Below are positions 1 to 64,000 of a stretch of DNA of 64,000 bases, piece by piece. The translations under genes were made by a program, and so were the position numbers. The notes below the pieces were generated by a model. The model worked only from the letters and a program-made list of their open reading frames with translations. It made no database searches and had not been told where the DNA came from. The stretch lies in assembly GCA_040751795.1 (NCBI GenBank), contig JBFMHR010000001.1, positions 96,001 through 160,000 of the forward strand, in the 5' to 3' direction. This DNA comes from Thermoplasmatota archaeon (GTDB taxonomy: Archaea > Thermoplasmatota > Thermoplasmata > UBA10834). The number at the start of each line of letters is the position of its first letter. Within the stretch, counting starts at the first letter, position 1.

Positions 1-756
1 CTCCGCCGGCACGTTGAAGGACACCCTGACCCCCAGCTTCCCCGAGCGTTCGGCCGCCTGGTAGACGGCGAGGTGCTCCGCCACGCCGTTGTCCTGGACG
101 GACGTCACACCCAACGAGTGAGCCCTCTTCGTGGCAAGCGCGAGGGCCTTCGCGTTCTTCGACCTGTCGGGTCGGGTCGCGTCCCTCACGATGTTGACTG
201 CGGACTCCTTCACGATGCCGGTGAGCCGCCCGCCGGCGCCCGTCTCCACACCAGGGATGTCCGCGTTGAGCCCGAGCTGCTCGATGGCCTTCGAGTTGAC
301 CGAGCACATGTGCATGCATATCCTGTGCGCCACTGCCGGGTTGTCGGGGCAGCACGAGTCGAGGTCGTCGCGGTTCATGAACCGCGATGTGCCCCACCTG
401 CTCTCGGACCATCCAGAGCCGATCACCCACTCGCCCGGGGCGACCTTCTTCGCCCCCGCGGCCATCTTCGCCACCGCCGACTCCAGGGACGCTGTCGCCA
501 TCAGGTCGACGTTCATCATGTTGACGCCCATGTTGACGAAATGGGTGTGGCTGTCGTTGAACCCCGGCACGACGACCTTCCCTCCCAGGTCGTACTTGTC
601 GCAGCCCCTCGGGGCCGACCCCTTTATCTCGGCGTCGCTCCCCACGGCGATGATCCGTCCACCTGATATGGCCACCGCGCGCGCGATCCCGATCTCCGCG
701 TCGAGGGTGTACACCTTGCCGTTGTAGAAGACCGCATCGGCCCTTCTCGCCACCAA
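1..756 (-). CDS. Amidohydrolase-3 (YtcJ-like) metal-dependent hydrolase, runs off the window start
   Basis: Manual translation of the minus strand: (M)VARRADAVFYNGKVYTLD...IIAVGSDAEI...DLGGKVVVPGFNDSHTH. This has the PGFxDxHxH metal-binding motif. Not in the ORF track because it is truncated. Confidence 0.85.
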   Translation of the reverse strand, partial: MVARRADAVFYNGKVYTLDAEIGIARAVAISGGRIIAVGSDAEIKGSAPRGCDKYDLGGKVVVPGFNDSHTHFVNMGVNMMNVDLMATASLESAVAKMAAGAKKVAPGEWVIGSGWSESRWGTSRFMNRDDLDSCCPDNPAVAHRICMHMCSVNSKAIEQLGLNADIPGVETGAGGRLTGIVKESAVNIVRDATRPDRSKNAKALALATKRAHSLGVTSVQDNGVAEHLAVYQAAERSGKLGVRVSFNVPAE

Positions 757-821
757 TGGAATCTACCCCGTCCGCCGGATGGCGTCGCGGATATTAGAAC
801 TGACTGAATGGCGCGGCAGGC

Positions 822-1364
822 TCACTTCGGGCGGAGGATGAGGTCGACGAGGGTGGAGAACGCGTTCTCGACGTTGTATCCGGTCTTGGCCGACGTCAGC
901 ATCGCTGGCGCCCCCTGCTTCATCGAGAATATCTCCAGGTCCTGCGTCGACACGCGCATGTCGTCCTTGAGGTCGCACTTGTTGCCCAGGAAGACTATAG
1001 GGACCTCGCCCGTGGTCGAAGTCATGGCCTTGACCCAGTACCTCAGCTCGCCGAGGCTCTCCTTGCTCGTGACGTCGCACACCGCGAGCGCACCCTCGGC
1101 GCCGTAGAAGTACGCCTCGCGCAGGACCTCCCTGAAGCTCGGCTGGCCCATGATGTCCCAGACCAGGAGCATGATCTTCAACTTCTCGCCGGTCTTCGGG
1201 TCGGTGTAATCTATCTCCTTCTTCGTCACCTTGGTCCCGATCGTCGCGATGTACTTGTCATCGAATACGTCCATCACGAACCTGCGGATGAGGCTGGTCT
1301 TGCCGACGCCCACATCGCCGACGAGACATATCTTGAGTTTCTTGACCTCGCCACTTTCGACCAA
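822..1364 (-). CDS. Small GTPase, Ras superfamily (Rab-like)
   Basis: G1 GDVGVGKTS, G2 ATIG, G3 WDIMGQ, G4 NKCD, G5 SAK. Start placed at TTG 1364 after AGGAG. The ORF-track extension to 1493 is probably non-coding. Confidence 0.9.
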   Translation of the reverse strand: MVESGEVKKLKICLVGDVGVGKTSLIRRFVMDVFDDKYIATIGTKVTKKEIDYTDPKTGEKLKIMLLVWDIMGQPSFREVLREAYFYGAEGALAVCDVTSKESLGELRYWVKAMTSTTGEVPIVFLGNKCDLKDDMRVSTQDLEIFSMKQGAPAMLTSAKTGYNVENAFSTLVDLILRPK

Positions 1365-1591
1365 TGGCCCAACAACTCCTTTGGCTCGTGATGTATCGCA
1401 TAGAGGTCTAAAAAACGTTTGCACATGATGAATGTCGACAGAAAACGTCGAGCCATACTGATACACATCGCGCGATGCGCGCCTCAATCGCACCGATTCG
1501 CTGCATTGTTATCAGAAAATGGAAAATGAAGCAAAGGCAAATAATACTCTAATGTGCTTACATGGTCAGAGATGCGTCATGGAAAGAACGC

Positions 1592-1614
1592 GGGACCCGA
1601 TGCAATCGGGTCCC
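1592..1614 (+). promoter_or_regulatory. Perfect 10-bp hairpin in the putative leader of the small-peptide operon
   Basis: GGGACCCGAT-GCA-ATCGGGTCCC. Confidence 0.5.
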
Positions 1615-1686
1615 TGGTTGGGGAAGACGCATCAGGAAACAAGGAAACGTCAGACCCCAGACGAATGAGATAGGAGGAAAACGCAT

Positions 1687-1764
1687 ATGTCCTGCGGAAA
1701 GTGCGGAAAGAAGACCAAGAAGAAGGCAGTGAAGAAGAAGGCAGCGAAGAAGAAGAAGAAGTAA
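1687..1764 (+). CDS. 25-aa Lys-rich CxxC peptide MSCGKCGKKTKKKAVKKKAAKKKKK
   Basis: AGGAGG RBS at about 1672-1677, ATG 1687, TAA 1762-1764. All 15 Lys codons are AAG, matching host codon bias. Confidence 0.7.
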   Translation: MSCGKCGKKTKKKAVKKKAAKKKKK

Positions 1765-1802
1765 TTCTTCAGGATTGGAATCTGGAGCTGGAGGTGGATC
1801 CC

Positions 1803-1892
1803 GTGCCTGCCAAGAAGAAGAAATGCAGCAAGCCGAAGAAGGCCGAAGACAGCTGCTGGGGCAAGGAGATCCGGGCCGACAGATCACGTTGA
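1803..1892 (+). CDS. 29-aa basic peptide MPAKKKKCSKPKKAEDSCWGKEIRADRSR
   Basis: GGAGGTG RBS at about 1790-1796, GTG 1803, TGA 1890-1892. Confidence 0.6.
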   Translation: MPAKKKKCSKPKKAEDSCWGKEIRADRSR

Positions 1893-1903
1893 TTCTGACC
1901 GAA

Positions 1904-1965
1904 TGAGATTCTGGACGGCGCTACAGACCGTTCGAGTCTCATCAAACTTCTTCCATCTTTGCTTC
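1904..1965 (+). terminator. Imperfect hairpin plus pyrimidine tract after the peptide pair
   Basis: ATGAGATTCTGGACGG...CCGTTCGAGTCTCAT followed by CTTCTTCCATCTTTGCTT. Confidence 0.45.
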
Positions 1966-2050
1966 TGCGATCCATCCCGCCGTGGGCACCTCTCAGCCGC
2001 CCCATACGAAACGAATTAAGGGGACCCATCATTCTCCCCTAGGCATCGAC

Positions 2051-3208
2051 ATGGCGCAGGACAGACGGCTGCTGTGGGTGATCAGTTATCACCACGCGTG
2101 CAACGACGGGACCCTCATGGTCCTCGTCGCAGTCCTCCCGATACTCATCCAGGAGATGGACCTCTCGTACTCCGACGTCGGGATACTCGGGCTCGGCCTC
2201 ATCATAACGGTGGTGGTTCAGTACTTCGTGGGCAAGGCCTCCGACAGGCACTTCTCGAGGTACCTCCTCGAGGTCGGGGCCGGGCTCATGGCCCTCTCGT
2301 TCCTCCTCATCCCGCTCGTCTCGGACTTCGTCGGCCTGTTCATAGTCGTGATCGCGATGAGGGTGGGGGCCAGCTTCTACCACCCGATCGGCGTCTCGTG
2401 GATAACCAGGGAGTACCAGGGGCCGTACCTCGACACCTCCCTCGGAATCCAGAGCGGCGTCGGGAACCTTGGCGTGATCACCGCACTGGGCACCTCGGGC
2501 TTCCTCGGCGAGTACCTCGGGTGGAAGGCCCCGTGCATCCTCTGGGCCGCGCTGAACCTGGTCGCCATCGCGCTGGGCGCCTTCATGACGAGAGGGCACG
2601 AGCCGCCCCGCCCTTCCGCAGGGGACAGCGTGAGGATACCGGTGATGTCCACCTTCCGCAAGATAGCCATCATAGCGTTCCCCGTGGCGGTCGGCGGCGC
2701 ATTCTACCAGGTCACGACTTACTTCGGCCCCATCAGCCTCACGCAGGAACACGGCTGGAGCACGGGGGATGCAGACCTCGTCTTCGCCGTATGGATAGGC
2801 GTCGGGATGCTGACCTCATACCTGTTCGGGAGGGTGAGCGGCCGGTTCGGCCGCGCGAACATCCTGAGGTGGGGGTATGCGACCGCCTGCGTCGGCGCGG
2901 TCATCCTGGCATTCGTCGCGGCATGGTACCTCATCGTCCCCACCCTCGTCGTGTTCGGGGCGCTCTTCTTCCTGACGTACCCCGCCCTGTTCGGCCTTGC
3001 GACCCTCTCCACCGAGCCGGCGGAGCGGGGGGCGACGTTCGGCATCCTCTTCGGGTTCCAGCTCGGCGGGGGCGCGGTGGTCGTGGCTGCGTGCGGGGCC
3101 CTGTCAGATGCGTTCCAGGACCCATCGTACTCGTTCCTCGTCATCGCTGGCCTTGCTGCGGCATCCGTCGTCGCGCTCATGGGTAGCGACCTGGGCAGGG
3201 ACGAATGA
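2051..3208 (+). CDS. MFS transporter
   Basis: About 12 hydrophobic segments, GKASDRH motif A, FYHPIG (Fsr-like). Confidence 0.9.
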   Translation: MAQDRRLLWVISYHHACNDGTLMVLVAVLPILIQEMDLSYSDVGILGLGLIITVVVQYFVGKASDRHFSRYLLEVGAGLMALSFLLIPLVSDFVGLFIVVIAMRVGASFYHPIGVSWITREYQGPYLDTSLGIQSGVGNLGVITALGTSGFLGEYLGWKAPCILWAALNLVAIALGAFMTRGHEPPRPSAGDSVRIPVMSTFRKIAIIAFPVAVGGAFYQVTTYFGPISLTQEHGWSTGDADLVFAVWIGVGMLTSYLFGRVSGRFGRANILRWGYATACVGAVILAFVAAWYLIVPTLVVFGALFFLTYPALFGLATLSTEPAERGATFGILFGFQLGGGAVVVAACGALSDAFQDPSYSFLVIAGLAAASVVALMGSDLGRDE

Positions 3209-3220
3209 CCTGGACAGGTG

Positions 3221-3988
3221 TCACTCCAGCCTGCCTCTTGTGACGACTACCCCCTGCGACGGCTGGATGTCCCTTGAGTGGGGCAGGCCGGGCTCCCCGT
3301 GCTCGAACTCCGAGACCATGGCATAGTACCCCATCCTGTCGCGCCGCACCTTCACCCACAGGACGAGCATCGCGATCGCCACAGCCACGACCCCCGTCAG
3401 ATAGACCATGTCGAATATGTTCGCGCCGCCTATGCTGAGCATTGCGAATTCGCCTGGGGGTGCGTCGAAGGAGAGCATCTCCCCCAGCCTGAGGACGTCG
3501 GCGCCCACGAGAGTCCCCAGGACGCCGGACGTGTAGGCGAGCCGCCCGGCCTTGTTGATGTCCGTCCAGAATACCGACAGGGAGTAGAGGCCTGCTGCGA
3601 TGGCGGGGGCGAACGCCAGCGGCACGTCCGCGACTATGCCCACACCCTCCTCCGCCCGGGTGATCGTGTACGTCAGGTATGCGACGATGGCGATCCCGAT
3701 GAACGTCTCGCTCACGCCGACGCGCTTCCTCAGGATGAAGCCCGCGCAGATGAGAACCGGGATTATCGCTCCCCCGACGCTGAGCCCCACCCACCAACCA
3801 TTGTAGGGGAACACCGGTATCGTGAGCCAGCCGAGGAACAGGGTTCCAGCGAGTATCGCGGAGGCCTCGCCCTCGGTGAAGCCGAGGGTGACGAGTACCT
3901 TCCTTATCGACGCCACGTAGAGGTATGTCAGGAGCAGGACGAAGCCCAGTATGCCGACGACCCAGACGTAGTCGGAGATGTCCGCCAT
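3221..3988 (-). CDS. Archaeal membrane protein, DUF1614-like
   Basis: Multiple TM segments, VGGAIIP, GTLVGADV and SIGGANIFD motifs. Confidence 0.75.
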   Translation of the reverse strand: MADISDYVWVVGILGFVLLLTYLYVASIRKVLVTLGFTEGEASAILAGTLFLGWLTIPVFPYNGWWVGLSVGGAIIPVLICAGFILRKRVGVSETFIGIAIVAYLTYTITRAEEGVGIVADVPLAFAPAIAAGLYSLSVFWTDINKAGRLAYTSGVLGTLVGADVLRLGEMLSFDAPPGEFAMLSIGGANIFDMVYLTGVVAVAIAMLVLWVKVRRDRMGYYAMVSEFEHGEPGLPHSRDIQPSQGVVVTRGRLE

Positions 3989-4061
3989 TTCGTGTGAGTA
4001 ACCGACTGATGGCGATAAATACCCTCTGCCCAGGCGCTTTCAGCGACGCGCGGCCATGGCG

Positions 4062-4505
4062 TCATTGCCCGACAGAGTATGGGTGCACGGATCCGGTCCG
4101 GCACAGCCTGAAGAGGACCTCCTCCAGCACGCGTGGCAGCTCCTCGGACGTGCCGAGGTACACGAGATGGCTGGGGCAGCGGCAGTCAGACGACCCGAAA
4201 CCCTTCGCGATGACGCTGGCGCCGTCCACGTTCATCAGGGCCTTGGCAACGGCGCACTCCATGTCCTTGCCGCCGAAAGGTATGAGCAGGCGTGACACCA
4301 CATCCACCTTCGCGACCAGGTAGTCGATGTGCCACCTCATCGTCTTGTGCTTCGTCACGTGCCTCGATACGCGACGCTCTATCCCCGCCTGGGCGGAGCC
4401 AGCATAGGCATAGCATCCCTGAGGGAAGTCGAACGTCCCCAGGGAGCCGCCCTTCACCCTCGTGTCCCTCGGCAGCTCCATCACGATGACGTATGTGCCC
4501 TTCAT
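4062..4505 (-). CDS. GIY-YIG (Uri/DUF123) family nuclease
   Basis: KGTY...YAYAGSA...RVSRH...WHIDYL...GFGSSDCRCPSHL. Confidence 0.85.
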   Translation of the reverse strand: MKGTYVIVMELPRDTRVKGGSLGTFDFPQGCYAYAGSAQAGIERRVSRHVTKHKTMRWHIDYLVAKVDVVSRLLIPFGGKDMECAVAKALMNVDGASVIAKGFGSSDCRCPSHLVYLGTSEELPRVLEEVLFRLCRTGSVHPYSVGQ

Positions 4506-4621
4506 CCCGGGAATGGATAGGGCTCCAGACGATTAAAACCACCGCGGCATGACGCGCATCGTCGAAAAGCCATATATCTCTGGAATGCATAGGTGCCAGC
4601 AGCAGATGCCAGGGATGGGAC

Positions 4622-5623
4622 ATGGCTGACGCCTACTCGTTGATATTCGTAGCGCTGGCAGCCGTGGGCTTCCTGGTGCTCAACCAGGGCGCCAAGTTCA
4701 TCACCGACAATGCGGTCGCCGTGTCCAGGAACTTCGGCATCAGCCGGTTCGTCATCGGGATGCTCGTCGTCTCGACACTGGCGGCGATGCCGGAGGTCCT
4801 GGTGTCCATCCTCGCGCTCAAGGAGGGTGCGGACCAGATCGCCCTCGGGAACGGCCTGGCCTCGAACGTGGTGACAATCGCATTCGTGATCGGCCTGACC
4901 GCGATCATCGTACCGCTCAAGGTGACCAGGGAGATGATCATGCGCGACGCCGTGTTCCTCATGACGGTGACCATAGTCGCGTCGGTCCTGCTCCTCGACG
5001 GGCAGCTCGCCTTCCTGGAGGGCATCGCGCTGATGATCCTCTTCGTCCCGTACACCATGAACCTGCTCCTTGTGGAGCGGTCCTCTAACAAGAGGGAGGT
5101 GGAGGAGACCCTGGAGGAGGTGACGATCCAGCTCCAGCTCATGGGGAACATCTTCGGGAGGAGGATAGAGGTCCGGGCCGGCCCGCACTGGCTCGTCTTC
5201 GGCATCCTCTGGACGGTGATGGGTGCGGAGTTCGTCGTGAGGAGCATAATGAGGATGACCGACGACTTCGGCCTCGACCCGTGGCTCGTCGGCATAACCA
5301 TCGCGGCGCTGGGCACGACCCTCCCGGACATCGCGGCCTCCTACCACGCGGCCAAGAGGGGGTTCGGCGACCTGGCCCTCGGGGAGGGCATAGGGGCGAA
5401 CATCGTGACGGTCCTCCTCACCCTGGGCCTGATGGGCATCATCAGGCCCATCGACTTCGACATCTCGAGCGTGCTACCCCTGATAGTCGTCCTGAACCTC
5501 TCGACGGTCCTAGTGCTCGTCTTCATGACCAAGGGCATGAGGATCTCGCAGCTGGGCGGGGTCGTCCTCATGGCCACCTACTTCGGGATGGTCCTCTCGC
5601 TCGTCCTCCTCTCCGTCCTCTGA
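4622..5623 (+). CDS. Ca2+/Na+ antiporter (CaCA, YrbG-like)
   Basis: Two alpha repeats (AAMPE...GNGLASN and GTTLPD...GEGIGAN), about 10 TM segments. Confidence 0.85.
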   Translation: MADAYSLIFVALAAVGFLVLNQGAKFITDNAVAVSRNFGISRFVIGMLVVSTLAAMPEVLVSILALKEGADQIALGNGLASNVVTIAFVIGLTAIIVPLKVTREMIMRDAVFLMTVTIVASVLLLDGQLAFLEGIALMILFVPYTMNLLLVERSSNKREVEETLEEVTIQLQLMGNIFGRRIEVRAGPHWLVFGILWTVMGAEFVVRSIMRMTDDFGLDPWLVGITIAALGTTLPDIAASYHAAKRGFGDLALGEGIGANIVTVLLTLGLMGIIRPIDFDISSVLPLIVVLNLSTVLVLVFMTKGMRISQLGGVVLMATYFGMVLSLVLLSVL

Positions 5624-5685
5624 CGGCATCATTCAGCTTATGTACTGATTATTCAGTTACCATTGAGAGCGGGCAGGCGGACGCT

Positions 5686-6504
5686 ATGTCGAAGCAGCTC
5701 ATCACTGGTCTCGAGGACGGAGAGGTGTCTGGATACGTCTTCCTCTGCGGGGAGCCGGAGAGGGTGCCGAGGATCGCCTCGATGCTGAAGGAGCCGGCGA
5801 AGGTCAGGCAGGCGAGGGAGTACACGGTCCACCGGGGCTCCCTGGACGGCGCCGAGGTAACGGTCGCATCGACCGGCATCGGCGGACCCTCGACGGCGAT
5901 CCTCGTCGAGGAGCTCGCGAACCTCGGGGCGCACACGTTCATCAGGGTCGGGACGAGCGGGGGCATCGCCGACGGCCTGGAGAAGGGGGACTTCGTCATC
6001 GCCACGGGGGCGATACGGGCCGACGGCACCAGCAGGAGCTACACATGGCCGGAGTTCCCGGCCCTGGCCCACCACGAGGTGACCATGGCGCTCGTGGACA
6101 GCGCCGTCAGGTCCGGCGCAAGGTTCGACGTGGGCGTGTGCTTCTCGGTCGACGGGTTCTACAGCGAGAACAAGGTCCTGAAGGACGGGGGCGTCGCGCC
6201 GATGTCCCAGTCCGGGTACATGCCCTCTTTCCTGGCCGACAGGCTCGCCGACGTCAAGGCGATGGGCGCCAAGAACATCGAGATGGAGAACGGCACCATC
6301 TTCACCCTCAGCACGATCATGGGCCTGCGCGCAGGAGCCGTCTGCACCGTATCGGACGTGGTCCCCTGGCACCCGACCGGGAAGATCATAGACTCGGAGC
6401 AGAACATGGCGGACTGCATCAGGGTCGGCGTCGAGGGCATGCGGACGCTCATGGCGTGGGACAGGAAGAGGGCCGGAAGGCACCTCGCGGTGTCCAGGCT
6501 CTGA
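5686..6504 (+). CDS. udp: Nucleoside (uridine) phosphorylase
   Basis: STGIGGPS, EELA, IRVGTSGG, EME motifs. ATG at 5686. Confidence 0.85.
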   Translation: MSKQLITGLEDGEVSGYVFLCGEPERVPRIASMLKEPAKVRQAREYTVHRGSLDGAEVTVASTGIGGPSTAILVEELANLGAHTFIRVGTSGGIADGLEKGDFVIATGAIRADGTSRSYTWPEFPALAHHEVTMALVDSAVRSGARFDVGVCFSVDGFYSENKVLKDGGVAPMSQSGYMPSFLADRLADVKAMGAKNIEMENGTIFTLSTIMGLRAGAVCTVSDVVPWHPTGKIIDSEQNMADCIRVGVEGMRTLMAWDRKRAGRHLAVSRL

Positions 6505-6509
6505 GCCGC

Positions 6510-7724
6510 TCACCGGGACGGCTTCTGACCGGGCTTCCTCTTCTGAGGCGACCGCGCCTCGGCCGGGGCCTGGGCGGGCGGCTTGGCCTTGTCGAGCCTG
6601 GAGAACGGCTCCGGCCAGTCGACCGTGTGGATGCTGGGAGAGCCCTCCCGGTCCCTGTAGTACTGCTGGTAGAACTCCTCCGCCACGTTCGGCACCACCG
6701 GGGCGACGAGCTTCAGCAGCCCCAGGCCGGTGGACCACATGACGTACCACGACGCCTCGTCCTTCGAGTCGAGGCGCTTCCCCTCCGTCGAGAGGTAGCC
6801 GCTGGAGATGTCGTTCGCTATGAACTCCTCCACGACCCTCAGCGCTGCGACGGCGTTCCCGTCCTGGATGTGCTCCTCGACCTTCTCCGCCGTGTTCAGG
6901 AAGGACTCCATCAGTCCCTTGTCCTGGTCCTTCAGGACCAGAAGCTCCGTTATCGGCTTGACCTTGATGCGCTTGGTGATGAACTCCTCGAGGCTCCAGA
7001 GCTGCTTCCAGAGGCGCGTCTCCTGGCGCCTGAGGTCGAGGAGCGTCCGCGCGTCGGAGTACTCCCTCGTCTGCACGGCCGTGGCGAGGTTCCTGATGGA
7101 GTCCTGGATCGAGTCCACCTGCACCCCGCTCCTGCTGAGGGCGGGGGTGAGCTTCAGGACGTCCTTGATGTAGCCGCGCAGGTGGCTGTGCCACTCGAGC
7201 CGGTCCTCCAGGAGGTCCTTCGCCATCATCATGTTGGTCATCGCCTGGTCGAAGCGGCCCTCCCTGTAGGCGCCTATCGAATCGACCACGAGCTCCTCGA
7301 TGTCCTGGCAGAAAACGGCGGCCTTCCTCGCCTGGGTGACGAGGTCCTTGACGGACCTGTAGGTGGAGAGCATGTTGAGGCTGCTGAAGTTCCTCTCCTC
7401 GAGGATGCGCGCAGCGGCCTCGGAGATCGCCCTGTTCTTGCTGAAGACGCACTCGACGAGGGCGAGCTCGCCCGTCTCCGACTGGGTCAGCCGCCCGATG
7501 CTGGCGCGCACCTGGTCCCTGATCTTCGGGTTGTCGATGTTGTAGTGCTTGAGTAGTACAGGGACGATGGCGAGGGGGTTCTTCCTCCCGTGCTCCTCTA
7601 TCCTGTCCAGCATCTTCCGCCTCCTCCCGGGGACGAACGAGGACAGGTCCGAGGTCAGGTGCCGGTCGATCCTGAGGCTCTCAACGTCCTTCGACATCTC
7701 GACGTCGGCGTCGCTGACGTACAT
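6510..7724 (-). CDS. Hypothetical alpha-helical protein with HEAT-like N-terminus
   Basis: Host-like codon usage, helical sequence (VPVLLKHYNIDNPKIRDQVRASIGRL), basic C-terminal tail. Confidence 0.65.
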   Translation of the reverse strand: MYVSDADVEMSKDVESLRIDRHLTSDLSSFVPGRRRKMLDRIEEHGRKNPLAIVPVLLKHYNIDNPKIRDQVRASIGRLTQSETGELALVECVFSKNRAISEAAARILEERNFSSLNMLSTYRSVKDLVTQARKAAVFCQDIEELVVDSIGAYREGRFDQAMTNMMMAKDLLEDRLEWHSHLRGYIKDVLKLTPALSRSGVQVDSIQDSIRNLATAVQTREYSDARTLLDLRRQETRLWKQLWSLEEFITKRIKVKPITELLVLKDQDKGLMESFLNTAEKVEEHIQDGNAVAALRVVEEFIANDISSGYLSTEGKRLDSKDEASWYVMWSTGLGLLKLVAPVVPNVAEEFYQQYYRDREGSPSIHTVDWPEPFSRLDKAKPPAQAPAEARSPQKRKPGQKPSR

Positions 7725-7881
7725 CTCCCTGCTCAAGACAGACACCTGGCACGTTCGGATGATGATGCGCATACATAAGTCTTTTCGGCTCTTCCCCGGA
7801 CGGGGACGACTGGGGTCCCGCATCAGGCCGGGCAAAGGTTATGATAGGGCACCGCGGTACAGCCCCCAAGGGGTGAGAAGA

Positions 7882-8451
7882 ATGGGAGTGATGGAGTTCC
7901 TGGAAGGCATATGGGACAACCTGTATGACAAGCTCCTGTCGGGGATACCGAGCGCGATCGTCGCGGTGATCGGCGGCGTGATATTCCTCATAGTGGCGCT
8001 CCTGATCATAATGGTGATCAGGGCGATACTGAGGAAGGTCTTCAGCAAGCTGCCGATCAACAAGAAGATCAGCGGGCTGCTGGTGACGATAGTCTACGCG
8101 CTGATGCTGTTCATAATAGTGGTGTCATTCCTGGAGATGATCGGGCTCGGGCAGGTCGCCCTGGCCTTGGGTGCCGCGATCGCGTTCATAGCCTTGGCCG
8201 TGGGCATGGCGATGAACAGCGTCCTGGGGGACTTCGTGGCGGGCGGGTTCCTGCTCGGCGAGAAGGACTTCGGGGAGGGCTTCCAGGTCGAGGCCGCGGG
8301 CGTCAAGGGCACCGTGGTCGAGGTCGACATAAGGAAGACCAGGATCCAGGGGGACGACGGCGTCCTGTACGTCATACCGAACAAGGCCGTCGAGGGAGCC
8401 ACCTGGAAGGTCTTCAAGAGGCCGGCCAAGACCGAGAAGAAGCTCTTCTAG
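7882..8451 (+). CDS. Short MscS-family mechanosensitive channel
   Basis: Three TM segments, then DFVAG...GFQVE..GVKGTVVEVDIRKTRI...IPN. Confidence 0.8.
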   Translation: MGVMEFLEGIWDNLYDKLLSGIPSAIVAVIGGVIFLIVALLIIMVIRAILRKVFSKLPINKKISGLLVTIVYALMLFIIVVSFLEMIGLGQVALALGAAIAFIALAVGMAMNSVLGDFVAGGFLLGEKDFGEGFQVEAAGVKGTVVEVDIRKTRIQGDDGVLYVIPNKAVEGATWKVFKRPAKTEKKLF

Positions 8452-8472
8452 GCCCGGGACGACGCAAACCCC

Positions 8473-9198
8473 TTATCGGTTTCTCATTCCCCCGATGCCA
8501 GGGAACCTCAGAGGTGCGGTCCCCGAGAACGCAATTGGGCTGAGCGCGTCCGTGTCGACGTCCGCCAGGAGCGGGGACATGTCCCTCAGCCGCTCCTCCC
8601 CGACCACCTCCACCCCCCCGGCGACTATGCTCATCGCCGGCAGGACGAGGAGCTCCTGCTCCTCGGAGTACAGGAAGCAGCCGTCCTTGAGGCCCGCCCG
8701 CGGCCCCTCCCTGGGCGCGAGCGACGGGTGGATGTGGCCCATGACCGTGGGCCTGCCGTCCAGCGCCCCCTCGTGCCCGTGGACGATCCGGACGCCGGAG
8801 ACGGAGGCCTCCTTCAGGAACGGGACCCCCAGCCCCCTCAGGATGGAACCCAGGTAGTTGTCGTGGTTGCCCCTGACCACCTCGAGCGGGACGGAGCCGC
8901 TGAGCCCCTCGACGAACCTGGACACGTCGTCCCACTCCTGGGAGAGGTTCCTGGAGAAGTTGTGCTTCAGGTCCCCCGCGACGACGAGCTTCGACGGCCT
9001 GACGCGCTCGACGAGGTCGAGTATGGTCCGCTGGACCTTCCTCGTCTGGACCCTGGGCAGGCTCAGGCCGTCCTGCTCGAGCGCCGCCTCGCACCCGAGG
9101 TGGAGGTCCGCGACCACCATGACGTCCTCCGGGGTAACCAGCGCAGCGCCGCCCGGGAGGACCCTCAGCCTGTCAGAGAGCCTGTATCCTCTCGCCAC
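8473..9198 (-). CDS. Calcineurin-like metallophosphoesterase (COG1407 type)
   Basis: ADLHLG, AGDLKH, RGNHD, HGH, GHIHP. Confidence 0.9.
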   Translation of the reverse strand: MARGYRLSDRLRVLPGGAALVTPEDVMVVADLHLGCEAALEQDGLSLPRVQTRKVQRTILDLVERVRPSKLVVAGDLKHNFSRNLSQEWDDVSRFVEGLSGSVPLEVVRGNHDNYLGSILRGLGVPFLKEASVSGVRIVHGHEGALDGRPTVMGHIHPSLAPREGPRAGLKDGCFLYSEEQELLVLPAMSIVAGGVEVVGEERLRDMSPLLADVDTDALSPIAFSGTAPLRFPGIGGMRNR

Positions 9199-9287
9199 GC
9201 CCGCCCATAGGCGCCGTCAGGATAACAAACTTGTCACTAGTTTCCCCGACCCGACCAGCGGGTTGAATACCCCTCCTGGCCATCCCC

Positions 9288-10067
9288 GTGGGGATGCTGG
9301 AGCACACCTTCGTGCACCTCCCCGGGGTCGGGCGCGCCACGGAGTCCTCGTTCTGGAAGCGCGGGGTGACGACCTGGCGCGAGTTCCTCTCCGAGCGCAG
9401 GATCCCCAGGGTCTCGGACGAGAGGAAGGCGGCCATGGACGCGCTGCTCCTCGAGGGCGTCGAGCGCCTCAGGGACTCCGACTCCAGGTACTTCCGTGCG
9501 AGGATGGCGGACGGGCACCTGTGGAGGCTCCTGAGGGATTTCAGAGGCGGCACGGTCTACCTGGACATCGAGACGACCGGGATATCCGTCAGGTCGCCGG
9601 TCACGGTGGTGGGCGTGCACACCGGGAGCAGGACCCACACCCTCATACGCGGCAGGGACCTGAACGGCCCCAACCTCGAGGCCATCCTGTCGAGCGCCAG
9701 CCTCCTGGTCACGTTCAACGGAAGGGGGTTCGACATCCCGGTGCTCAGGGCCCAGTTCCCCGGCAGGGTCCCCGACACCCCGCACGTCGACCTGCGCCAC
9801 CTGCTCGCGAGGCTAGGCCACCGCGGCGGCCTCAAGGCCATCGAGAGGGAGCTGGGGGTGGAGAGGGACCGGAGGGTGGAGCTCATGACCGGGGCGGACG
9901 CGGTCTACCTGTGGAGGCTCTGGGAGAGGCGGGGCAAGGCGAACGCTCTCGACCTCCTGGTCGAGTACAACACGGCCGACTGCGAGAACCTCAGGGGGCT
10001 GGCCGAGTACGCATACGACAGGATGAGGCGGCAGACCTTCTCCGCGGTCGCCCGCGGCAAACCTTGA
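9288..10067 (+). CDS. RNase H-like exonuclease (YprB/COG3359 type)
   Basis: YLDIETTG, TFNGRGFDIP, GGLKAIE, YNTADC. Confidence 0.85.
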   Translation: MGMLEHTFVHLPGVGRATESSFWKRGVTTWREFLSERRIPRVSDERKAAMDALLLEGVERLRDSDSRYFRARMADGHLWRLLRDFRGGTVYLDIETTGISVRSPVTVVGVHTGSRTHTLIRGRDLNGPNLEAILSSASLLVTFNGRGFDIPVLRAQFPGRVPDTPHVDLRHLLARLGHRGGLKAIERELGVERDRRVELMTGADAVYLWRLWERRGKANALDLLVEYNTADCENLRGLAEYAYDRMRRQTFSAVARGKP

Positions 10068-10096
10068 TTATCGGACCGGCGGTTAAGGTCATAGGG

Positions 10097-10243
10097 ATGG
10101 ACGGGCTACTCGCACTCATCATCGCGCTCCTGGTCTTCGCGGGCATAATATTCCTCGCCAGCCGGACGGCACGCACCATATTCATCGTGGGCATCGGCAT
10201 GATCGTGCTCGCGGCGCTGGTCTTCTTCGGGGTGATCGGGTGA
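10097..10243 (+). CDS. 48-aa two-TM small membrane protein
   Basis: MDGLLALIIALLVFAGIIFLASRTARTIFIVGIGMIVLAALVFFGVIG. Its stop overlaps the next start (GTGA). Confidence 0.7.
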   Translation: MDGLLALIIALLVFAGIIFLASRTARTIFIVGIGMIVLAALVFFGVIG

Positions 10244-11730
10244 GCGCCGGCGCGGAGGAGTTCTCGAAGAGGCTGCCCCCCGGGCTCTGGGCGTCCGCCA
10301 AGGAGGCGGCGGCAGCGCTGGTGGGCGCCTCCAGGGTCGTCGTCGCGACGCACATAGACGCCGACGGGATATCCGCGGGGGCGATCGCGGCCACCGCCCT
10401 CGGGAGGAAGGGTGTGATGGCCGAGGTGAGGTTCTTCAAGAAGCTGGACGACGAGGCCATCGCCTCTCTGTCCGCGACAGGCGCCGACATCGTCTGGTAC
10501 ACGGACCTCGGCAGCGGCTCGGCCTCGAAGCTCGGGGGGAAGCAGACGGTCGTCTCCGACCACCACGTCCCCGATACGCAGTCAGGCGGGTCCAACGTCA
10601 CGGGCCAGGCGAGGCTCTTCGACTTCTCAGGCGTCCTGCATGTGAACCCCCAGCTGCACGGGGTGTCCGGGGCCACCGACCTCAGCGGGGCGGGGGCGAC
10701 CTTCCTCGTCGCGGCGGCCCTCGACGGCCGCAACGCCGACCTCTCCCACCTCGCCGTGCTCGGCGGGGTCGGGGACCTGCAGGACCAGCGGACGAGGAGG
10801 CTCGAGGGGCTCAACAGGGAGATCTCCGCGCTCGCGGTGTCCGCCGGCGTCCTCGAGGTGGTCCAGGACATAAGGCTCTTCGGGCGCGAGACCCGGCCCG
10901 TGCACAAGATGCTGGAGTACTCCTCGGACCCGTTCCTCCCTGGCATCACGAGCGACGAGCAGTCGGCGATATCGTTCCTCCTGAGCCTGGGCATCGAGCT
11001 CAAGGAGGGGGACGCCTGGAGGACCTGGGCGATGCTGTCCCGGGACGAGAAGGACACCGTCATCGGCGCCCTCAGGGAGATGCTCTCCAAGAGGTCGCGG
11101 AGGCCGGAGTCACTGCTGAGGCTGACCGGGGAGGTCTACGTGCTCAGGAAGGAGGCTGCGGGCTCCCCGCTGCGGGACGCGAAGGAGTACGCCACGCTGC
11201 TCAACGCGTGCGGGAGGCACGCGAGGGGCGAGGTCGGCCTGGCGATATGCATGGGGGACAGGGGCGCCGCCCTCCAGGAGGGGCTCGCGCTCCTCCGGGA
11301 CCACAGGTCCGCCCTGAGCCAGGCGATCTCGCTCGCCAAGGACCTGGGCGTGACGAGGCTCAGGAACATCCAGTACTTCGACGCCGGCCCGGACATCGAG
11401 GAGACGATAGTCGGGACGGTCGCGGGGATGCTGCTCGGCGAGGCGGGCTCCGACAGGAGCGCGCCCATGGTCGCCTTCGCCGACTCGGACGAGTACTCGG
11501 AGGAGCCGAAGGCGAAGGCCTCGGCGAGGGGGACCCAGGACCTGGTTTCGAGGGGGATGGACCTCTCCGTCGCGATGCGAAGGGCGGCGGAGGCCGTGGG
11601 CGGCGTGGGCGGGGGCCACAACATCGCCGCAGGGGCGACGATACCAGCGTCCAGGAAGGAGGACTTCCTGGACGAGCTGGACCGGACCGTGGAGGAGCAG
11701 CTCAGCTCCCGAGCACGGCGACCAGGATAG
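10240..11730 (+). CDS. recJ: RecJ/Cdc45-like DHH-DHHA1 phosphoesterase
   Basis: HIDADG, TDLG, DHH, GDLQD, GGGHNIAAG. Confidence 0.9.
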   Translation: MSAGAEEFSKRLPPGLWASAKEAAAALVGASRVVVATHIDADGISAGAIAATALGRKGVMAEVRFFKKLDDEAIASLSATGADIVWYTDLGSGSASKLGGKQTVVSDHHVPDTQSGGSNVTGQARLFDFSGVLHVNPQLHGVSGATDLSGAGATFLVAAALDGRNADLSHLAVLGGVGDLQDQRTRRLEGLNREISALAVSAGVLEVVQDIRLFGRETRPVHKMLEYSSDPFLPGITSDEQSAISFLLSLGIELKEGDAWRTWAMLSRDEKDTVIGALREMLSKRSRRPESLLRLTGEVYVLRKEAAGSPLRDAKEYATLLNACGRHARGEVGLAICMGDRGAALQEGLALLRDHRSALSQAISLAKDLGVTRLRNIQYFDAGPDIEETIVGTVAGMLLGEAGSDRSAPMVAFADSDEYSEEPKAKASARGTQDLVSRGMDLSVAMRRAAEAVGGVGGGHNIAAGATIPASRKEDFLDELDRTVEEQLSSRARRPG

Positions 11731-12631
11731 CCTTCTGGGCGTGCATCCTGTTCTCGGCCTGGTCGAAGACGACGCTGTGCGGCCCGTCCATCACTCCCGC
11801 CGAGACCTCGAGGTCCCTGTGGGCGGGGAGGCAGTGCAGGAAGATCCAGTCCTTGTTGGCCTTCTCAGCGAGCCTTTCGTTGACCTGGTAGGGCAGGAAG
11901 AGGTTCTCCCTCTCGGCCTTCTCGGTCTCCTGGCCCATCGACACCCACGTGTCCGTGTATATCACGTCGGCGCCCTCGCAGGCCTTGTGCGGGTTGGACA
12001 TCAGCTCGATCCTCGCCCCGGTCCTCTTCGCGACCTCCTCGGCCTTCGCGACGATGTCCGCGTTCGGCCTGTGGGACTTGGGGGTCGCGGCGCGCATGTT
12101 CATCCCGACGAGGGCGCAGCCGAGCAGGAGGGAGTTGCAGACGTTGTTGCCGTCCCCGACGTAGGTCAGCTGGAGGCCCTTCAGGGCCTTCTTCTTCTCC
12201 AGGACCGTCAGGAGGTCGGCGGCGCACTGGCACGGGTGCTCGAGGTCGTCCAGGCCGTTGATCACGGGCACCTTGGCGTGCTTGGCGAGCTCCCTCATGA
12301 CCTGGTTGCTGAACGCCCGGTACATGATGCCGTCGACGTACCTGCCCAGGACGTTGGCCACGTCGTAGGCCGACTCCCTCTTGCCGATCTGGACCTCGTT
12401 GGGGCTGATGTAGAGCGAGGTCCCGCCAAGCTGGGTCATGCCGACCTCGAAGGACACCCTGGTCCTGAGGCTCGGCTTCTCGAAGACCATCCCGAGGACC
12501 TTGCCCCTGAGGGGGTCCTTCTTCTGCCCCTTCTTGGGCCCTGACTTCATCCTGAGGGCCTCGTGGAGGATCTGCTCGAAATCGTCCTTCATGTCGAGAA
12601 CGGAGATGATGTCGCGCTTCAGTCCGATCAC
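11702..12631 (-). CDS. argF: Ornithine carbamoyltransferase
   Basis: FEKPSLRTR, HPCQ, GDGNN, DTWVSMG, HCLP, DQAENR. Confidence 0.95.
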   Translation of the reverse strand: MIGLKRDIISVLDMKDDFEQILHEALRMKSGPKKGQKKDPLRGKVLGMVFEKPSLRTRVSFEVGMTQLGGTSLYISPNEVQIGKRESAYDVANVLGRYVDGIMYRAFSNQVMRELAKHAKVPVINGLDDLEHPCQCAADLLTVLEKKKALKGLQLTYVGDGNNVCNSLLLGCALVGMNMRAATPKSHRPNADIVAKAEEVAKRTGARIELMSNPHKACEGADVIYTDTWVSMGQETEKAERENLFLPYQVNERLAEKANKDWIFLHCLPAHRDLEVSAGVMDGPHSVVFDQAENRMHAQKAILVAVLGS

Positions 12632-12694
12632 CGTGCCCCCCTCTATCGCCAGCGCCGACTTAAGCCTTTTGCGCGCGGCCCGTGCCCGGACGGG

Positions 12695-12832
12695 TCACCC
12701 GGCGCATCGGGACAGCCCGCAGAACAGGCAGGACTCGCAGCCCGACGTCCTCACCATCGGTCCGCCGCACTCCGGACAGTGCGCGCGCGCATCGACCCCC
12801 TCGATGGGGTCACCGCATGAAAGGCACTCCAT
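12695..12832 (-). CDS. 45-aa Cys-rich zinc-ribbon peptide
   Basis: Manual translation MECLSCGDPIEGVDARAHCPECGGPMVRTSGCESCLFCGLSRCAG*. Eight Cys in CxxC-type spacing. Below the ORF-track cutoff. Confidence 0.7.
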   Translation of the reverse strand: MECLSCGDPIEGVDARAHCPECGGPMVRTSGCESCLFCGLSRCAG

Positions 12833-12981
12833 GTCTCATCCCCCTGCGACCGTGACGGCGGGGCATGGGCAATACCCTGACCGCAGGGGGTCGACGAAAG
12901 TACCCTCGCCCAGAGGTGCCAGACAGGGCACGGGGGGTTGTGATAATGTTTATCTATGGAGACCACATGATGCCCGTCCGT

Positions 12982-13056
12982 GGCCGGGGTGGGGTAGTGG
13001 TATCCTTGGGGACTGTGGATCCCTTGACCCGGGTTCGATTCCCGGTCCCGGCCCCA
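12982..13056 (+). tRNA. tRNA-His(GTG) with encoded G-1 and CCA
   Basis: Acceptor GCCGGGG/TCCCGGC, anticodon arm GGGGA-CTGTGGA-TCCCT, T-loop GTTCGATTC, C73 then CCA. TATA-like TTTATC upstream. Confidence 0.95.
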
Positions 13057-13075
13057 CGTCCCCTATCCCCAGCCC

Positions 13076-13435
13076 TCACTCCGTGAAGCGCGCACCGCAG
13101 TGCGGGCACGCGTCGTCCTTCTCGCCGACGGGTTTGCCGCACGCAGGGCACTCGTAGGCCGCCGCGTCCTGGACCCCGGCCCCCGGCGCCTCGGTGGGCC
13201 CGTCCAGGTCCATGGTGGCGGCCTCGTCGACGGCCTCCGCGAACAGGGAGAACTGCGTCCCGCACTCGTCGCACCTTGTCTGGACCGCGGAGACGATCTC
13301 GCCGCAGAAGGGGCACTCGAAGCACATGTCCTCGAAGGACGCCCCGCACCGGGGACACCTGTCCTCGGCGCCTGACACCGTCTTCCCGCAGGAGAGGCAT
13401 GCCAGGACGAAGACCGGCGGCGACTCTTCGGACAT
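13076..13435 (-). CDS. Multi zinc-ribbon (DZR-like) protein
   Basis: MSEESPPVF start, six CxxC motifs. Confidence 0.8.
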   Translation of the reverse strand: MSEESPPVFVLACLSCGKTVSGAEDRCPRCGASFEDMCFECPFCGEIVSAVQTRCDECGTQFSLFAEAVDEAATMDLDGPTEAPGAGVQDAAAYECPACGKPVGEKDDACPHCGARFTE

Positions 13436-13514
13436 GCCCCTCATTATCGGCCTGCGGATATATAATGCGTTGCTGCTGACCAGCGGGATGGAGAAACGAT
13501 GGCTCGCGGAGGGC

Positions 13515-14226
13515 TCATCGCCTATGCTTCTTGGGCTTGGCCCTCGCCAGCGGCGACTTCTTCGCCGGCTTGGAGGGCTTGGCGTGCTCCTTGGCCGGGT
13601 GCTTCTTCGCCGGGGCCTTCTTGGGCTCGTGCCTCGGCCTTGCGCGCCTTCGCGTGCCTCGGGGCGTGGACCTCTGGCTCCGCCGCCACGGCGACGGGGG
13701 CCGCGGCCGCCGCCTGCGCAGGCGCCTCCTCCACGGGTGCGCCCTCCTCCGGGAGCTCCTCGAACACGGCCTGGCAGCCCCCGCACGACTTGGCGGATAT
13801 GGATATCTTCTCGCCGCACACCGGGCAGTCGACCTTGGCCTCCTCGAGGGGGAGGTCGCAGCGTGGGCACTTCTCCTCGTCGCCGCGGATCATGAGGCCG
13901 CAGCCGGGGCAGGCCACCCTGCGGATGGTGGACTTGAGCTGGTCCAGCTCGTTGTTGATGATGCCGTCTACGAAGTCGTCCATGTCGAAGCCGGAGCTCG
14001 TCCTGACGACGCTCTCGGAGAACTCGGTCAGGTCGATGCCGCACGAGGCGCACTTGGTGGCGTTGCGCCATATGAGGCCGGAGCAGAAGGGGCACTCGAA
14101 GAGGGTCCCGGGGCCGAACTGCAGGCCGCACCTGGGGCACTCCGCATCGCTCGACCTCACTATCCTCCCGCACTTGAAGCAGCTCAGGAAGATGTCCCTG
14201 CTCTCCGCGGCTTCCATCATCGACAT
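13515..14226 (-). CDS. Multi zinc-ribbon protein with Lys-rich tail, apparent frameshift near 13638
   Basis: Eight CxxC motifs. The in-frame stop is at 13522, but host-like codons continue in a shifted frame to TGA at 13515-13517. Confidence 0.75.
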
Positions 14227-14285
14227 GAAATAGCATCCCCGTTATTTAAACTCTGGAACCCGTAGTCCGACGCGCGACACCGCCC

Positions 14286-17200
14286 TCACGGGCCCTCTTC
14301 CCGCCTGGACCGCCTCCGGTAGATGGCGATGAAGACGGTCAGCATGAAGAGGACTGGCAAGGCCACCTCCGAGAACTCGGGGATCTTGTCGAAGGTGACG
14401 TCCATGGGCGCGGTCGTGTTCTGCGTCCACTGCCAGCATATGTACGCCTCGCCGCCAGCGGAGTAGATGGATGTCAGGTATGTCTTCGCATAGGTCGTCT
14501 GGGCCAGCGTGAGGAACGACCATGTGCCGGAGACGTTCTTCTTCGCCACTATGCTGTCCGAGCTGGTCCCGTCGCTGACCCACAGCGCGAAGAGGTTCCC
14601 CGTGGCCGAGTCGAGGGATATCGTGGGGAACTTCAGGGTGCCCCCGCCCGCGGAGTTCAGGGTGATGGGCGTGGACCAGGTCGTGGTGGATGTGTTGTGG
14701 ACGTACTGGATGTTCGGGGCCCATGCGGGCGTCCCGTCGACGTCGCCCGTGCCGTACACCACGTGGACCGTCCCGCGGGAGTCCACGACCGCGGAGGGCG
14801 GCGCATAGTCGGAGTTCGACTGGTCCGCCCCTCCAGCGTAGATCTCCTCGGGGGACGCCCAGCCCGAACCGGTGAACCTCGTCGCGGAGACGATCCCCTC
14901 GTATGTGCTCACCACCCAGACGACGGTGGTCGGCCCCGACCCCGGGAGGATGGTGCCCTTCATGCTCGGGTCCTTGATCAGGTTGATCGCGTTGTTCCTG
15001 TCGGTCCATGTGCCCTCGACGTCGCCTGCCGCGTCAGACTGGTAGCATCTGAGCTTGTACTGCGGCTGGCTCGCGTGCACCTTCGAGATCGATGCCACCC
15101 AGACCAGTCCGCTCGCGTCGAGGCACACGGTGGGATGCTTGCCGAGCATGGGGTTGCTGGATATCGCCAGTGTCTTCTCGTTCCCCCAGGCTATGCTGTG
15201 GCTCGACGGGGTGACGGCGCCCTTCCGGACGATCACGTTCGCCGTCGAGACCTCCGCTTCCCCCACGATGTACACGCTGCTGCCGGAGGCATCGTACCAT
15301 ATGGATGCCCGCCTCACGTCCGCGCTCGAGAAGGCGTATCCCCCGTCCGTCCATGTGACGCCGCCGTCGGTGCTGTACCTGTAGGCGGTGCTCGAGCCGT
15401 CGAAGTAGAAGCTCCAGAAGTTGGTGCCGTCGTAGAAGAGCTTCCTCTGCATCGAGCTGGCCGTCGCCGCCGAGGAGGTCGTGGAGTCGATGGCCCAGGC
15501 GAGCGTCCCGACGGAGGACGATATGCCGCCCGTGATGGCCAGCATGGTCGCCTCGTCGAGGGCGACGAAGTCCCTGTACTGCCTCCAGTCCGTCGTCTCG
15601 ATCACGAAGTCTATGTCGACCGCCCCGCCCAGGTTGCTGGCGAGCACGCCGACCTCCATGCTCTGGGAGTCGACCTCGGCGGCCAGCTCGTCGGAGGCGA
15701 GGGCCCAGGCGGTGCCCGTGTAGGAGTGCAGGACCGCGCTCACGACCATGCCGTTCAGGCCGCGCACCTCGACCCTGTATTCAGCGCCTATGACCTTCGA
15801 CTCGACCGAGACCGCGTAGCCCGTCAGGGCGGACATGTCCGAGTCGATGTAGATCCGGGTGATGTCCTCCGCGGTCTTCCTGGTGATGGGCACGACCGAC
15901 CCGCCGCTGCTGGGCACCGGCTTGCCCTTCATGACCGGGACGTAGGAGCCGCTGCACATCTCCCCCGCGACGCTCACGTAGAAGGACGACGAGAGGCTCG
16001 TGTTGAACACGCCCACCTGGCGGACGTCTATGTTGGGGTTCAGGACGTCCACGAGGTCGACGTCGGAGGCGGTCCTGCCGGACCAGTCGCCGAAGGCGCC
16101 GTCGATGGCGACCGCGGAGGGCGCGGAGCCCACATAGGCCCTCGCGGGGTGGCCGACGACCTCGACCGCGGCGAAGGTCGAGTTGATGTCCTCAGCGGCG
16201 ACGAACGCCGCGACGAACTGAGCAGGGGAGAAGGCCGAGGTGTCGAACTCGAAGTCCACCGTGACCACCTCGCCCGGCTGCAGGGTGAGCGCCTCGAAGG
16301 TGCTCACGGCCGGGGAGAGGTTCTCGGTCCGGACGTCCACCGAGCCCACCGTGCCCCCGGCGCCGTCGCACGAGAACTCGAGGCTCAGCACGGCCTCCGA
16401 GCCGGAGGCCGGGACTATCCCCGAGACAGGGACCGACGAGGAGAGGCCCTGCCTGACCGTGAGGACGCTCCCCTCCGACGGGACGCCCGCGCTCACCGAA
16501 CGCCTCGCCTGCTGGTCCTGGGACAGCAGCAGGAACCTGGCGTCCTCGGAAGGGGCCTGCTGGACGTTCCCCATCGCCTCGAGCCTGTTGTCCACGAGCC
16601 TGCTCGCCGCGCCGCCGAGCGACTCCCACGAGTTCCAGTCGCACATGTCGTCGGCGGAGGGCGGGTCGTACGCGCTGACCTGGGAGGACTCCACCGACCC
16701 GTTCCACCCGTCGAGTTCGACCATGAAGTCGGCCCCGAGGGTGCCGACGGCGTAGCCCGTGCCCGCGTCCCCGTCGGAGTCGATGAAGAGGAAGAAGCTC
16801 TCCACGGAGGTCGTCCCGAAGATGTCGCCCGTGGCGGCCACGTAGAGGAACACGCGAGTCCCTTCGACGCCGACGGACCACTCCTCGACCACGGTGATCG
16901 GGGTGGTGGTGAGTATCGACATGCTGTAGGGCGTCGCGCCGTCCCACTCGCCGAAATCCCCGTCGACCGAGTAGAGCTCGTCCTCCTTGGAGTAGGATAT
17001 GTAGATGAACGTGGGGATGATGATCACGAGGGCCACCAGGACCGCCAGGAACTGCCACCTGGCAATCCCGCGGCCGCGCCTCCTGGGCGCGCCCCCGAAC
17101 GCGCCGGACTTGGTCCCGTTGACCATCCCGGTGCCATTGACCAGCCCGTTCCCGTTCACGAGGCCCGTCCCGTTGACGAGGCCCGTGCCGTTCACGAGGC

Positions 17201-17768
17201 CCGTCCCGTTTATGGCCCCCCTGCCGTTCGTCAGCCCGCGGCCAATCTGCCCCGCCTCGACCGGGGGCACGGGGGTCAGGGCCTGCGGCTCCGGCCTCGC
17301 GGGCGCCTCCCCTGCCGCTTCTGCATCCCCGGGCGCCTCCTCGGGCGCCCCGGTGATGGGGGCCAGCAGGGGCTCCGGCTCCGCCGCCTCGCCGAGGGCG
17401 GCGCCGCAATTGGCGCAGGTCCTCGCGCCTTCAGCATGCGCCGTGCCGCACTCTGGGCACGAACCGACCGCCCCCTCCGCGGCGAGCGGGATGCCGCACC
17501 TGGCGCACTTGACCTCGCCCCCCCTCAGCTCGAGCCCGCAGCCCGGGCATGTGACCTTCACCTCGGGGATCGGGGCGTGGGGCACCTCGACCGCGGGCGC
17601 CTCCTCGGCGGCCTTGACCCGCCGCATGACCCGGCGCTCTATGACCTTGTCGAGCTCCCGCTTCATCATGACCTTGTCGATGTGCGTCGAGCAGTAGGGG
17701 CAAGTGTCGACGTCCGAGGGTACCTTCTTACCGCAGAGAGGGCAGTGGATCGTTCGCTCGTTCGGCAA
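14286..17768 (-). CDS. Large membrane/surface protein: N-terminal zinc ribbons, GLVNG repeats, TM helix, extracellular beta domains, PEF-CTERM
   Basis: Six CxxC motifs, G(L/M)VNGT repeats, TM WQFLAVLVALVIIIPTFIYI, two (V/I)DGxFGxW motifs, C-terminal IPEF + TM + RRRSRR. Confidence 0.85.
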   Translation of the reverse strand: MPNERTIHCPLCGKKVPSDVDTCPYCSTHIDKVMMKRELDKVIERRVMRRVKAAEEAPAVEVPHAPIPEVKVTCPGCGLELRGGEVKCARCGIPLAAEGAVGSCPECGTAHAEGARTCANCGAALGEAAEPEPLLAPITGAPEEAPGDAEAAGEAPARPEPQALTPVPPVEAGQIGRGLTNGRGAINGTGLVNGTGLVNGTGLVNGNGLVNGTGMVNGTKSGAFGGAPRRRGRGIARWQFLAVLVALVIIIPTFIYISYSKEDELYSVDGDFGEWDGATPYSMSILTTTPITVVEEWSVGVEGTRVFLYVAATGDIFGTTSVESFFLFIDSDGDAGTGYAVGTLGADFMVELDGWNGSVESSQVSAYDPPSADDMCDWNSWESLGGAASRLVDNRLEAMGNVQQAPSEDARFLLLSQDQQARRSVSAGVPSEGSVLTVRQGLSSSVPVSGIVPASGSEAVLSLEFSCDGAGGTVGSVDVRTENLSPAVSTFEALTLQPGEVVTVDFEFDTSAFSPAQFVAAFVAAEDINSTFAAVEVVGHPARAYVGSAPSAVAIDGAFGDWSGRTASDVDLVDVLNPNIDVRQVGVFNTSLSSSFYVSVAGEMCSGSYVPVMKGKPVPSSGGSVVPITRKTAEDITRIYIDSDMSALTGYAVSVESKVIGAEYRVEVRGLNGMVVSAVLHSYTGTAWALASDELAAEVDSQSMEVGVLASNLGGAVDIDFVIETTDWRQYRDFVALDEATMLAITGGISSSVGTLAWAIDSTTSSAATASSMQRKLFYDGTNFWSFYFDGSSTAYRYSTDGGVTWTDGGYAFSSADVRRASIWYDASGSSVYIVGEAEVSTANVIVRKGAVTPSSHSIAWGNEKTLAISSNPMLGKHPTVCLDASGLVWVASISKVHASQPQYKLRCYQSDAAGDVEGTWTDRNNAINLIKDPSMKGTILPGSGPTTVVWVVSTYEGIVSATRFTGSGWASPEEIYAGGADQSNSDYAPPSAVVDSRGTVHVVYGTGDVDGTPAWAPNIQYVHNTSTTTWSTPITLNSAGGGTLKFPTISLDSATGNLFALWVSDGTSSDSIVAKKNVSGTWSFLTLAQTTYAKTYLTSIYSAGGEAYICWQWTQNTTAPMDVTFDKIPEFSEVALPVLFMLTVFIAIYRRRSRREEGP
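17115..17240 (-). repeat. In-frame 18-bp tandem repeat (about 7 units) encoding G(L/A/M)(V/T/I)NG(T/R/N)
   Basis: Plus strand shows repeated GAGGCCCGT(C/G)CCGTT(C/G)AC. Peptide GLTNGRGAINGTGLVNGTGLVNGTGLVNGNGLVNGTGMVNG. Confidence 0.85.
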
Positions 17769-18033
17769 GCTCTAAACACCTCTGTTCACAGTGCGACCCG
17801 GCGCATCGCGGGGTGCGCAGCGGGAACCCTCGTAGGGTGAATTGCCTGGCATCCCGGTCTGGATGGTTAGAGGCCTCCTGGATATATATAGAATCCGTCT
17901 GATAGAGGTCACTGACTCCCCCCAGGGCGCATATGTCCAGCGAACGGGCCCATCCGATGGGCGCGCCCCGCCAGGGAGAGGGGGGCGTGCGCCCCACAAG
18001 ATTAATATACGCCCCATATCGTCGAAAGCCAGG

Positions 18034-19497
18034 GTGAGGGGCACGGCCTGGACCGGGACACTTCTCAAGAAGGACGACTACAGGTTCGAGATACCGAAGG
18101 GCTACAAGCCCTGCATGTCCACGTCCGCGGTCATATTCGCGGACGACAGCCTGATCCGCTCCGTCAAGGCGGACAACGCGCCCGAGCAGGCGGCGAACGT
18201 CGCGTGCCTCCCCGGGATAGTGGGCCGCTCCCTCGCGATGCCAGACATCCACTGGGGGTACGGCTTCCCCATCGGCGGGGTCGCCGCCTTCGACTCCGAG
18301 GAGGGGGTCATATCCCCAGGCGGGATAGGCTACGACGTCAACTGCGGCGTCAAGCTGGTCAGGACCGACCTCGCCGTGAAGGACGTCCAGCCCGCCATCA
18401 AGGGGCTCATCGACGCCGTATTCGACAACGTCCCCTCCGGCGTGGGCGAGAAGGGGAAGCTCAGGCTCACGGGCAAGGAGGTCGACGACGTCCTCGACGA
18501 GGGCGCCCGCTGGGCCGTCTCCAAGGGGTACGGCTGGGAGGACGACCTCGTCTCGTGCGAGGAGGGCGGCCGCATGGCCGGCGCGGACTCCTCCAAGGTC
18601 GACCAGAAGGCCAAGCAGAGGGGGGCGCCGCAGCTCGGGACCCTCGGCGGGGGCAACCACTTCCTCGAGATACAGAGGGTCGAGCGCATTTTCGACGAGG
18701 AGGCCGCGAAGGCCTTCGGGATCGTCGGGCCAGACCAGGTGATGGTCAGCATCCACTCCGGCTCCAGGGGCTGCGGGCACCAGATCGCCAGCGACTACAT
18801 CCGCGTGATGGAGTCCGCCATACGCAAGTACGGCATATCGGTCCCAGACAGGCAGCTGGCCTGCGCCCCGGTCGACTCCCAGGAGGGGCGGGACTGCTTC
18901 GCCGCGATGAGCGCGGCCGCCAACTACGCCTGGGCCAACAGGCAGCTCATCCTGCACTGGGTGAGGGAGTCGTTCGAGCAGGCGCTCGGGAGGAAGGCCG
19001 AGGAGATGGGGATGTCCTGCGTGTACGACGTGGCGCACAACATCTGCAAACTCGAGGAGCACCAGTTCGAGGGCAGGCGGATGAAGGTCTACGTCCACAG
19101 GAAGGGGGCGACCAGGGCCTTCGACGCCAGCAGGCCCGAGGTCCCCGCGAAGTACAGGGCCGTGGGCCAGCCGGTCCTGATACCCGGCGACATGGGCAGC
19201 TCCAGCTACGTCCTCGTGGGCACCCCGCAGGCGATGGCCGAGACCTGGGGCTCCACGTGCCACGGGGCCGGGAGGCTCATGTCGAGGAGCGCCGCGACGA
19301 GGAAGTTCACCGCCGACGACGTGGTGCGGATGCTCAAGGACCGCGGCGTCTACATCCGCGCGGCCTCGCGGGACGGCATCATCGAGGAGGCGCCGGGCGC
19401 GTACAAGGACGTCGACGAGGTCGTGGGCGTCGCCCACGGCGCGGGCATATCGAGGCTGGTGGCCAAGCTCAAGCCCATAGGCGTGATGAAGGGCTAG
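18034..19497 (+). CDS. rtcB: RNA-splicing ligase RtcB
   Basis: MPDIHWGYGFPIGG, GYDVNCG, GGGNHFLE, HSGSRG, HN, HRKGAT, HGAGR, EEAPGAYK. Start uncertain (GTG 18034). Confidence 0.95.
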   Translation: MRGTAWTGTLLKKDDYRFEIPKGYKPCMSTSAVIFADDSLIRSVKADNAPEQAANVACLPGIVGRSLAMPDIHWGYGFPIGGVAAFDSEEGVISPGGIGYDVNCGVKLVRTDLAVKDVQPAIKGLIDAVFDNVPSGVGEKGKLRLTGKEVDDVLDEGARWAVSKGYGWEDDLVSCEEGGRMAGADSSKVDQKAKQRGAPQLGTLGGGNHFLEIQRVERIFDEEAAKAFGIVGPDQVMVSIHSGSRGCGHQIASDYIRVMESAIRKYGISVPDRQLACAPVDSQEGRDCFAAMSAAANYAWANRQLILHWVRESFEQALGRKAEEMGMSCVYDVAHNICKLEEHQFEGRRMKVYVHRKGATRAFDASRPEVPAKYRAVGQPVLIPGDMGSSSYVLVGTPQAMAETWGSTCHGAGRLMSRSAATRKFTADDVVRMLKDRGVYIRAASRDGIIEEAPGAYKDVDEVVGVAHGAGISRLVAKLKPIGVMKG

Positions 19498-20816
19498 AGC
19501 CCGAGGACCTTCTCGGCCGCCTTGGCGACCTTCGCCTTGTGCCTCTCCGGGCAGGCGACCATCACCGCCCAGTCGTACGCCCTCCGGGACTGGAGCGCGG
19601 ACGCTATCGGGCTGAGCCTCGGGAGGAGGCGTATCTTGCCCTGCTGGAGGATCCTCACGTCCATGAGGGACATCCTCGGCTCCGAGACGGGGATCTCCGA
19701 GGACGGGACGTCGATGACGACATGGCCGGGTTCGAGCCCCGCCCTGGTCGCGATATCCTCCTCCGCGGACCTCCGCCTTTTCATGTCGCCCAGGCGGTCT
19801 ACGGCCTCCCACTGGCCCTCCGAGACGTCCGTCACCGCGATGGCGTAGGCCTTCTTGAAGAGCCTGCGGTACTTGATCAGCGTGGCGATCTCCCTGCAGA
19901 GGCCCCCCTCCGAGTTGAGCCTCGAGAGGAGGGTCGCGTCCGTCATCTGGTGCATGGAGTATATGTCCTCGGGGCCGAAGCCCTCCACCGCCTTGGCGAG
20001 CATCAGCTCCGATATGCGGACGGTCTTGTGGAAGTACACGGACGTGAACATGAGGGACCTCGCCACCAGCATCCCCTCGACGGCGCTGAGGCCGCCCCTC
20101 TCTATCACCAGGTCGCCGTTGAAGAGGTCGAAGGTCTCGACCAGGCGGTCCAGGTCTATGACGCCGTACGCGACCCCCGTGTAGTGCGCGTCCCGGACGA
20201 GGTAGTCTAGCTGGTCCGCGTCCACGGTGCCGCTCACCATCTGGGACATGTAGCGGCGGGAGTTGAAGTGCGCCTGCCCGTGGTGCCTGTCGAGGCCCCT
20301 CGCCGGGCGCTGCGCCTCGGCCCCCTCGAGGAGGCTGGCGACCTCCTTCGGGTCGAGGCCCATCCGCTCGATGGCCTCGGGGACCGAGACGTGCTTGCCG
20401 AGGACCTTGCGCTCCTCCTCGGTCAGCACCGAGTCCTCCCCGCGGATCATCCGCCTGGAGATCTCGGCGTGGTCTATCCCGAACTGCTCGTGGAGGACCA
20501 TCTCGAAGGTGTGCGAGTAGGGGAGGTGCCCGACGTCGTGGAGCAGGGCGGCGGCCCTGACCATGGACGACTCCCTCGCGTCCAGGCCGAGGGACGAGCA
20601 CATCCTGCCCGCGACGGCGAAGGCGCCGAGGGAGTGCTCGAAGCGGGTGTGGTTCGCGCCCGGGTAGACGAGGTACGCGAGGCCGAGCTGGTGGATGCTG
20701 TGGAGCCTCTGCAGCTCCGGCGCCGCGGCGAGGGCGAGGAACTCGTGGTCCACCCTGATGCTCCCGTGTACCGAGTCCCTTATGGTCTTGTGCTCGGACA
20801 TCGCGTCGGAGGACAC
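19494..20816 (-). CDS. HD-domain phosphohydrolase (COG1078, SAMHD1/dNTPase-like)
   Basis: IRDSVHG, QRL..IHQLG, HTRFEHSLG, LLHDVGH.PYSH, DADQLDYL.RD. Confidence 0.9.
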   Translation of the reverse strand: MSSDAMSEHKTIRDSVHGSIRVDHEFLALAAAPELQRLHSIHQLGLAYLVYPGANHTRFEHSLGAFAVAGRMCSSLGLDARESSMVRAAALLHDVGHLPYSHTFEMVLHEQFGIDHAEISRRMIRGEDSVLTEEERKVLGKHVSVPEAIERMGLDPKEVASLLEGAEAQRPARGLDRHHGQAHFNSRRYMSQMVSGTVDADQLDYLVRDAHYTGVAYGVIDLDRLVETFDLFNGDLVIERGGLSAVEGMLVARSLMFTSVYFHKTVRISELMLAKAVEGFGPEDIYSMHQMTDATLLSRLNSEGGLCREIATLIKYRRLFKKAYAIAVTDVSEGQWEAVDRLGDMKRRRSAEEDIATRAGLEPGHVVIDVPSSEIPVSEPRMSLMDVRILQQGKIRLLPRLSPIASALQSRRAYDWAVMVACPERHKAKVAKAAEKVLGL

Positions 20817-20978
20817 ATTATCCGGATATAAGGGTTCACTATGACCGTGGCAACGGGGCCACCTACGGGCCCGCGCGCAGGCCGCCCGACATTATTGAAC
20901 ATGATACCGGAGGCCAAACGCTTTTAAGAGGGGCGACCGATGCTTTACCGTAGCCTCGCCCCCCGGAGGCATCTCGCC

Positions 20979-21707
20979 ATGACATCGGATCTCGGCACGG
21001 ATAGCGAAGACAGGGTTCAGCTGTTCATAGACGGCTTCGACAACAAGATCGGCGGAGGGATCAAGAAGGGCCACGTGGTGCTCCTCGCGGGCACCCCCGG
21101 CACCATGAAGTCCTCCATCGCCATGAACATGCTCATCAACAGCGTGAAGAAGAAGGGCGTGAACGTCCTCTACGTGAGCATCGAGGAGAGCAAGGAGAGC
21201 CTCCTCTCCGCCATAGAGATGCTCGGCCTGGGGAAGGTCGACGAGAACAAGTTCTTCATAGTCGACATCGGGAAGCTGAGGCTGGAGCACACCGACGCGG
21301 ACGTCGGGAGGGACTGGTTCAAGATCCTCAAGGAGTACCTGAGGAAGAAGGTCGAGAACGAGGGCGTCGAGGTGGTCGTCGTCGACTCCCTCACGGCGAT
21401 ATACTCCCTCGCCACGATACCCAATCCGAGGCAGGAGCTGTTCCACTTCTTCGGGTTCCTGAAGAAGCTGGGCGTCACGACCTTCCTGATATCGGAGACG
21501 CAGCAGAACGGGAACGCGTTCGGGCCGTACAACGAGGACTTCCTGGCGGACGGCGCCATACTGCTCAAGTTCGTGGAGGTCGGGGAGACCGACGTCCAGC
21601 TGAGGATCAGGGCCGTCAAGATGAGGCACTCGAAGATACACCACGGCTACCTGACGCTGCTCTACAAGGACGGAAGGTTCTCAGCCATCACCCCGCTCTC
21701 GGAGTGA
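20979..21707 (+). CDS. KaiC/RAD55-like RecA-fold ATPase
   Basis: Walker A variant GTPGTMKS, SIEE, VVDSL, ADG, KMR. Confidence 0.85.
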   Translation: MTSDLGTDSEDRVQLFIDGFDNKIGGGIKKGHVVLLAGTPGTMKSSIAMNMLINSVKKKGVNVLYVSIEESKESLLSAIEMLGLGKVDENKFFIVDIGKLRLEHTDADVGRDWFKILKEYLRKKVENEGVEVVVVDSLTAIYSLATIPNPRQELFHFFGFLKKLGVTTFLISETQQNGNAFGPYNEDFLADGAILLKFVEVGETDVQLRIRAVKMRHSKIHHGYLTLLYKDGRFSAITPLSE

Positions 21708-21746
21708 CGGCGCGCGAGGCCCCCCGGGGGCCCGCGCCAAGGGGGC

Positions 21747-22148
21747 TCAGAAGCCGCCCTTGAGCTTGTTCCTGTCTATCTTGATCGACCTGGGCGTGAC
21801 CATGAGGAGGTTCTTCCCCACTCCGGCGACGTCGCCGTCGACGTCCCTCGCCACGTTCTTGAGCTCGGCGGTCAGGCGCTTCATCGTGAGGTCGTCGTTC
21901 GCGACCGAGGTGTAGTCTATCACCAGTATGTTCCCCGAGTAGACCTGGCTCGTGAGGTTGGACAGGTCGTCGTACCTGAACAGCTCGCCGACCTTCACCA
22001 CGGTCTGGGCGCCCTCGGTGCCGAGGACCCCCTCGTCCTCGAAGACCATGTCCGTCAGGTCGATGTACTGCTCTGCGCCCATCGTGTCCCTCGATTCGTT
22101 GTCAGCGGTTCCAGCGAAGGGTTTCTTCTTGAGAATCGTCAAGTGCAT
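21747..22148 (-). CDS. sepF: Cell division protein SepF (archaeal)
   Basis: YIDL motif, VYSGNILVID, DVDGDVAG..KNLLMVTP..IKIDR. Confidence 0.8.
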   Translation of the reverse strand: MHLTILKKKPFAGTADNESRDTMGAEQYIDLTDMVFEDEGVLGTEGAQTVVKVGELFRYDDLSNLTSQVYSGNILVIDYTSVANDDLTMKRLTAELKNVARDVDGDVAGVGKNLLMVTPRSIKIDRNKLKGGF

Positions 22149-22185
22149 CCCTCGCCAGCGTAATCACGTTGTTCGGATATAAATC

Positions 22186-22728
22186 CTACTGGTCGGGCTC
22201 AGGAGGCCCTTCGCCCTCCTCCTCGGCCTCTTCCTCCTCCTCGTCGACAAGCCACAGCTTGTCGCCCACGAAGTGCACCGAGGAGACGACCTTCCCCTTC
22301 GGCTTGGAGCGCATCGCCTCGCCGGTGACGAGGGCCCTCCCGATCGCCAGCGGGCGCCTGTTCCTCTCGTCCCTGATCCAGACCATGACCCCCTCGGCGA
22401 TGCCCGGGTCCGCGTCCACGACCCCCGGGCCCATGACGTCCGCCCCGTTGGCGACGAACCGGACCGCGCCCATGTCGACGGTGACGTACCCCTTCGTCGC
22501 CGGGTACCTCAGCAGGCCCCGCACCGTCAGGAACGGGACGCCGTCCATGACGACCGCCATCACCTTCCCGTCGACCATTATGGCGTCGTAGCCCGGCCCC
22601 TCGGCCATGTCGACCGTGTCCGAGGCCGAGAACACCCTCGCCCCCGTCGCAGCCTCTATCGCGGAGGCGACGGAGGCGATGTCCTTCTGCCTCATCCTGT
22701 GCCTCTTCCTCAGCCGCACGTCGGTCAT
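22186..22728 (-). CDS. PUA-domain RNA-binding protein (MCT-1/COG2016-like)
   Basis: VDMGAVRFVANGADVMGPG, LAIG, KGK, HFVGDKLW. Confidence 0.9.
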   Translation of the reverse strand: MTDVRLRKRHRMRQKDIASVASAIEAATGARVFSASDTVDMAEGPGYDAIMVDGKVMAVVMDGVPFLTVRGLLRYPATKGYVTVDMGAVRFVANGADVMGPGVVDADPGIAEGVMVWIRDERNRRPLAIGRALVTGEAMRSKPKGKVVSSVHFVGDKLWLVDEEEEEAEEEGEGPPEPDQ

Positions 22729-24839
22729 CCACGGCCACCGTCCTTCCGCCCGGGCGCGGCCCCGGCCGCCTCCTCCTCCGCGGCCGGCTGCGCCGTCCCT
22801 GCGAGCGCCATGTGGGCGCGCCTGATCAGGCCGGTCGCGCCCGGCTCCGTGGGGTCGATGCCCAGCGCGGTCCTCGCGGCGTCCAGGGCCTCCTTCGGCC
22901 TGCCCATCCGCAGCCTCACCCGCGCGAGGGACTCCGACGACGTGTAGTCCGAGGGCTCCTCCCCGATGGCCTTGATGTACTCCGACTCCGCGGCCGCCAA
23001 CTCCCCCTTCGCCTCGGCGAGCTCCCCCTTCAGCCTGTGGGCGGCGGCGCACGAGACCCCCGAGAGCAGGGCCTCCACCTCGTCCTCGGGGAGCCCGGCC
23101 CTCGCGTACGCGCGCGCCTCGAGGTACGAGATGCGGGCGCGCGACGCGTCGTTGACCGAGACCCTCTCAAGGACGACGAGGGCCTCGTCGTGCATCCCCC
23201 TGTCGAGGAGGAGCTCGCAGTAGTCGAGGAGGACGCACGGGTCCCTCACCGACTCGAGGGCGTCCCTGAGGCCCTCAGGGATGGGCATCTGGGTGGACAC
23301 CCTCAGTATCTTGATGCAGTCGCTGCCGATCCCGGGGTCGAAGGTCCTCGTGGTCATGGCGTCGCAGAGGAGCTCGGTCGCCTCGGAGAACTTCCCGAGC
23401 CTCAGGAGGACGTTGCCCTTCCGCCTCAGCTGCGCCGACTCGCCCTGGGACCCGCTCCTCATCGGGGGGAACAGGTTCAGCGATGTCCTGTACGACGCCT
23501 CCGCCGCGAGCGAGTCGCCCATGGCGGAGAGGATGTCGCCCCTGTCCGCCCAGCCGTCGGCGTAGCCCGGGTTCACCGCCAGCGCCTCCTCGATCGCGTT
23601 CAGGGCCTCGTCCCAGCGGCCCAGCATCCGCGCGACCCTGGACTTGGCCTTCCAGGCCTCGTCGTAGTCCGGGTTGAGCGCTATCGACTCGAGTATGAGG
23701 TCGTACCCCTCCTCCGGCCTCCCCGTCATGGAGAGGCACATCCCCTTGGCGTAGAGGGCGTAGTCGAAGTCGGGGCGGATCTCGAGCGAGCGCTCGTGGA
23801 AGGGGATGGCCTCGGCCCACATGCCCATCTTCTCCAGGGCGTTGCCTATGTTGTTCCAGGCGATCTCGTAGTCCGGATCCACCTTCAGCGCCTCGACGAA
23901 GAGGGGGACTGAGTCGGCGAACCTCCCCAGGTTGTAGAGGGCGTTTCCCAGGTTGTTCCAGAGGACGCGGTCCCTGTGGTCGATCTCGAGGGCCTTCCTG
24001 TAGCACTCGACGGCCTCGTTCAGCCTCTCGGCGCCGTGGTACGCGTACCCCTTGTTGTACCATGCGTGCTTGTACCCAGGGTCGATGGCCAGGGCCCTGT
24101 CGAAGGCGGCGAGGGCCGGGTCGAGGAAGCCCGCGCAGAAGAGGGAGTAGCCCATGTTGTTGAGGATCTCCTTGTTGTTGGGCGACATGACAAGGGCCTT
24201 CTCGAACGACTGGACGGCCATGGCGAAGTTGCCGGACTCGTGGTACGCCGTCCCGAGCAGGGACATCGCCTCGGGCGAGTCGCCCCTGAGCCTCATGTGC
24301 TCCCTGCAGGCGTCCGCCGCCGCCTCGTAGAGGCCGAGGTCGAGCAGTATCTCCGCCGCCATAAGGTGGAGGGCGGGGTCCCTGGAGCCCGAGGAGAGCA
24401 TCCGGTCCACGACGGCCTTGGCGCGCCTCACCCTCCCGAGCTTGGAGTAGGAGTTGGCCAGGCCGGCGAGGTTCTGCACCCTCGACGGGTTGAGGGAGGA
24501 GGCCCGCTTGTAGGCGTCGGCGGCCCCCTCGAAGAGGCCCTGGGCGAGGAGGCAGTTGCCGAGGTTGTGCCAGGCGAGCTCGTAGCCCGGGGAGCGCTTG
24601 ACCGCGGCCATGTAGCCCTCGGCCGCGCGCCCGCACTGCCCGAGGGCGTCGAGGGCGGCGGCCCTGTTGTTGTGGGCCACCTCGGTGTCGACCCCCGACG
24701 CCATGGCCTCGTCGAAGAGGCTGAGCGCTCTGGGGTAGTCTCCTGCATCGTAGGCCGCGTTGGCCTGCTCCAGTAGGGCCGATGCGCCCAGCTTCCTGGT
24801 CGCCCCGGCTTCGTCGGAGGGGGTCACTCGGGTTACCAT
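22725..24839 (-). CDS. Tetratricopeptide repeat protein
   Basis: More than 12 TPRs (AWHNLG, AWYNKG, LWNNLGNAL, AWNNIG). Confidence 0.9.
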   Translation of the reverse strand: MVTRVTPSDEAGATRKLGASALLEQANAAYDAGDYPRALSLFDEAMASGVDTEVAHNNRAAALDALGQCGRAAEGYMAAVKRSPGYELAWHNLGNCLLAQGLFEGAADAYKRASSLNPSRVQNLAGLANSYSKLGRVRRAKAVVDRMLSSGSRDPALHLMAAEILLDLGLYEAAADACREHMRLRGDSPEAMSLLGTAYHESGNFAMAVQSFEKALVMSPNNKEILNNMGYSLFCAGFLDPALAAFDRALAIDPGYKHAWYNKGYAYHGAERLNEAVECYRKALEIDHRDRVLWNNLGNALYNLGRFADSVPLFVEALKVDPDYEIAWNNIGNALEKMGMWAEAIPFHERSLEIRPDFDYALYAKGMCLSMTGRPEEGYDLILESIALNPDYDEAWKAKSRVARMLGRWDEALNAIEEALAVNPGYADGWADRGDILSAMGDSLAAEASYRTSLNLFPPMRSGSQGESAQLRRKGNVLLRLGKFSEATELLCDAMTTRTFDPGIGSDCIKILRVSTQMPIPEGLRDALESVRDPCVLLDYCELLLDRGMHDEALVVLERVSVNDASRARISYLEARAYARAGLPEDEVEALLSGVSCAAAHRLKGELAEAKGELAAAESEYIKAIGEEPSDYTSSESLARVRLRMGRPKEALDAARTALGIDPTEPGATGLIRRAHMALAGTAQPAAEEEAAGAAPGRKDGGRG

Positions 24840-24939
24840 GACGTAATTGGTAGATATCCTTTTCCCGGTTCCGCCATTCGCGACGTTTGGCCAAAGCTTA
24901 TATCAGGATTAGATTATAATTAGCTGGAGCGGTGTCTAG

Positions 24940-25728
24940 ATGCTGGTTCTGTTCGGGCGCACCCCCAGGTCCATGGTGACGGCCTTCCTGGTCAGCAGGA
25001 ACACGGGGGCGAAGCCGGCCCTCAGGGAGCAGGGGAGGCAGTTCTACTTCGACGAGACGCTCGACGCGGACGCCGTTGACTACGACGCCCAGTACAAGGA
25101 GTTCCGGGAGAGGTTCGGCGGCCTCGACTTCCTGGAGGACGAGAAGCTGTACGAGATAGTCGAGGACGAGGTGTTCTGGGCCTCCAGGTACAGCTCCCCC
25201 GACAGGTTCGTCCTGATCTTCACCGTCCTCGGGCAGATCGAGAAGGAGGGCACCAGGGCCTACCTCGCCCAGAGGAGCCCCGAGGCCAAGGAGATGAAGG
25301 ACCGCATAAGGCGCGTGGTCGGGGAGTTCCGGAGGGCGAAGGTGTTCATCACGTTCCAGGAGGACGAGAGGAACAAGGTCCTGATAGGCAAGGCGGGCCT
25401 GGAGCACGACATCGCGGACCTCGTCCTCAGGCACTTCGCCAAGAAGCGCCCCGGCTACTCCGTCGCCCTGCTGGGGGACGACACCGTCCACATATGCTAC
25501 AACGACGAGATCCTCGTGGACGCGAGGGGCAGGTTCCCGGAGAGGATCTCGAGGAAGGACTCGGGGAGGTACTGGACCATGATGACGGACGTCAAGCACC
25601 TCGAGTCGAGGAGGGACCCCAAGTACTCCGCGGAGCCCCTACCGAAGAACTACTGGAAGTGGGTCGCCGAGGGGGCGCAGGACGAGCAGCCGCGCCCGAA
25701 GGTCACCCTGGAGGACTTCGGGGCCTGA
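24940..25728 (+). CDS. Hypothetical protein, DUF4130-like
   Basis: VGEFRRAKVFITF, EHDIADLVLRHFAK, LPKNYWKW resemble DUF4130/TIGR03915 motifs (from memory). Confidence 0.55.
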   Translation: MLVLFGRTPRSMVTAFLVSRNTGAKPALREQGRQFYFDETLDADAVDYDAQYKEFRERFGGLDFLEDEKLYEIVEDEVFWASRYSSPDRFVLIFTVLGQIEKEGTRAYLAQRSPEAKEMKDRIRRVVGEFRRAKVFITFQEDERNKVLIGKAGLEHDIADLVLRHFAKKRPGYSVALLGDDTVHICYNDEILVDARGRFPERISRKDSGRYWTMMTDVKHLESRRDPKYSAEPLPKNYWKWVAEGAQDEQPRPKVTLEDFGA

Positions 25729-25827
25729 TGGCGGCGGGCCGGCGCCCTCCCAGGCCGGCGGAGCCAGCCGAAAAGTTACTTAAGGCGCGATATCGTTCGA
25801 GTATGGGCACACACCTGAGGGAATCAG

Positions 25828-26547
25828 TTGAGGAACCCCACCCCCTGCGTCGGCCCCGAGGAGATCGGCGTCCTGATGGACCTCCTCAGCCACGACATGC
25901 TCAACAACAACCAGGCGACCCTGAGCTACCTCGAGCTGATACACTCCTCCAAGGTGGACAGGAGGACCAGGGAGTTCGCCGAGAAGGCGGCGTCCCAGGT
26001 CCACACGTCCTCCATGCTCCTGGACAGCATCAGGCGCTTCGTGACGTCGTCCAGGGCCGGGCCCCTCGCGGCCAGGCCCGTCGACCTGAAGGCAGCCCTC
26101 GCGGGGGTCGCCCGCGAGATCCCCGAGATGTTCCCGCACAAGCGCGTGACGGTGGACGCATCCGGCCTGGAGGCGGGGACGGAAGTCCTCGGAGGACAGA
26201 GCGTCAGCGACCTGTTCATGAACCTCATAGCCAACCTGGTGCAGCTCGACCCCGGCGAGGAGGTCCGCGTCCAGGTGCGGCCCTGCGGCAGGGACCGCGG
26301 GGCCCAGGGCGCCGTGAAGGTCGAAGTGGCCGCGCCGACGGCCGCGCTGCCGCAGGGGGTCGGGGATGACATCTTCGCCCACGCCAGGGCGGAGGACCTC
26401 TCGAAGATGTCGAGGGTGTCGGGAGCCGTGTTCGCGGGGAGCGTAGCCAGGGCCCTGGGGGGGTCCGTCTCCGCCTGCGCGCCGGGGACGAAGAGGGGGC
26501 GCGGCTGCGTCTTCGAGGTCACGCTGAAGGGGGCGGGCCGGGCATGA
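25828..26547 (+). CDS. Sensorless histidine-kinase-like protein (degenerate HATPase)
   Basis: H-box DLLSHDMLNNNQ and N-box LFMNLIAN. No DxGxG or GxGLG boxes. Confidence 0.7.
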   Translation: MRNPTPCVGPEEIGVLMDLLSHDMLNNNQATLSYLELIHSSKVDRRTREFAEKAASQVHTSSMLLDSIRRFVTSSRAGPLAARPVDLKAALAGVAREIPEMFPHKRVTVDASGLEAGTEVLGGQSVSDLFMNLIANLVQLDPGEEVRVQVRPCGRDRGAQGAVKVEVAAPTAALPQGVGDDIFAHARAEDLSKMSRVSGAVFAGSVARALGGSVSACAPGTKRGRGCVFEVTLKGAGRA

Positions 26548-26906
26548 CGTCGGTCATGATAGTGGACGACGAGCTCTTCATCGTGGAGCTCTACAGGGAC
26601 ATACTCCAGCTCAGGGGATACAAGGTCGTGGGCACGGCCTTCGACGGGGAGGAGGCCGTGAGGAGGTACAGGGCGCTGCCCGAGAAGCCCGACGTCATAA
26701 TAATGGACCACCGCATGCCCGTGATGAACGGCGTCGAGGCGACCAAGGAGATCATACGCGGCAACCCCGCCCAGAAGATCATCTTCGTGAGCGCAGACGT
26801 GCTCATAGAGAAGGACGCGCGCGACGCGGGCGCTGCGGAGTTCCTCCCCAAGCCGTTCCGGATGGACGACCTCATAGAGAAGATGCAGAGGGTGTCGGCC
26901 TCCTGA
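26544..26906 (+). CDS. Single-domain response regulator (CheY-like)
   Basis: IVDDE, IIMDHRMP, SA, KPF. ATGA overlap with the upstream gene. Confidence 0.92.
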   Translation: MTSVMIVDDELFIVELYRDILQLRGYKVVGTAFDGEEAVRRYRALPEKPDVIIMDHRMPVMNGVEATKEIIRGNPAQKIIFVSADVLIEKDARDAGAAEFLPKPFRMDDLIEKMQRVSAS

Positions 26907-27001
26907 GCGGGGCGTGCTGGCAGATTTATTCTTGCGTGACGATACATCCCGATAAGTTGAAGAACAGGACGAGCATATTACTGCGAAGGTAGGGCGTCCC
27001 G

Positions 27002-28063
27002 ATGGATGGATTCAAGAAGGTCCGCGCGATGAGCTTCCCGAGGCAGGTCCTCACCGGGCACGACGTCATCGGCCAGGCGGGGTCCATGTGCGAGGAGTTC
27101 GAGTTCCAGGGGACCGGCCTGATAGTCACCGGGCAGACGACCGGGGAGCTCGCGGCCAGGCAGGTCGAGCAGATCCTCAGGGACAAGGGGTTCGAGGTCC
27201 AGTCCATCGTCGTCGGTGAGGCGAGCAGGGGCAACCTCGTCAAGGTCGAGGAGGTGGCCAAGGACGTCAAGGCCTCGTTCCTCCTGGGCGTGGGCGGGGG
27301 CAGCAAGATAGACCTCGCCAAGCTCGCCTCGTTCAACCTGAAGATGCCCTTCCTGAGCGTCCCGACCTCCGCCTCGCACGACGGCATCGCCAGCCCAAGG
27401 GCCTCGATCAAGGACGGGGGCAACTCCCTCTCCCTGAACGCCAGCGTCCCCATGGGCGTCATAGCGGACACCAAGGTCATCTTCAAGGCGCCCTACAGGC
27501 TCCTCGCCTCCGGGTGCGCCGACGTCATATCCAACACCGCGGCCATCCTGGACTGGCAGCTCGCGGACCGCCTCAGGAGCGAGTTCATCAGCTCCAGCGC
27601 GGCGAGCCTCGCCAAGTACGCGGCCGAGGCGATCATAGAGAACGCGGCCGCGATCAAGCCCAACCTCGAGGAGAGCGTTTGGGTCGCCATACGGCCCATT
27701 ATCATCTCCGGCATCTCCATGGCCGTGGCGGGCTCGTCGCGCCCGACGAGCGGCTCCGAGCACATGTTCTCTCACGTTCTCGACAGGATCGCGCCCGGCA
27801 AGGCCCTCCACGGGGAGCAGTGCGGCGTCGGTTCGATCATGATGATGTACCTGCACGGGGGGGACTGGCAGCGCATACGGGACGCCCTCCAACTCATAGG
27901 CGCGCCCACGAGCGCCGGGGAGCTCGGGGTGACGAGGGAGCAGGTCATAGACGCTCTCGTGCACGCGCACGAGCTGCGGAAGGACCGGTACACCATCCTG
28001 GGGGACCGCGGGCTCACGCCCGACGCGGCGGAACGCCTGGCGACGATCACGAAAGTGATATGA
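27002..28063 (+). CDS. egsA: sn-glycerol-1-phosphate dehydrogenase
   Basis: GVGGGSKID, PTSASHDGIAS, SRPTSGSEH, LHGEQCG, RYTIL. Confidence 0.95.
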   Translation: MDGFKKVRAMSFPRQVLTGHDVIGQAGSMCEEFEFQGTGLIVTGQTTGELAARQVEQILRDKGFEVQSIVVGEASRGNLVKVEEVAKDVKASFLLGVGGGSKIDLAKLASFNLKMPFLSVPTSASHDGIASPRASIKDGGNSLSLNASVPMGVIADTKVIFKAPYRLLASGCADVISNTAAILDWQLADRLRSEFISSSAASLAKYAAEAIIENAAAIKPNLEESVWVAIRPIIISGISMAVAGSSRPTSGSEHMFSHVLDRIAPGKALHGEQCGVGSIMMMYLHGGDWQRIRDALQLIGAPTSAGELGVTREQVIDALVHAHELRKDRYTILGDRGLTPDAAERLATITKVI

Positions 28064-28078
28064 TGGGAGGTATCGGCA

Positions 28079-28507
28079 ATGGTGCTTGTGACGGTCGTCG
28101 GAGAGCTTCAGTGCAGGAAGGGCTTCGAGTTCGCCTTCTCGGGGCCCCTGGCTGAGTGCAGGGACTGCAAGGTCAGGAACGTCTGCTTCCACCTCGAGGA
28201 GAACAAGTGGTACAGGGTCACCGAGGTCAGGGAGGTCCACCACGAGTGCAAGGTGCACGAGGGGGGCGTGAGGGTCGTCGAGGTCGAGCGGGTGCCGACC
28301 AGGGCGGCCATACCCGCCAGGACCGCGCTGGAGGGGTCCATGATCACGTGGGAGGGGAGCGACTGCGACGCCGTCGGCTGCCCCAACTACAGGCTCTGCT
28401 GCCCGGCCGGCGCCTCCGACGGGATGAGGTACAAGGTCCTCTCCGTCGAGCCCTCCGAGGTGGTCTGCCCCAGGGCGAGGAGCCTCAGGGTCGTCTCGCT
28501 CGAATGA
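28079..28507 (+). CDS. UPF0179 family protein
   Basis: VTVVGE, ECRDCKVRNVC, HECKVHEGGV. Typical neighbour of egsA. Confidence 0.8.
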   Translation: MVLVTVVGELQCRKGFEFAFSGPLAECRDCKVRNVCFHLEENKWYRVTEVREVHHECKVHEGGVRVVEVERVPTRAAIPARTALEGSMITWEGSDCDAVGCPNYRLCCPAGASDGMRYKVLSVEPSEVVCPRARSLRVVSLE

Positions 28508-30215
28508 GCAGGAAGACCGCCAGTACCGCTGCCACCGGTATCAGCAGGGCGGGGAACTCGGGTATCGCCGTCCCCTGGACCCACACCGTCACCGTGTCGG
28601 TGTCGGAGCTCCCCTGGGCGTCCGTGACCGTGAGCGTCACCGGGTAGACGCCCTCGGTCCAGAAGGTGAACGCGGGCGACACTCCGTAGACCGAGACGTC
28701 CGAGCCGTTGTAGACGAAGGTCCATGTGTAGTTCGTTATCCCGCCGTCGTCCGTCGAGTCGGACGCGTCGAACGCCACCTCGGCGCCCGGGGCGCTGCTG
28801 ATGTCGTCCCCGGCGTCGGCCACCGGCGCCGCGTTCAGGGACTCCGTGACCGTGAAGGAATGCACCTCGTACGGCGCGTATCTCGGGCTCATGAGCTCGA
28901 CCCCCCCGAGGTCGTGCGCGACGATGTAGTACTCCACCGTCGAGCCGGCGGCCTGCGAGGGTATCGTGCCCGAGTAGGAGTCGTTGGAGGCCCCCTGGGC
29001 CATGGGCGACTCGGCCCATGCGCCGCCGTCCACCCTGTAGAGCACGCCGAGGTCCGAGGCGTCGACGCCCCTGCCCGCGGTGATCTCCGCCTCCACCTCG
29101 TGGCCCAGGGCGGAGAACTCCGAGTCGCCGAGGGGCGTGTGGGATATGGCAAAAGGCGCCTGGTAGCGGTCACCGCACAGCTCTATCCCGAGGAGGGTGG
29201 GGGCGTAGTTCTCGTACACTATCTCGAGGACGTCCTCCTCCCACTCCGGGTGGAACTCGGTCGCGCCCATCTCGAACAGGAACGCGAAGATGCCCAGGCT
29301 GCCGTAGAGCCAGTCCAGGGAGTCGCCCGTGGTCGCGTACATGTCCACCGACTGCGCCGCGGTGTAGCCGTTCAGGGCGGCCAGCTGCTGCCCTATGTCG
29401 ACGAAGTGATCGTCGTCGGCCGTGAGGTTGGCCGTGTACCCCCAGGGCCACATGACCGAGTCATCATAGGTGTGGAAGTCGAACGCGATCTGGAAGTCGT
29501 GGGCCCGCGCGAGGTCGCGCACCGCCTGCGTCTCCGGCTCGGAGAACGGCTCCTCGCCGCAGTAGACATCGGACGATGTGAGGTCGGAGGTGCCCGCCCC
29601 GCCCCAGGCCCCCAGCGGGTCCCCGTTCTCGGAGCCGTTGTAGTTCCTGTTGAGGTCTACCCCGAACGTGCCGTCGAGGTTGTCCCTCCTGTTCTTCCTC
29701 CACATGTCGTCCACCGTGAGGGCGTAGTCCAGCCCGTCCGGGTTGACCACCGGGACGATCCATATCTCCCGGTTGTCTATGAGCCAGCTGACCCTGGCGT
29801 CGAGGCCGTAGCCCTCCGTGAGGTTCTCGATGACGTTGAGGGCGGTCTCGTGCGTCGGCCACTCCCGCGCGTGGTGCAGGGCCACCAGGAGGAACTCGGG
29901 CTCGTCCTCATCGACGCCCGCGTTGTCGGAGATCTTGATGGCGAGTATGTCCCGGTCCGCCACGGCGGCGGTCTTCTCCCAGCTGTCGCCGATGTCGTAG
30001 AGCGCGGCGATGTCCGGGTGGTCGGCCACGGTCTGCTCGAGTATCTGCTTGACCTCGGTGTAGTTCCTGTACCCGTAGTTCACGGGGGGCCCCGCCGTCG
30101 GGGCGGATGCCGCAGGTGCAGCATCGTCCCCTCCCGATGCAGGAGCAGCCAATACCGCTGATACCATCAGAGCGGCCACAAGCACGATCGATGCCGGAAG
30201 TATCCCAGAACTCAT
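28485..30215 (-). CDS. Secreted M14 zinc carboxypeptidase with PKD domain and PEF-CTERM
   Basis: Signal peptide, HHARE, NPDG, RKN, GVDLNRN, FHTY, PKD (PVADAG...YTWTF), IPEF-TM-RARRP. Confidence 0.9.
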   Translation of the reverse strand: MSSGILPASIVLVAALMVSAVLAAPASGGDDAAPAASAPTAGPPVNYGYRNYTEVKQILEQTVADHPDIAALYDIGDSWEKTAAVADRDILAIKISDNAGVDEDEPEFLLVALHHAREWPTHETALNVIENLTEGYGLDARVSWLIDNREIWIVPVVNPDGLDYALTVDDMWRKNRRDNLDGTFGVDLNRNYNGSENGDPLGAWGGAGTSDLTSSDVYCGEEPFSEPETQAVRDLARAHDFQIAFDFHTYDDSVMWPWGYTANLTADDDHFVDIGQQLAALNGYTAAQSVDMYATTGDSLDWLYGSLGIFAFLFEMGATEFHPEWEEDVLEIVYENYAPTLLGIELCGDRYQAPFAISHTPLGDSEFSALGHEVEAEITAGRGVDASDLGVLYRVDGGAWAESPMAQGASNDSYSGTIPSQAAGSTVEYYIVAHDLGGVELMSPRYAPYEVHSFTVTESLNAAPVADAGDDISSAPGAEVAFDASDSTDDGGITNYTWTFVYNGSDVSVYGVSPAFTFWTEGVYPVTLTVTDAQGSSDTDTVTVWVQGTAIPEFPALLIPVAAVLAVFLLIRARRP

Positions 30216-30321
30216 GTCCCCCCACCGTCGAATCTAATCTAGCAGAGTCAGTATGACCTTATTGCGCCGTGAACGGCCTTATGCAGCGACGGGTATAAGC
30301 AGGTTCTGCAACGCCCCGCGC

Positions 30322-30567
30322 TCAGCCGCCAGTCACCGGGGGCAGGAAGGACACCTCATCCCCCTCCTTCAGGACCCTCGACGGGGCACCGTACTCGCGG
30401 TTCACGGAGAGGATGATGTGCTCCCGGTAGCGCTCGAGGGCGGGGAACCGGCGTATGTATTCGTCCAGCAGTCCGCTGACGGTGGTCCCGGGAGGGAGAT
30501 CCAGGTCCTCCTCCTTCATGCCTACCACCTCTCTGAACGCCGCGAAGAGCTTGACCTTCACGTTCAC
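30322..30567 (-). CDS. moaD: MoaD/SAMP ubiquitin-like sulfur carrier
   Basis: KLFAAFRE...VN...GDEVSFLPPVTGG with C-terminal GG. Confidence 0.9.
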   Translation of the reverse strand: MNVKVKLFAAFREVVGMKEEDLDLPPGTTVSGLLDEYIRRFPALERYREHIILSVNREYGAPSRVLKEGDEVSFLPPVTGG

Positions 30568-30751
30568 CGCATCACCTGTCCGTCGCGCCGAGTGGTTAAT
30601 GGCAGACCCTTATACATACTGTGCGCCGTAGCGATCTCATGAGGAGGGAGGGCAGTGGAACTGCGGGTGGGCGGGACCGCACAGACCGGTGTCTGTCGAA
30701 CTCCATCGGAAATCCATCCTGTGAAGGAGGGATTGCGCATCTGGAACAGAG

Positions 30752-30829
30752 TATTGATAACAATATTGGTAACAATACGGATAACAAATCGCCCCGGCGG
30801 CCCGTGAGGATGTCGGAGTCTGTTACCAA
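30752..30829. repeat. Three tandem 12-bp repeats plus one inverted copy upstream of the nrdJ promoter
   Basis: TATTGATAACAA / TATTGGTAACAA / TACGGATAACAA (30752-30787) and TGTTACCAA (30821-30829). Confidence 0.7.
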
Positions 30830-30839
30830 GTCTTGTCGG

Positions 30840-30856
30840 AAAACTTCTTTAAATCA
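30840..30856 (+). promoter_or_regulatory. Putative BRE/TATA promoter of nrdJ
   Basis: AAAACTTCTTTAAATCA in a GC-rich background, about 175 bp upstream of the ATG. Confidence 0.45.
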
Positions 30857-31025
30857 TCCCCGCTCATTCGCCTCTCTGCACGCAGCCGCAAAGCTTTTCA
30901 CCTCTGTTTACAGACTGAAGTGGGGGAGGAGGACTCAGCCCACCTTCGCGAGCGGAGGGGGAAGCCATCAACCCGTGCGCCCACCGCACCTGTAGGGAGA
31001 GTACAGGTACGCCAGAGGGGGAGAA

Positions 31026-34000
31026 ATGTCAAGCACGCCTAACTACAAGCAAGGGGACTCTGTCGCACCTGGGGACAGGCAGTTCAGGACAGACTCCGGA
31101 TGGGATCTGGAGCCCCAGATCAGCTCCAACGCCAGGACGGTGCTCGAGCGGAGGTACCTGAAGAAGGACGACGACGGCAAGCCGGTCGAGACTCCGCGGC
31201 AGCTGTTCGAGCGGGTGGCCAGGGCGATAGCCTCAGCGGAGGCGAACTACGGCGCCGGGGAAGCCGAGGTCGAGAAGGTCGCCGAGAAGTTCTATGAGAT
31301 GATGGCCCGGCTCGACTTCATGCCCAACAGCCCGACGCTGATGAACGCCGGGAGGGAGCTGGGCCAGCTCTCCGCGTGCTTCGTCCTGCCCATAGGGGAC
31401 TCGATGGAGCAGATCTTCGACGCCGTCAAGTACACCGCCCTCATCCACAAGTGCCTCGTCCCAGAGACCATGGTCATGACCGACGTGGGCTGCATGAGGC
31501 TCGGGGCCGTGACGCCCGGCGCATGGATCGAGACCCACGAGGGGATGGAGGCCGTCGCCGAGAGGCATGAGAACGGGACCCAGGAGGTCTTCACACTCGA
31601 GACCGAGGAGGGCTACTCCATCACCGGGACAGCCCTGCACAGGCTCCTCGCTAGGACCGCCTCCGGCGACCTCGAGTGGAGGAGGATAGGCCAGCTGAGG
31701 CCTGGGTCCGAAGTGGTGATGAAGCTCGGGGGGTGGCTCGGCGGGGCCGAGCCGGCCGTGCCCCACGAGGCGTCGGAGTTCGCAGGCGGCGTCGACGACA
31801 GGGTCCTCAGGGCCGACGAGCCCGGGCTCTGCGAGTTCCTCAGGAGGGCCTTCGGCGACCACGGGTGGGTCTCGCCCGCCGGCATGGTCTCGGCGGAGCT
31901 GCCGTCCGAGCGGCTCGCGAAGGACGTACAGACGATGATGTTCTACGTCGGGATACCGACCACTAGGGAGGGGGCGCGCCTCGCAGTGAGCACCGCCTCC
32001 GGGTTCGAGTGCTTCAGGGAGAAGGTCGGGTTCGGGTCCAAGGTGCTGTCCGAGAGGCTCGGCGCCATCGAGGCGGGCAGCATGGTGGCCGGGGCCGAGG
32101 CCGCGGGGCTGTACCATGCGGAGCCGGACGACGAAGGCCACTTCACGGTGAGGGTCAGGGCGGTCGTGCCCGCGGGGAGGAGGGAGGTCCTGGACCTGAC
32201 GGTCCCCGACAGCCACGCCTACCTGGCGAACGGCTTCGTGTCCCACAACAGCGGCGGGGGCACGGGCTTCAGCTTCTCGAGGCTCAGGCCGGCCAACGAC
32301 TCCGTCAAGAGCACCGCGGGCGTGTCGAGCGGCCCCATCTCGTTCATGGAGGTCTTCAACGCGGCGACGGAGACCATCAAGCAGGGGGGCACGAGGCGCG
32401 GTGCCAACATGGGCATCCTGCGCGTCGACCACCCGGACATAATGTCGTTCATTACCGCCAAGAAGGACAGCACCAAGCTCACCAACTTCAACATCTCCGT
32501 CGCCCTGACGGACAGGTTCATGGAGGCCGTGGAGAAGGGGACGGACTACGACCTCGTCAACCCGAGGAACAGGCAGCCCGCGTCGAAGCTCGGCTCCCGC
32601 AAGGTCTTCGACATGATAGTCAACATGGCCTGGAGGAACGGCGAGCCCGGGATCGTGTTCATAGACCGCATCAACAGGGACAACCCCACCCCGAAGATAG
32701 GGGAGATAGAGAGCACCAACCCGTGCGGGGAGCAGCCCCTGCTGCCCTACGAGTCGTGCAACCTCGGGTCCATCAACCTGGCCCACATGCTCTCCTACGA
32801 CGCGGGAAGGTACGCCGTGGACTGGGACAGGCTGAGGGACGCCGTCCACTGGTCGGTCAGGTTCCTCGACAACGTCATTGACGTCAACAGGTACCCGCTG
32901 CCTCAGATCGCCGACATGACCCGCTCGAACAGGAAGGTGGGGCTCGGGGTGATGGGCTTCGCGGACATGCTCCTCACCATGGGCGTCCCGTACGACAGCG
33001 ACGAGGCGCTGGAGCTGGGGAGGAGGATCATGGCCTTCGTCGACGACGAGGGGCACAAGGCCTCCGTCGCCCTCGCGAAGACGAGGGGCAGCTTCCCCAA
33101 CTTCGCCGAGAGCACGCTGAAGGGCAGGTTCGCGGCCATCAGGAACGCGACGGTGACCACCATCGCCCCGACCGGTACCATCAGCATAATATCGGGGGCG
33201 TCGAGCGGGGTCGAGCCGATCTTCGCCGTCGCGTACGTGCGCAACGTGATGGACAAGGACATACTCCCCGAGGTGAACCCCATCTTCGAGGCGGTCTCGA
33301 AGGCCAAGGGCTTCCACACCGACGAGCTCATGAAGGAGATCGCGGCCAAGGGCACGGTCAAGGACATAAGGGGGGTCCCGGACGACGTGAAGAGGGTCTT
33401 CGTCACGGCCCTCGACATCTCCCCCGAGTGGCACATCAAGATGCAGGCCGCCTTCCAGGAGCACACGGACAACGCCGTGTCGAAGACGGTCAACTTCCCG
33501 AGCGAGGCGACCCCCAAGGACGTCGAGGACGTGTACATGATGGCCTACAAGCTGGGCTGCAAGGGCGTCACCGTGTACAGGTACGGCAGCAGGGAGGACC
33601 AGGTCCTCAGCGTCGGGGCGGACAAGGAGAAGAAGGCGGAGGAGGCCCAGCCCGAGGAGGACGGCCGCGTGCCGAGGAAGAGGCCCATGGTCACCCGCGG
33701 CTCGACCCAGAGGATGGAGACCGGGTGCGGGCACCTGTACGTCACGATCAACGTCGACGAGAGGGGGCTGTGCGAGGTCTTCACCCAGATGGGCAAGTCA
33801 GGCGGGTGCACGGCCTCCCAGTCGGAGGCGATAGGGAGGCTGATATCGCTGGCCCTCCGCTCGGGGATGGACCCGGAGTCGATCGCCAAGCAGCTCAGGG
33901 GCATCAGGTGCCCGTCCCCGCTGTGGCAACCGGGGGGCATGGTGCTCTCGTGCAGCGACGCGGTCGCCAAGGCGCTCGAGAGGTTCGTGAAGGACTTCGA

Positions 34001-34175
34001 GACCTCCAAGGTGGAGAGGGCGATCGAGGCGGGGGCGGCCGCACCGCCCGCGGAGAAGCAGAACCACGTGGACAAGGGGGACGTGTGCCCCGAGTGTCCG
34101 GAGTGCGGCAGCATGGTGGAGTACGTCGAGGGCTGCGTCGTGTGCAGGACCTGCGGCTACTCCAAGTGCTGGTAG
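31026..34175 (+). CDS. nrdJ: Adenosylcobalamin-dependent (class II) ribonucleotide reductase with intein, TSCPD domain and C-terminal Zn ribbon
   Basis: PNSPTLMNAG, LSACF, GGTRRGANM, TNPCGEQ, TIAPTGT, SKTVN, SCSD, CPECG...CRTCGYSKCW. Confidence 0.95.
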   Translation: MSSTPNYKQGDSVAPGDRQFRTDSGWDLEPQISSNARTVLERRYLKKDDDGKPVETPRQLFERVARAIASAEANYGAGEAEVEKVAEKFYEMMARLDFMPNSPTLMNAGRELGQLSACFVLPIGDSMEQIFDAVKYTALIHKCLVPETMVMTDVGCMRLGAVTPGAWIETHEGMEAVAERHENGTQEVFTLETEEGYSITGTALHRLLARTASGDLEWRRIGQLRPGSEVVMKLGGWLGGAEPAVPHEASEFAGGVDDRVLRADEPGLCEFLRRAFGDHGWVSPAGMVSAELPSERLAKDVQTMMFYVGIPTTREGARLAVSTASGFECFREKVGFGSKVLSERLGAIEAGSMVAGAEAAGLYHAEPDDEGHFTVRVRAVVPAGRREVLDLTVPDSHAYLANGFVSHNSGGGTGFSFSRLRPANDSVKSTAGVSSGPISFMEVFNAATETIKQGGTRRGANMGILRVDHPDIMSFITAKKDSTKLTNFNISVALTDRFMEAVEKGTDYDLVNPRNRQPASKLGSRKVFDMIVNMAWRNGEPGIVFIDRINRDNPTPKIGEIESTNPCGEQPLLPYESCNLGSINLAHMLSYDAGRYAVDWDRLRDAVHWSVRFLDNVIDVNRYPLPQIADMTRSNRKVGLGVMGFADMLLTMGVPYDSDEALELGRRIMAFVDDEGHKASVALAKTRGSFPNFAESTLKGRFAAIRNATVTTIAPTGTISIISGASSGVEPIFAVAYVRNVMDKDILPEVNPIFEAVSKAKGFHTDELMKEIAAKGTVKDIRGVPDDVKRVFVTALDISPEWHIKMQAAFQEHTDNAVSKTVNFPSEATPKDVEDVYMMAYKLGCKGVTVYRYGSREDQVLSVGADKEKKAEEAQPEEDGRVPRKRPMVTRGSTQRMETGCGHLYVTINVDERGLCEVFTQMGKSGGCTASQSEAIGRLISLALRSGMDPESIAKQLRGIRCPSPLWQPGGMVLSCSDAVAKALERFVKDFETSKVERAIEAGAAAPPAEKQNHVDKGDVCPECPECGSMVEYVEGCVVCRTCGYSKCW
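31452..32249 (+). mobile_element. Intein (266 aa) in nrdJ with a degenerate LAGLIDADG remnant
   Basis: HK|CLVPET...TGTALHR...VLDLTVPDSHAYLANGFVSHN|SGGGTG. Removing it restores HKSGGGTG. Confidence 0.93.
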
Positions 34176-34199
34176 GAAACAAGAAGAGGGAAACGCAAA

Positions 34200-34250
34200 C
34201 GCGCACACGGCCCCGGGGTGCGGGCCTGTGCGGTTCCATTTTCTTTCCAT
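34200..34250 (+). terminator. Hairpin plus T tract after nrdJ
   Basis: CGCACACGGCCC...GGGCCTGTGCG followed by TTTTCTTT. Confidence 0.55.
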
Positions 34251-34475
34251 GCCCGAGGTACTGTACACGTAGTGGCAGGTGAGTTCAACCCCCGCGGCGG
34301 TGGGGAGGGCATGAGTGGCCTGGGCCATCCGTGGGAGTACCCCTCATCGGACGCGGGGACGGCGATTGAGCATACCGCGGTCTGCCGGCTAAGGGGCAGG
34401 GCCCACGGTCCACCCATCGTGAAAAATGTTTACTCCCCCATGCCCATAACCCCGGGCGGAAAGGAGAGGGCGGAG

Positions 34476-35453
34476 ATGACTGAGGTTAGGGTCAAGCAGA
34501 TGGCGCGCGACGTCAGGCCCGGGGAAAGGGTCGACAGCTACTTCTCTGTGAGCTACAAGAAGCCCGTCACGGAGTACAGGAACGGGCACATGTTCGAGGT
34601 CAGGGTCGCGGACAGCAGCGGCCAGCTCACCGTCAAGTACTGGGGGGACAGGGACCGCGAGGCGGTCCAGAGGGTCTACTCCTCCTTCGACAAGGACGAC
34701 GTCGTGAGGGTCACCGGCACCAGCTCCGAGTACAGGGGGCAGGTCGAGGTCTCCGTGAGCAGGGAGGGCGGGGGCACCATCGCCAGGATGGAGGACGGCA
34801 CCTACGACACCTCGGCCCTCATCTCCACGGTCGAGGACATCCCCGGGAAGGCGGAGAGGCTGATGTCCCACGTCTCGAAGGTCGAGGAGCCGCACATGCG
34901 GGCCCTCCTCGAGTCGTTCTTCGCCGACGGGGCGTTCATGGAGGCGTTCTCCAAGGCGCCCGCCTCGATCCAGCTCCACGGGGCGGCCGTGGGCGGCCTG
35001 CTCCAGCACACCCTCAACGTGGCGGACAACGCCATGGAGGCGGTGAGGCAGCACCCGGAGCTGGACAGGGACCTCGTCCTCACGGGGGCCCTCCTCCACG
35101 ACATAGGGAAGGTGAGGACTTTCAGGGTCACGACCAACATCAACGCGACCGTCGAGGGGAACCTCCTCGGGCACATAGTCATAGGGGACGAGGAGCTCAT
35201 GGCCCACGTCTCCTCCATAGAGGGGTTCCCGGCGGACCTCGCCCTCAAGGTCAGGCACATACTCCTCGCCCACTTCGGGAAGAGGGAGTGGGGCTCCCCC
35301 GTGGAGCCCATGACCCCCGAGGCCCTCGCGGTTCACGAGGCGGACGACACCGACGCCAAGCTCGAGTACATGATCGCGAGGCGGAGGGACGCCGTCACGG
35401 AGGACGACTGGGTCTGGGACGGGAGGCTGGGGCGCCTCATATACCTCAGATGA
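34476..35453 (+). CDS. YhaM-like OB-fold/HD 3'-5' exoribonuclease
   Basis: OB fold (DSSG..TVKYW), PAS..LHG...GGLLQH, LLHDIGK, GHI, GSPV.P.TPEA. Confidence 0.88.
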   Translation: MTEVRVKQMARDVRPGERVDSYFSVSYKKPVTEYRNGHMFEVRVADSSGQLTVKYWGDRDREAVQRVYSSFDKDDVVRVTGTSSEYRGQVEVSVSREGGGTIARMEDGTYDTSALISTVEDIPGKAERLMSHVSKVEEPHMRALLESFFADGAFMEAFSKAPASIQLHGAAVGGLLQHTLNVADNAMEAVRQHPELDRDLVLTGALLHDIGKVRTFRVTTNINATVEGNLLGHIVIGDEELMAHVSSIEGFPADLALKVRHILLAHFGKREWGSPVEPMTPEALAVHEADDTDAKLEYMIARRRDAVTEDDWVWDGRLGRLIYLR

Positions 35454-35540
35454 CACCGTTATAAGTACATATCAGTACATCAATGCTCGAAAAGGATATA
35501 TACTGACGGCTCTTGTAGGCATCCTCAGAGGAGGGGTACA

Positions 35541-36842
35541 TTGAGACCCACAAGGACCACGTTGACTCCCGAAGAGATGCCCAAGAAATGGTACAACATA
35601 CTGCCCGACCTGCCGGAGCCTCTCGCTCCGCCGCTCGACCCGGGGACGAAGAAGCCGATCAGCCCGTCCGCCCTCGAGGCGATATTCCCCAAGGCCCTCA
35701 TCGCGCAGGAGATGTCCTCCGACAGGTACATCGACATACCCGAGGAGGTCCTCCAGTCGTACATGATGGTCACGAGGCCGAGCCCGCTCCAGAGGGCCAC
35801 GAGGCTCGAGGAGGCCCTCGGCACCCCCGCGCACATCTACTTCAAGCGCGAGGACCTGAGCCCGGCCGGCAGCCACAAGACGAACACCTCCCTCGCCCAG
35901 GCGTACTACAACATGAAGGAGGGCGTGACGCACCTGACCACGGAGACGGGCGCGGGGCAGTGGGGCACGGCCCTCTCCCTCTCGTGCAACTACTTCGGCC
36001 TCAAGTGCAAGGTCTTCATGGTCCGCGCCAGCTACGACCAGAAGCCCTACAGGAGGGAGATGATGAGGATCTACGGCGCCGAGGTCAACCCGTCGCCCAG
36101 CATGCTCACCGACTTCGGCAAGAAGCTCCTGGAGAAGGACCCGAAGCACCCGGGCTCCCTGGGGATAGCGATATCCGAGGCGCTCGAGACCTGCGTCAAG
36201 GCCGGGAACGCGAAGTACAGCCTCGGGAGCGTCCTGAACCACGTGATGCTGCACCAGACCATCATAGGCCAGGAGGCGATGCTCCAGTTCCAGAAGCTCG
36301 GCGAGACCCCGGACCACCTCATAGGGTGCGTCGGTGGGGGCTCCAACTTCGCGGGCTTCACCTTCCCGTTCATAGGGCAGAAGCTCAAGGGGAAGCTGGA
36401 CACCGAGTTCATCGCGGTCGAGCCGACCGTCGTCCCGAGCCTCACGCAGGGCAAGTACGAGTACGACTTCGGCGACACAGCGGGGATGACGCCCCTGCTC
36501 CTCATGTACACCCTCGGGCACGACTTCATCCCGTCCCCCATACACGCGGGGGGGCTGAGGTACCACGGGGCCGCGCCGACCGTGAGCGCGCTCGTGAAGT
36601 CGAAGGTCGTGAGACCGGTCTCCTACCAGCAGAAGGAGGTCTTCGAGGCGGCCCACATGTTCGCGAGGGCGGAGGGGATCATCCCCGCGCCCGAGACGAG
36701 CCACGCCATCAAGGCGGCCATCGACCTCGCCCTCGAGGCCAAGAGGAAGAACGAGGAGAGGGTCATCGGGTTCAACTTCTCCGGCCACGGCCTGCTGGAC
36801 CTCGGCGGGTACCAGCAGTACCTGGACGGGAAGATGGCCTGA
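35541..36842 (+). CDS. trpB2: Tryptophan synthase beta chain 2 (TrpB2)
   Basis: [38 protein letters not shown]. Confidence 0.93.
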
Positions 36843-36861
36843 GCCCGCAAACGCCCCGGAA

Positions 36862-36900
36862 CGGGCCGCCCGGGCGGGCGGCCCTTCAACCCTGTTTTAC
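36862..36900 (+). terminator. GC hairpin between convergent genes
   Basis: GGGCCGCCCG-GG-CGGGCGGCCC then CTGTTTT. Confidence 0.55.
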
Positions 36901-36925
36901 CGGATTCAAGCGCGCTTGAGGGCCC

Positions 36926-37411
36926 TCAGGCGAAGTAGCCCTCCTCGCGCTCCCTCATGCTCCTGTAGGCGTGCCTGAACTCGGGCCTCTGGATGAGGGT
37001 GCCGACCCTCTGGTCCAGCTCCGCCCTGAGGGCGTCCTGCCTCGATGGGTAGTACTCGCGCCTGAACACGTCGGCCGTGTCGGAGGAGTACTGCTGCATC
37101 CCGAACATGACCACGGCGGAGGCGTCCTTCGCCTTGGATATCACGCTCAGCGGCACGGGAGCCCCGCCGCGGACCAGCTCGAGCATGTCGCCCGACGGGC
37201 CTCCCACCTCGTTCGCCACGGCGACCATCCTCTGGGGCGCCAGCTCCTGCGACTTGATCTGGTAGACCCTCTGGTCCGTGAAGATGAAGGTGTCGTAGGA
37301 GGAGGAGACGTGGTCCCTGCCCGTGAGGGCGCGCCACTCATGCCTCCGCTCGCTCTCGTCGTACTTGGCCTTCAGGTAGCGCATGAACTCGTCGATGCCG
37401 TGGAACTCCAT
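36926..37411 (-). CDS. Hypothetical protein
   Basis: 161-aa ORF with host-like codon usage and no recognised motif. Confidence 0.65.
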   Translation of the reverse strand: MEFHGIDEFMRYLKAKYDESERRHEWRALTGRDHVSSSYDTFIFTDQRVYQIKSQELAPQRMVAVANEVGGPSGDMLELVRGGAPVPLSVISKAKDASAVVMFGMQQYSSDTADVFRREYYPSRQDALRAELDQRVGTLIQRPEFRHAYRSMREREEGYFA

Positions 37412-37463
37412 CTCAAGAACACGTTAAGGCCCGGGAGGGATTAACCTTTCGCCTGCAGCCAGC

Positions 37464-38363
37464 TCAACGGTAGCTCTCGCCGGTGATGAGCTCGAACATC
37501 TCGACGTAGAGGTCGGAGACCTCCTTGATCTTGTCCGCCGGCAGCGCGGGGATCTTCGGCTCGGGCCTCCCCTGCTTCCTCGCCTCCATGAGCTTCGAGT
37601 AGTACCCCTTCTCGCGGTAGTACTGCCTCACGAGCTCCTTGCTGAGCTCGACGAACTCGCCCTTGGAGTAGTTGGTCCAGTCCCACCACCGGTCCTCGTC
37701 CGCGGTGCCGAAGGTGTCGACGACCATCAGCTCCCTGTCCTCGTCGAAGGCGAACTCCTTCTTGCCGTCGACGTGGATGAGGTCGCGCTTCTCGACCTCC
37801 TCGGCGATCCTCTCGTCGATCTGCAGCGCCGAGTCGACTATGGTCTTGTACTCCTCCGCGCTTATGGACGCGAGCTTCATCGCCTCCGTCTTCGTCAGGA
37901 GCCTGTCGAACTCCTCGAGCTTGGTGGTGACCTCCACGAACGGCTCCGGGAGCTTGTCGCCGTACTTGACCTCCTTGTTCTTGAGGCCCAGCTTGGAGGG
38001 CTTGACCTCGCCGCTCCTGACCCTGTCCCAGAGCGACCCGGCGACGTAGTACCTGCATATGACCTCGAGCGGGACGAGGAAGTTGGAGGTCTTCTTCGTC
38101 AGCTTGGACGGCTCCAGGACCTGGACCTTGTGGACCCTCATCCTGTTCGGAGGGATGAACTCCCTGAAGTGCGTCTTGATGCCGCACGACCTCGCGACCT
38201 GGAACCAGAAGGCGCTCGTCCGGCACAGCGTCTCGCCCTTGTGCGGGATGAGGGAAGGGATGATCTTGTCGAACACGCTGATCTTGTCCGAGAACACGAA
38301 CTCCAGCGTGTGCGCGTCGACCTCGTAGACGTCCTTCACTTTGCCCTGGCGTATCATTTTCAT
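37464..38363 (-). CDS. purC: SAICAR synthase
   Basis: QGKVKDVY, SDKISVFD, KGE, PLEVICRYY.AGS, VDGKKEF, TADEDR. Confidence 0.95.
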   Translation of the reverse strand: MKMIRQGKVKDVYEVDAHTLEFVFSDKISVFDKIIPSLIPHKGETLCRTSAFWFQVARSCGIKTHFREFIPPNRMRVHKVQVLEPSKLTKKTSNFLVPLEVICRYYVAGSLWDRVRSGEVKPSKLGLKNKEVKYGDKLPEPFVEVTTKLEEFDRLLTKTEAMKLASISAEEYKTIVDSALQIDERIAEEVEKRDLIHVDGKKEFAFDEDRELMVVDTFGTADEDRWWDWTNYSKGEFVELSKELVRQYYREKGYYSKLMEARKQGRPEPKIPALPADKIKEVSDLYVEMFELITGESYR

Positions 38364-38525
38364 GGCTGACGGGTGCGTTGTAAGCAATGGTTGCTTTTAA
38401 TGGTTTTGGTACGTCGCGGCGGCACTGACCGGGCCGCTGGTAGCAGCTGGGCGGCGCGCGGGCCGCGTGGTAATTCGAAAACCATTATGCGCCATGGGTC
38501 CCCTCAGCCGCCACGAGGAACGGAG

Positions 38526-39815
38526 ATGGCCAGGGACTTCTCGAGGCACTTCTCGCAGAGGGCTAGGGAGATGAAGGCGTCGGACGTCAGGGAGCTCCTC
38601 AAGCTCCTGCAGGTCCCCGACATGATCTCGTTCGCTGGGGGCATGCCGAGCCCCGAGACGTTCCCAGCGGACATGATACGCGAGATCGCGTCCGAGGTGC
38701 TGGCCAAGGACAGCGGGAGGATACTCCAGTACGGCATCACCGAGGGCTACGCGCCCCTCAGGGAGTCGATCGCGGACAGGATGAGGGGCAAGGGGATGGA
38801 CGCCTCGGCGGACGACGTCCTGGTCGTGAGCGGCTCGCAGCAGGTCATCGACCTCATGGGCAAGGTGTTCATCGACCCGAAGGACGTCATCGTGGTGTCG
38901 GCGCCGACCTACCTCACCGCGCTCACGGGGTTCGGCACCTACCAGGCGGCGTTCGAGGCCGTCCCGCTGGACCAGGACAACATGCGCCTGGACCTGTTCG
39001 AGGAGAGGGTCAAGAGGCTTGCCAAGAGGTCGAACCAGCCGAAGATCGTCTATGTCCTGCCCAACTTCCACAACCCCGCTGGCGTCACCATGCCCGAGGC
39101 GAACAGGAGGAGGCTCGTGGACATGGCCTCGGAGTACGACTTCATCGTGCTCGAGGACGACCCGTACGGCGAGCTGAGGTACTCCGGGGAGCACCTCAAG
39201 CCCGTCAAGGCCTTCGACGACGAGGGGCGGGTCGTGTACATGGGCACCTTCTCCAAGGTGCTCTCGCCCGGCCTGAGGGTCGGGTGGGTCGTGGCGGACC
39301 CCGAGATACTCAAGAAGCTCATCATATCGAAGCAGTCGACGGACGTGTGCACGAACGTGCTCGGCCAGGCGATCGCGCACGAGTACATGGCCCGGAAGCT
39401 GATGGACAGGCAGATCAAGAAGATCATCGAGATCTACGGGCGGAAGCTCAGGCTCATGCTCGACGGAATGGAGGAGTTCATGCCCGACGGGGTCAAATGG
39501 CTGAAGCCCGAGGGAGGGATGTTCCTGTGGGCCACCCTCCCCGATGGGCTGGAGTCGCCACCGCTCCTGGAGAAGAGCCTCAAGAAGAGGGTCGCGTTCG
39601 TCTCGGGCAGGGCGTTCTTCCCCGACCCGAAGGACGGCTTCGGGACGCTCAGGCTCAACTTCTCGTACCCCTCGGACGAGCTGATAACGGAGGGGCTGCG
39701 CAGGCTCGGGGCGGTCATAAACCAGGAGATGGTCTCCAAGTGGGACAAGTCCGCCGACAAGGACGAGGAGCGCATGGCCGACGCCGTGAGGGGCTCCCTG
39801 GTCGGGCGCGACTAG
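38526..39815 (+). CDS. PLP-dependent class I aminotransferase (LysN/ARO8-like)
   Basis: ISFAGGMP, NPAG, EDDPY, GTFSKVLSPGLRVGW, GGMF, RLNFS. Confidence 0.9.
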   Translation: MARDFSRHFSQRAREMKASDVRELLKLLQVPDMISFAGGMPSPETFPADMIREIASEVLAKDSGRILQYGITEGYAPLRESIADRMRGKGMDASADDVLVVSGSQQVIDLMGKVFIDPKDVIVVSAPTYLTALTGFGTYQAAFEAVPLDQDNMRLDLFEERVKRLAKRSNQPKIVYVLPNFHNPAGVTMPEANRRRLVDMASEYDFIVLEDDPYGELRYSGEHLKPVKAFDDEGRVVYMGTFSKVLSPGLRVGWVVADPEILKKLIISKQSTDVCTNVLGQAIAHEYMARKLMDRQIKKIIEIYGRKLRLMLDGMEEFMPDGVKWLKPEGGMFLWATLPDGLESPPLLEKSLKKRVAFVSGRAFFPDPKDGFGTLRLNFSYPSDELITEGLRRLGAVINQEMVSKWDKSADKDEERMADAVRGSLVGRD

Positions 39816-40513
39816 AACACGTCCGCGCCCGCGTGGACCACGATGCCCTTGTCAGTTATCGAGTAGGGCTTGACGCGCCTCGAGTGGCCTGTGCGGCGCA
39901 TCTTCAGTATCCTCACGGTGAGCTGGACCTCGCCGCCCTCCTTGGCCTCGTCCGACTGGAGGAGGACCACGCCGTCCGCGGTGTACTCCGCGAGGCCGTC
40001 CCTCGAGGACCTCGGGTTCTCGTCCTTGACCTCGGCCGTCAGGATGGTGGTCGCGCCCGTGCTCCTCAGCAGCTGGCACAGGTTGAACAGGTTCGTCCTC
40101 CTCTCGGTGTCGTCGTCGAACATCATGTTGAGGAGCGAGACCGAGTCGATGACGACCCTCTTGGCCCCGAAGCCCTTGATGAACTTGGGCAGGTCGCTCT
40201 TGATCCTGGTGACCGTGGTCTTGGCGTCGGAGGGCTCCAGCTTGAAGAGGCCCAGCTTCTTGGAGTCTATGGCCTTGGAGATGTCCCACCCGAACGTGGC
40301 CGCGTTCCTGGTGATCGACTCCTTGTCCTCCTCCAGCGAGATGAATATGCACGGCTCCCCGGCCCTGATGCCCTCCACCAGGTACTGCATGGCGAGGGTG
40401 GTCTTGCCCGTCCCGAACGAGCCCATGACCACCACGATGTGGTTCTCAGGGAGCCCGCCCTGGAGCATCTCGTCCAGACCATCCACGCCCGTCTTGACCC
40501 TGCCTTCCGACAT
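39812..40513 (-). CDS. KaiC-like ATPase
   Basis: GSFGTGKT, SLEE, VIDS, ADGV, KMR. Confidence 0.9.
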   Translation of the reverse strand: MSEGRVKTGVDGLDEMLQGGLPENHIVVVMGSFGTGKTTLAMQYLVEGIRAGEPCIFISLEEDKESITRNAATFGWDISKAIDSKKLGLFKLEPSDAKTTVTRIKSDLPKFIKGFGAKRVVIDSVSLLNMMFDDDTERRTNLFNLCQLLRSTGATTILTAEVKDENPRSSRDGLAEYTADGVVLLQSDEAKEGGEVQLTVRILKMRRTGHSRRVKPYSITDKGIVVHAGADVF

Positions 40514-40517
40514 CTCT

Positions 40518-41363
40518 TCATCCCACCCGCTCTGTGTTTATCACGACGAAGCCGCTCTGGGAGGTGATGAGGGTGGCGAACCTCGCTATCCTCTCCTGGT
40601 CCAGGTGCGGCAGGACGCTCATGAACTTCTCCACGTAGAGGTACCTCTGCCTCTTCGAGGTGTGATGGAACTTGGCCCACTCGAACTTGAGCACGCCGTC
40701 CACGCTGTCGATTATCATCTGCTGGCGGTGGTTGTCGAGGATGCCGTCCGTGAGTATGACGTAGAAGACCGAGCCCCACTTCTTGGCCATCCTCTGGATG
40801 CCCTTCATCAGCGACACCACGTCCTCGAACTTGACGGTGTCGGAGACGATGAGGTCCGTGAGGGAGTCGACGATGACGAGGCTCTTGGGCGCGTTCGCGT
40901 CCAGGAAGTTGACGAGCGACTCCATGAGGCCGTCCTCCTTCTTGTCCGAGAAGAGGGCGGTCTCGCCCGACTCCGTCCAGCTGGACGGGACGACCGTCCT
41001 CTGGAAGTAGTCCTTCGAGAAGTCCTTGAACTTCAGGTTGGTGGTGAGCGAGTCGGAGAAGTCGCGGTTGAAGGACAGCTTCACCTCGCGGAGGATGTCC
41101 TCCCTCGACCTGGAGAACGCGATGTAGCTCAGCTTCTCTGGCAGGATCCCCGCCTTCCCGGCATGGCCCAGCATGAACGAGCGCGTCTCCGGGAACTCCT
41201 TGACTATGCCGATCTTGGCCGCGGAGGTGAGGGCGAACTCGAGGCCGCCGCCGCCCACGTCCCCGAGGAGCAGCACGACCGAACCGGTCGGCAGGCCGCC
41301 GCCGATGATGGAGTCGAAGTCGGCGACACCGGTGGGTATCCTCTGTACATCCCCTTCTGACAT
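40518..41363 (-). CDS. KaiC-like protein with degenerate Walker A
   Basis: IPTGVADFD..IGGG.P.GS, GDVGGGGLEF (no Lys), VDSL, DGV. Confidence 0.8.
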   Translation of the reverse strand: MSEGDVQRIPTGVADFDSIIGGGLPTGSVVLLLGDVGGGGLEFALTSAAKIGIVKEFPETRSFMLGHAGKAGILPEKLSYIAFSRSREDILREVKLSFNRDFSDSLTTNLKFKDFSKDYFQRTVVPSSWTESGETALFSDKKEDGLMESLVNFLDANAPKSLVIVDSLTDLIVSDTVKFEDVVSLMKGIQRMAKKWGSVFYVILTDGILDNHRQQMIIDSVDGVLKFEWAKFHHTSKRQRYLYVEKFMSVLPHLDQERIARFATLITSQSGFVVINTERVG

Positions 41364-41436
41364 GAGAACTGCCCGACGCATGCATGTATGCGATTATGTA
41401 ACTTTCGGGAATGGCGACAAAAGACTGTGAAACGGC

Positions 41437-41904
41437 TCAAGCCAGCAGGTCACGCACGAGCGCGAGCGCGGACTCGGACGAGCGGGTCTTCACGTCGTCG
41501 CGCGCGCCCGGGAAGACGTGCCGGCTGCACACCGTCCCGCCCTCCGTCGAGGCCGCGATGAAGACTAGGCCGACGGGCTTCGACGGGCTCCCTCCGTCCG
41601 GCCCCGCTATCCCGGTCGTGGAGACGCCGACGTCGGCCCCGAAGGCCCTCCTCGCCCCCTCGGCCATCTGCCGCGCGACCGCCTCGCTCACGGCGCCCTC
41701 CGCCTCCAGCGACTCGGGGCTCACGCCCAGGAGGCCGACCTTCGCCTCGTCGCTGTAGGAAATGACGCCGCCCAGGAAGTAGTCGCTGCTGCCCGGCACC
41801 GAGGTGATCATGTCGCCGAGCCTGCCGCCCGTGCACGACTCCGCGACCGCGATGGTCAGGCCCTTCGCCCTCAGCGCCGACCCGACCTCCTCCGGCAGCG
41901 ACAC
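41437..41904 (-). CDS. cinA: CinA C-terminal/PncC NMN deamidase
   Basis: AESCTGG, PGSS, GAVS, STTGIAGP, KPVG. Confidence 0.9.
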   Translation of the reverse strand: MSLPEEVGSALRAKGLTIAVAESCTGGRLGDMITSVPGSSDYFLGGVISYSDEAKVGLLGVSPESLEAEGAVSEAVARQMAEGARRAFGADVGVSTTGIAGPDGGSPSKPVGLVFIAASTEGGTVCSRHVFPGARDDVKTRSSESALALVRDLLA

Positions 41905-41908
41905 GCGC

Positions 41909-42427
41909 TCACCTCCCCTTGCGCTGGCCCAGGCCAGCGTCCAGGAGGCGCTGCCTCCCGCCGAGGGCCTCGACGAGGCTGGCCACCGGCGGGGGGACGA
42001 GGTCCTTCCACTTCCCGCCGGCGGCGATCCTCCTGCGGATCTCGGTGCCGGAGTAGAGCTTGGCGTTGTAGGCCTTGGTCCTCCTCGCCCTGTAGCCTGC
42101 CTCCGAGAAGAGCGACCGAGTGAGGTCGTTGTTGGAGAAGATCACGTCGAACGGCGGAACGTACGATTCGACATGGCTCACCCACGCGGCGTACCTGTTC
42201 ACGTCCCTCACGGGGATGATGTGCATCCTGGATCGCTCGTCGTCCTCGAGGGACGAAATCAGCATCTGGTACCTCTCGCCCGCTGTGAAGGGGTTCTCCG
42301 CCGTGTGGGACTCCTCTGCGCTGCCTATTATCACTATGAGGTCGTCGCACGCGGCGAGGGCCTCCCTGACGGCGGCGAGGTGGCCCTTGTGCAGCGGCTG
42401 GAACCTGCCGATCATCAGACCCCTCAA
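41909..42427 (-). CDS. nadM: Nicotinamide-nucleotide adenylyltransferase
   Basis: GRFQPLHKGH, GSA, NPFTAGER, SGTEIR. Confidence 0.93.
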   Translation of the reverse strand: MRGLMIGRFQPLHKGHLAAVREALAACDDLIVIIGSAEESHTAENPFTAGERYQMLISSLEDDERSRMHIIPVRDVNRYAAWVSHVESYVPPFDVIFSNNDLTRSLFSEAGYRARRTKAYNAKLYSGTEIRRRIAAGGKWKDLVPPPVASLVEALGGRQRLLDAGLGQRKGR

Positions 42428-42440
42428 GACGAGACCTCCG

Positions 42441-44417
42441 TCAGTGGACTACCGGCCTGTCGCCCGCGACTGGGCCGGGCTTCGCGCCGGCCTTGCCCGC
42501 GACCAGGCTCGCCAGCTTCTTCAGGAGCCCGTCCTTGCGGGCGCCCACGAGCGCGTGCACGAGCACGTCGTTGAGTATGCGCACCGGGACGACCTCTATC
42601 TTCCCGATGTACTTGTCCTCGAGCAGGACGTCCTTCATGTTCTGCTCGGGTATGAGCACCTTCCTGAGGCCCATCTCCGCGGCGGCCTCGATCTTCGCCG
42701 TGACGCCCCCCACGGGGAGGACCTGCCCGCGGACGCTCAGGCTGCCGGTCATGGTGACCGTCTGGTCCACCTCGACCTCCTCGAATGCGGATATGACCGC
42801 GGTGGCGACCGCGATCGAGGCGCTGTCCCCCTCGATGCCGTCGTAGGTGCCGATGAACTGCACGTGTATGTCGTGGTTGGTGATGTCCTCGCCCGTGTAC
42901 TTCTTGATCAGGGCGGACACGTTCTGGACGGACTCCTTCGCGATCTCGCCCAGCTTGCCCGTGGCGATGATCCTGCCCCCCTCGCGGTTCTGCGCCGGGG
43001 TGACCTCGGCCACTATGGGCGTGACTATGCCGGAGTACTCGGCCATGGACGAGTCGGAGTTCAGGACCGCCAGGCCGTTGACTATCCCTATGACCGCCCC
43101 CTCTGTGAGGCAGGTCTTGTAGTCCTTCCGCCTCTCCACGGCCCTGTCGGTGACCTGCTGCTCCAGGGACCTGGCGATGCCCTTGGCCTCGAGCACGTGC
43201 TTCGACTCGACGACCTTGTCGCCGCGCTCTATGGCGATGTCGCCTGCGACCCTCACCAGGCCGCCGAGCTCCCTGAGCCTGAGCGTGAGCATGCCCCTCC
43301 TCCCTGCGCGCCTCTGGGCCTCCCTGATGATCTCCGCCACCGCGGCCTTGTCGAAGTGGGGGATCTTCTTGTCCTTGGAGACCTCCTGGGCGACGAACTT
43401 GATCAGCTTCTGCCTGTTCTCCTCGTTGTCGGGCATGGTGTTCCTCATGTACACCTCGTACCCGTAGCCCCTGATCCTGGACCTGAGCGCCGGGTGCATG
43501 CTGCCGACCGCGTCGAGGTTGCCCGCCGCGACGAGTATGAAGTCGCACGGGACCGGCTCGCTCTTCACCATCGCGCCGGAGCTCCTCTCGCTCTGCCCCA
43601 GGATGCTGAACTCGCCCTCTTGGAGGGCGGTGAGGAGGCTCTGCTGGCTCTCAATCCTGAGCATGTTGATCTCGTCGATGAAGAGGACGCCCTTGCTGGC
43701 CTTGTGTATCGCCCCGGGCTCAAGCCTCTCGTGGGCCGGCGTCTCGAGGCCGCCGCTCTGGAACGGGTCGTGCTTGACGTCCCCGAGGAGCGCGCCCGCG
43801 TGGGCTCCCGTGGCGTCAATGAACGGGGGCTGCTCGTCGGGCTTGTGGGTTATCAGCAGCTTGGGGACCATGAGGGCCTCCCTGCGCTGGCCCGTGTACC
43901 TGAACACCATGAAGAGCAGGATGCCGCCGATCAGCCCGATGAGCAGGAGGGTGGCGTCGTGGTACATCATGAACAGGATGGCGGACAGCATGATGAACCC
44001 GAAGAGCAGCATGAACATCCACGAGTTCTTCTGGGCGCGCTTCTGCTCCGCCTCTAGCTTCTGCGCCTGGACGATCTCCTTCCCCTTGCCCGTGGGCACT
44101 ATGCGTATCTTGGGCTCGTTCTGGTCGTCCGGGTTGTGGTAGGCGATGACATCCTGCAGCTCCCCCTTGGGGAGGTAGTCGACCATCGACCGGGCGAGCA
44201 TCGACTTGCCCGTCCCCGGGTCCCCTATGAGTATGACGTGCCTCTTCTGCTCGGCCGCCTTCTTGATAACCTTGACGGCGTCGTCCTGACCGATGACCTG
44301 GTCGCCGAGCTGCGGCGGGATCTTCACGTCGGCGGTGGTCTCGAAGGACTGGGCCCTGACCCAGTCCTCGATGTCGGGGAGGCCCAGCTCGGACCTCTTG
44401 GAATCAATGCTTCCCAT
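42441..44417 (-). CDS. lonB: Membrane-anchored ATP-dependent protease LonB
   Basis: GDPGTGKS, two TM segments, FIDEI, EGDSAS, VGGV..K. Confidence 0.95.
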
Positions 44418-44619
44418 CGGCTACACCAGTAGTAGTCAAAGTTATTAAGCCTGTGCTAGATAAGCGTTGCGCCGTGAGACCATATCAGGTTGACATGGCC
44501 AGTATGTCCGGCGGCCCGCCGGCGGGGCCCCCTGGGCACTTACGGCGGGGCCCGGGCGCCTTATAAGTACGGAGGGGGGCTGGGGGAGGGAGGAGGGCCC
44601 CTGCGCGCAGGGGCGACAG

Positions 44620-46797
44620 GTGCGACTCATGCTCGTGGAGGACATCGGGCTGGACCCGAGGATAGTGAGGAAGCTCAGGGAGGACGGGATCGAGAGGCTG
44701 TACCCTCCCCAGGCGGAGGCGATCGGGCCCGCGCTCTCGGGCAGGAACCTCGTCCTGGCCATACCCACTGCGTCAGGGAAGAGCCTGGTCGCGTACCTCG
44801 CGATGCTGCAGGCCGTCCTCAGGGGCGGAAAGGCGCTCTACATCGTGCCCCTCAAGGCCCTCGCGTCGGAGAAGTACGAGGACCTGGCCAAGTTCTCGGA
44901 CCTCGGCGTGAGGGTCGCCGAGTCCACCGGGGACTTCGACGAGGTCGACGCGAAGCTCCACAGATACGACATAGTCGTCTCGACCTCGGAGAAGGCGGAC
45001 TCCCTGCTGAGGCACCGGACCAAGTGGCTCGACCAGCTCTCGGTCGTCGTCGCGGACGAGGTCCACCTGATCAACGACCCCGACCGCGGGCCGACCCTCG
45101 AGGTCACCCTGGTCAAGTTCAGGACCTTCAACCCTGGTGCGCAGCTCATCGCCCTGTCCGCGACGATAAAGAACGCCGGGGAGCTGGCCGAGTGGCTCGA
45201 CGCCGAGCTCGTGACGAGCGACTGGAGGCCGGTCCCGCTCAAGGAGGGGGTCTACTCCGACGGCGAGGTGTTCTTCACAGACAACTCCAGGAGGAAGCTG
45301 GGGGACGACACACCCGTGAATGCGATTGTCAGGGACACGCTCGCCTCGGGAGGGCAGTGCCTCGTCTTCGTCAACTCGCGCAAGTCCAGCGAGTCGCAGG
45401 CGGCCGCCCTCGGCCCCCTGGTGAGGAAGATGATCCCCGACCGGCTCGACGCGCTGGCCAAGGCGGCCGACAGGCTGGTCGGGGAGCAGGACGAGCCGAC
45501 CACGATGGGGACCAGGCTGGGCAAGTGCATCAAGGGGGGGTGCGCCTTCCACCACGCCGGCCTGACCAGCGCCCAGAGGAGGGCGGTCGAGGCCAGCTTC
45601 AGGTCGGGCCAGCTGGGCTGCATAGTCGCCACGCCCACCCTCGCTGCGGGGATCAACCTCCCCGCGAGGACGGTCATAGTGAGGGACGTCCGGAGGTTCG
45701 ACTCCGAGCTGGGCTTCGCGTCCATACCCGTGCTCGAGGTGAAGCAGATGTGCGGGAGGGCCGGGAGGCCCAGGTTCGACCCGTACGGGGAGGCGATACT
45801 CATCGCCAGGGACGACGAGGAGAGGAGCCTCCTCATGGAGGAGTACCTCCTCGGCGAGAACGAGAGCATCCTCTCCAAGCTCGGGACGGAGCCCGCGATG
45901 AGGTCGCACGTCCTCGCGCTGGTAGCGACGAAGGACGCCGGCTCCGTCGACGGGCTGAAGGCGTTCTTCCAGAAGACGTTCCTCGCGCACCAGACCGACG
46001 CGGGGTACCTGGGGGACATCATCGAGGGCATAGTCGAGTTCCTCCAGAGGGAGGGGATGGTCGCCGAGGGCGACGCCCTCTCCGCGACCGGGTTCGGGAG
46101 GAGGGTGAGCGACCTCTACATCGACCCCCTCTCGGCCGTCAAGCTGAGGGACGCGCTCAGGACCTATTCCACGGGCAAGCAGTTCGGCCTCGTGCACGCC
46201 GCGTGCTCAGTCCCGGACATGCCCCTCCTCTACCTGAGGCGGAGCGACAGCGAGTGGGTCGAGGAGTACATGGACGAGGTCAAGGACAGCCTCCTGGTGG
46301 GGCCTCCGGAGGACCTCGAGGAGTACGAGCTCTACCTCTCCACAATCAAGACCGCGAAGATGGTCGACGACTGGATGTCAGAGGTGCACGAGAACGAGAT
46401 CGCCAACGCCTTCGGCATCGGCCCGGGGGACATAAGGAACAAGGTCGAGCTCGCGGAGTGGCTCCTCCACTCGGCCGCGAGGCTCGCGGAGCTGTTCAAC
46501 CGGGACGCCGTCCAGGATTGCGCGGAGGCGGTGGCGAGGGTCGGCTACGGGATAAGGCCCGAGCTGCTCGAGCTCGTGAAGCTGAGGGGCGTGGGCAGGG
46601 TCCGCGCGAGGGCCCTCTACTCCAGGGGGATCAAGGGCCTGGAGGACCTCAGGAACACGGGCTACGACAGGCTTAAGCAGATACCGACGATTGGGGAGGC
46701 GGTCGCGCGGTCGATCAAGGACCAGCTCGGCCAGACGGACCCGACCATGCCCGCGGCGAGCGAGGACGGGCAGAGGTCGCTGAGGGAGTACAGGTAG
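44620..46797 (+). CDS. hel308: Hel308/Ski2-like SF2 helicase
   Basis: PTASGKS, DEVH, LSAT, HHAGL, TLAAGINLP, QMCGRAGR, C-terminal HhH. Confidence 0.93.
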   Translation: MRLMLVEDIGLDPRIVRKLREDGIERLYPPQAEAIGPALSGRNLVLAIPTASGKSLVAYLAMLQAVLRGGKALYIVPLKALASEKYEDLAKFSDLGVRVAESTGDFDEVDAKLHRYDIVVSTSEKADSLLRHRTKWLDQLSVVVADEVHLINDPDRGPTLEVTLVKFRTFNPGAQLIALSATIKNAGELAEWLDAELVTSDWRPVPLKEGVYSDGEVFFTDNSRRKLGDDTPVNAIVRDTLASGGQCLVFVNSRKSSESQAAALGPLVRKMIPDRLDALAKAADRLVGEQDEPTTMGTRLGKCIKGGCAFHHAGLTSAQRRAVEASFRSGQLGCIVATPTLAAGINLPARTVIVRDVRRFDSELGFASIPVLEVKQMCGRAGRPRFDPYGEAILIARDDEERSLLMEEYLLGENESILSKLGTEPAMRSHVLALVATKDAGSVDGLKAFFQKTFLAHQTDAGYLGDIIEGIVEFLQREGMVAEGDALSATGFGRRVSDLYIDPLSAVKLRDALRTYSTGKQFGLVHAACSVPDMPLLYLRRSDSEWVEEYMDEVKDSLLVGPPEDLEEYELYLSTIKTAKMVDDWMSEVHENEIANAFGIGPGDIRNKVELAEWLLHSAARLAELFNRDAVQDCAEAVARVGYGIRPELLELVKLRGVGRVRARALYSRGIKGLEDLRNTGYDRLKQIPTIGEAVARSIKDQLGQTDPTMPAASEDGQRSLREYR

Positions 46798-46802
46798 ACC
46801 TG

Positions 46803-47318
46803 GTGGTGTGTCGCATGGACTTTGCCGCGGATCTCGTGGGCGCCTGGGAGCGGGAGGTGCCCGAGGGGGGCGCCAAGGCCCTGATGGAGGACGTGCTGGC
46901 CGAGGCGTCCGCCTCCGGCTCCGAAGCGCTGGTCATGGACGGGGACATGGTGTTCGGCGCGGACCACGTCGCGAGCGCGCTCCACCACGCGGCGAAGGCG
47001 GCCGCGGAGGGGAGGAACTCGTCCGACTCACTGGCGATGGAGACGCTCCTCTACGCGTCCGGCGAGAGGCAGCTGTCCGCGGCCATCAGGAAGATGTCCG
47101 TGGGAGGGGGGACGCGGAGGGTCGTCCTCGCCGTGCTGAGGGGCAGCTTCGGGCCCGGCGAGGGCTGGGCGCCGCTCCCGCCCGTGGATGGCGCGGCGGA
47201 CAGGGCGCGGCTGAGGAGGTTCGGGGTCACGGACGTGGAGATGTCGACCGTGGCCGAGGGCAGGCTCAGCGAGCTCGTGCTGGAGAGGGTCGCCGCCGTA
47301 GACGTCATCAAGAGGTAG
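46803..47318 (+). CDS. cgi121: KEOPS subunit Cgi121
   Basis: VFGADH...A..A...GRN.SDSLAME.LLYASGERQ...AI...VLERVA. Confidence 0.85.
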   Translation: MVCRMDFAADLVGAWEREVPEGGAKALMEDVLAEASASGSEALVMDGDMVFGADHVASALHHAAKAAAEGRNSSDSLAMETLLYASGERQLSAAIRKMSVGGGTRRVVLAVLRGSFGPGEGWAPLPPVDGAADRARLRRFGVTDVEMSTVAEGRLSELVLERVAAVDVIKR

Positions 47319-47389
47319 AGCCGTCCGCCTCGGCGGACGGTCGCCTATATGAGCAGGGTAGTAGATTCACCTCGGTCGGTGCCGGTAGG

Positions 47390-48289
47390 ATGGCCGCGGT
47401 TATCGAGTGCGTCCCCAACTTCAGCGAGGGGCGGAGGAAGGACGTCGTGGAGAAGATAGTGCACTCCATCCGGTCCGTCCCGGGGACGAAGGTCCTGGAC
47501 GTCGAGAGCGACCCCGACCACAACAGGAGCGTCGTCACGTTCACCGGCACCAAGGAGAGCGTCCAGGAGAGCGCCTTCAGGGGCGCCAGGGCCGCGATGG
47601 AGCTCATCGACCTCACCAAGCACACCGGGGAGCACCCGCGCATGGGGGCCCTGGACGTGCTGCCCTTCGTGCCCATCTCTGGCGCCACGATGGAGGACTG
47701 CGTCGAGATAGCCGACAGGGTCGGCGCGAGGATCGCGAGGCACCTGAAGATCCCGGTCTACCTGTACGAGGCGGCCGCGAGGAGGCCCGAGAGGAAGAAC
47801 CTCGAGGCCGTCAGGAAGGGGCAGTTCGAGGGGCTCAGGGAGGCCATACTGACCGACGACTCCCGCTACCCCGACTTCGGCCCGAGGGCGGTGCACCCGA
47901 CCGCCGGGGCCATGGCCGTGGGGGCGAGGATGCCACTCATAGCGTTCAACGTCAACCTGAGGTCCGAGGACGTCGAGGTCGCCAAGGCCATCGCCAAGAA
48001 GATCAGGGCGAGCGGCGGGGGGATGCCCCACGTCAAGGCCCTGGGCTTCCACCTCAGGGAGAAGGGGATGGTCCAGGTCTCGATGAACCTGACCGACTAC
48101 ACCGTCACGCCCATATCCAAGGTGTTCCTGGAGATCGAGAAGGAGGCGGAGGCGAGGGGGGTGGAGGTCGCGGAGAGCGAGATCATAGGCCTGATGCCGC
48201 TCGACGCCGTATGCGACCTCGCGGGGAGGTTCCTGAAGGTCCCCAGCTTCTCGAGCAGCCAGGTTCTGGAGAGGAGGATCTGGTGCTGA
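47390..48289 (+). CDS. ftcD: Glutamate formimidoyltransferase
   Basis: ECVPNFSEGR, DPDHNRSV, HPRMGA.DV.PF, QVSMN. Confidence 0.93.
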   Translation: MAAVIECVPNFSEGRRKDVVEKIVHSIRSVPGTKVLDVESDPDHNRSVVTFTGTKESVQESAFRGARAAMELIDLTKHTGEHPRMGALDVLPFVPISGATMEDCVEIADRVGARIARHLKIPVYLYEAAARRPERKNLEAVRKGQFEGLREAILTDDSRYPDFGPRAVHPTAGAMAVGARMPLIAFNVNLRSEDVEVAKAIAKKIRASGGGMPHVKALGFHLREKGMVQVSMNLTDYTVTPISKVFLEIEKEAEARGVEVAESEIIGLMPLDAVCDLAGRFLKVPSFSSSQVLERRIWC

Positions 48290-48879
48290 AGGGGTTCAAG
48301 GGGCTCGAGGCGTTCTGCAAGGACCTTGCATCCGACCAGCCCGCGCCGGGGGGCGGGTCCGCATCCGCGGCGGCCGGGGCGATGGCGGCGTCCCTCCTCT
48401 CGATGGTCTGCGGCGTCACGCTCAAGAGCAAGAAGCACGAGGCCAACTGGCCGAAGCTCGCCCTCCTCCGAAGGAGGGCGGACAGCCTGTCCGGGTTGCT
48501 GCTCAGGACGGCCGAAGCCGACTCCGCCGCGTATGTCATGCTCGTCATCCGGGCCAAGGCCAAACGGGCGGATCCCAGCAACCACAAGGCCGTGGCTGCG
48601 TTCGATGCGTCAGTGAGGTCGGCCATGGACATCCCGGCCTCCACGGCCGAGCAGTGCCTCGCGGTCCTGAGGCTCTCTCAGGAGGTGGCGGCCCTCGGGA
48701 CCAAGAGCGCCTCGTCGGACATCGAGGTCGCCAGGCTACTGGCTGCGGCGGGCGTCGACGGGGCGGTGGCCAACGTCATGGTGAACATACCGTCCTGCAG
48801 CGACCATGCCTACGCCGCGCGCGCCAAGGAGGCCGCGGACGAGGCGCTGCGCGAGAAGGCGAGGCTCATCCAAGGATGA
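48283..48879 (+). CDS. Formiminotetrahydrofolate cyclodeaminase/cyclohydrolase
   Basis: LAS..PAPGGGSASA, D..AY, SD, NV.VN. GTG start at 48283. Confidence 0.85.
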   Translation: MLKGFKGLEAFCKDLASDQPAPGGGSASAAAGAMAASLLSMVCGVTLKSKKHEANWPKLALLRRRADSLSGLLLRTAEADSAAYVMLVIRAKAKRADPSNHKAVAAFDASVRSAMDIPASTAEQCLAVLRLSQEVAALGTKSASSDIEVARLLAAAGVDGAVANVMVNIPSCSDHAYAARAKEAADEALREKARLIQG

Positions 48880-49038
48880 GGGCGCATCTAGGCGGGAGAA
48901 CCCTAAAGATGCCTGGGGTCTATCAGGTTTGATACAGGAGACGATACTTTTAAGTCGCCTGACAAAAATGTGAACACTAGGACCGATTGCCAGCGAAGGC
49001 TCAATTCGTCGCGTTGAACAGCAGGAGCTAGATGGGTC

Positions 49039-52000
49039 GTGGCAGGTAACTATCTGAAGAGCCTCCAACTAGCAAAGCAGCTGGAGGAGCGTGCTAAGGA
49101 GGCCACGAGGAACAAGGAGCGTGCCGAGCGAGAGCACGCGTCGCTGCAGGAGTTCCTCGAGGTCTGCCGCGAGAACGACACCGACGTCTCGGAGGCGGAG
49201 CACACCCTCGGCGAGTTCAACGCCGCGATGAACTCCAAGGACTACCAGTCGGCCCTCGGCCACGCCAAGAAGGCGTCCGAGGAGGCGAAGACCGCCTTCG
49301 TGAAGCGCATAGGGGAGGTGGCGGACTCCGCGGAGGGGCTTCTGAACCTCGCCCAGATCCCCGCGGCCGAGGCGAAGGGCGCCCTGGAGCTGCTCGAGAA
49401 GAGCAAGGAGCAGGTGCTCAGGGACGACCACGTCGCGGCGATGAAGAGCGCCAAGAGCGCGTACGACGCCGCCGAGAGGGCCCTCCACGAGCACATCTCG
49501 GGCCTCCTCTCGCAGGCCCAGGAGGTCCTCATCCAGGCCAAGGAGATGGGCGACGACGTCTCCCTCTTCGAGGAGCTCCTCAAGAAGGGGAAGGGCGCCC
49601 TCGACAAGCAGGAGTACGAGATGGGCCTCATGCACGTGAGGGAGGCCCTCGACGGCGCCGGCGAGAACATCAAGGCCCAGGTGAACGCCGCGATCGCCGA
49701 CGCCGAGGAGCTGGTCGCCGCGGGCGAGGAGCTCAAGGCGGACATGGCCAAGGTCAAGTCGCACGTGGAGCGCTCCAAGTCCGCGCTCGACGCGCTCAGG
49801 TTCAAGGAGGCCCTGGCCTACGCCAAGAGGGCGGAGGCCGAGGGGGAGAACTCCATTTCATCGAGGCTCCAGGACACCTCCCGGGAGGTCAGGGAGGGCA
49901 TCCGCAGGCTCAAGTCCGTCGGGGAGGACGTGGACCTGCCCCAGGACCTCCTCGAGCAGGGGCAGACGGCGCTCAAGGGGAAGAACTACATCGAGGCGCT
50001 GCACGCCATCAACCTCGCGGCCGAGAAGGTGCGCGGGATGCAGTTCAAGTCGGTCCTAGACGTCATCGCGCAGGCCAAGGACAAGTTCGTCCTCGCGAAG
50101 AAGGTCGGCGTCGACATGTCGAAGACCATCATGCTCCTCAACACCGCCAGGGACCACTACAGGCTGGGCAGGTTCGAGGAGGCCATGAGGTACGCCGAGG
50201 AGGGGAGGAAGGAGATCGACTCCGTCCTCGGCGTCTTCTACACCGCGAGGGACCAGCTGGTCGAGCTCGCGAAGGCCATCAAGTTCGCGGAGGACCTGGG
50301 GGCCGACGCCTCGCCGGTCAAGAGGATGCTCGCCGACGCCAAGAAGGCGTTCGAGTCCAAAGAGTACGAGAGGACCGCCGAGGTCGCCAAGCAGGGCCTC
50401 GGCGAGGCCCGGAAGGTCGCCTACGACAAGACCATGGACACGATCGACGTCACCGACAGGGCGTTCAAGCTCGGGAAGTCCCTGGGCGCCGACATGGCCG
50501 AGACCGAGGGCCTGATGCAGAGGGCTCTCGCCTCACTCTCGAAGGAGGACATGCCTGAGTGCGTCAAGCTGGCGAGGGCCGGCCTGGACGCGGCGAACGC
50601 CTCCCTCACCAGGCTCCTGAGCGACAGGCTCCACAACCTGGACCAGTTCGTCCAGGGCTTCTCCGGGGAGGAGGACCTCACCGAGGTCACCCGGGACATC
50701 GCGGAGGCGCGGCTCAGACTCTCCGAGCAGGCCTTCGACAGGGCGTCGGAGCTCCTCAAGCAGGCCCAGCTGAAGATCGAGAAGGCGGGCGAGGAGGAGA
50801 GCGACAGGCTGATGGCCCTCGCCTCCGCCAAGATCGAGAGGCTCAAGTCGATGGAGGGGGACGTCTCCGACCTGGACATACTCATGAACCGGGTCAGGCA
50901 GGCGATGGACCAGAAGGTCTACGAGGACGCCACCGCCCGGGCGAAGGAGATCATCGAGGGCGCCGACGAGATGATGCTCAAGCTCGTCCAGGCCGAGTTC
51001 TCGGCCATCAAGGACGCGGTCGAGGAGGCGAAGGCGGTCGGGATAGAGACCGAGTCCGCCAAGGCGAAGGTCAGGGAGGCGAGGGTCAGCTTCGAGAACA
51101 AGGACTTCGGGGCCGCCCACTCCGTCCTCAGCTCCGCGCGCTCCGCGCTCAGGGACAAGGTCGCCAGGTTCGACAGCGTCAAGGAGGGCTTCCGGAAGGC
51201 CGAGGAGCTCATCTCCGAGGCGCAGATGAGCAGGGCCGACGTCTCGAAGCAGGCGAAGGCCCTCGAGGAGGCCAAGGAGGTCTTCCGCGGGGGCGACTTC
51301 GAGGCCGCGGAGAGGATGCTCGACGAGCTGACGGACGAGGCCGAGAAGAAGCTCGCCATGTACCTCGCCGCCAAGTTCATACTCACATCCAAGGAGAGCA
51401 TCGAGCTCGCCGAGTCGAACAGGATAGACGTGACCGAGGCCGAGGGGCTGCTCGCCCAGGCCAAGGAGCTCATGAAGTCCAAGGAGTACGAGGAGGCGCT
51501 GGAGGTCGCCAAGAGGTGCGCCGACAGCGCCACAGAGGGCATCGGCAAGGCCGCCCAGGGGATGGTCAAGGACCTGCAGAGGCTCATAACCGACGCGAAG
51601 AACGTTGGCATAGACACCTCGAGCTCCGAGGTCCTCGCGGACAAGGCGCTCTCGCTCGTCGGCGAGGGCAACTACCCCGAGGCGCTCAGGTGCATCGACT
51701 CCGCGAAGAACGACATCGACCAGATCAAGAACCTCAGCTCTCAGGCCGCCGTCGAGATCAAGTCGGCCAGGTCGAACCTCAAGGACGCGGAGACGCTCGA
51801 CATGGACGTCGGGGCCGCGAGGGACCTCCTGGACCAGGCGGTCGAGGCGCTCACCCGTCACCAGTACGCCATCGCGCTCGAACTCGCCAGGAAATCCTCC
51901 GAGACCTCGTCGGAGGTCACCCGGAACACCATATGGGGGACCCTGGAGAAGTTCAAGACGAGGGTCGAGGACGCCGTCCAGGCGGGCAGGTCCGTCGGGG

Positions 52001-53550
52001 CGGCCGAGAGGTGCGTCTCCGACGGCATCGCGGCCTTCGACGAGAAGCGCTACCAGGACTCGCTGAGGCTCGCCATGCAGTGCGACGCCGAGATGGAGCG
52101 CGCCGAGCTCCAGAGGGACGTGGGGTCGAAGGCCGTCGAGATGGCCAAACTGAAGTACGAGGAGGCCCTCCAGGAGGGCATCGCCAGCGACGAGGTCAGG
52201 GCACTGGTCCGCGAGGCCGAGGAGATGCTCGCGCGCGGGAGGTACGTCGACGCCCTGACCAAGGCCCTCGAGAGCGGGGACAGGCTCCACCAGGTCAGGG
52301 AGAGCATCGACAGCTCCCGCATAGAGCTCAGCTCGGTGAGGGAGCAGGTCGAACGCCTGCGCAAGGTCGGCATCGACACGGCGAGGTGCGACGAGATAGC
52401 CGACATGGCCCAGGAGTACATAGCCAAGCACGACTTCGCCAAGGCCAAGGACGCCCTGCGGAGGTGCTCCGAGGAGGCGGTCGTGCTCTTCGAGAGCTCC
52501 ATCAACGACGTCATGGCCCAGAACAGGGACCTCATATCCCGCGCCAGGTCCATGGGCCTCCCGACAAAGCAGTGCGAGGACCTCATGGAGGTCGCGAAGA
52601 CATCCTTCTCCGAGAAGCTCTGGGACTTCGCGTTCCAGCAGGGCCAGGCGTGCCGCAGGATGTGCATCGACGTCATCTCCAGGAAGATAGACAGCCTCGC
52701 CGCCGACGCCCGCGACAGGCTCGTGCCCCTCCGGGAGTCCGGGGCCTCCGTCAGGCCCGTGGAGGACCTGATCGACGAGGCGACCGGGGCGATCGGGAGG
52801 GGCGACGCGTCCGAGGCGTTCCAGATACTCATGGAGGCCGACCAGCGCATCCTGGGGATCGAGGACTCCCACAGGAAGTTCATCGACATATCCATAGCCG
52901 CCGAGAGCGCCGTCGAGGTGCTCAAGCGCATCGGGGTCTCCACGGCGGAGGCCGAGAGGCTCCTGGCCCTCGCCGACGTGGAGAGGGAGAGGGACTACGA
53001 CTCGGCGATAGAGTTCGTGGCCGAGGCGCTGGACTCCGCCAAGTCGACCATAGAGTCGTACGCGCCGGAGATTACCGGGGGGGTCAGCGCGGCGGGGCTC
53101 CAGGAGGGCTCGGAGGGCGAGCTCGCCATCACGCTCAGGAACTCCGGGAACGTCATGGCCAAGGAGATCTCCGTGGAGCTCTCAGGGCAGTTCCAGGTGG
53201 TCGAGGTCCCGCCCGTCGCCAGCCTCAGGGCCGGCGCGGAGACCGTCGTCAGGGCCCGCATCGTGCCCGACGCGACCGGGACGATACCCGTCAGGGTGAA
53301 CATCGCGTGCAGGAGGCACTTCGACGGGGCGCCGCAGAGCTTCGAGTTCGACGGCGAGGTCAGCGCCTTCAAGTCGGGGCCCCCCTTCAAGGTCGGGAGG
53401 GCAAACGCGTCCACCAAGTGCTCCAGCTGCCAGGGCAGGATCAAGCAGGGCTTCGACATTGTGACATGCAGGTGCGGGGGCGTCCAGCACCTGGCCTGCG
53501 CGAAGAGGACCAGCTCCTGCCCCGTGTGCGGGCAGAAGTACACGTTCTAG
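49039..53550 (+). CDS. 1503-aa helical-repeat protein with C-terminal Ig-like domain and C4HC3 zinc finger
   Basis: About 21 repeats (GxD[VMT]...LL..A...[YF]..A), LRNSG...A Ig/CARDB-like segment, CSSC..CRC..HLAC..CPVC. Confidence 0.85.
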   Translation: MAGNYLKSLQLAKQLEERAKEATRNKERAEREHASLQEFLEVCRENDTDVSEAEHTLGEFNAAMNSKDYQSALGHAKKASEEAKTAFVKRIGEVADSAEGLLNLAQIPAAEAKGALELLEKSKEQVLRDDHVAAMKSAKSAYDAAERALHEHISGLLSQAQEVLIQAKEMGDDVSLFEELLKKGKGALDKQEYEMGLMHVREALDGAGENIKAQVNAAIADAEELVAAGEELKADMAKVKSHVERSKSALDALRFKEALAYAKRAEAEGENSISSRLQDTSREVREGIRRLKSVGEDVDLPQDLLEQGQTALKGKNYIEALHAINLAAEKVRGMQFKSVLDVIAQAKDKFVLAKKVGVDMSKTIMLLNTARDHYRLGRFEEAMRYAEEGRKEIDSVLGVFYTARDQLVELAKAIKFAEDLGADASPVKRMLADAKKAFESKEYERTAEVAKQGLGEARKVAYDKTMDTIDVTDRAFKLGKSLGADMAETEGLMQRALASLSKEDMPECVKLARAGLDAANASLTRLLSDRLHNLDQFVQGFSGEEDLTEVTRDIAEARLRLSEQAFDRASELLKQAQLKIEKAGEEESDRLMALASAKIERLKSMEGDVSDLDILMNRVRQAMDQKVYEDATARAKEIIEGADEMMLKLVQAEFSAIKDAVEEAKAVGIETESAKAKVREARVSFENKDFGAAHSVLSSARSALRDKVARFDSVKEGFRKAEELISEAQMSRADVSKQAKALEEAKEVFRGGDFEAAERMLDELTDEAEKKLAMYLAAKFILTSKESIELAESNRIDVTEAEGLLAQAKELMKSKEYEEALEVAKRCADSATEGIGKAAQGMVKDLQRLITDAKNVGIDTSSSEVLADKALSLVGEGNYPEALRCIDSAKNDIDQIKNLSSQAAVEIKSARSNLKDAETLDMDVGAARDLLDQAVEALTRHQYAIALELARKSSETSSEVTRNTIWGTLEKFKTRVEDAVQAGRSVGAAERCVSDGIAAFDEKRYQDSLRLAMQCDAEMERAELQRDVGSKAVEMAKLKYEEALQEGIASDEVRALVREAEEMLARGRYVDALTKALESGDRLHQVRESIDSSRIELSSVREQVERLRKVGIDTARCDEIADMAQEYIAKHDFAKAKDALRRCSEEAVVLFESSINDVMAQNRDLISRARSMGLPTKQCEDLMEVAKTSFSEKLWDFAFQQGQACRRMCIDVISRKIDSLAADARDRLVPLRESGASVRPVEDLIDEATGAIGRGDASEAFQILMEADQRILGIEDSHRKFIDISIAAESAVEVLKRIGVSTAEAERLLALADVERERDYDSAIEFVAEALDSAKSTIESYAPEITGGVSAAGLQEGSEGELAITLRNSGNVMAKEISVELSGQFQVVEVPPVASLRAGAETVVRARIVPDATGTIPVRVNIACRRHFDGAPQSFEFDGEVSAFKSGPPFKVGRANASTKCSSCQGRIKQGFDIVTCRCGGVQHLACAKRTSSCPVCGQKYTF

Positions 53551-54908
53551 TCCGAGCCGCCGATCCTCGCGCTCGATATCCTCATGTGCGGGGACGTCAC
53601 CCCGAAGTAGTTCCGCTGGGAGCGCCCCAGCATGTCCACGCGCGACATCATGTCCACGAGGCCGATCCCTATGGTCGTCTGCTTCAGCGCCGGCCCGAGC
53701 TCCCCATCCCTTATGACGTAGCTCTCCATCATCAGCGCCGAGAGCTCCCCGGTGGCGAGGTTGGGGTAGTCCCACGTGCCCCTGAGGTACACGCCGGACC
53801 TGGTCTCGGCGACCATCTCGCCGAAGTCGGAGTCGCCCTTCCCCACGACCAGGTTCGAGGTCGATATGGAGGGGGCGTGCCTGAAGCTCCACGACCCCGA
53901 GCCCCTGGAGGAGTTGCCGGTGCTGGCCCTTGACTCCTTGCCGGAGGTGTACGAGTCGTGCAGGTACGAGACCAGCCTGCCCCCCTCGATGACGGAGAGA
54001 GGGGCGGCGGGGACCCCCTCCCCGTCGAAGGAGGTGCTGCCCGTGCCCCAGGGGACGGTCGGGTCGTCCACCATGGACACCGCCGGGGCCGCGACCGCCT
54101 GGCCCAGCTTCCCCGCCAGGTAGCTCCTGCCCCGCTGGACGTTCTCGGCGTTCGCGCCCGCGGACACCGCGGTGGAGAGTATGAACCCCATCGCCAGCGG
54201 GTCGATTATGACGGGGTAGTCGCCGGTCTCGATCTTCGTCTGGGAGAGGCCCTTGACGGCCTGCTCCCGCGCCCTGAGCCCGAGGCGGGCCACCTGCTCC
54301 GGCTCCAACTTCCGGCTGGAGAGGCCGTCGTAGCCGGAGAACATGGCCTCGCCGTCCCGGGCGACAGCCTCGACCACCATGTCCATCGAGGTGAGCCTCT
54401 GGCTCCCCGTGAAGCCGTTGCTGTTGGAGAGGGCCAGGTGGCACACCGCCACCCCCGCGCTGGCATTGGCCGAGGTGATCCTCCTGTCGTCCGAGGCGAC
54501 GTCCGCCATGTCGATGACCATCCTCACGACCTCGTCGGGGCCCATCTCGGCCAGGCGCCTCTCGTAGAGGCCCGCGACCGCCCTGGGCCGCGCAGCGTGA
54601 GGCAGGTTGCGGAAGGCCGGGTCGGGAGTGCCCGCGCGCGAGAGGGAGACGGCCAGCTCTGCAGCCGATGCGACCGCCTTCTCGTCGAAGCCCGTGCAGA
54701 ACGCGAAGCCGGCGGAGCCCTTGATGAACGCCCTGATCCCGACGCCCGGGTCAGACACCGTGTTGGCCTGCTTGACCGACCCCTTCTCCAGGTCCACCGA
54801 TATCGCCTGCGTCTCCGCGGCGAGGACATCGCACTTCTCCGCGCCCATCCTGAGGGCGGCGGCGACGGCCTTCTCGGCCATGTTGGCGAGCTCGGACTCG
54901 CCCGCCAT
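53547..54908 (-). CDS. pmbA: PmbA/TldE family protein
   Basis: GVGIR, DDP, FDGEG, STGN, SN, TGE. No HExxxH. Confidence 0.88.
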   Translation of the reverse strand: MAGESELANMAEKAVAAALRMGAEKCDVLAAETQAISVDLEKGSVKQANTVSDPGVGIRAFIKGSAGFAFCTGFDEKAVASAAELAVSLSRAGTPDPAFRNLPHAARPRAVAGLYERRLAEMGPDEVVRMVIDMADVASDDRRITSANASAGVAVCHLALSNSNGFTGSQRLTSMDMVVEAVARDGEAMFSGYDGLSSRKLEPEQVARLGLRAREQAVKGLSQTKIETGDYPVIIDPLAMGFILSTAVSAGANAENVQRGRSYLAGKLGQAVAAPAVSMVDDPTVPWGTGSTSFDGEGVPAAPLSVIEGGRLVSYLHDSYTSGKESRASTGNSSRGSGSWSFRHAPSISTSNLVVGKGDSDFGEMVAETRSGVYLRGTWDYPNLATGELSALMMESYVIRDGELGPALKQTTIGIGLVDMMSRVDMLGRSQRNYFGVTSPHMRISSARIGGSD

Positions 54909-56303
54909 TCAGGCCAGCCCCCCGACCACGACGTCCGCGACCCTCATGTGGGGGCCGCCGTCGGTCGTCCTCGCGTCCTGGTAGTTCTTCCCGCAGTAGC
55001 CGGGGTCGCCGAGGAGGAAGTCGTCCGCGACCCCCGTCACGCTGTTGAGCACCTCGAGTATGACCCCGGAGAGCGACGCGTCCCTGTACCTCTGCCCGAG
55101 CTCGCCCCGCCTGATCTCGTACGCCTCGTCGCACTTGAACATGAACTGCCCCTTAGACGGCTCCACGTAGCCGTACTGGCTCCCCTGGAAGAGGAGGCCC
55201 TCCCTGGTGTCCTCGATCAGCTCGTCCTTCCCCCAGTCGCCTGCCGCTATGAACGTGTTGCTCATCCGGATGAGGGGCGGGCTGCCGTAGGTGTGCGCGC
55301 GCGAAGCCCCGTTGGGCTCGAGGCCCATCCTGCTGCTCGACTCGAGGCTGTGCAGGTACTCGCCGAGGACGCCCCCGTCTATCAGGACGTGCCTCCTGGC
55401 GCGCACGCCCTCCCAGTCGTGCACGAAATGGCCGAAGGTGGACTCGATCGTGGGGTCGTCGACGAGCGTGACCTCCGGGACCGCCACCCTCTGCCCGATG
55501 CGCCCCTCGAGGACCGAGCCGCCCGCGAGTATAGCGTCCGCCTCGCACGCGTGGCCCATCGCCTCGTGCGCGAGGAGGCCCGTCATCCTGTTGTCGAGGA
55601 TGCAGACGGACTTGCCGGCAGGGGCCGGCTTGGAGTCGAGCAGGCGGAGCGCCTGCGCCGCGGCTCTGCCGCCGATGGACGTCGCCTCGTCCCTGCGCAT
55701 GAGTTCGTACCCGCCCACGGAGCCCACCGACGCGTGGCCCCTCTGGACCACGCCTTCGGACTTCGCCCATGCGGAGCACGCGGCCATGGTCCATGTCTCG
55801 CTCGTCCGCACGAGCGTGCCGAAGGAGTTCGCGACCACCCGCTCCCCCTCGAAGTCGTCGTACCTCGCGTTGGTGCTCACGATCCTGGGGTCTGCCGACC
55901 TCATGGACCTGTCAATGGAGGACGCGAAGGCCACCTTCTCCTCGGTGCTGACGTCGGAGGGCCTCTCGGCGCACCTGTAGGCGTCCACCGCCCTCTCGGG
56001 CTTCACCTCGGCCATCCTGAACTTGACCTTGGCCCGGTCCTGGGCCACCTTCGCCATCTTCACCGCGGACTCGGCCGCCGAGGCGAGGGCCTGCAGGGAT
56101 ATGTCGTTCGTGACGGCGAAGCCCCATGCCCCGCCGATGAAAGCCCTGATGCCGCAGCCCGAGGGCAGGGCGGCCGAGACCGTCTTGGTCCTGCCGTCCA
56201 TGACGACGATGTTGGTCCCCCTGTACGACTCCAGTCTGAGGTCTGCGAACTCGGCCCCCTGGCCCACCGCGTGCTCTATGGTCTTCGATGCGAGCTCCTC
56301 CAA
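54909..56303 (-). CDS. tldD: TldD metalloprotease
   Basis: HEAMGH..EAD, DDPT, DWEG, RMSNT, CGK, GGP. Confidence 0.92.
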   Translation of the reverse strand: MEELASKTIEHAVGQGAEFADLRLESYRGTNIVVMDGRTKTVSAALPSGCGIRAFIGGAWGFAVTNDISLQALASAAESAVKMAKVAQDRAKVKFRMAEVKPERAVDAYRCAERPSDVSTEEKVAFASSIDRSMRSADPRIVSTNARYDDFEGERVVANSFGTLVRTSETWTMAACSAWAKSEGVVQRGHASVGSVGGYELMRRDEATSIGGRAAAQALRLLDSKPAPAGKSVCILDNRMTGLLAHEAMGHACEADAILAGGSVLEGRIGQRVAVPEVTLVDDPTIESTFGHFVHDWEGVRARRHVLIDGGVLGEYLHSLESSSRMGLEPNGASRAHTYGSPPLIRMSNTFIAAGDWGKDELIEDTREGLLFQGSQYGYVEPSKGQFMFKCDEAYEIRRGELGQRYRDASLSGVILEVLNSVTGVADDFLLGDPGYCGKNYQDARTTDGGPHMRVADVVVGGLA

Positions 56304-56361
56304 AGGAACGCCCCCTGAGCGGGGGACGGTAACGCATACGCGATGTTGAACCTATCGAACC

Positions 56362-57915
56362 TCATGTCCTCTGGAAGCCGCACGTGTTCTCCGCGGTCTC
56401 GGCGAGCGCGCCCGAGCGTATCAGCGAGGCGAGGGCGTCTATGTCCTTCGCCATCGAGCGGTCCCTGTCGAGGCGCTTGACCTTCGACCGGATGGCCGCC
56501 CGGACCTCCTCGATCCCCGCGCTCGAAGACGCAGATATGAAGTCGAGCGCCTGGGCCGACGCCATCATCTCGATCGCCACCACCTTCGTGACGTTCTCTA
56601 TGACCTGCCGGGCCTTCCACGCGCCTATGGTCCCCATGCTGTTGTGGTCCTCCTGGTTGGCGCTGGTGGGTATGGATGTCGCGGACGCGGGGTGCACTAG
56701 GACCATGTCCTCGGCCACGAGGGACGCCGCGACGTACTGCGGCACCATCATCCCCGAGCTGAGCCCTCCGTGCTTCGTCAGGAAGGCGGGGAGCCCGCTC
56801 AGCTTGTGGTCGACCATCCTGGCCGTGCGCCTCTCCGAGAAGCTCCCCAGCTCGTGGACCCCGAGGGCCAGGAAGTCCATGGCCAGCGCGACCGGCTGGC
56901 CGTGGAAGTTGCCCGCCGAGACCACGGACGAGTCCTCGGGGAAGAAGAGGGGGTTGTCGGTCGCGGAGTTCATCTCAACCCCCACGACGTCCTCCGCGTA
57001 CCATATCGCGCCGAGGCTCGCGCCTATCACCTGGGGTATGCACCTGAGCGTGTAGGCGTCCTGGACCTTGGAGCAGTGCTTGTGCGATGCGAGGATCTCG
57101 CTGCCGGAGAGGAGGGACATCATGTTGCCCGCGACCCTCGCCTGGCCGGAGTGCGCCCTGACCTTGGACACGCGCGGGTCGAAGGCCGCGTTGGTCCCCC
57201 TCAGGGCCTCCAGGGACATCGCCGCGGCGATCTGGGCGTTGTCCGCGAGGTTGGCCGCGTCCCTGACGGCGAGGACGCCCAGGGCCGTCATCGCCTGGGT
57301 GCCGTTGATGATCGATATGGCCTCCTTGGGCTCGAGGGTGAGCGGCTCCAGCCCCTTCCTCTTGAGCGCGTCGCCGCCGGGCTCCGCGCCGGAGCCCGCG
57401 TCGGCCTCCCCCTCCCCCACCATGGCGAGGCCGAGGTGGGCGAGCATCGCGAGGTCGCCGCTGGACCCGACGGAGCCCTGCCGCGGGATGACCGGGTGGA
57501 CCCCCGCGTTGAGCATGGCCAGGAGCGCCTCAGCCACCTCCGGCCTCACGCCCGAGAAGCCCTTGGCGAGGGCGTTGGCGCGGAGGAGCATCATGGCCCT
57601 CACGACCTCCTCCGGGTAAGGTTCCCCCACGCCGCACGCGTGGCTCCTCAGCAGGTTGAGCTGGAGCGCCCTCAGGTCCTTCTTGGGTATGCGCGAGGTC
57701 ACGAGGTCCCCCACGCCCGTGTTGACCGCGTATATGGTCGCACCCTTCTCCACGAGCCTGTCGAGGGACGCCCTGGACGACGCCATCCTGCCCCTCGCCT
57801 CCTCGGCGAGGGAGACGCCGGCCGACTCCCTGGCGACCCTTATGACCCGCTCGACCGTGAGGCTGCTGCCGTCGACGACGACCGACGGCCTCCTCCGCGA
57901 CCCCTGCTCCGACAT
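56362..57915 (-). CDS. hutH: Histidine ammonia-lyase
   Basis: Y.VNTG.G, LLRSHACG, GSVGSSGDL, NGT, QDAY.LRC, TDNP, GNFHG, ANQEDH.SMG. Confidence 0.92.
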   Translation of the reverse strand: MSEQGSRRRPSVVVDGSSLTVERVIRVARESAGVSLAEEARGRMASSRASLDRLVEKGATIYAVNTGVGDLVTSRIPKKDLRALQLNLLRSHACGVGEPYPEEVVRAMMLLRANALAKGFSGVRPEVAEALLAMLNAGVHPVIPRQGSVGSSGDLAMLAHLGLAMVGEGEADAGSGAEPGGDALKRKGLEPLTLEPKEAISIINGTQAMTALGVLAVRDAANLADNAQIAAAMSLEALRGTNAAFDPRVSKVRAHSGQARVAGNMMSLLSGSEILASHKHCSKVQDAYTLRCIPQVIGASLGAIWYAEDVVGVEMNSATDNPLFFPEDSSVVSAGNFHGQPVALAMDFLALGVHELGSFSERRTARMVDHKLSGLPAFLTKHGGLSSGMMVPQYVAASLVAEDMVLVHPASATSIPTSANQEDHNSMGTIGAWKARQVIENVTKVVAIEMMASAQALDFISASSSAGIEEVRAAIRSKVKRLDRDRSMAKDIDALASLIRSGALAETAENTCGFQRT

Positions 57916-57977
57916 CCTGAATACCTTCCAGTGGACGGTGCGCTAATCGGCCTAGCCGTACCTTAAACTAGCGGAGC

Positions 57978-58388
57978 CTACTTCTCCTTCACCGGGACGA
58001 ACTTGTAGCCGTAGTGTATGACCCCGGCCGAGCCCTCCTCGCTGAGCCTGCGGAGGACGGCCCTCACCCTGGTCCCTATCTGGAGGTCGCACGGGTCGCA
58101 GTCTATGACCTGGCCCGTCACCTTGGGCCCCTCGTCGAGCTCGACCATGGCCACCATGTAGGGCCGGAGGGAGGACTTCTCGTCGAGGCCCTCGTGGACC
58201 TCGGTGAACGAGTACACCTTGCCCTCGCCCTTGTACTTGACGGGGACCATCTTGCCGACGCTCTTCCTGTGGCACACGGGGCATATGGCCCTCGGGGGGA
58301 AGAAGTTCCTCCCGCAGCTGTCGCACCTTATGCCCACCATGTTGTACCTGCTGGGGTTCTGCCTCCAGAACCTCGGTGCCGTCGCCAT
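57978..58388 (-). CDS. DUF35 Zn-ribbon/OB-fold scaffold protein
   Basis: C..CG..FFPPR..CP.C, GKVYSFT, YGYKF. Lies in the operon with the thiolase and HMG-CoA synthase. Confidence 0.9.
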   Translation of the reverse strand: MATAPRFWRQNPSRYNMVGIRCDSCGRNFFPPRAICPVCHRKSVGKMVPVKYKGEGKVYSFTEVHEGLDEKSSLRPYMVAMVELDEGPKVTGQVIDCDPCDLQIGTRVRAVLRRLSEEGSAGVIHYGYKFVPVKEK

Positions 58389-58389
58389 G

Positions 58390-59562
58390 TCAGACCCTCC
58401 TGAAGACGTGCACGACCGCCGTCGCGCCCGTGCCGCCCACGTTGTGGGTGAGCCCCACGGACGCGTCCTTGACCTGCCTCTTGCCGGCCCTGCCCCTGAG
58501 CTGGGTCACAATCTCCACGGCCTGCGCGAGCCCCGTCGCGCCGATGGGGTCGCCCCTGGCCTTGAGGCCTCCCGAGGTGTTGACCGCGACGTCGCCCGAG
58601 AGCGACGTCCTGCCCTCCTCGGTCGCCTTCCCGCCCTCCCCCTTCTTGAAGAAGCCGAGGTCCTCTATGGCGAGTATCTCGCTGATGGTGAAGTTGTCGT
58701 GCACCTCCGCGACGTCGACGTCCTTGTGCGTCACGCCCCCCATCTTGAAGGCCCTCTCCGCCGCCACCCTGGTGGCATCGAAGCTCATGACGTCCCGGCG
58801 GTGGTGCAGCGCCAGGGTGTCGCTCGCCTGGCCCGAGCCGACGATCTCCACCGGCACCTCGACGTGCTTCTTCGCCTGGTCGAGGGGGCACAGGACCACC
58901 GCCGCCGCCCCGTCAGAGCTCGGGGCGCAGTCGAATACCCTCAGCGGCGAGGATACGAGGGGGGAGCCCGTGACCGTCTCCCTGGTGATCTCCCTCTGGA
59001 ACTGCGCCTTCGGGTTCATGGAGCCGTGCCTGTGGTTCTTGACGGCGACGTCGGCCAGCTGCTCCCTCGTGGTGCCGTGCTCGTGCATGTGCCTCCTCGC
59101 TATGAGCGCGTGGAGGCTCGGGAAGGTCGCCCCCAGCTCCGTCTCCCACTCCTGGTCCGCGGCGGAGGACTGTATGAACGCAGAGGCGACGTCGCTGACG
59201 TCCATCATCTTCTCCGCGCCCCCCACCACGACTATGTCGTGGAGGCCGGAGGCGACCGCCATGAAGCCCTGCCTCAGGGCGAGCCCGCCCGAGGCCCCCG
59301 CGGCCTCCACCCTCGTGGCGGGGATGTGGTCCCTCGCGAGGCCGGAGTAGTCCGCTATCAGCGCGCCAATGTGCTCCTGCTCGATGAACCTGCCAGCGGA
59401 CATGTTGCCGACGAATATGGCGTCGATCTTGTCCGCGCTGATGTTGGCGTCCTCCACCGCCGAGAGGCCCGCCCTTATCCCTATGTCCCTGAACGAGGCG
59501 TCCCAGAGCTCTCCGAACTTGGTGTCCCCGACGCCTATGACCGCGACCTTCCTCACGCTCAT
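58390..59562 (-). CDS. Archaeal thiolase-family protein with substituted catalytic residues
   Basis: [47 protein letters not shown]. Confidence 0.9.
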
Positions 59563-60611
59563 CCCCTCCCCAGGGTGATCTTGCCCCTGAACTTCGCATA
59601 GTTGGCGTAGTCGAGGAACTTCGGGTTCGCTATGATCTGCTTGACCGTCGGCGCCCTGTCCCTCGCGTAGCGCTTGATCTCGTCCTTCACCGTGATGTCG
59701 AAGGCGTCGGAGCCGGCCCCGGAGCCGTAGGCGACGGCGAAGACCCTGTCGCCGGGCTTGGCCTCGTCCAGGATGGCCGCCAGGCCGAGGGGCACCGCGC
59801 CGGAGTAGGTGTTGCCTATCTGGGGGACTATGAGCCCCGCCTTGATCTGATCGTCCGAGAAGCCGAGCTGCTTGGCCACCCTGGTGGGGAACTTGCCGTT
59901 GGGCTGGTGGAACACCGCGTGGGTGTAGTCCTTGGGAGTTGTGCCGGCCTTGGCCAGCATCCCCTTGGCGCAGCTCATTATGTGCTTGAAGTAGGCCGGC
60001 TCGCCCGTGAACCTCCCGCCGTGGCTGGGGTACATCTGCCCCTCCCGCCTCCAGAAGTCCGGGGTGTCGGTCGTGTAGGAGTAGGTCCTGTCGATCCTGG
60101 CTATGACCTTCTCCGAGCCGATGAGGAACGCCGCCCCGCCCGCGGAGGCGGAGTACTCGAGGGGGTCGCCCGGCGCCCCCTGGGAGGTGTCCGCCCCGAT
60201 GGCGACGCCGTACTTGATGTGCCCCGAGCCGACCAGGCCCATGCACATCTGGATGCCGGCGGTGCCCGCCTTGCAGGCGAACTCCAGGTCCGCGACGGTC
60301 AGGTGCGGGGACGCCTCGATCGCCTCGGCGACTATCGTGCCGGAGGGCTTCACCGCGTACGGGTGCGACTCCGACCCGACGTAAATGGCGCCTATGTCCT
60401 GGGGGTCCATGTCCACCCTCCTGAGCATGCTCCGGGCCGCCTCGACCGCTATCGTTATGGTGTCCTCGTCGGGACCAGGCACGGACTTGCTCGATATCAT
60501 CAGTCCCTTTCCCATCGCCTTGCCGTCCACGCCCCACACCTTGCCTATCTCCTCAGGGCTGATCCTGTAGCGGGGGACGTAGGCTCCGTAGCTCACGATT
60601 CCCGTCTCCAT
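59559..60611 (-). CDS. Hydroxymethylglutaryl-CoA synthase (archaeal)
   Basis: [42 protein letters not shown]. Confidence 0.95.
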
Positions 60612-60626
60612 CTTATCCTTCCCCTC

Positions 60627-61310
60627 TCATCCCAGGGAGTTGAGTATCTCGACCAGTTCGCCCGCCGCGAGCTCCGTCCTCACGAGGGGGAGCCCCTCGA
60701 GCTCCGCGAGCCTCACGGCCAGCTCGTCCACCTGCTCCGGCTTCTGGTAGACGACCAGCGCGGGCTTCAGGGGGTGCGCCCTGATCGCGATCATGGGGGA
60801 GCGGCCGAACTTCACGCCCGTGAAGACGAGCGCCCTCTGGCTGCTCCACCCGTATATCTTGAGGTAGTCGAACGAGCTCAGGGTGGTTATTGCCCTGATG
60901 CTGTCTATGACGGTGTAGCCGTGGATGTGCTTGTCCAGGGAGATGGCGGGCGTCAGGTTCTCCCCGGAGATCCTGTCCACGAGCTCGTCCGCGAGGACCT
61001 CGTGGGCGAACTCCTTGATGGATATGATCGACTCCGTCTTCGCGGCGAGGGAGTACTGCTTGAGGACGCCCCCTCCCGTCCTCTCGTCTATGTCCAGGAA
61101 GGCGTCGACGATCTTCCTGATGGTGACTATGCCCGGGGACTTCCTCCGGCCGGCCTCGTAGTCGCTTATGACCGACGGCGATACGCCCAGGTGCTTAGAC
61201 AGCTCCTGCTGGGATATGTTGAACTGCTCCCGCCACTTGCGTATGGTCTTGCCCGGTTCCTCGGAAAGGCAGATCTCTCCCGCGACCTTCTCCCTGACCT
61301 GGTCCCGCAT
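60627..61310 (-). CDS. XRE-HTH transcriptional regulator (COG1709 type)
   Basis: AGEI.LS..PG..IRKWRE, SVISDYE.GRRKSPG, GYTVIDS, GRSPMIAIR. Confidence 0.88.
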   Translation of the reverse strand: MRDQVREKVAGEICLSEEPGKTIRKWREQFNISQQELSKHLGVSPSVISDYEAGRRKSPGIVTIRKIVDAFLDIDERTGGGVLKQYSLAAKTESIISIKEFAHEVLADELVDRISGENLTPAISLDKHIHGYTVIDSIRAITTLSSFDYLKIYGWSSQRALVFTGVKFGRSPMIAIRAHPLKPALVVYQKPEQVDELAVRLAELEGLPLVRTELAAGELVEILNSLG

Positions 61311-61525
61311 GGCTGGTGGAGAAGCCTGTCGCTACTTATAGTTTGCCGTATGTGGTTAACGGCAATAGACGAACTGCGGGATGCTGGTGCATCCCGTGGG
61401 ACTCCCGGACGCCGCGCGGGCCCGCGCCGGCGCCCCGGCACGGGCGCGGCCGCGCGCGGACTGGTGCTCCGCGCCCTGAATCACAATTATATAAGACACC
61501 TCGGCTTATCCCTGAGCGCCGCCAC

Positions 61526-61602
61526 GGGGTAGTGGTCTAGCTTGGTATGATCCGTGGTTCGGGACCACGTGACCGTCGGTTCAAATCCGACCTACCCCAC
61601 CA
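61526..61602 (+). tRNA. tRNA-Pro(CGG)
   Basis: GGGGTAG/CTACCCC acceptor, CGTGG-TTCGGGA-CCACG anticodon arm, GTTCAAATC, ACCA end. TTATATAA box upstream. Confidence 0.95.
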
Positions 61603-61730
61603 CGGCCCACACTCCTCCGCGATGGCTCCCGCCGCCGCAGACGTGAGAAAAGCGCGATGCTCCCCCGGGCCCGGCCATCGGCCGGGTGGGGGAGCTGCGG
61701 CGGCGCCCCGTGGCGCTGCCGCACTCGATG

Positions 61731-63452
61731 TTAGGGTTTGTTGTCGTCGCGGCTGCCCGTGTCGCCTCCGTAGATGAGCCACCTCGAGTCGTAGTAGATC
61801 TCGAAGAAGCCCATCCACGACGTGTCAGAGGTGAAGTCCAGGCCGATGTCCTGGTACATGTCCGGGCAGTCGATGCAGTAGTACTCCGCCGGCATCATGA
61901 CGGTCAGGTCCTCGTCGCCCAGGAACACGCCTATGCCGTAGTAGGCGTAGGTCATCTCCTTGGTGAACAGGAGCGTCCAGACGTCGTCCTCGTCCCATTG
62001 CAGCCAGGTCGGCGGGAACCAGATGTTGAGCCCGTGCGGGAACGAGTTGCCCGAGCGGTCGAGTATCTGGCTCTGCGAGACCCAGAGGAGGGCCCCGTCG
62101 CCCGTCAGGTACTTCGCCTGCCACACGCCGCGGTATATGCCTGGCTCCACGTACCCGAACTTGTCCATGAAGTCCTCGAGGAGGAGCCTCACGAACGGGT
62201 CCTTGAGTTCATAGAGCTCCGGCAGGTCGGTAAGGTCGACGTCCTCGCTCGGCGGCACCGCGTCGCCGTAGGCCTCGTAGTTCGAGAGGGCCGACATGCT
62301 CCACAGCCAAGTGTAGGTGTCGGGGAGCCACTCGTACCCCTGCTGGTCGTTGATCTTACCGATCAGCGCGCAGTCCCTTGCGGACGAGATGTTGTTCCTG
62401 TTCAGCGGGATCCAGGACCACACGTCCACGCCGGTGGTGAGGTCCGGGTACATCCACTGGTCCAGCTTCGCTTCGATTTCGACGTCCTCGGCCTCCGCCT
62501 CATCGATGATGTCCTCGGAGAGCGCCCCGGTCATGATGTAGTCCAGGTAGGCGTCGAATGCGTCGACGACCGCCTCGACCTTCTCGCCGCCCTCGCCCAT
62601 CTGGAACACGGCCGCCGTCACGTACATCTGGGAATTGGCGAGCAGCTTGTCGTACTTCGGCTTGCTGCCCCCGGTGTTGTTGTAGTACTTGACGTAGTCC
62701 TGGGTGAGGACTATGCACGCCTCGTCCACGGGCATGGCCGGGTCTGCGACGAGGTCCTTCACGAAGAGGTAGTACGGCAGCCCCTCCAGCGGGACCTGCT
62801 GCTGCGAACCCACGAAGTAGCTCGTGACCTTCCTCAGCTCGTAGGCGACCTCTATCGAGCCCATGTTGTCCCCGTCGAAGACGAGCGCGTCGATCCATGC
62901 GTCCCTGTTCTCGGTGTACACGGTCTCGAGAGCCCCTCTCAGCCCGTCAATGGGCATCAGGAGGTTCTCCACGTCCTCCTCGTCCTCATTCACGGTGTCG
63001 TCTGGGCATATCCCGCACCACGCGTGCCCATTCTTGAGCACCAGCATGGTCTTGTCCGCGGGGTAGGCCGGGATGGCCCACCCGAGGAAGTCGACCATCG
63101 TCTGCGGGTCGGTCATCCTCTTCTCGACGTTGCCGGTGCCGAAGGCGGCGGAGGTCTTCTCCGTCATGCCGTCCTCCGTCAGCTCGAACACGTCGGTGTC
63201 GCCGTTGTTCGGCCCGTCGATCAGCAGCACGAAGGCCACCGCGGCCCCGTCGGCCTCGGCCTCCGCGAGGGCCTTCAAGGTCTGATCGACGCAGAACTCC
63301 GTGGCCTGATACAGGTCGTTGTCCGCTCCGAAATACATCAGGACTGTCCAATCCCTGCCGGTGGACTCGCCCGATGTCCCCAGCGCCGCCGCAGGCAGCA
63401 GCATCATCGCCGTCGCCATGAGGGCGGTCGCAAATCTGCTCCTACTCCTCAT
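61731..63452 (-). CDS. Secreted clostripain (C11)-like protein with altered catalytic motifs
   Basis: Signal peptide, WTVLMYFGADNDL, DPQTMVDFL.W....YPA, FDGDNMGSIEVAYEL, GLNIWFP. Confidence 0.8.
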   Translation of the reverse strand: MRSRSRFATALMATAMMLLPAAALGTSGESTGRDWTVLMYFGADNDLYQATEFCVDQTLKALAEAEADGAAVAFVLLIDGPNNGDTDVFELTEDGMTEKTSAAFGTGNVEKRMTDPQTMVDFLGWAIPAYPADKTMLVLKNGHAWCGICPDDTVNEDEEDVENLLMPIDGLRGALETVYTENRDAWIDALVFDGDNMGSIEVAYELRKVTSYFVGSQQQVPLEGLPYYLFVKDLVADPAMPVDEACIVLTQDYVKYYNNTGGSKPKYDKLLANSQMYVTAAVFQMGEGGEKVEAVVDAFDAYLDYIMTGALSEDIIDEAEAEDVEIEAKLDQWMYPDLTTGVDVWSWIPLNRNNISSARDCALIGKINDQQGYEWLPDTYTWLWSMSALSNYEAYGDAVPPSEDVDLTDLPELYELKDPFVRLLLEDFMDKFGYVEPGIYRGVWQAKYLTGDGALLWVSQSQILDRSGNSFPHGLNIWFPPTWLQWDEDDVWTLLFTKEMTYAYYGIGVFLGDEDLTVMMPAEYYCIDCPDMYQDIGLDFTSDTSWMGFFEIYYDSRWLIYGGDTGSRDDNKP

Positions 63453-63718
63453 TGTCATTCTCCCCCTAAGTCTCCGAACATAGTCAGTACTGACTAGCAC
63501 ACCCCCCGAGGTCTGAAACAGCATCTAATCCATTGTCTAGAATCGGTTTCATCTGGCGAAATTCGACATGGCCGTCATAGCCTGCCGCCGCAGTCAGGCA
63601 CCCTCACCGCCCCAAATCGGAGCTGACCCTGGGGGGGCTACTGACCCCCCTCCCGGGGAGCGGCTGCCCGCGGCGCCACCCGGGGGATCGGACGGCCGGG
63701 CGACCCGCGCATCTCCAC

Positions 63719-63825
63719 AAGAAGAAGGGGTTTGGCGGGGCCCGCCCTCCCATTCCTTGGCACGGAGAGTTGGGGAGGAGGGAGGGGTTGGGCCCCTTAG
63801 AGTTGATTGGCTTTGGCTTCCCCCG
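63719..63825 (-). ncRNA. Candidate small structured RNA or leader
   Basis: TATAAAAA box at about 63838-63845 (minus strand), GGGGCCC/CCTCCC stem-loop, CCCCTTCTTCTT end, no credible ORF. Confidence 0.3.
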
Positions 63826-64000
63826 AATCCAAATCCATTTTTATACTGAGGTCTGCCGGACCGCCCTGCCGCGAACGCCCGGCAGGGAAGGCCTCCGGCG
63901 GTGAGGGAGCCCGTTCCGCGCCCTCGTGGCTCGGCGTGACAGTACCTCGCGCCAGTATTCACGATGGATGAAATAGCCTACAGACTCTCGCCTGAGAACG

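Follow-up and report, generated by a model that had tools for sequence, protein, structure and literature searches.

Several kinds of small or low-complexity basic proteins are relevant to the locus described here. The ribosomal proteins eL41, bS22, and Thx are tiny and polybasic, and gene callers usually overlook them. Eukaryotic Ras and Rab proteins of the K-Ras4B type carry hypervariable tails that combine a polybasic stretch with Cys, and the zinc hook of Rad50 is built on a knuckle of the CxxC type. M-x-C-x-x-C is the Cu/Hg/Zn-binding motif of the HMA metallochaperones, in which it is carried by a ferredoxin-like domain of about 70 amino acids (aa). The attenuation leaders of the his, trp, and phe operons are very short ORFs dominated by one codon and lying upstream of other genes; runs of one codon type mark the classical examples. 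Among DNA-binding proteins, the bacterial AlgP has a KPAA-repeat tail of H1-like composition (PMC9239181). The Diaforarchaea are described as having lost histones and as having idiosyncratic nucleoid proteins; WP_019177984.1 of Methanomassiliicoccus luminyensis, a 74-aa protein with a predicted novel fold, bacterial orthologs, and a single-gene operon, has been proposed as a lineage-specific nucleoid protein of a histone-less Diaforarchaeon (PMC7613761).

Here we describe a locus with two small, Lys-rich peptides, ORF1 and ORF2. It lies in a stretch of 64,000 nucleotides (the window) from a Thermoplasmatota archaeon (contig JBFMHR010000001.1, positions 96,001 to 160,000). The source genome measures 2.05 Mb and is 92.8% complete, which sets the scope of the genome-wide absences given below. 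The analysis confirms a separate two-cistron unit, both of whose genes are below gene-calling size. As judged from profile and sequence searches, ORF1 and ORF2 both fall outside the described protein families, and the leader falls outside the described RNA families. The unit and its neighbors comprise the following features (window coordinates).

825..1364, minus strand: small GTPase of the Ras/Roc family, 180 aa, TTG start, divergent from the two-cistron unit
1531-1967, plus strand: two-cistron unit, comprising promoter box, leader of ~115 nt, ORF1, ORF2, 3′ hairpin, and pyrimidine tract
1531..1546, plus strand: putative archaeal promoter, with BRE-like purine-rich GCAAAGG (1531-1537) and TATA-like AAATAATA (1539-1546)
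1571..1633, plus strand: structured 5′ leader element, outer helix P1 enclosing hairpin P2
1672-1677, plus strand: Shine-Dalgarno sequence of ORF1, AGGAGG, 9 nt before the ATG
1687..1764, plus strand: ORF1, ATG start, 25 aa, MSCGKCGKKTKKKAVKKKAAKKKKK
1790-1796, plus strand: Shine-Dalgarno sequence of ORF2, GGAGGTG, 6 nt before the GTG
1803..1892, plus strand: ORF2, GTG start, 29 aa, (M)PAKKKKCSKPKKAEDSCWGKEIRADRSR
1903..1942, plus strand: 3′ stem-loop after ORF2, inverted repeat 1903-1911 with 1934-1942
1943..1967, plus strand: pyrimidine-rich tract CAAACTTCTTCCATCTTTGCTTCTG, kept in all aligned loci
2051..3208, plus strand: MFS transporter gene (Pfam MFS_1, E 2.3e-41), the downstream syntenic neighbor

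Much of this layout had been claimed in a preliminary description: a complete unit below gene-calling size with an A/T-rich promoter-like stretch, a perfect 10-bp hairpin at 1592-1614, an AGGAGG/ATG ORF of 25 aa with CxxC and all-AAG Lys, a GGAGGTG/GTG ORF of 29 aa, a hairpin followed by a pyrimidine terminator, and a divergent Rab-like GTPase. We recovered every one of these elements, at the positions given or no more than a few bases off, the unit having its own promoter box, two conserved ORFs, and RNA contigs that cover it; the hairpin proved longer than described, and the Lys count of ORF1, given as 15, is 14.

The samples behind our tallies differ. ORF1 was examined at 48 related loci, which encode 33 distinct proteins; synteny and the presence of ORF2 at the locus were scored over 43 Thermoplasmata-type loci, and ORF2 was tallied by genome over 46 family genomes in four genera (g1-g4), the window's own genome included. 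The first DNA-similarity set consists of 15 loci, the leader set of 32 distinct homologous leaders, and the class-level tally of 401 genomes.

ORF1 resembles AlgP, HC2, and the H1-like proteins of profile NF038053 (hist_H1_lk_Burk) in its low-complexity Lys/Ala/Pro composition and, in its g4-type homologs, in KKKPAKKKAA-type repeats of varying number. Unlike these bacterial proteins, it is archaeal, consists of 20-85 aa without any globular or other domain, carries a conserved CxxCG at its N terminus, and scores far below cut-off: the 85-aa homolog has a sub-threshold score of 13.7 bits against NF038053 (cut-off 80; E 0.057), the window's 25-aa ORF1 gives no match to that profile, and PF07382 (HC2) gave no Pfam match at E ≤ 10. 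The window's ORF1 also differs in lacking Pro and any regular repeat, with just a AAGAAGAAGGCAG(T/C)G repeat at 15-nt spacing. In ESM Atlas features, the 85-aa form scores 0.91 to an HC2 H1-like cluster. As far as sequence goes, the likeness to H1 tails is compositional only. WP_019177984.1 can be compared by its published description only; ORF1 and ORF2 are like it small, basic, and Lys-rich, and are set apart from it, on that description, by their length (20-36 aa), their low-complexity or single-helix character, and their bicistronic arrangement (PMC7613761).

ORF1 of the window, an N-terminal CxxCG knuckle followed by a poly-Lys tail, has a net charge of +14, and alone among ORFs of 12-120 aa in the 2.05-Mb genome it reaches at least 35% Lys. 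Each of its 14 Lys codons is AAG. Because the flanking genes are biased alike, in relatives of 47%-48% GC too, we take this to be ordinary codon usage and discard it as a special signal. Within a group of uncultured Thermoplasmata, homologs are found at 48 out of 48 related loci and range from 20 to 85 aa. The N terminus is kept (M-x-C-G/A-K-C-G-K-K), and the remainder is a Lys/Ala/Pro tail; 32 of the 33 distinct proteins are 45%-64% Lys, and net charges run from +11 to +47. Every one of the 48 family loci encodes a Cys as the third or fourth residue. CxxC itself is present in 27 distinct proteins and lost in six. The longest forms, 40-85 aa compared with 20-36 aa in the other genera, belong to g4, and g4-type tails contain KKKPAKKKAA(A) in two to six copies, a number that varies among relatives.

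The conservation of ORF1 has the pattern expected of a coding sequence. Synonymous changes make up a fraction of 0.66 in the ORF1 frame versus 0.06-0.36 in the other five frames, and variable columns in codons 2-14 are distributed 3/3/9 over the three codon positions. On these frame-specific fractions we reject a gene on the minus strand, where a 109-aa frame is open at 1558-1887. All 15 loci found by DNA similarity carry an ORF1 homolog with an invariant AGGAGG-N9-ATG, and AGGAGG-AAAA-N4-5-ATG is nearly invariant over these loci and the 32 distinct leaders. The preliminary description had named AAG slippage across strains, missing conservation in relatives, and absent transcription as possible objections; relatives share the ORF, its ribosome-binding site, and the synteny, tail-length variants are all in frame except at one of the 48 loci (L021), whose C terminus is frameshifted, and RNA contigs lie over the unit. 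The stop codon abuts the Lys run in every locus save L021.

At the class level, the ORF1 pattern occurs in only 38 out of 401 genomes. Its most widely shared feature is the CxxC, which is present in families f1, f26, and f33 and in two DPANN genomes. The f26 and f33 versions have Asp or Glu in the tail (MSCGKCGPKGEKKKDDKKKK), an observation that goes against a purely polycationic reading of the peptide.

ORF2 combines a Lys-rich N-terminal half with a conserved C-terminal motif, GKE[IV]RAxxSR. Homologs occur in 30 out of 43 loci, offset from the ORF1 frame by 0, 1, or 2; most have a GGAGG-like motif ~6-9 nt 5′ of the start. Because the relative frame varies and ORF2 has its own ribosome-binding site, a frameshift fusion of ORF1 and ORF2 is ruled out. 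In the last 10 codons, changes are mostly synonymous, exchanges between CGN and AGG among them. By genome, ORF2 is single-copy in 31 out of 46 (g1, 10/11; g2, 18/19; g3, 2/3; g4, 0/12), and the genus that lacks it is the one with the long KKKPAKKKAA-repeat tail on ORF1. Cys residues in ORF2 are confined to one genus, with YY or EP in their place elsewhere. Among 1.84 billion representative proteins, relatives of ORF2 form 14 clusters, all of its own family and all C-terminal matches; their members are annotated as "hypothetical protein" or unnamed, and some homologs are mis-called with false N-terminal extensions. AlphaFold2 models ORF2 only weakly, as one helix spanning residues 9-31 (mean pLDDT 68.9, pTM 0.22). 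On these comparisons, both ORF1 and ORF2 are conserved as coding sequence.

The noncoding parts of the unit are conserved as well. GC content falls to 0.455-0.53 in 200-base windows over 1301-1900, compared with about 0.60-0.70 across most flanking windows. In alignments of relatives, a block of the form AAAG-N-CACTTATTATACA or GCAAATAATA is conserved ~22-25 nt upstream of a conserved GATGC(A/G)TC, and the BRE/TATA-like box at 1531-1546 is the putative promoter. In loci L004-L006, a block of this type is not evident. Downstream of the box, P1 is an 8-bp helix (GAUGCGUC, 1571-1578, paired with GACGCAUC, 1626-1633) around P2 (1587-1619), whose core at 1592-1614 is perfect, with 10 pairs, seven of them G-C, and a loop of three. 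The leader has a minimum free energy (MFE) of -34.8 kcal/mol (z -5.11). The P1-around-P2 architecture recurs in 28 out of 32 homologous leaders; 75.8% of cells in the P1+P2 alignment are paired, with 37 double changes versus 23.6 ± 3.9 in shuffles (0/500). The ribosome-binding site of ORF1 is unpaired in the MFE fold. Rfam 15 gave no match at threshold for the leader, the best scores being 17.4, 15.5, and 11.7 bits (gathering 48, 50, and 45, respectively). The leader motif has one occurrence in the whole genome, the mini-operon locus itself, and we rejected a regulon signal.

The 3′ stem-loop has an MFE of -23.4 kcal/mol, and its stems covary among same-genus loci (AUGAGA/UCUCAU, AUGAGG/CCUCAU, and GUGAG/CUCAC). 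Directly after the inverted repeat comes CAAACTTCTTCCATCTTTGCTTCT, and low-GC relatives have plain T-runs in place of the pyrimidine tract. This tract is likely the transcript end, with a putative terminator function. A scan for bacterial promoters and terminators returned only the 1592-1614 hairpin, on the minus strand and at the chance rate (one found, 1.1 expected).

RNA-library contigs from three metatranscriptome studies match the unit: 205 nt (1583-1787), 293 nt (1583-1875), and 373 nt (1605-1961). These are assemblies from relatives that do not show strand or ends, and RNA libraries may contain DNA; together they cover the leader, ORF1, and ORF2. The 373-nt contig stops at 1961, inside the pyrimidine tract. 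Two contigs from two studies both start at 1583, which hints only weakly, if at all, at a 5′ end. At ≥85% likeness, none was placed on 1348-1569 or 1977-2300, although contigs cannot show absence. Taken with the conservation described above, we are highly confident that ORF1 and ORF2 are real, expressed protein genes.

With HMMER, the 40-aa form of ORF1 had 219 word-sharing candidates, none at E ≤ 0.01; PDB sequences gave no match at E ≤ 10; and a collection of about 15 billion proteins contains none of six exact forms that were looked up, ORF1 and ORF2 of the window among them. In the ESM Atlas, ORF2 matched unnamed clusters only, at 0.76-0.81, which is chance level. Tryglysin precursors share a WGK core and are encoded next to a radical-SAM maturase; the RiPP precursor profile for them (NF050036) scored 16.1 bits against a cut-off of 34 and was rejected, Trp being present in two out of 20 aligned ORF2 homologs. 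The string "MSCGKCG" had no occurrence in the literature, and literature on small, lysine-rich, or H1-like archaeal proteins yielded nothing on the ORF1/ORF2 family.

The GTPase gene upstream matches Pfam Ras (E 2.7e-37; 128.3 bits, cut-off 21.6) and Roc (E 3.4e-28), and its conserved G1-G5 motifs (GDVGVGKTS, WDIMGQ, GNKCD, and TSAKTG) place it in the Ras superfamily. A divergent ortholog with 70%-97% identity occurs in 43 out of 43 loci. Its mean column identity is 84%, which is unusually high, and its C terminus (…LRPK) has neither Cys nor a basic tail. In a sister family, the divergent arrangement is kept in two out of three genomes despite altered ORF sequence; the syntenic ORFs there retain poly-Lys and have no Cys. 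Ras-like GTPases in general are found in 233 of the 401 class genomes; a single genome has up to eight or more matches, and the window's genome has five. In the flanking DNA examined, no GTPase lies beside the f26/f33 and DPANN MSCGKCG mini-ORFs. The f26/f33 mini-ORF is instead divergent from an HTH_20 (ArsR-like winged-helix) regulator and is followed by a convergent EamA transporter gene on the opposite strand; in the two DPANN genomes, a 14-aa version ends in an ATGA that overlaps the start of the next gene. On the downstream side of the unit, tblastn places the MFS gene in 39 out of 43 loci. In several loci, it starts >1 kb downstream with an opposite-strand open frame between, and the MFS gene is probably not part of the mini-operon. 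DUF1614 and amidohydrolase genes are further neighbors, and no ribosomal genes are near.

We favor, with somewhat less than even confidence, the reading that ORF1 and ORF2 are free-standing, H1-tail-like polycations that bind nucleic acid, ORF1 possibly dimerizing through its CxxCG knuckle. Transcription would start near 1568-1583, downstream of the BRE/TATA-like box, and the 5′ end of the mRNA would fold into the helix-enclosed hairpin and leave the ribosome-binding site free, the fold probably being a stability or protein-binding element. ORF1 would consist of a short CxxCG knuckle and a Lys/Ala/Pro tail that lengthens by in-frame gain of repeats and, by its charge, most likely coats, neutralizes, or bridges nucleic acid (nucleoid DNA, RNA, or both). 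By sharing a single Zn ion or forming a disulfide, the Cys pair could link two ORF1 peptides into a two-tailed bridging unit. ORF2 would be a basic helix of fixed length with a conserved C-terminal motif, probably partnering ORF1 on the same polyanion. The tails of g4, which lacks ORF2, are two- to fourfold longer, and this would fit compensation by total charge; as the inverse relation probably reflects a single evolutionary event, it does not count as statistical support. Since the sister-family ORFs keep poly-Lys and lose Cys, charge is the persistent feature.

Several points weigh on the nucleic-acid-binding reading. In its favor, searches for histone and MC1 genes came up empty in the 92.8%-complete source genome. 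The genome does encode Alba and an HU-like protein, so we dropped the argument that known nucleoid proteins are missing; there is no chromatin gap to fill, which counts against the polycations having this role. A charge of the ORF1 type would bind any polyanion, including rRNA, acidic lipids, and acidic proteins, and DNA is therefore not singled out. The strict N terminus of ORF1 and the C-terminal motif of ORF2 point, at the level of sequence, to a particular partner more than to bulk charge alone. Polyphosphate was considered as a target by analogy with AlgP and rejected, no PPK1 or PPK2 having been found in the 92.8%-complete genome, although this is weak evidence. The reading also leaves unexplained the tight synteny with the GTPase, seen at every locus scored and in the sister family.

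It is possible, though unlikely, that both peptides are unrecognized ribosome-associated small proteins that sit in rRNA grooves in the manner of eL41, bS22, and Thx. Like these, they are about 25-33 aa long with over half basic residues, so that size and charge suit; the fixed length and conserved motif of ORF2 are what a defined binding pocket would call for; single copies per genome and strong ribosome-binding sites fit as well; and the structured leader may parallel those of autoregulated ribosomal-protein operons. Unlike these, they are Lys- rather than Arg-rich and match no profile: apart from Ribosomal_L32p, a weak match (E 0.39) in two of the 20 ORF2 homologs, no ribosomal family was found at E ≤ 10 for ORF1 or ORF2. 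A genome search with PF05162 (Ribosomal_L41) was uninformative, since its controls also fell below cut-off. The fourfold variation in ORF1 tail length and the absence of ORF2 from a whole genus would be unusual for ribosomal proteins, and the locus is not near ribosomal genes.

The constancy of the divergent GTPase raises the alternative that the peptides work with it, as a polybasic-plus-Cys tether to anionic membranes supplied in trans, or as effector or regulator; we consider this improbable. For it speak the divergent arrangement at all scored loci and in most of the sister-family genomes, the strong conservation of a GTPase whose own end has neither Cys nor a basic tail, and the Cys among the first four residues of ORF1 in every family locus. 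Like the K-Ras4B-type tail, ORF1 sets a Lys run beside Cys, here linked genetically to a Ras/Rab-like GTPase without such a tail. Archaeal Rab-like proteins are described as lacking a prenylatable Cys and a polybasic region, and their membrane association has been proposed to occur via other proteins (PMC4915359). ORF1 is, however, a separate gene product with an N-terminal Cys and no CAAX box. Synteny inside one order may be plain inheritance, Ras-like GTPases are far more widespread in the class than the ORF1 pattern, the f26/f33 and DPANN mini-ORFs have no such gene in the flanking DNA examined, and the sister-family ORFs have no Cys. In its most specific form, the Cys-plus-polylysine peptide, perhaps with ORF2, would be the membrane-targeting or regulatory module of the GTPase in trans, a split prokaryotic forerunner of Ras/Rab tails, which we regard as very unlikely. 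Such a module would be compatible with the divergent synteny across the order, the lack of a tail on the GTPase, and the invariant Cys at residue 3 or 4.

Little probability attaches to ORF1 being, in the first place, a peptide for metal binding or redox chemistry that also bears a cationic tail. CxxC is its most widely shared feature; the f26/f33 mini-ORF lies beside the HTH_20 regulator and EamA gene; and ORF1 residues 3-13 align with the first knuckle of Zn_ribbon_NUD, a sub-threshold match (E 0.086; 13.0 bits, cut-off 24.8). The C-x-x-C-G of ORF1 is like the knuckles of zinc ribbons and zinc hooks, and two half-sites could share one Zn. Unlike a zinc ribbon with two knuckles, each ORF1 peptide has a single CxxC, and some members have lost it. 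HMA domains gave no Pfam match at E ≤ 10, ORF1 being just 25 aa; two thiols by themselves make weak, unspecific sites; and growth of the tail to 85 aa is left unexplained. A metal or redox switch had been suggested for these peptides in the preliminary description, alongside protamine- or H1-tail-like nucleoid proteins and small proteins associated with the ribosome. With CxxC in 27 out of 33 proteins, Cys-less ORFs in the sister family, and ORF2 Cys residues specific to one genus, such a switch cannot be a function shared by all members of the group.

Still less can be said for leader peptides, in which stalling on the 14 Lys codons would sense lysyl-tRNA (or polyamines) and control read-through into the transporter gene; we hold this to be very improbable. 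ORF1 is like the his, trp, and phe leaders in being very short, dominated by one codon, and upstream of other genes, with the MFS gene downstream in most loci and, in DPANN, an ATGA overlap typical of translational coupling; its single-codon runs may thus recall attenuation leaders. Unlike those leaders, it has a conserved peptide, a second conserved ORF, and a terminator-like end of its own. Attenuation needs no amino-acid conservation at the N terminus of ORF1 or the C terminus of ORF2, and a leader peptide would hardly carry a tail as long as 85 aa. The locus does not show the layout of attenuation leaders, in which alternative hairpins overlap the leader ORF and the gene under control follows at once on the same strand: the conserved structure lies upstream of ORF1 without overlap, a conserved hairpin and pyrimidine tract close the unit, an opposite-strand frame intervenes before the MFS gene in several loci, and the next gene in f26/f33 is convergent.

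That there is no gene pair at all, the locus being a conserved noncoding RNA, an opposite-strand gene, or a chance ORF in an AAG-rich spacer, is highly improbable: AAG repeats leave every frame of both strands open, HMMER detected no protein homolog of the 40-aa form, and the six exact forms are missing from the large protein collection, but the synonymous fraction is high in the ORF1 frame alone, the ribosome-binding site and ATG are invariant with the stop right after the Lys run save in L021, the best Rfam score is far below gathering, and ORF2 relatives are solely C-terminal matches within its own family.

ORF1 and ORF2 would rank among the smallest conserved archaeal protein genes known, in a lineage-wide operon, complete from promoter to terminator, whose 20-36-aa polycations escape standard gene callers or are mis-called by them. 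Peptides of this size can be made synthetically, and the question of what they bind is therefore directly testable. Should the GTPase partnership hold instead, the locus would bear on how small GTPases were targeted to membranes before eukaryotes. If nucleic-acid binding is true, the family offers a natural series, ranging from 20 to 85 aa and differing in the presence of CxxC and of ORF2, in which to study the effects of charge and valency on condensation, and a free-standing H1-tail-like component would join the variable chromatin- and RNA-binding repertoire of the histone-less Diaforarchaea.

The mini-operon lies in an intergenic stretch with a GC content of 0.455-0.53, as against about 0.60-0.70 in most flanking windows. 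All the elements listed in the preliminary description (the A/T box, the hairpin, both ribosome-binding sites and ORFs, the inverted repeat, and the pyrimidine tract) are found in the sequence.

Features of the mini-operon in the window
1365-2050, intergenic stretch, flanked by one gene on the minus strand (to 1364) and another on the plus strand (from 2051)
1531-1546, plus strand, A/T-rich box: GCAAAGG (1531-1537) and AAATAATA (1539-1546)
1592-1614, perfect 10-bp hairpin: 10 pairs, seven of them G-C, loop of 3
1672-1677, plus strand, AGGAGG, ribosome-binding site of ORF1
1687-1764, plus strand, ORF1: ATG at 1687, 25 codons, MSCGKCGKKTKKKAVKKKAAKKKKK
1790-1796, plus strand, GGAGGTG, ribosome-binding site of ORF2
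1803-1892, plus strand, ORF2: GTG at 1803, 29 codons, C terminus GKEIRADRSR
1903-1911 with 1934-1942, inverted repeat
to about 1967, pyrimidine tract

ORF1 contains 14 Lys residues, not the 15 first counted. Only AAG is used for them, as had been described, but this is no special signal: The flanking GTPase and MFS transporter genes are equally biased, as they also are in relatives with 47-48% GC, and the exclusive use of AAG is therefore the codon usage of the organism. Among ORFs of 12-120 aa, ORF1 is alone in the whole 2.05-Mb assembly in having at least 35% Lys and is thus not one of many chance AAG-rich frames. Its CxxC may have originated by a 9-nt duplication, since an exact tandem TGCGGAAAG TGCGGAAAG at 1693-1710 encodes CGK-CGK. 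A 63-aa frame at 1701-1892 (MRKEDQEEGSEEE...) crosses ORF1 in the -1 frame and continues into ORF2; the public gene calls of some relatives (P0008 and P0011) take such extended frames, which are likely mis-annotations of ORF2.

All genomes compared here are uncultured MAGs. A DNA search with positions 1380-2050 as query gave matches in 26 of 41 genomes (the window's own and 40 relatives), with 22 out of 24 matching in the same family, two out of three in the sister family, and one out of 13 in other families. The core of the match is the ribosome-binding site plus ORF1 (identity 72%-89%), and all 15 fetched loci have an ORF1 homolog behind an almost invariant AGGAGG-AAAA-N4-5-ATG. A degenerate pattern of the ORF1 N terminus, run on one genome each of 185,579 species, found 30 loci, labeled as 27 Thermoplasmata, Thermoplasmatota, or Methanobacteriota MAGs, one Paceibacterota, and two DPANN. 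The locus labeled Candidatus Paceibacterota (L033) carries the GTPase/ORF1/ORF2 unit, with ORF1 identical and ORF2 nearly identical to those of the Thermoplasmata loci L008 and L029; judging by its sequence, it is probably a mis-binned archaeal contig. Of 401 genomes sampled from the class, one of them the window's own, 38 have the pattern with at most two mismatches, including 32 out of 45 of the family, four out of eight of f26, and one of f33 (f26 and f33 being other families of the class); the reversed pattern has no match. Eight of the 13 pattern-negative family genomes were inspected, and all eight have variant ORF1 forms, with N termini that include MACGKCG, MDCGKCA, MACGKKA, MACAKK, and MAKCGKK; the other five are 55%-89% complete.

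Pooling 48 family-type loci yields 33 distinct ORF1 proteins of 20-85 aa, with a net charge of +11 to +47 and a Lys share of 45%-64% in all but one (32%, the frameshifted form of locus L021). CxxC is kept in 27 of the 33. A Cys is found among the first four residues at all 48 loci; the picking rule demanded this Cys, yet every locus yielded such an ORF. Tails lengthen in frame as Lys/Ala/Pro units are added, culminating in KKKPAKKKAA(A) repeats. In L021, the only such case among the 48, the C-terminal Lys run is frameshifted and the ORF lengthened to 72 aa with unrelated sequence, which could reflect slippage or an assembly error. Among 12 distinct 45-nt N-terminal sequences, which are unbiased by the search pattern because their loci came from DNA similarity, the synonymous share of pairwise codon differences is 66% when read in the ORF1 frame, as against 6%-36% in the other five frames; in codons 2-14, the variable columns are distributed 3/3/9 by codon position. 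The exact 25-, 32-, 40-, and 85-aa forms are absent from ~15 billion proteins, a look-up that a differing called start would escape, and a HMMER protein search with the 40-aa form found no homologs. ORF1 seems to have been overlooked by gene callers. We consider it very likely that both ORFs are real, expressed protein genes.

An ORF2 homolog lies 3′ of ORF1 in 30 out of the 43 loci that the DNA search and the species-wide scan had yielded, in most with its own GGAGG-like site about 6-9 nt 5′ of the start. Its frame relative to ORF1 is 0, 1, or 2, depending on the locus, and a programmed-frameshift fusion of the two is therefore excluded. The consensus is MAxKKxSKKAGKAxKKKxYYRGKEIRAxRSR; changes in the last ten codons are mostly synonymous, including CGN/AGG exchanges for the final Arg. 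The Cys residues of the window's ORF2 are restricted to its genus, other genera having YY or EP at those positions. In most loci ORF2 starts with ATG; the window has GTG. Two species of the window's genus (L003 and L007) have ACG at this position and retain the frame and the C-terminal motif; ACG could be a near-cognate start or reflect another mode of initiation.

When the family was searched in six frames with the profile, 31 out of 46 genomes, including the window's own, proved to have exactly one ORF2 copy. By genus, it is present in 10 out of 11 (g1), 18 out of 19 (g2), two out of three (g3), and none out of 12 (g4). In g4, ORF1 is 40-85 aa long, compared with 20-36 aa elsewhere; this association is suggestive at most, since the loss and the long tail are probably a single evolutionary event. 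About 100-200 nt past ORF1, g4-type loci (L009-L012 and others), in which ORF2 is missing, have a hairpin preceded by a conserved nucleotide block (cccacgggcaaggcgtgagggt), a region that could be an ORF2 remnant or another kind of 3′ element. The ORF2 profile, run on 1.84 billion representative proteins, has 14 matches at E ≤ 0.001, all from this family; in several, a wrong gene call extends the N terminus at length through an alternative frame of ORF1, and where they are named, the name is "hypothetical protein." AlphaFold2, run with the alignment, predicts with modest confidence a single helix at residues 9-31 (pLDDT 68.9, pTM 0.22).

Upstream, an AAAG-N-CACTTATTATACA or GCAAATAATA box is conserved in most loci, the alignments of L004-L006 being the exceptions, and a conserved GATGC(A/G)TC follows about 22-25 nt downstream from it. 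From the usual archaeal spacing, we infer that the box may be a BRE/TATA promoter and that transcription would begin near 1568-1572. Within its first ~65 nt, the predicted RNA folds into an outer helix (GAUGYRUC/GAYGCAUC) enclosing a sequence-variable hairpin, an architecture that is the minimum free energy structure in 28 out of 32 distinct leaders (absent in L004-L006 and partial in L022). The window's leader folds at -34.8 kcal/mol (z = -5.11); of 20 homologous leaders, 11 have z ≤ -2.5, and the other nine range from -2.36 to +0.30. In a MAFFT alignment made from sequence alone, 91.4% of the outer helix is paired; most of its variants are changes to G-U on the RNA strand, and two are G-C compensations. 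Shuffles reach this paired percentage in four out of 500 cases and the covariation measures in 44-59 out of 500; taken alone, this support for the outer helix is weak. For the outer helix together with the inner hairpin core, 75.8% of cells are paired, and there are 37 double changes, compared with 23.6 ± 3.9 in shuffles (reached in 0 of 500); slid controls are 17%-39% paired. The whole-leader fold leaves the ribosome-binding site unpaired. The element matched no Rfam family, and a search of the rest of the genome found no second occurrence.

Same-genus loci have a 3′ stem-loop of about 40 nt after ORF2 (-18.7 to -23.4 kcal/mol), with covarying stems and followed by CAAACUUCUUCC; a related pyrimidine tract is conserved in all loci, and low-GC relatives have plain T-runs there. 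Metatranscriptome contigs from three studies correspond to 1583-1787 (205 nt), 1583-1875 (293 nt), and 1605-1961 (373 nt, of which 16 extend past the match on the 5′ side). Their sequences depart from the window's at 7-19 positions, and they thus stem from relatives; as assemblies, they are blind to strand, ends, and abundance. Material from RNA libraries, which can contain DNA, thus spans the leader, ORF1, and ORF2 in pieces of about the predicted transcript size. A further RNA-library contig of 387 nt (from RNA run X16) joins window position 1795 to 1928, skipping the ORF2 stretch, and may come from a relative without ORF2.

The divergent gene at 825-1364 on the minus strand encodes a Ras/Roc-family GTPase with conserved G1-G5 motifs (mean column identity 84% in 23 orthologs) and a C terminus that lacks both Cys and a basic tail. 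It is in the same divergent position in all 43 Thermoplasmata-type loci; the MFS transporter is downstream in 39 of these 43, and in several loci its start is >1 kb away, with an opposite-strand open frame between. Ras-like GTPases are far more widespread than ORF1 (233 out of 401 class genomes, many with several matches), and the window's genome has five matches, the closest paralog of the window's GTPase being 61% identical to it. In two out of three sister-family genomes, a poly-Lys ORF entirely without Cys occupies the same place beside the orthologous GTPase (61%-64% identity).

Cys-less poly-Lys ORFs
L055 (sister family), 1094-1276, 60 aa, MAAKKKATKKK..., divergent from the orthologous GTPase
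L056 (sister family), start 436, minus strand, 18 aa, MPKKKKTKKAAKKKKRKR, divergent from the orthologous GTPase, followed by a T-run terminator
L058 (another family), start 849, minus strand, 17 aa, MAKKKVAKKKTAKKKKK, no GTPase nearby, followed by a T-run terminator

The five f26/f33 loci (L050-L054) have mini-ORFs of 19-27 aa with the N terminus MSCGKCG or MSCAKCG and a mixed Lys/Asp/Glu tail (e.g., MSCGKCGPKGEKKKDDKKKK), preceded by a short leader with ATAGGAGGT upstream. In L050, the locus checked with Pfam, the divergent neighbor is a 118-aa HTH_20 winged-helix regulator and the convergent one an EamA transporter. Sequence conservation of the regulator extends to all five loci, in whose fetched DNA the window's GTPase has no tblastn match. 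The two DPANN MAGs (L037:1201-1245 and L028:1195-1239) have a 14-aa ORF, MSCGKCG(P/T)K(K/R)KKKK, preceded by GAGAGGTGAT. The ORF ends in a TGA that shares bases with the ATG of the next gene (ATGA), which encodes a protein of 226 aa or 133 aa whose N terminus is hydrophobic; both genomes also have a conserved 174-aa gene upstream. The ORF looks like a translationally coupled upstream mini-ORF. The family ORF1, f26/f33, DPANN, and Cys-less forms are too short to decide between homology and convergence.

Since extreme positive charge, a tail apparently tolerant of four-fold length change and repeat gain, a small N-terminal Cys motif retained by most but not all forms, a strong ribosome-binding site, and an own promoter all seem to persist, ORF1 would be a charge-driven polyanion binder; these traits match such a binder and not an enzyme cofactor or a signal peptide. 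As such it can be likened to H1 C-terminal tails, protamines, and bacterial H1-like repeat proteins, a likeness confined to composition: For the 85-aa form, the ESM features score 0.91 to an HC2 H1-like cluster, and the NF038053 score is 13.7 bits against a cut-off of 80. The bacterial DNA-binding protein AlgP is described as having a KPAA-repeat tail of H1-like composition (PMC9239181), and Diaforarchaea are reported to have lost histones and evolved lineage-specific nucleoid proteins (PMC7613761). Histone, MC1, PPK1, and PPK2 genes were not found in the window's genome (92.8% complete). It encodes one Alba and one HU-like protein, so there is no empty chromatin niche to argue from.

Matches in the window's own genome
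C34:220522-220704, Alba
C2:604-864, HU-like protein, near a contig end
C12:220251-220748, Ras-like GTPase

On composition, then, nucleic-acid-binding polycations are a possible identity for ORF1 and ORF2, and the one toward which we tentatively lean. The CxxCG of ORF1 resembles a typical single zinc knuckle, with a sub-threshold Zn_ribbon_NUD match on residues 3-13; conceivably, two ORF1 peptides could share one metal ion or disulfide and so form a bivalent bridge.

Association with the ribosome, which would fit the small size of the peptides and the fixed length of ORF2, is unlikely given the variable ORF1 tail and a whole genus without ORF2. A joint role with the divergent GTPase is the only reading that accounts for the order-wide synteny, and it echoes archaeal Rab-like proteins, which are reported to have neither a prenylatable Cys nor a polybasic region (PMC4915359). 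However, inheritance may explain synteny inside one order, and in other families no GTPase accompanies the MSCGKCG forms in the fetched DNA; we regard this role as improbable. The same holds for ORF1 as a metal or redox peptide, in keeping with the wide spread of CxxC and the ArsR-like neighbor in f26/f33 but not with the existence of Cys-less members. Regulatory leader peptides would suit the DPANN stop/start overlap and are less probable still, since the peptide sequence is conserved, the tails are long, and the end is terminator-like. That the ORFs are non-coding or arose by chance is contradicted by the frame-specific substitution pattern and is highly improbable.

Neither ORF is described by an entry in Pfam, NCBIfam, or the PDB sequences, against which ORF2 gave nothing significant. 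The motif MSCGKCG has zero occurrences in about 8.4 million full texts, and a search of the topical literature found nothing on the family. We rate ORF1 and ORF2 as belonging among the small low-complexity polycations, with an unusual anatomy: The unit is bicistronic and encodes 20-36-aa proteins, it has a CxxCG head and a leader with conserved structure, and it is linked to a Ras-like GTPase.
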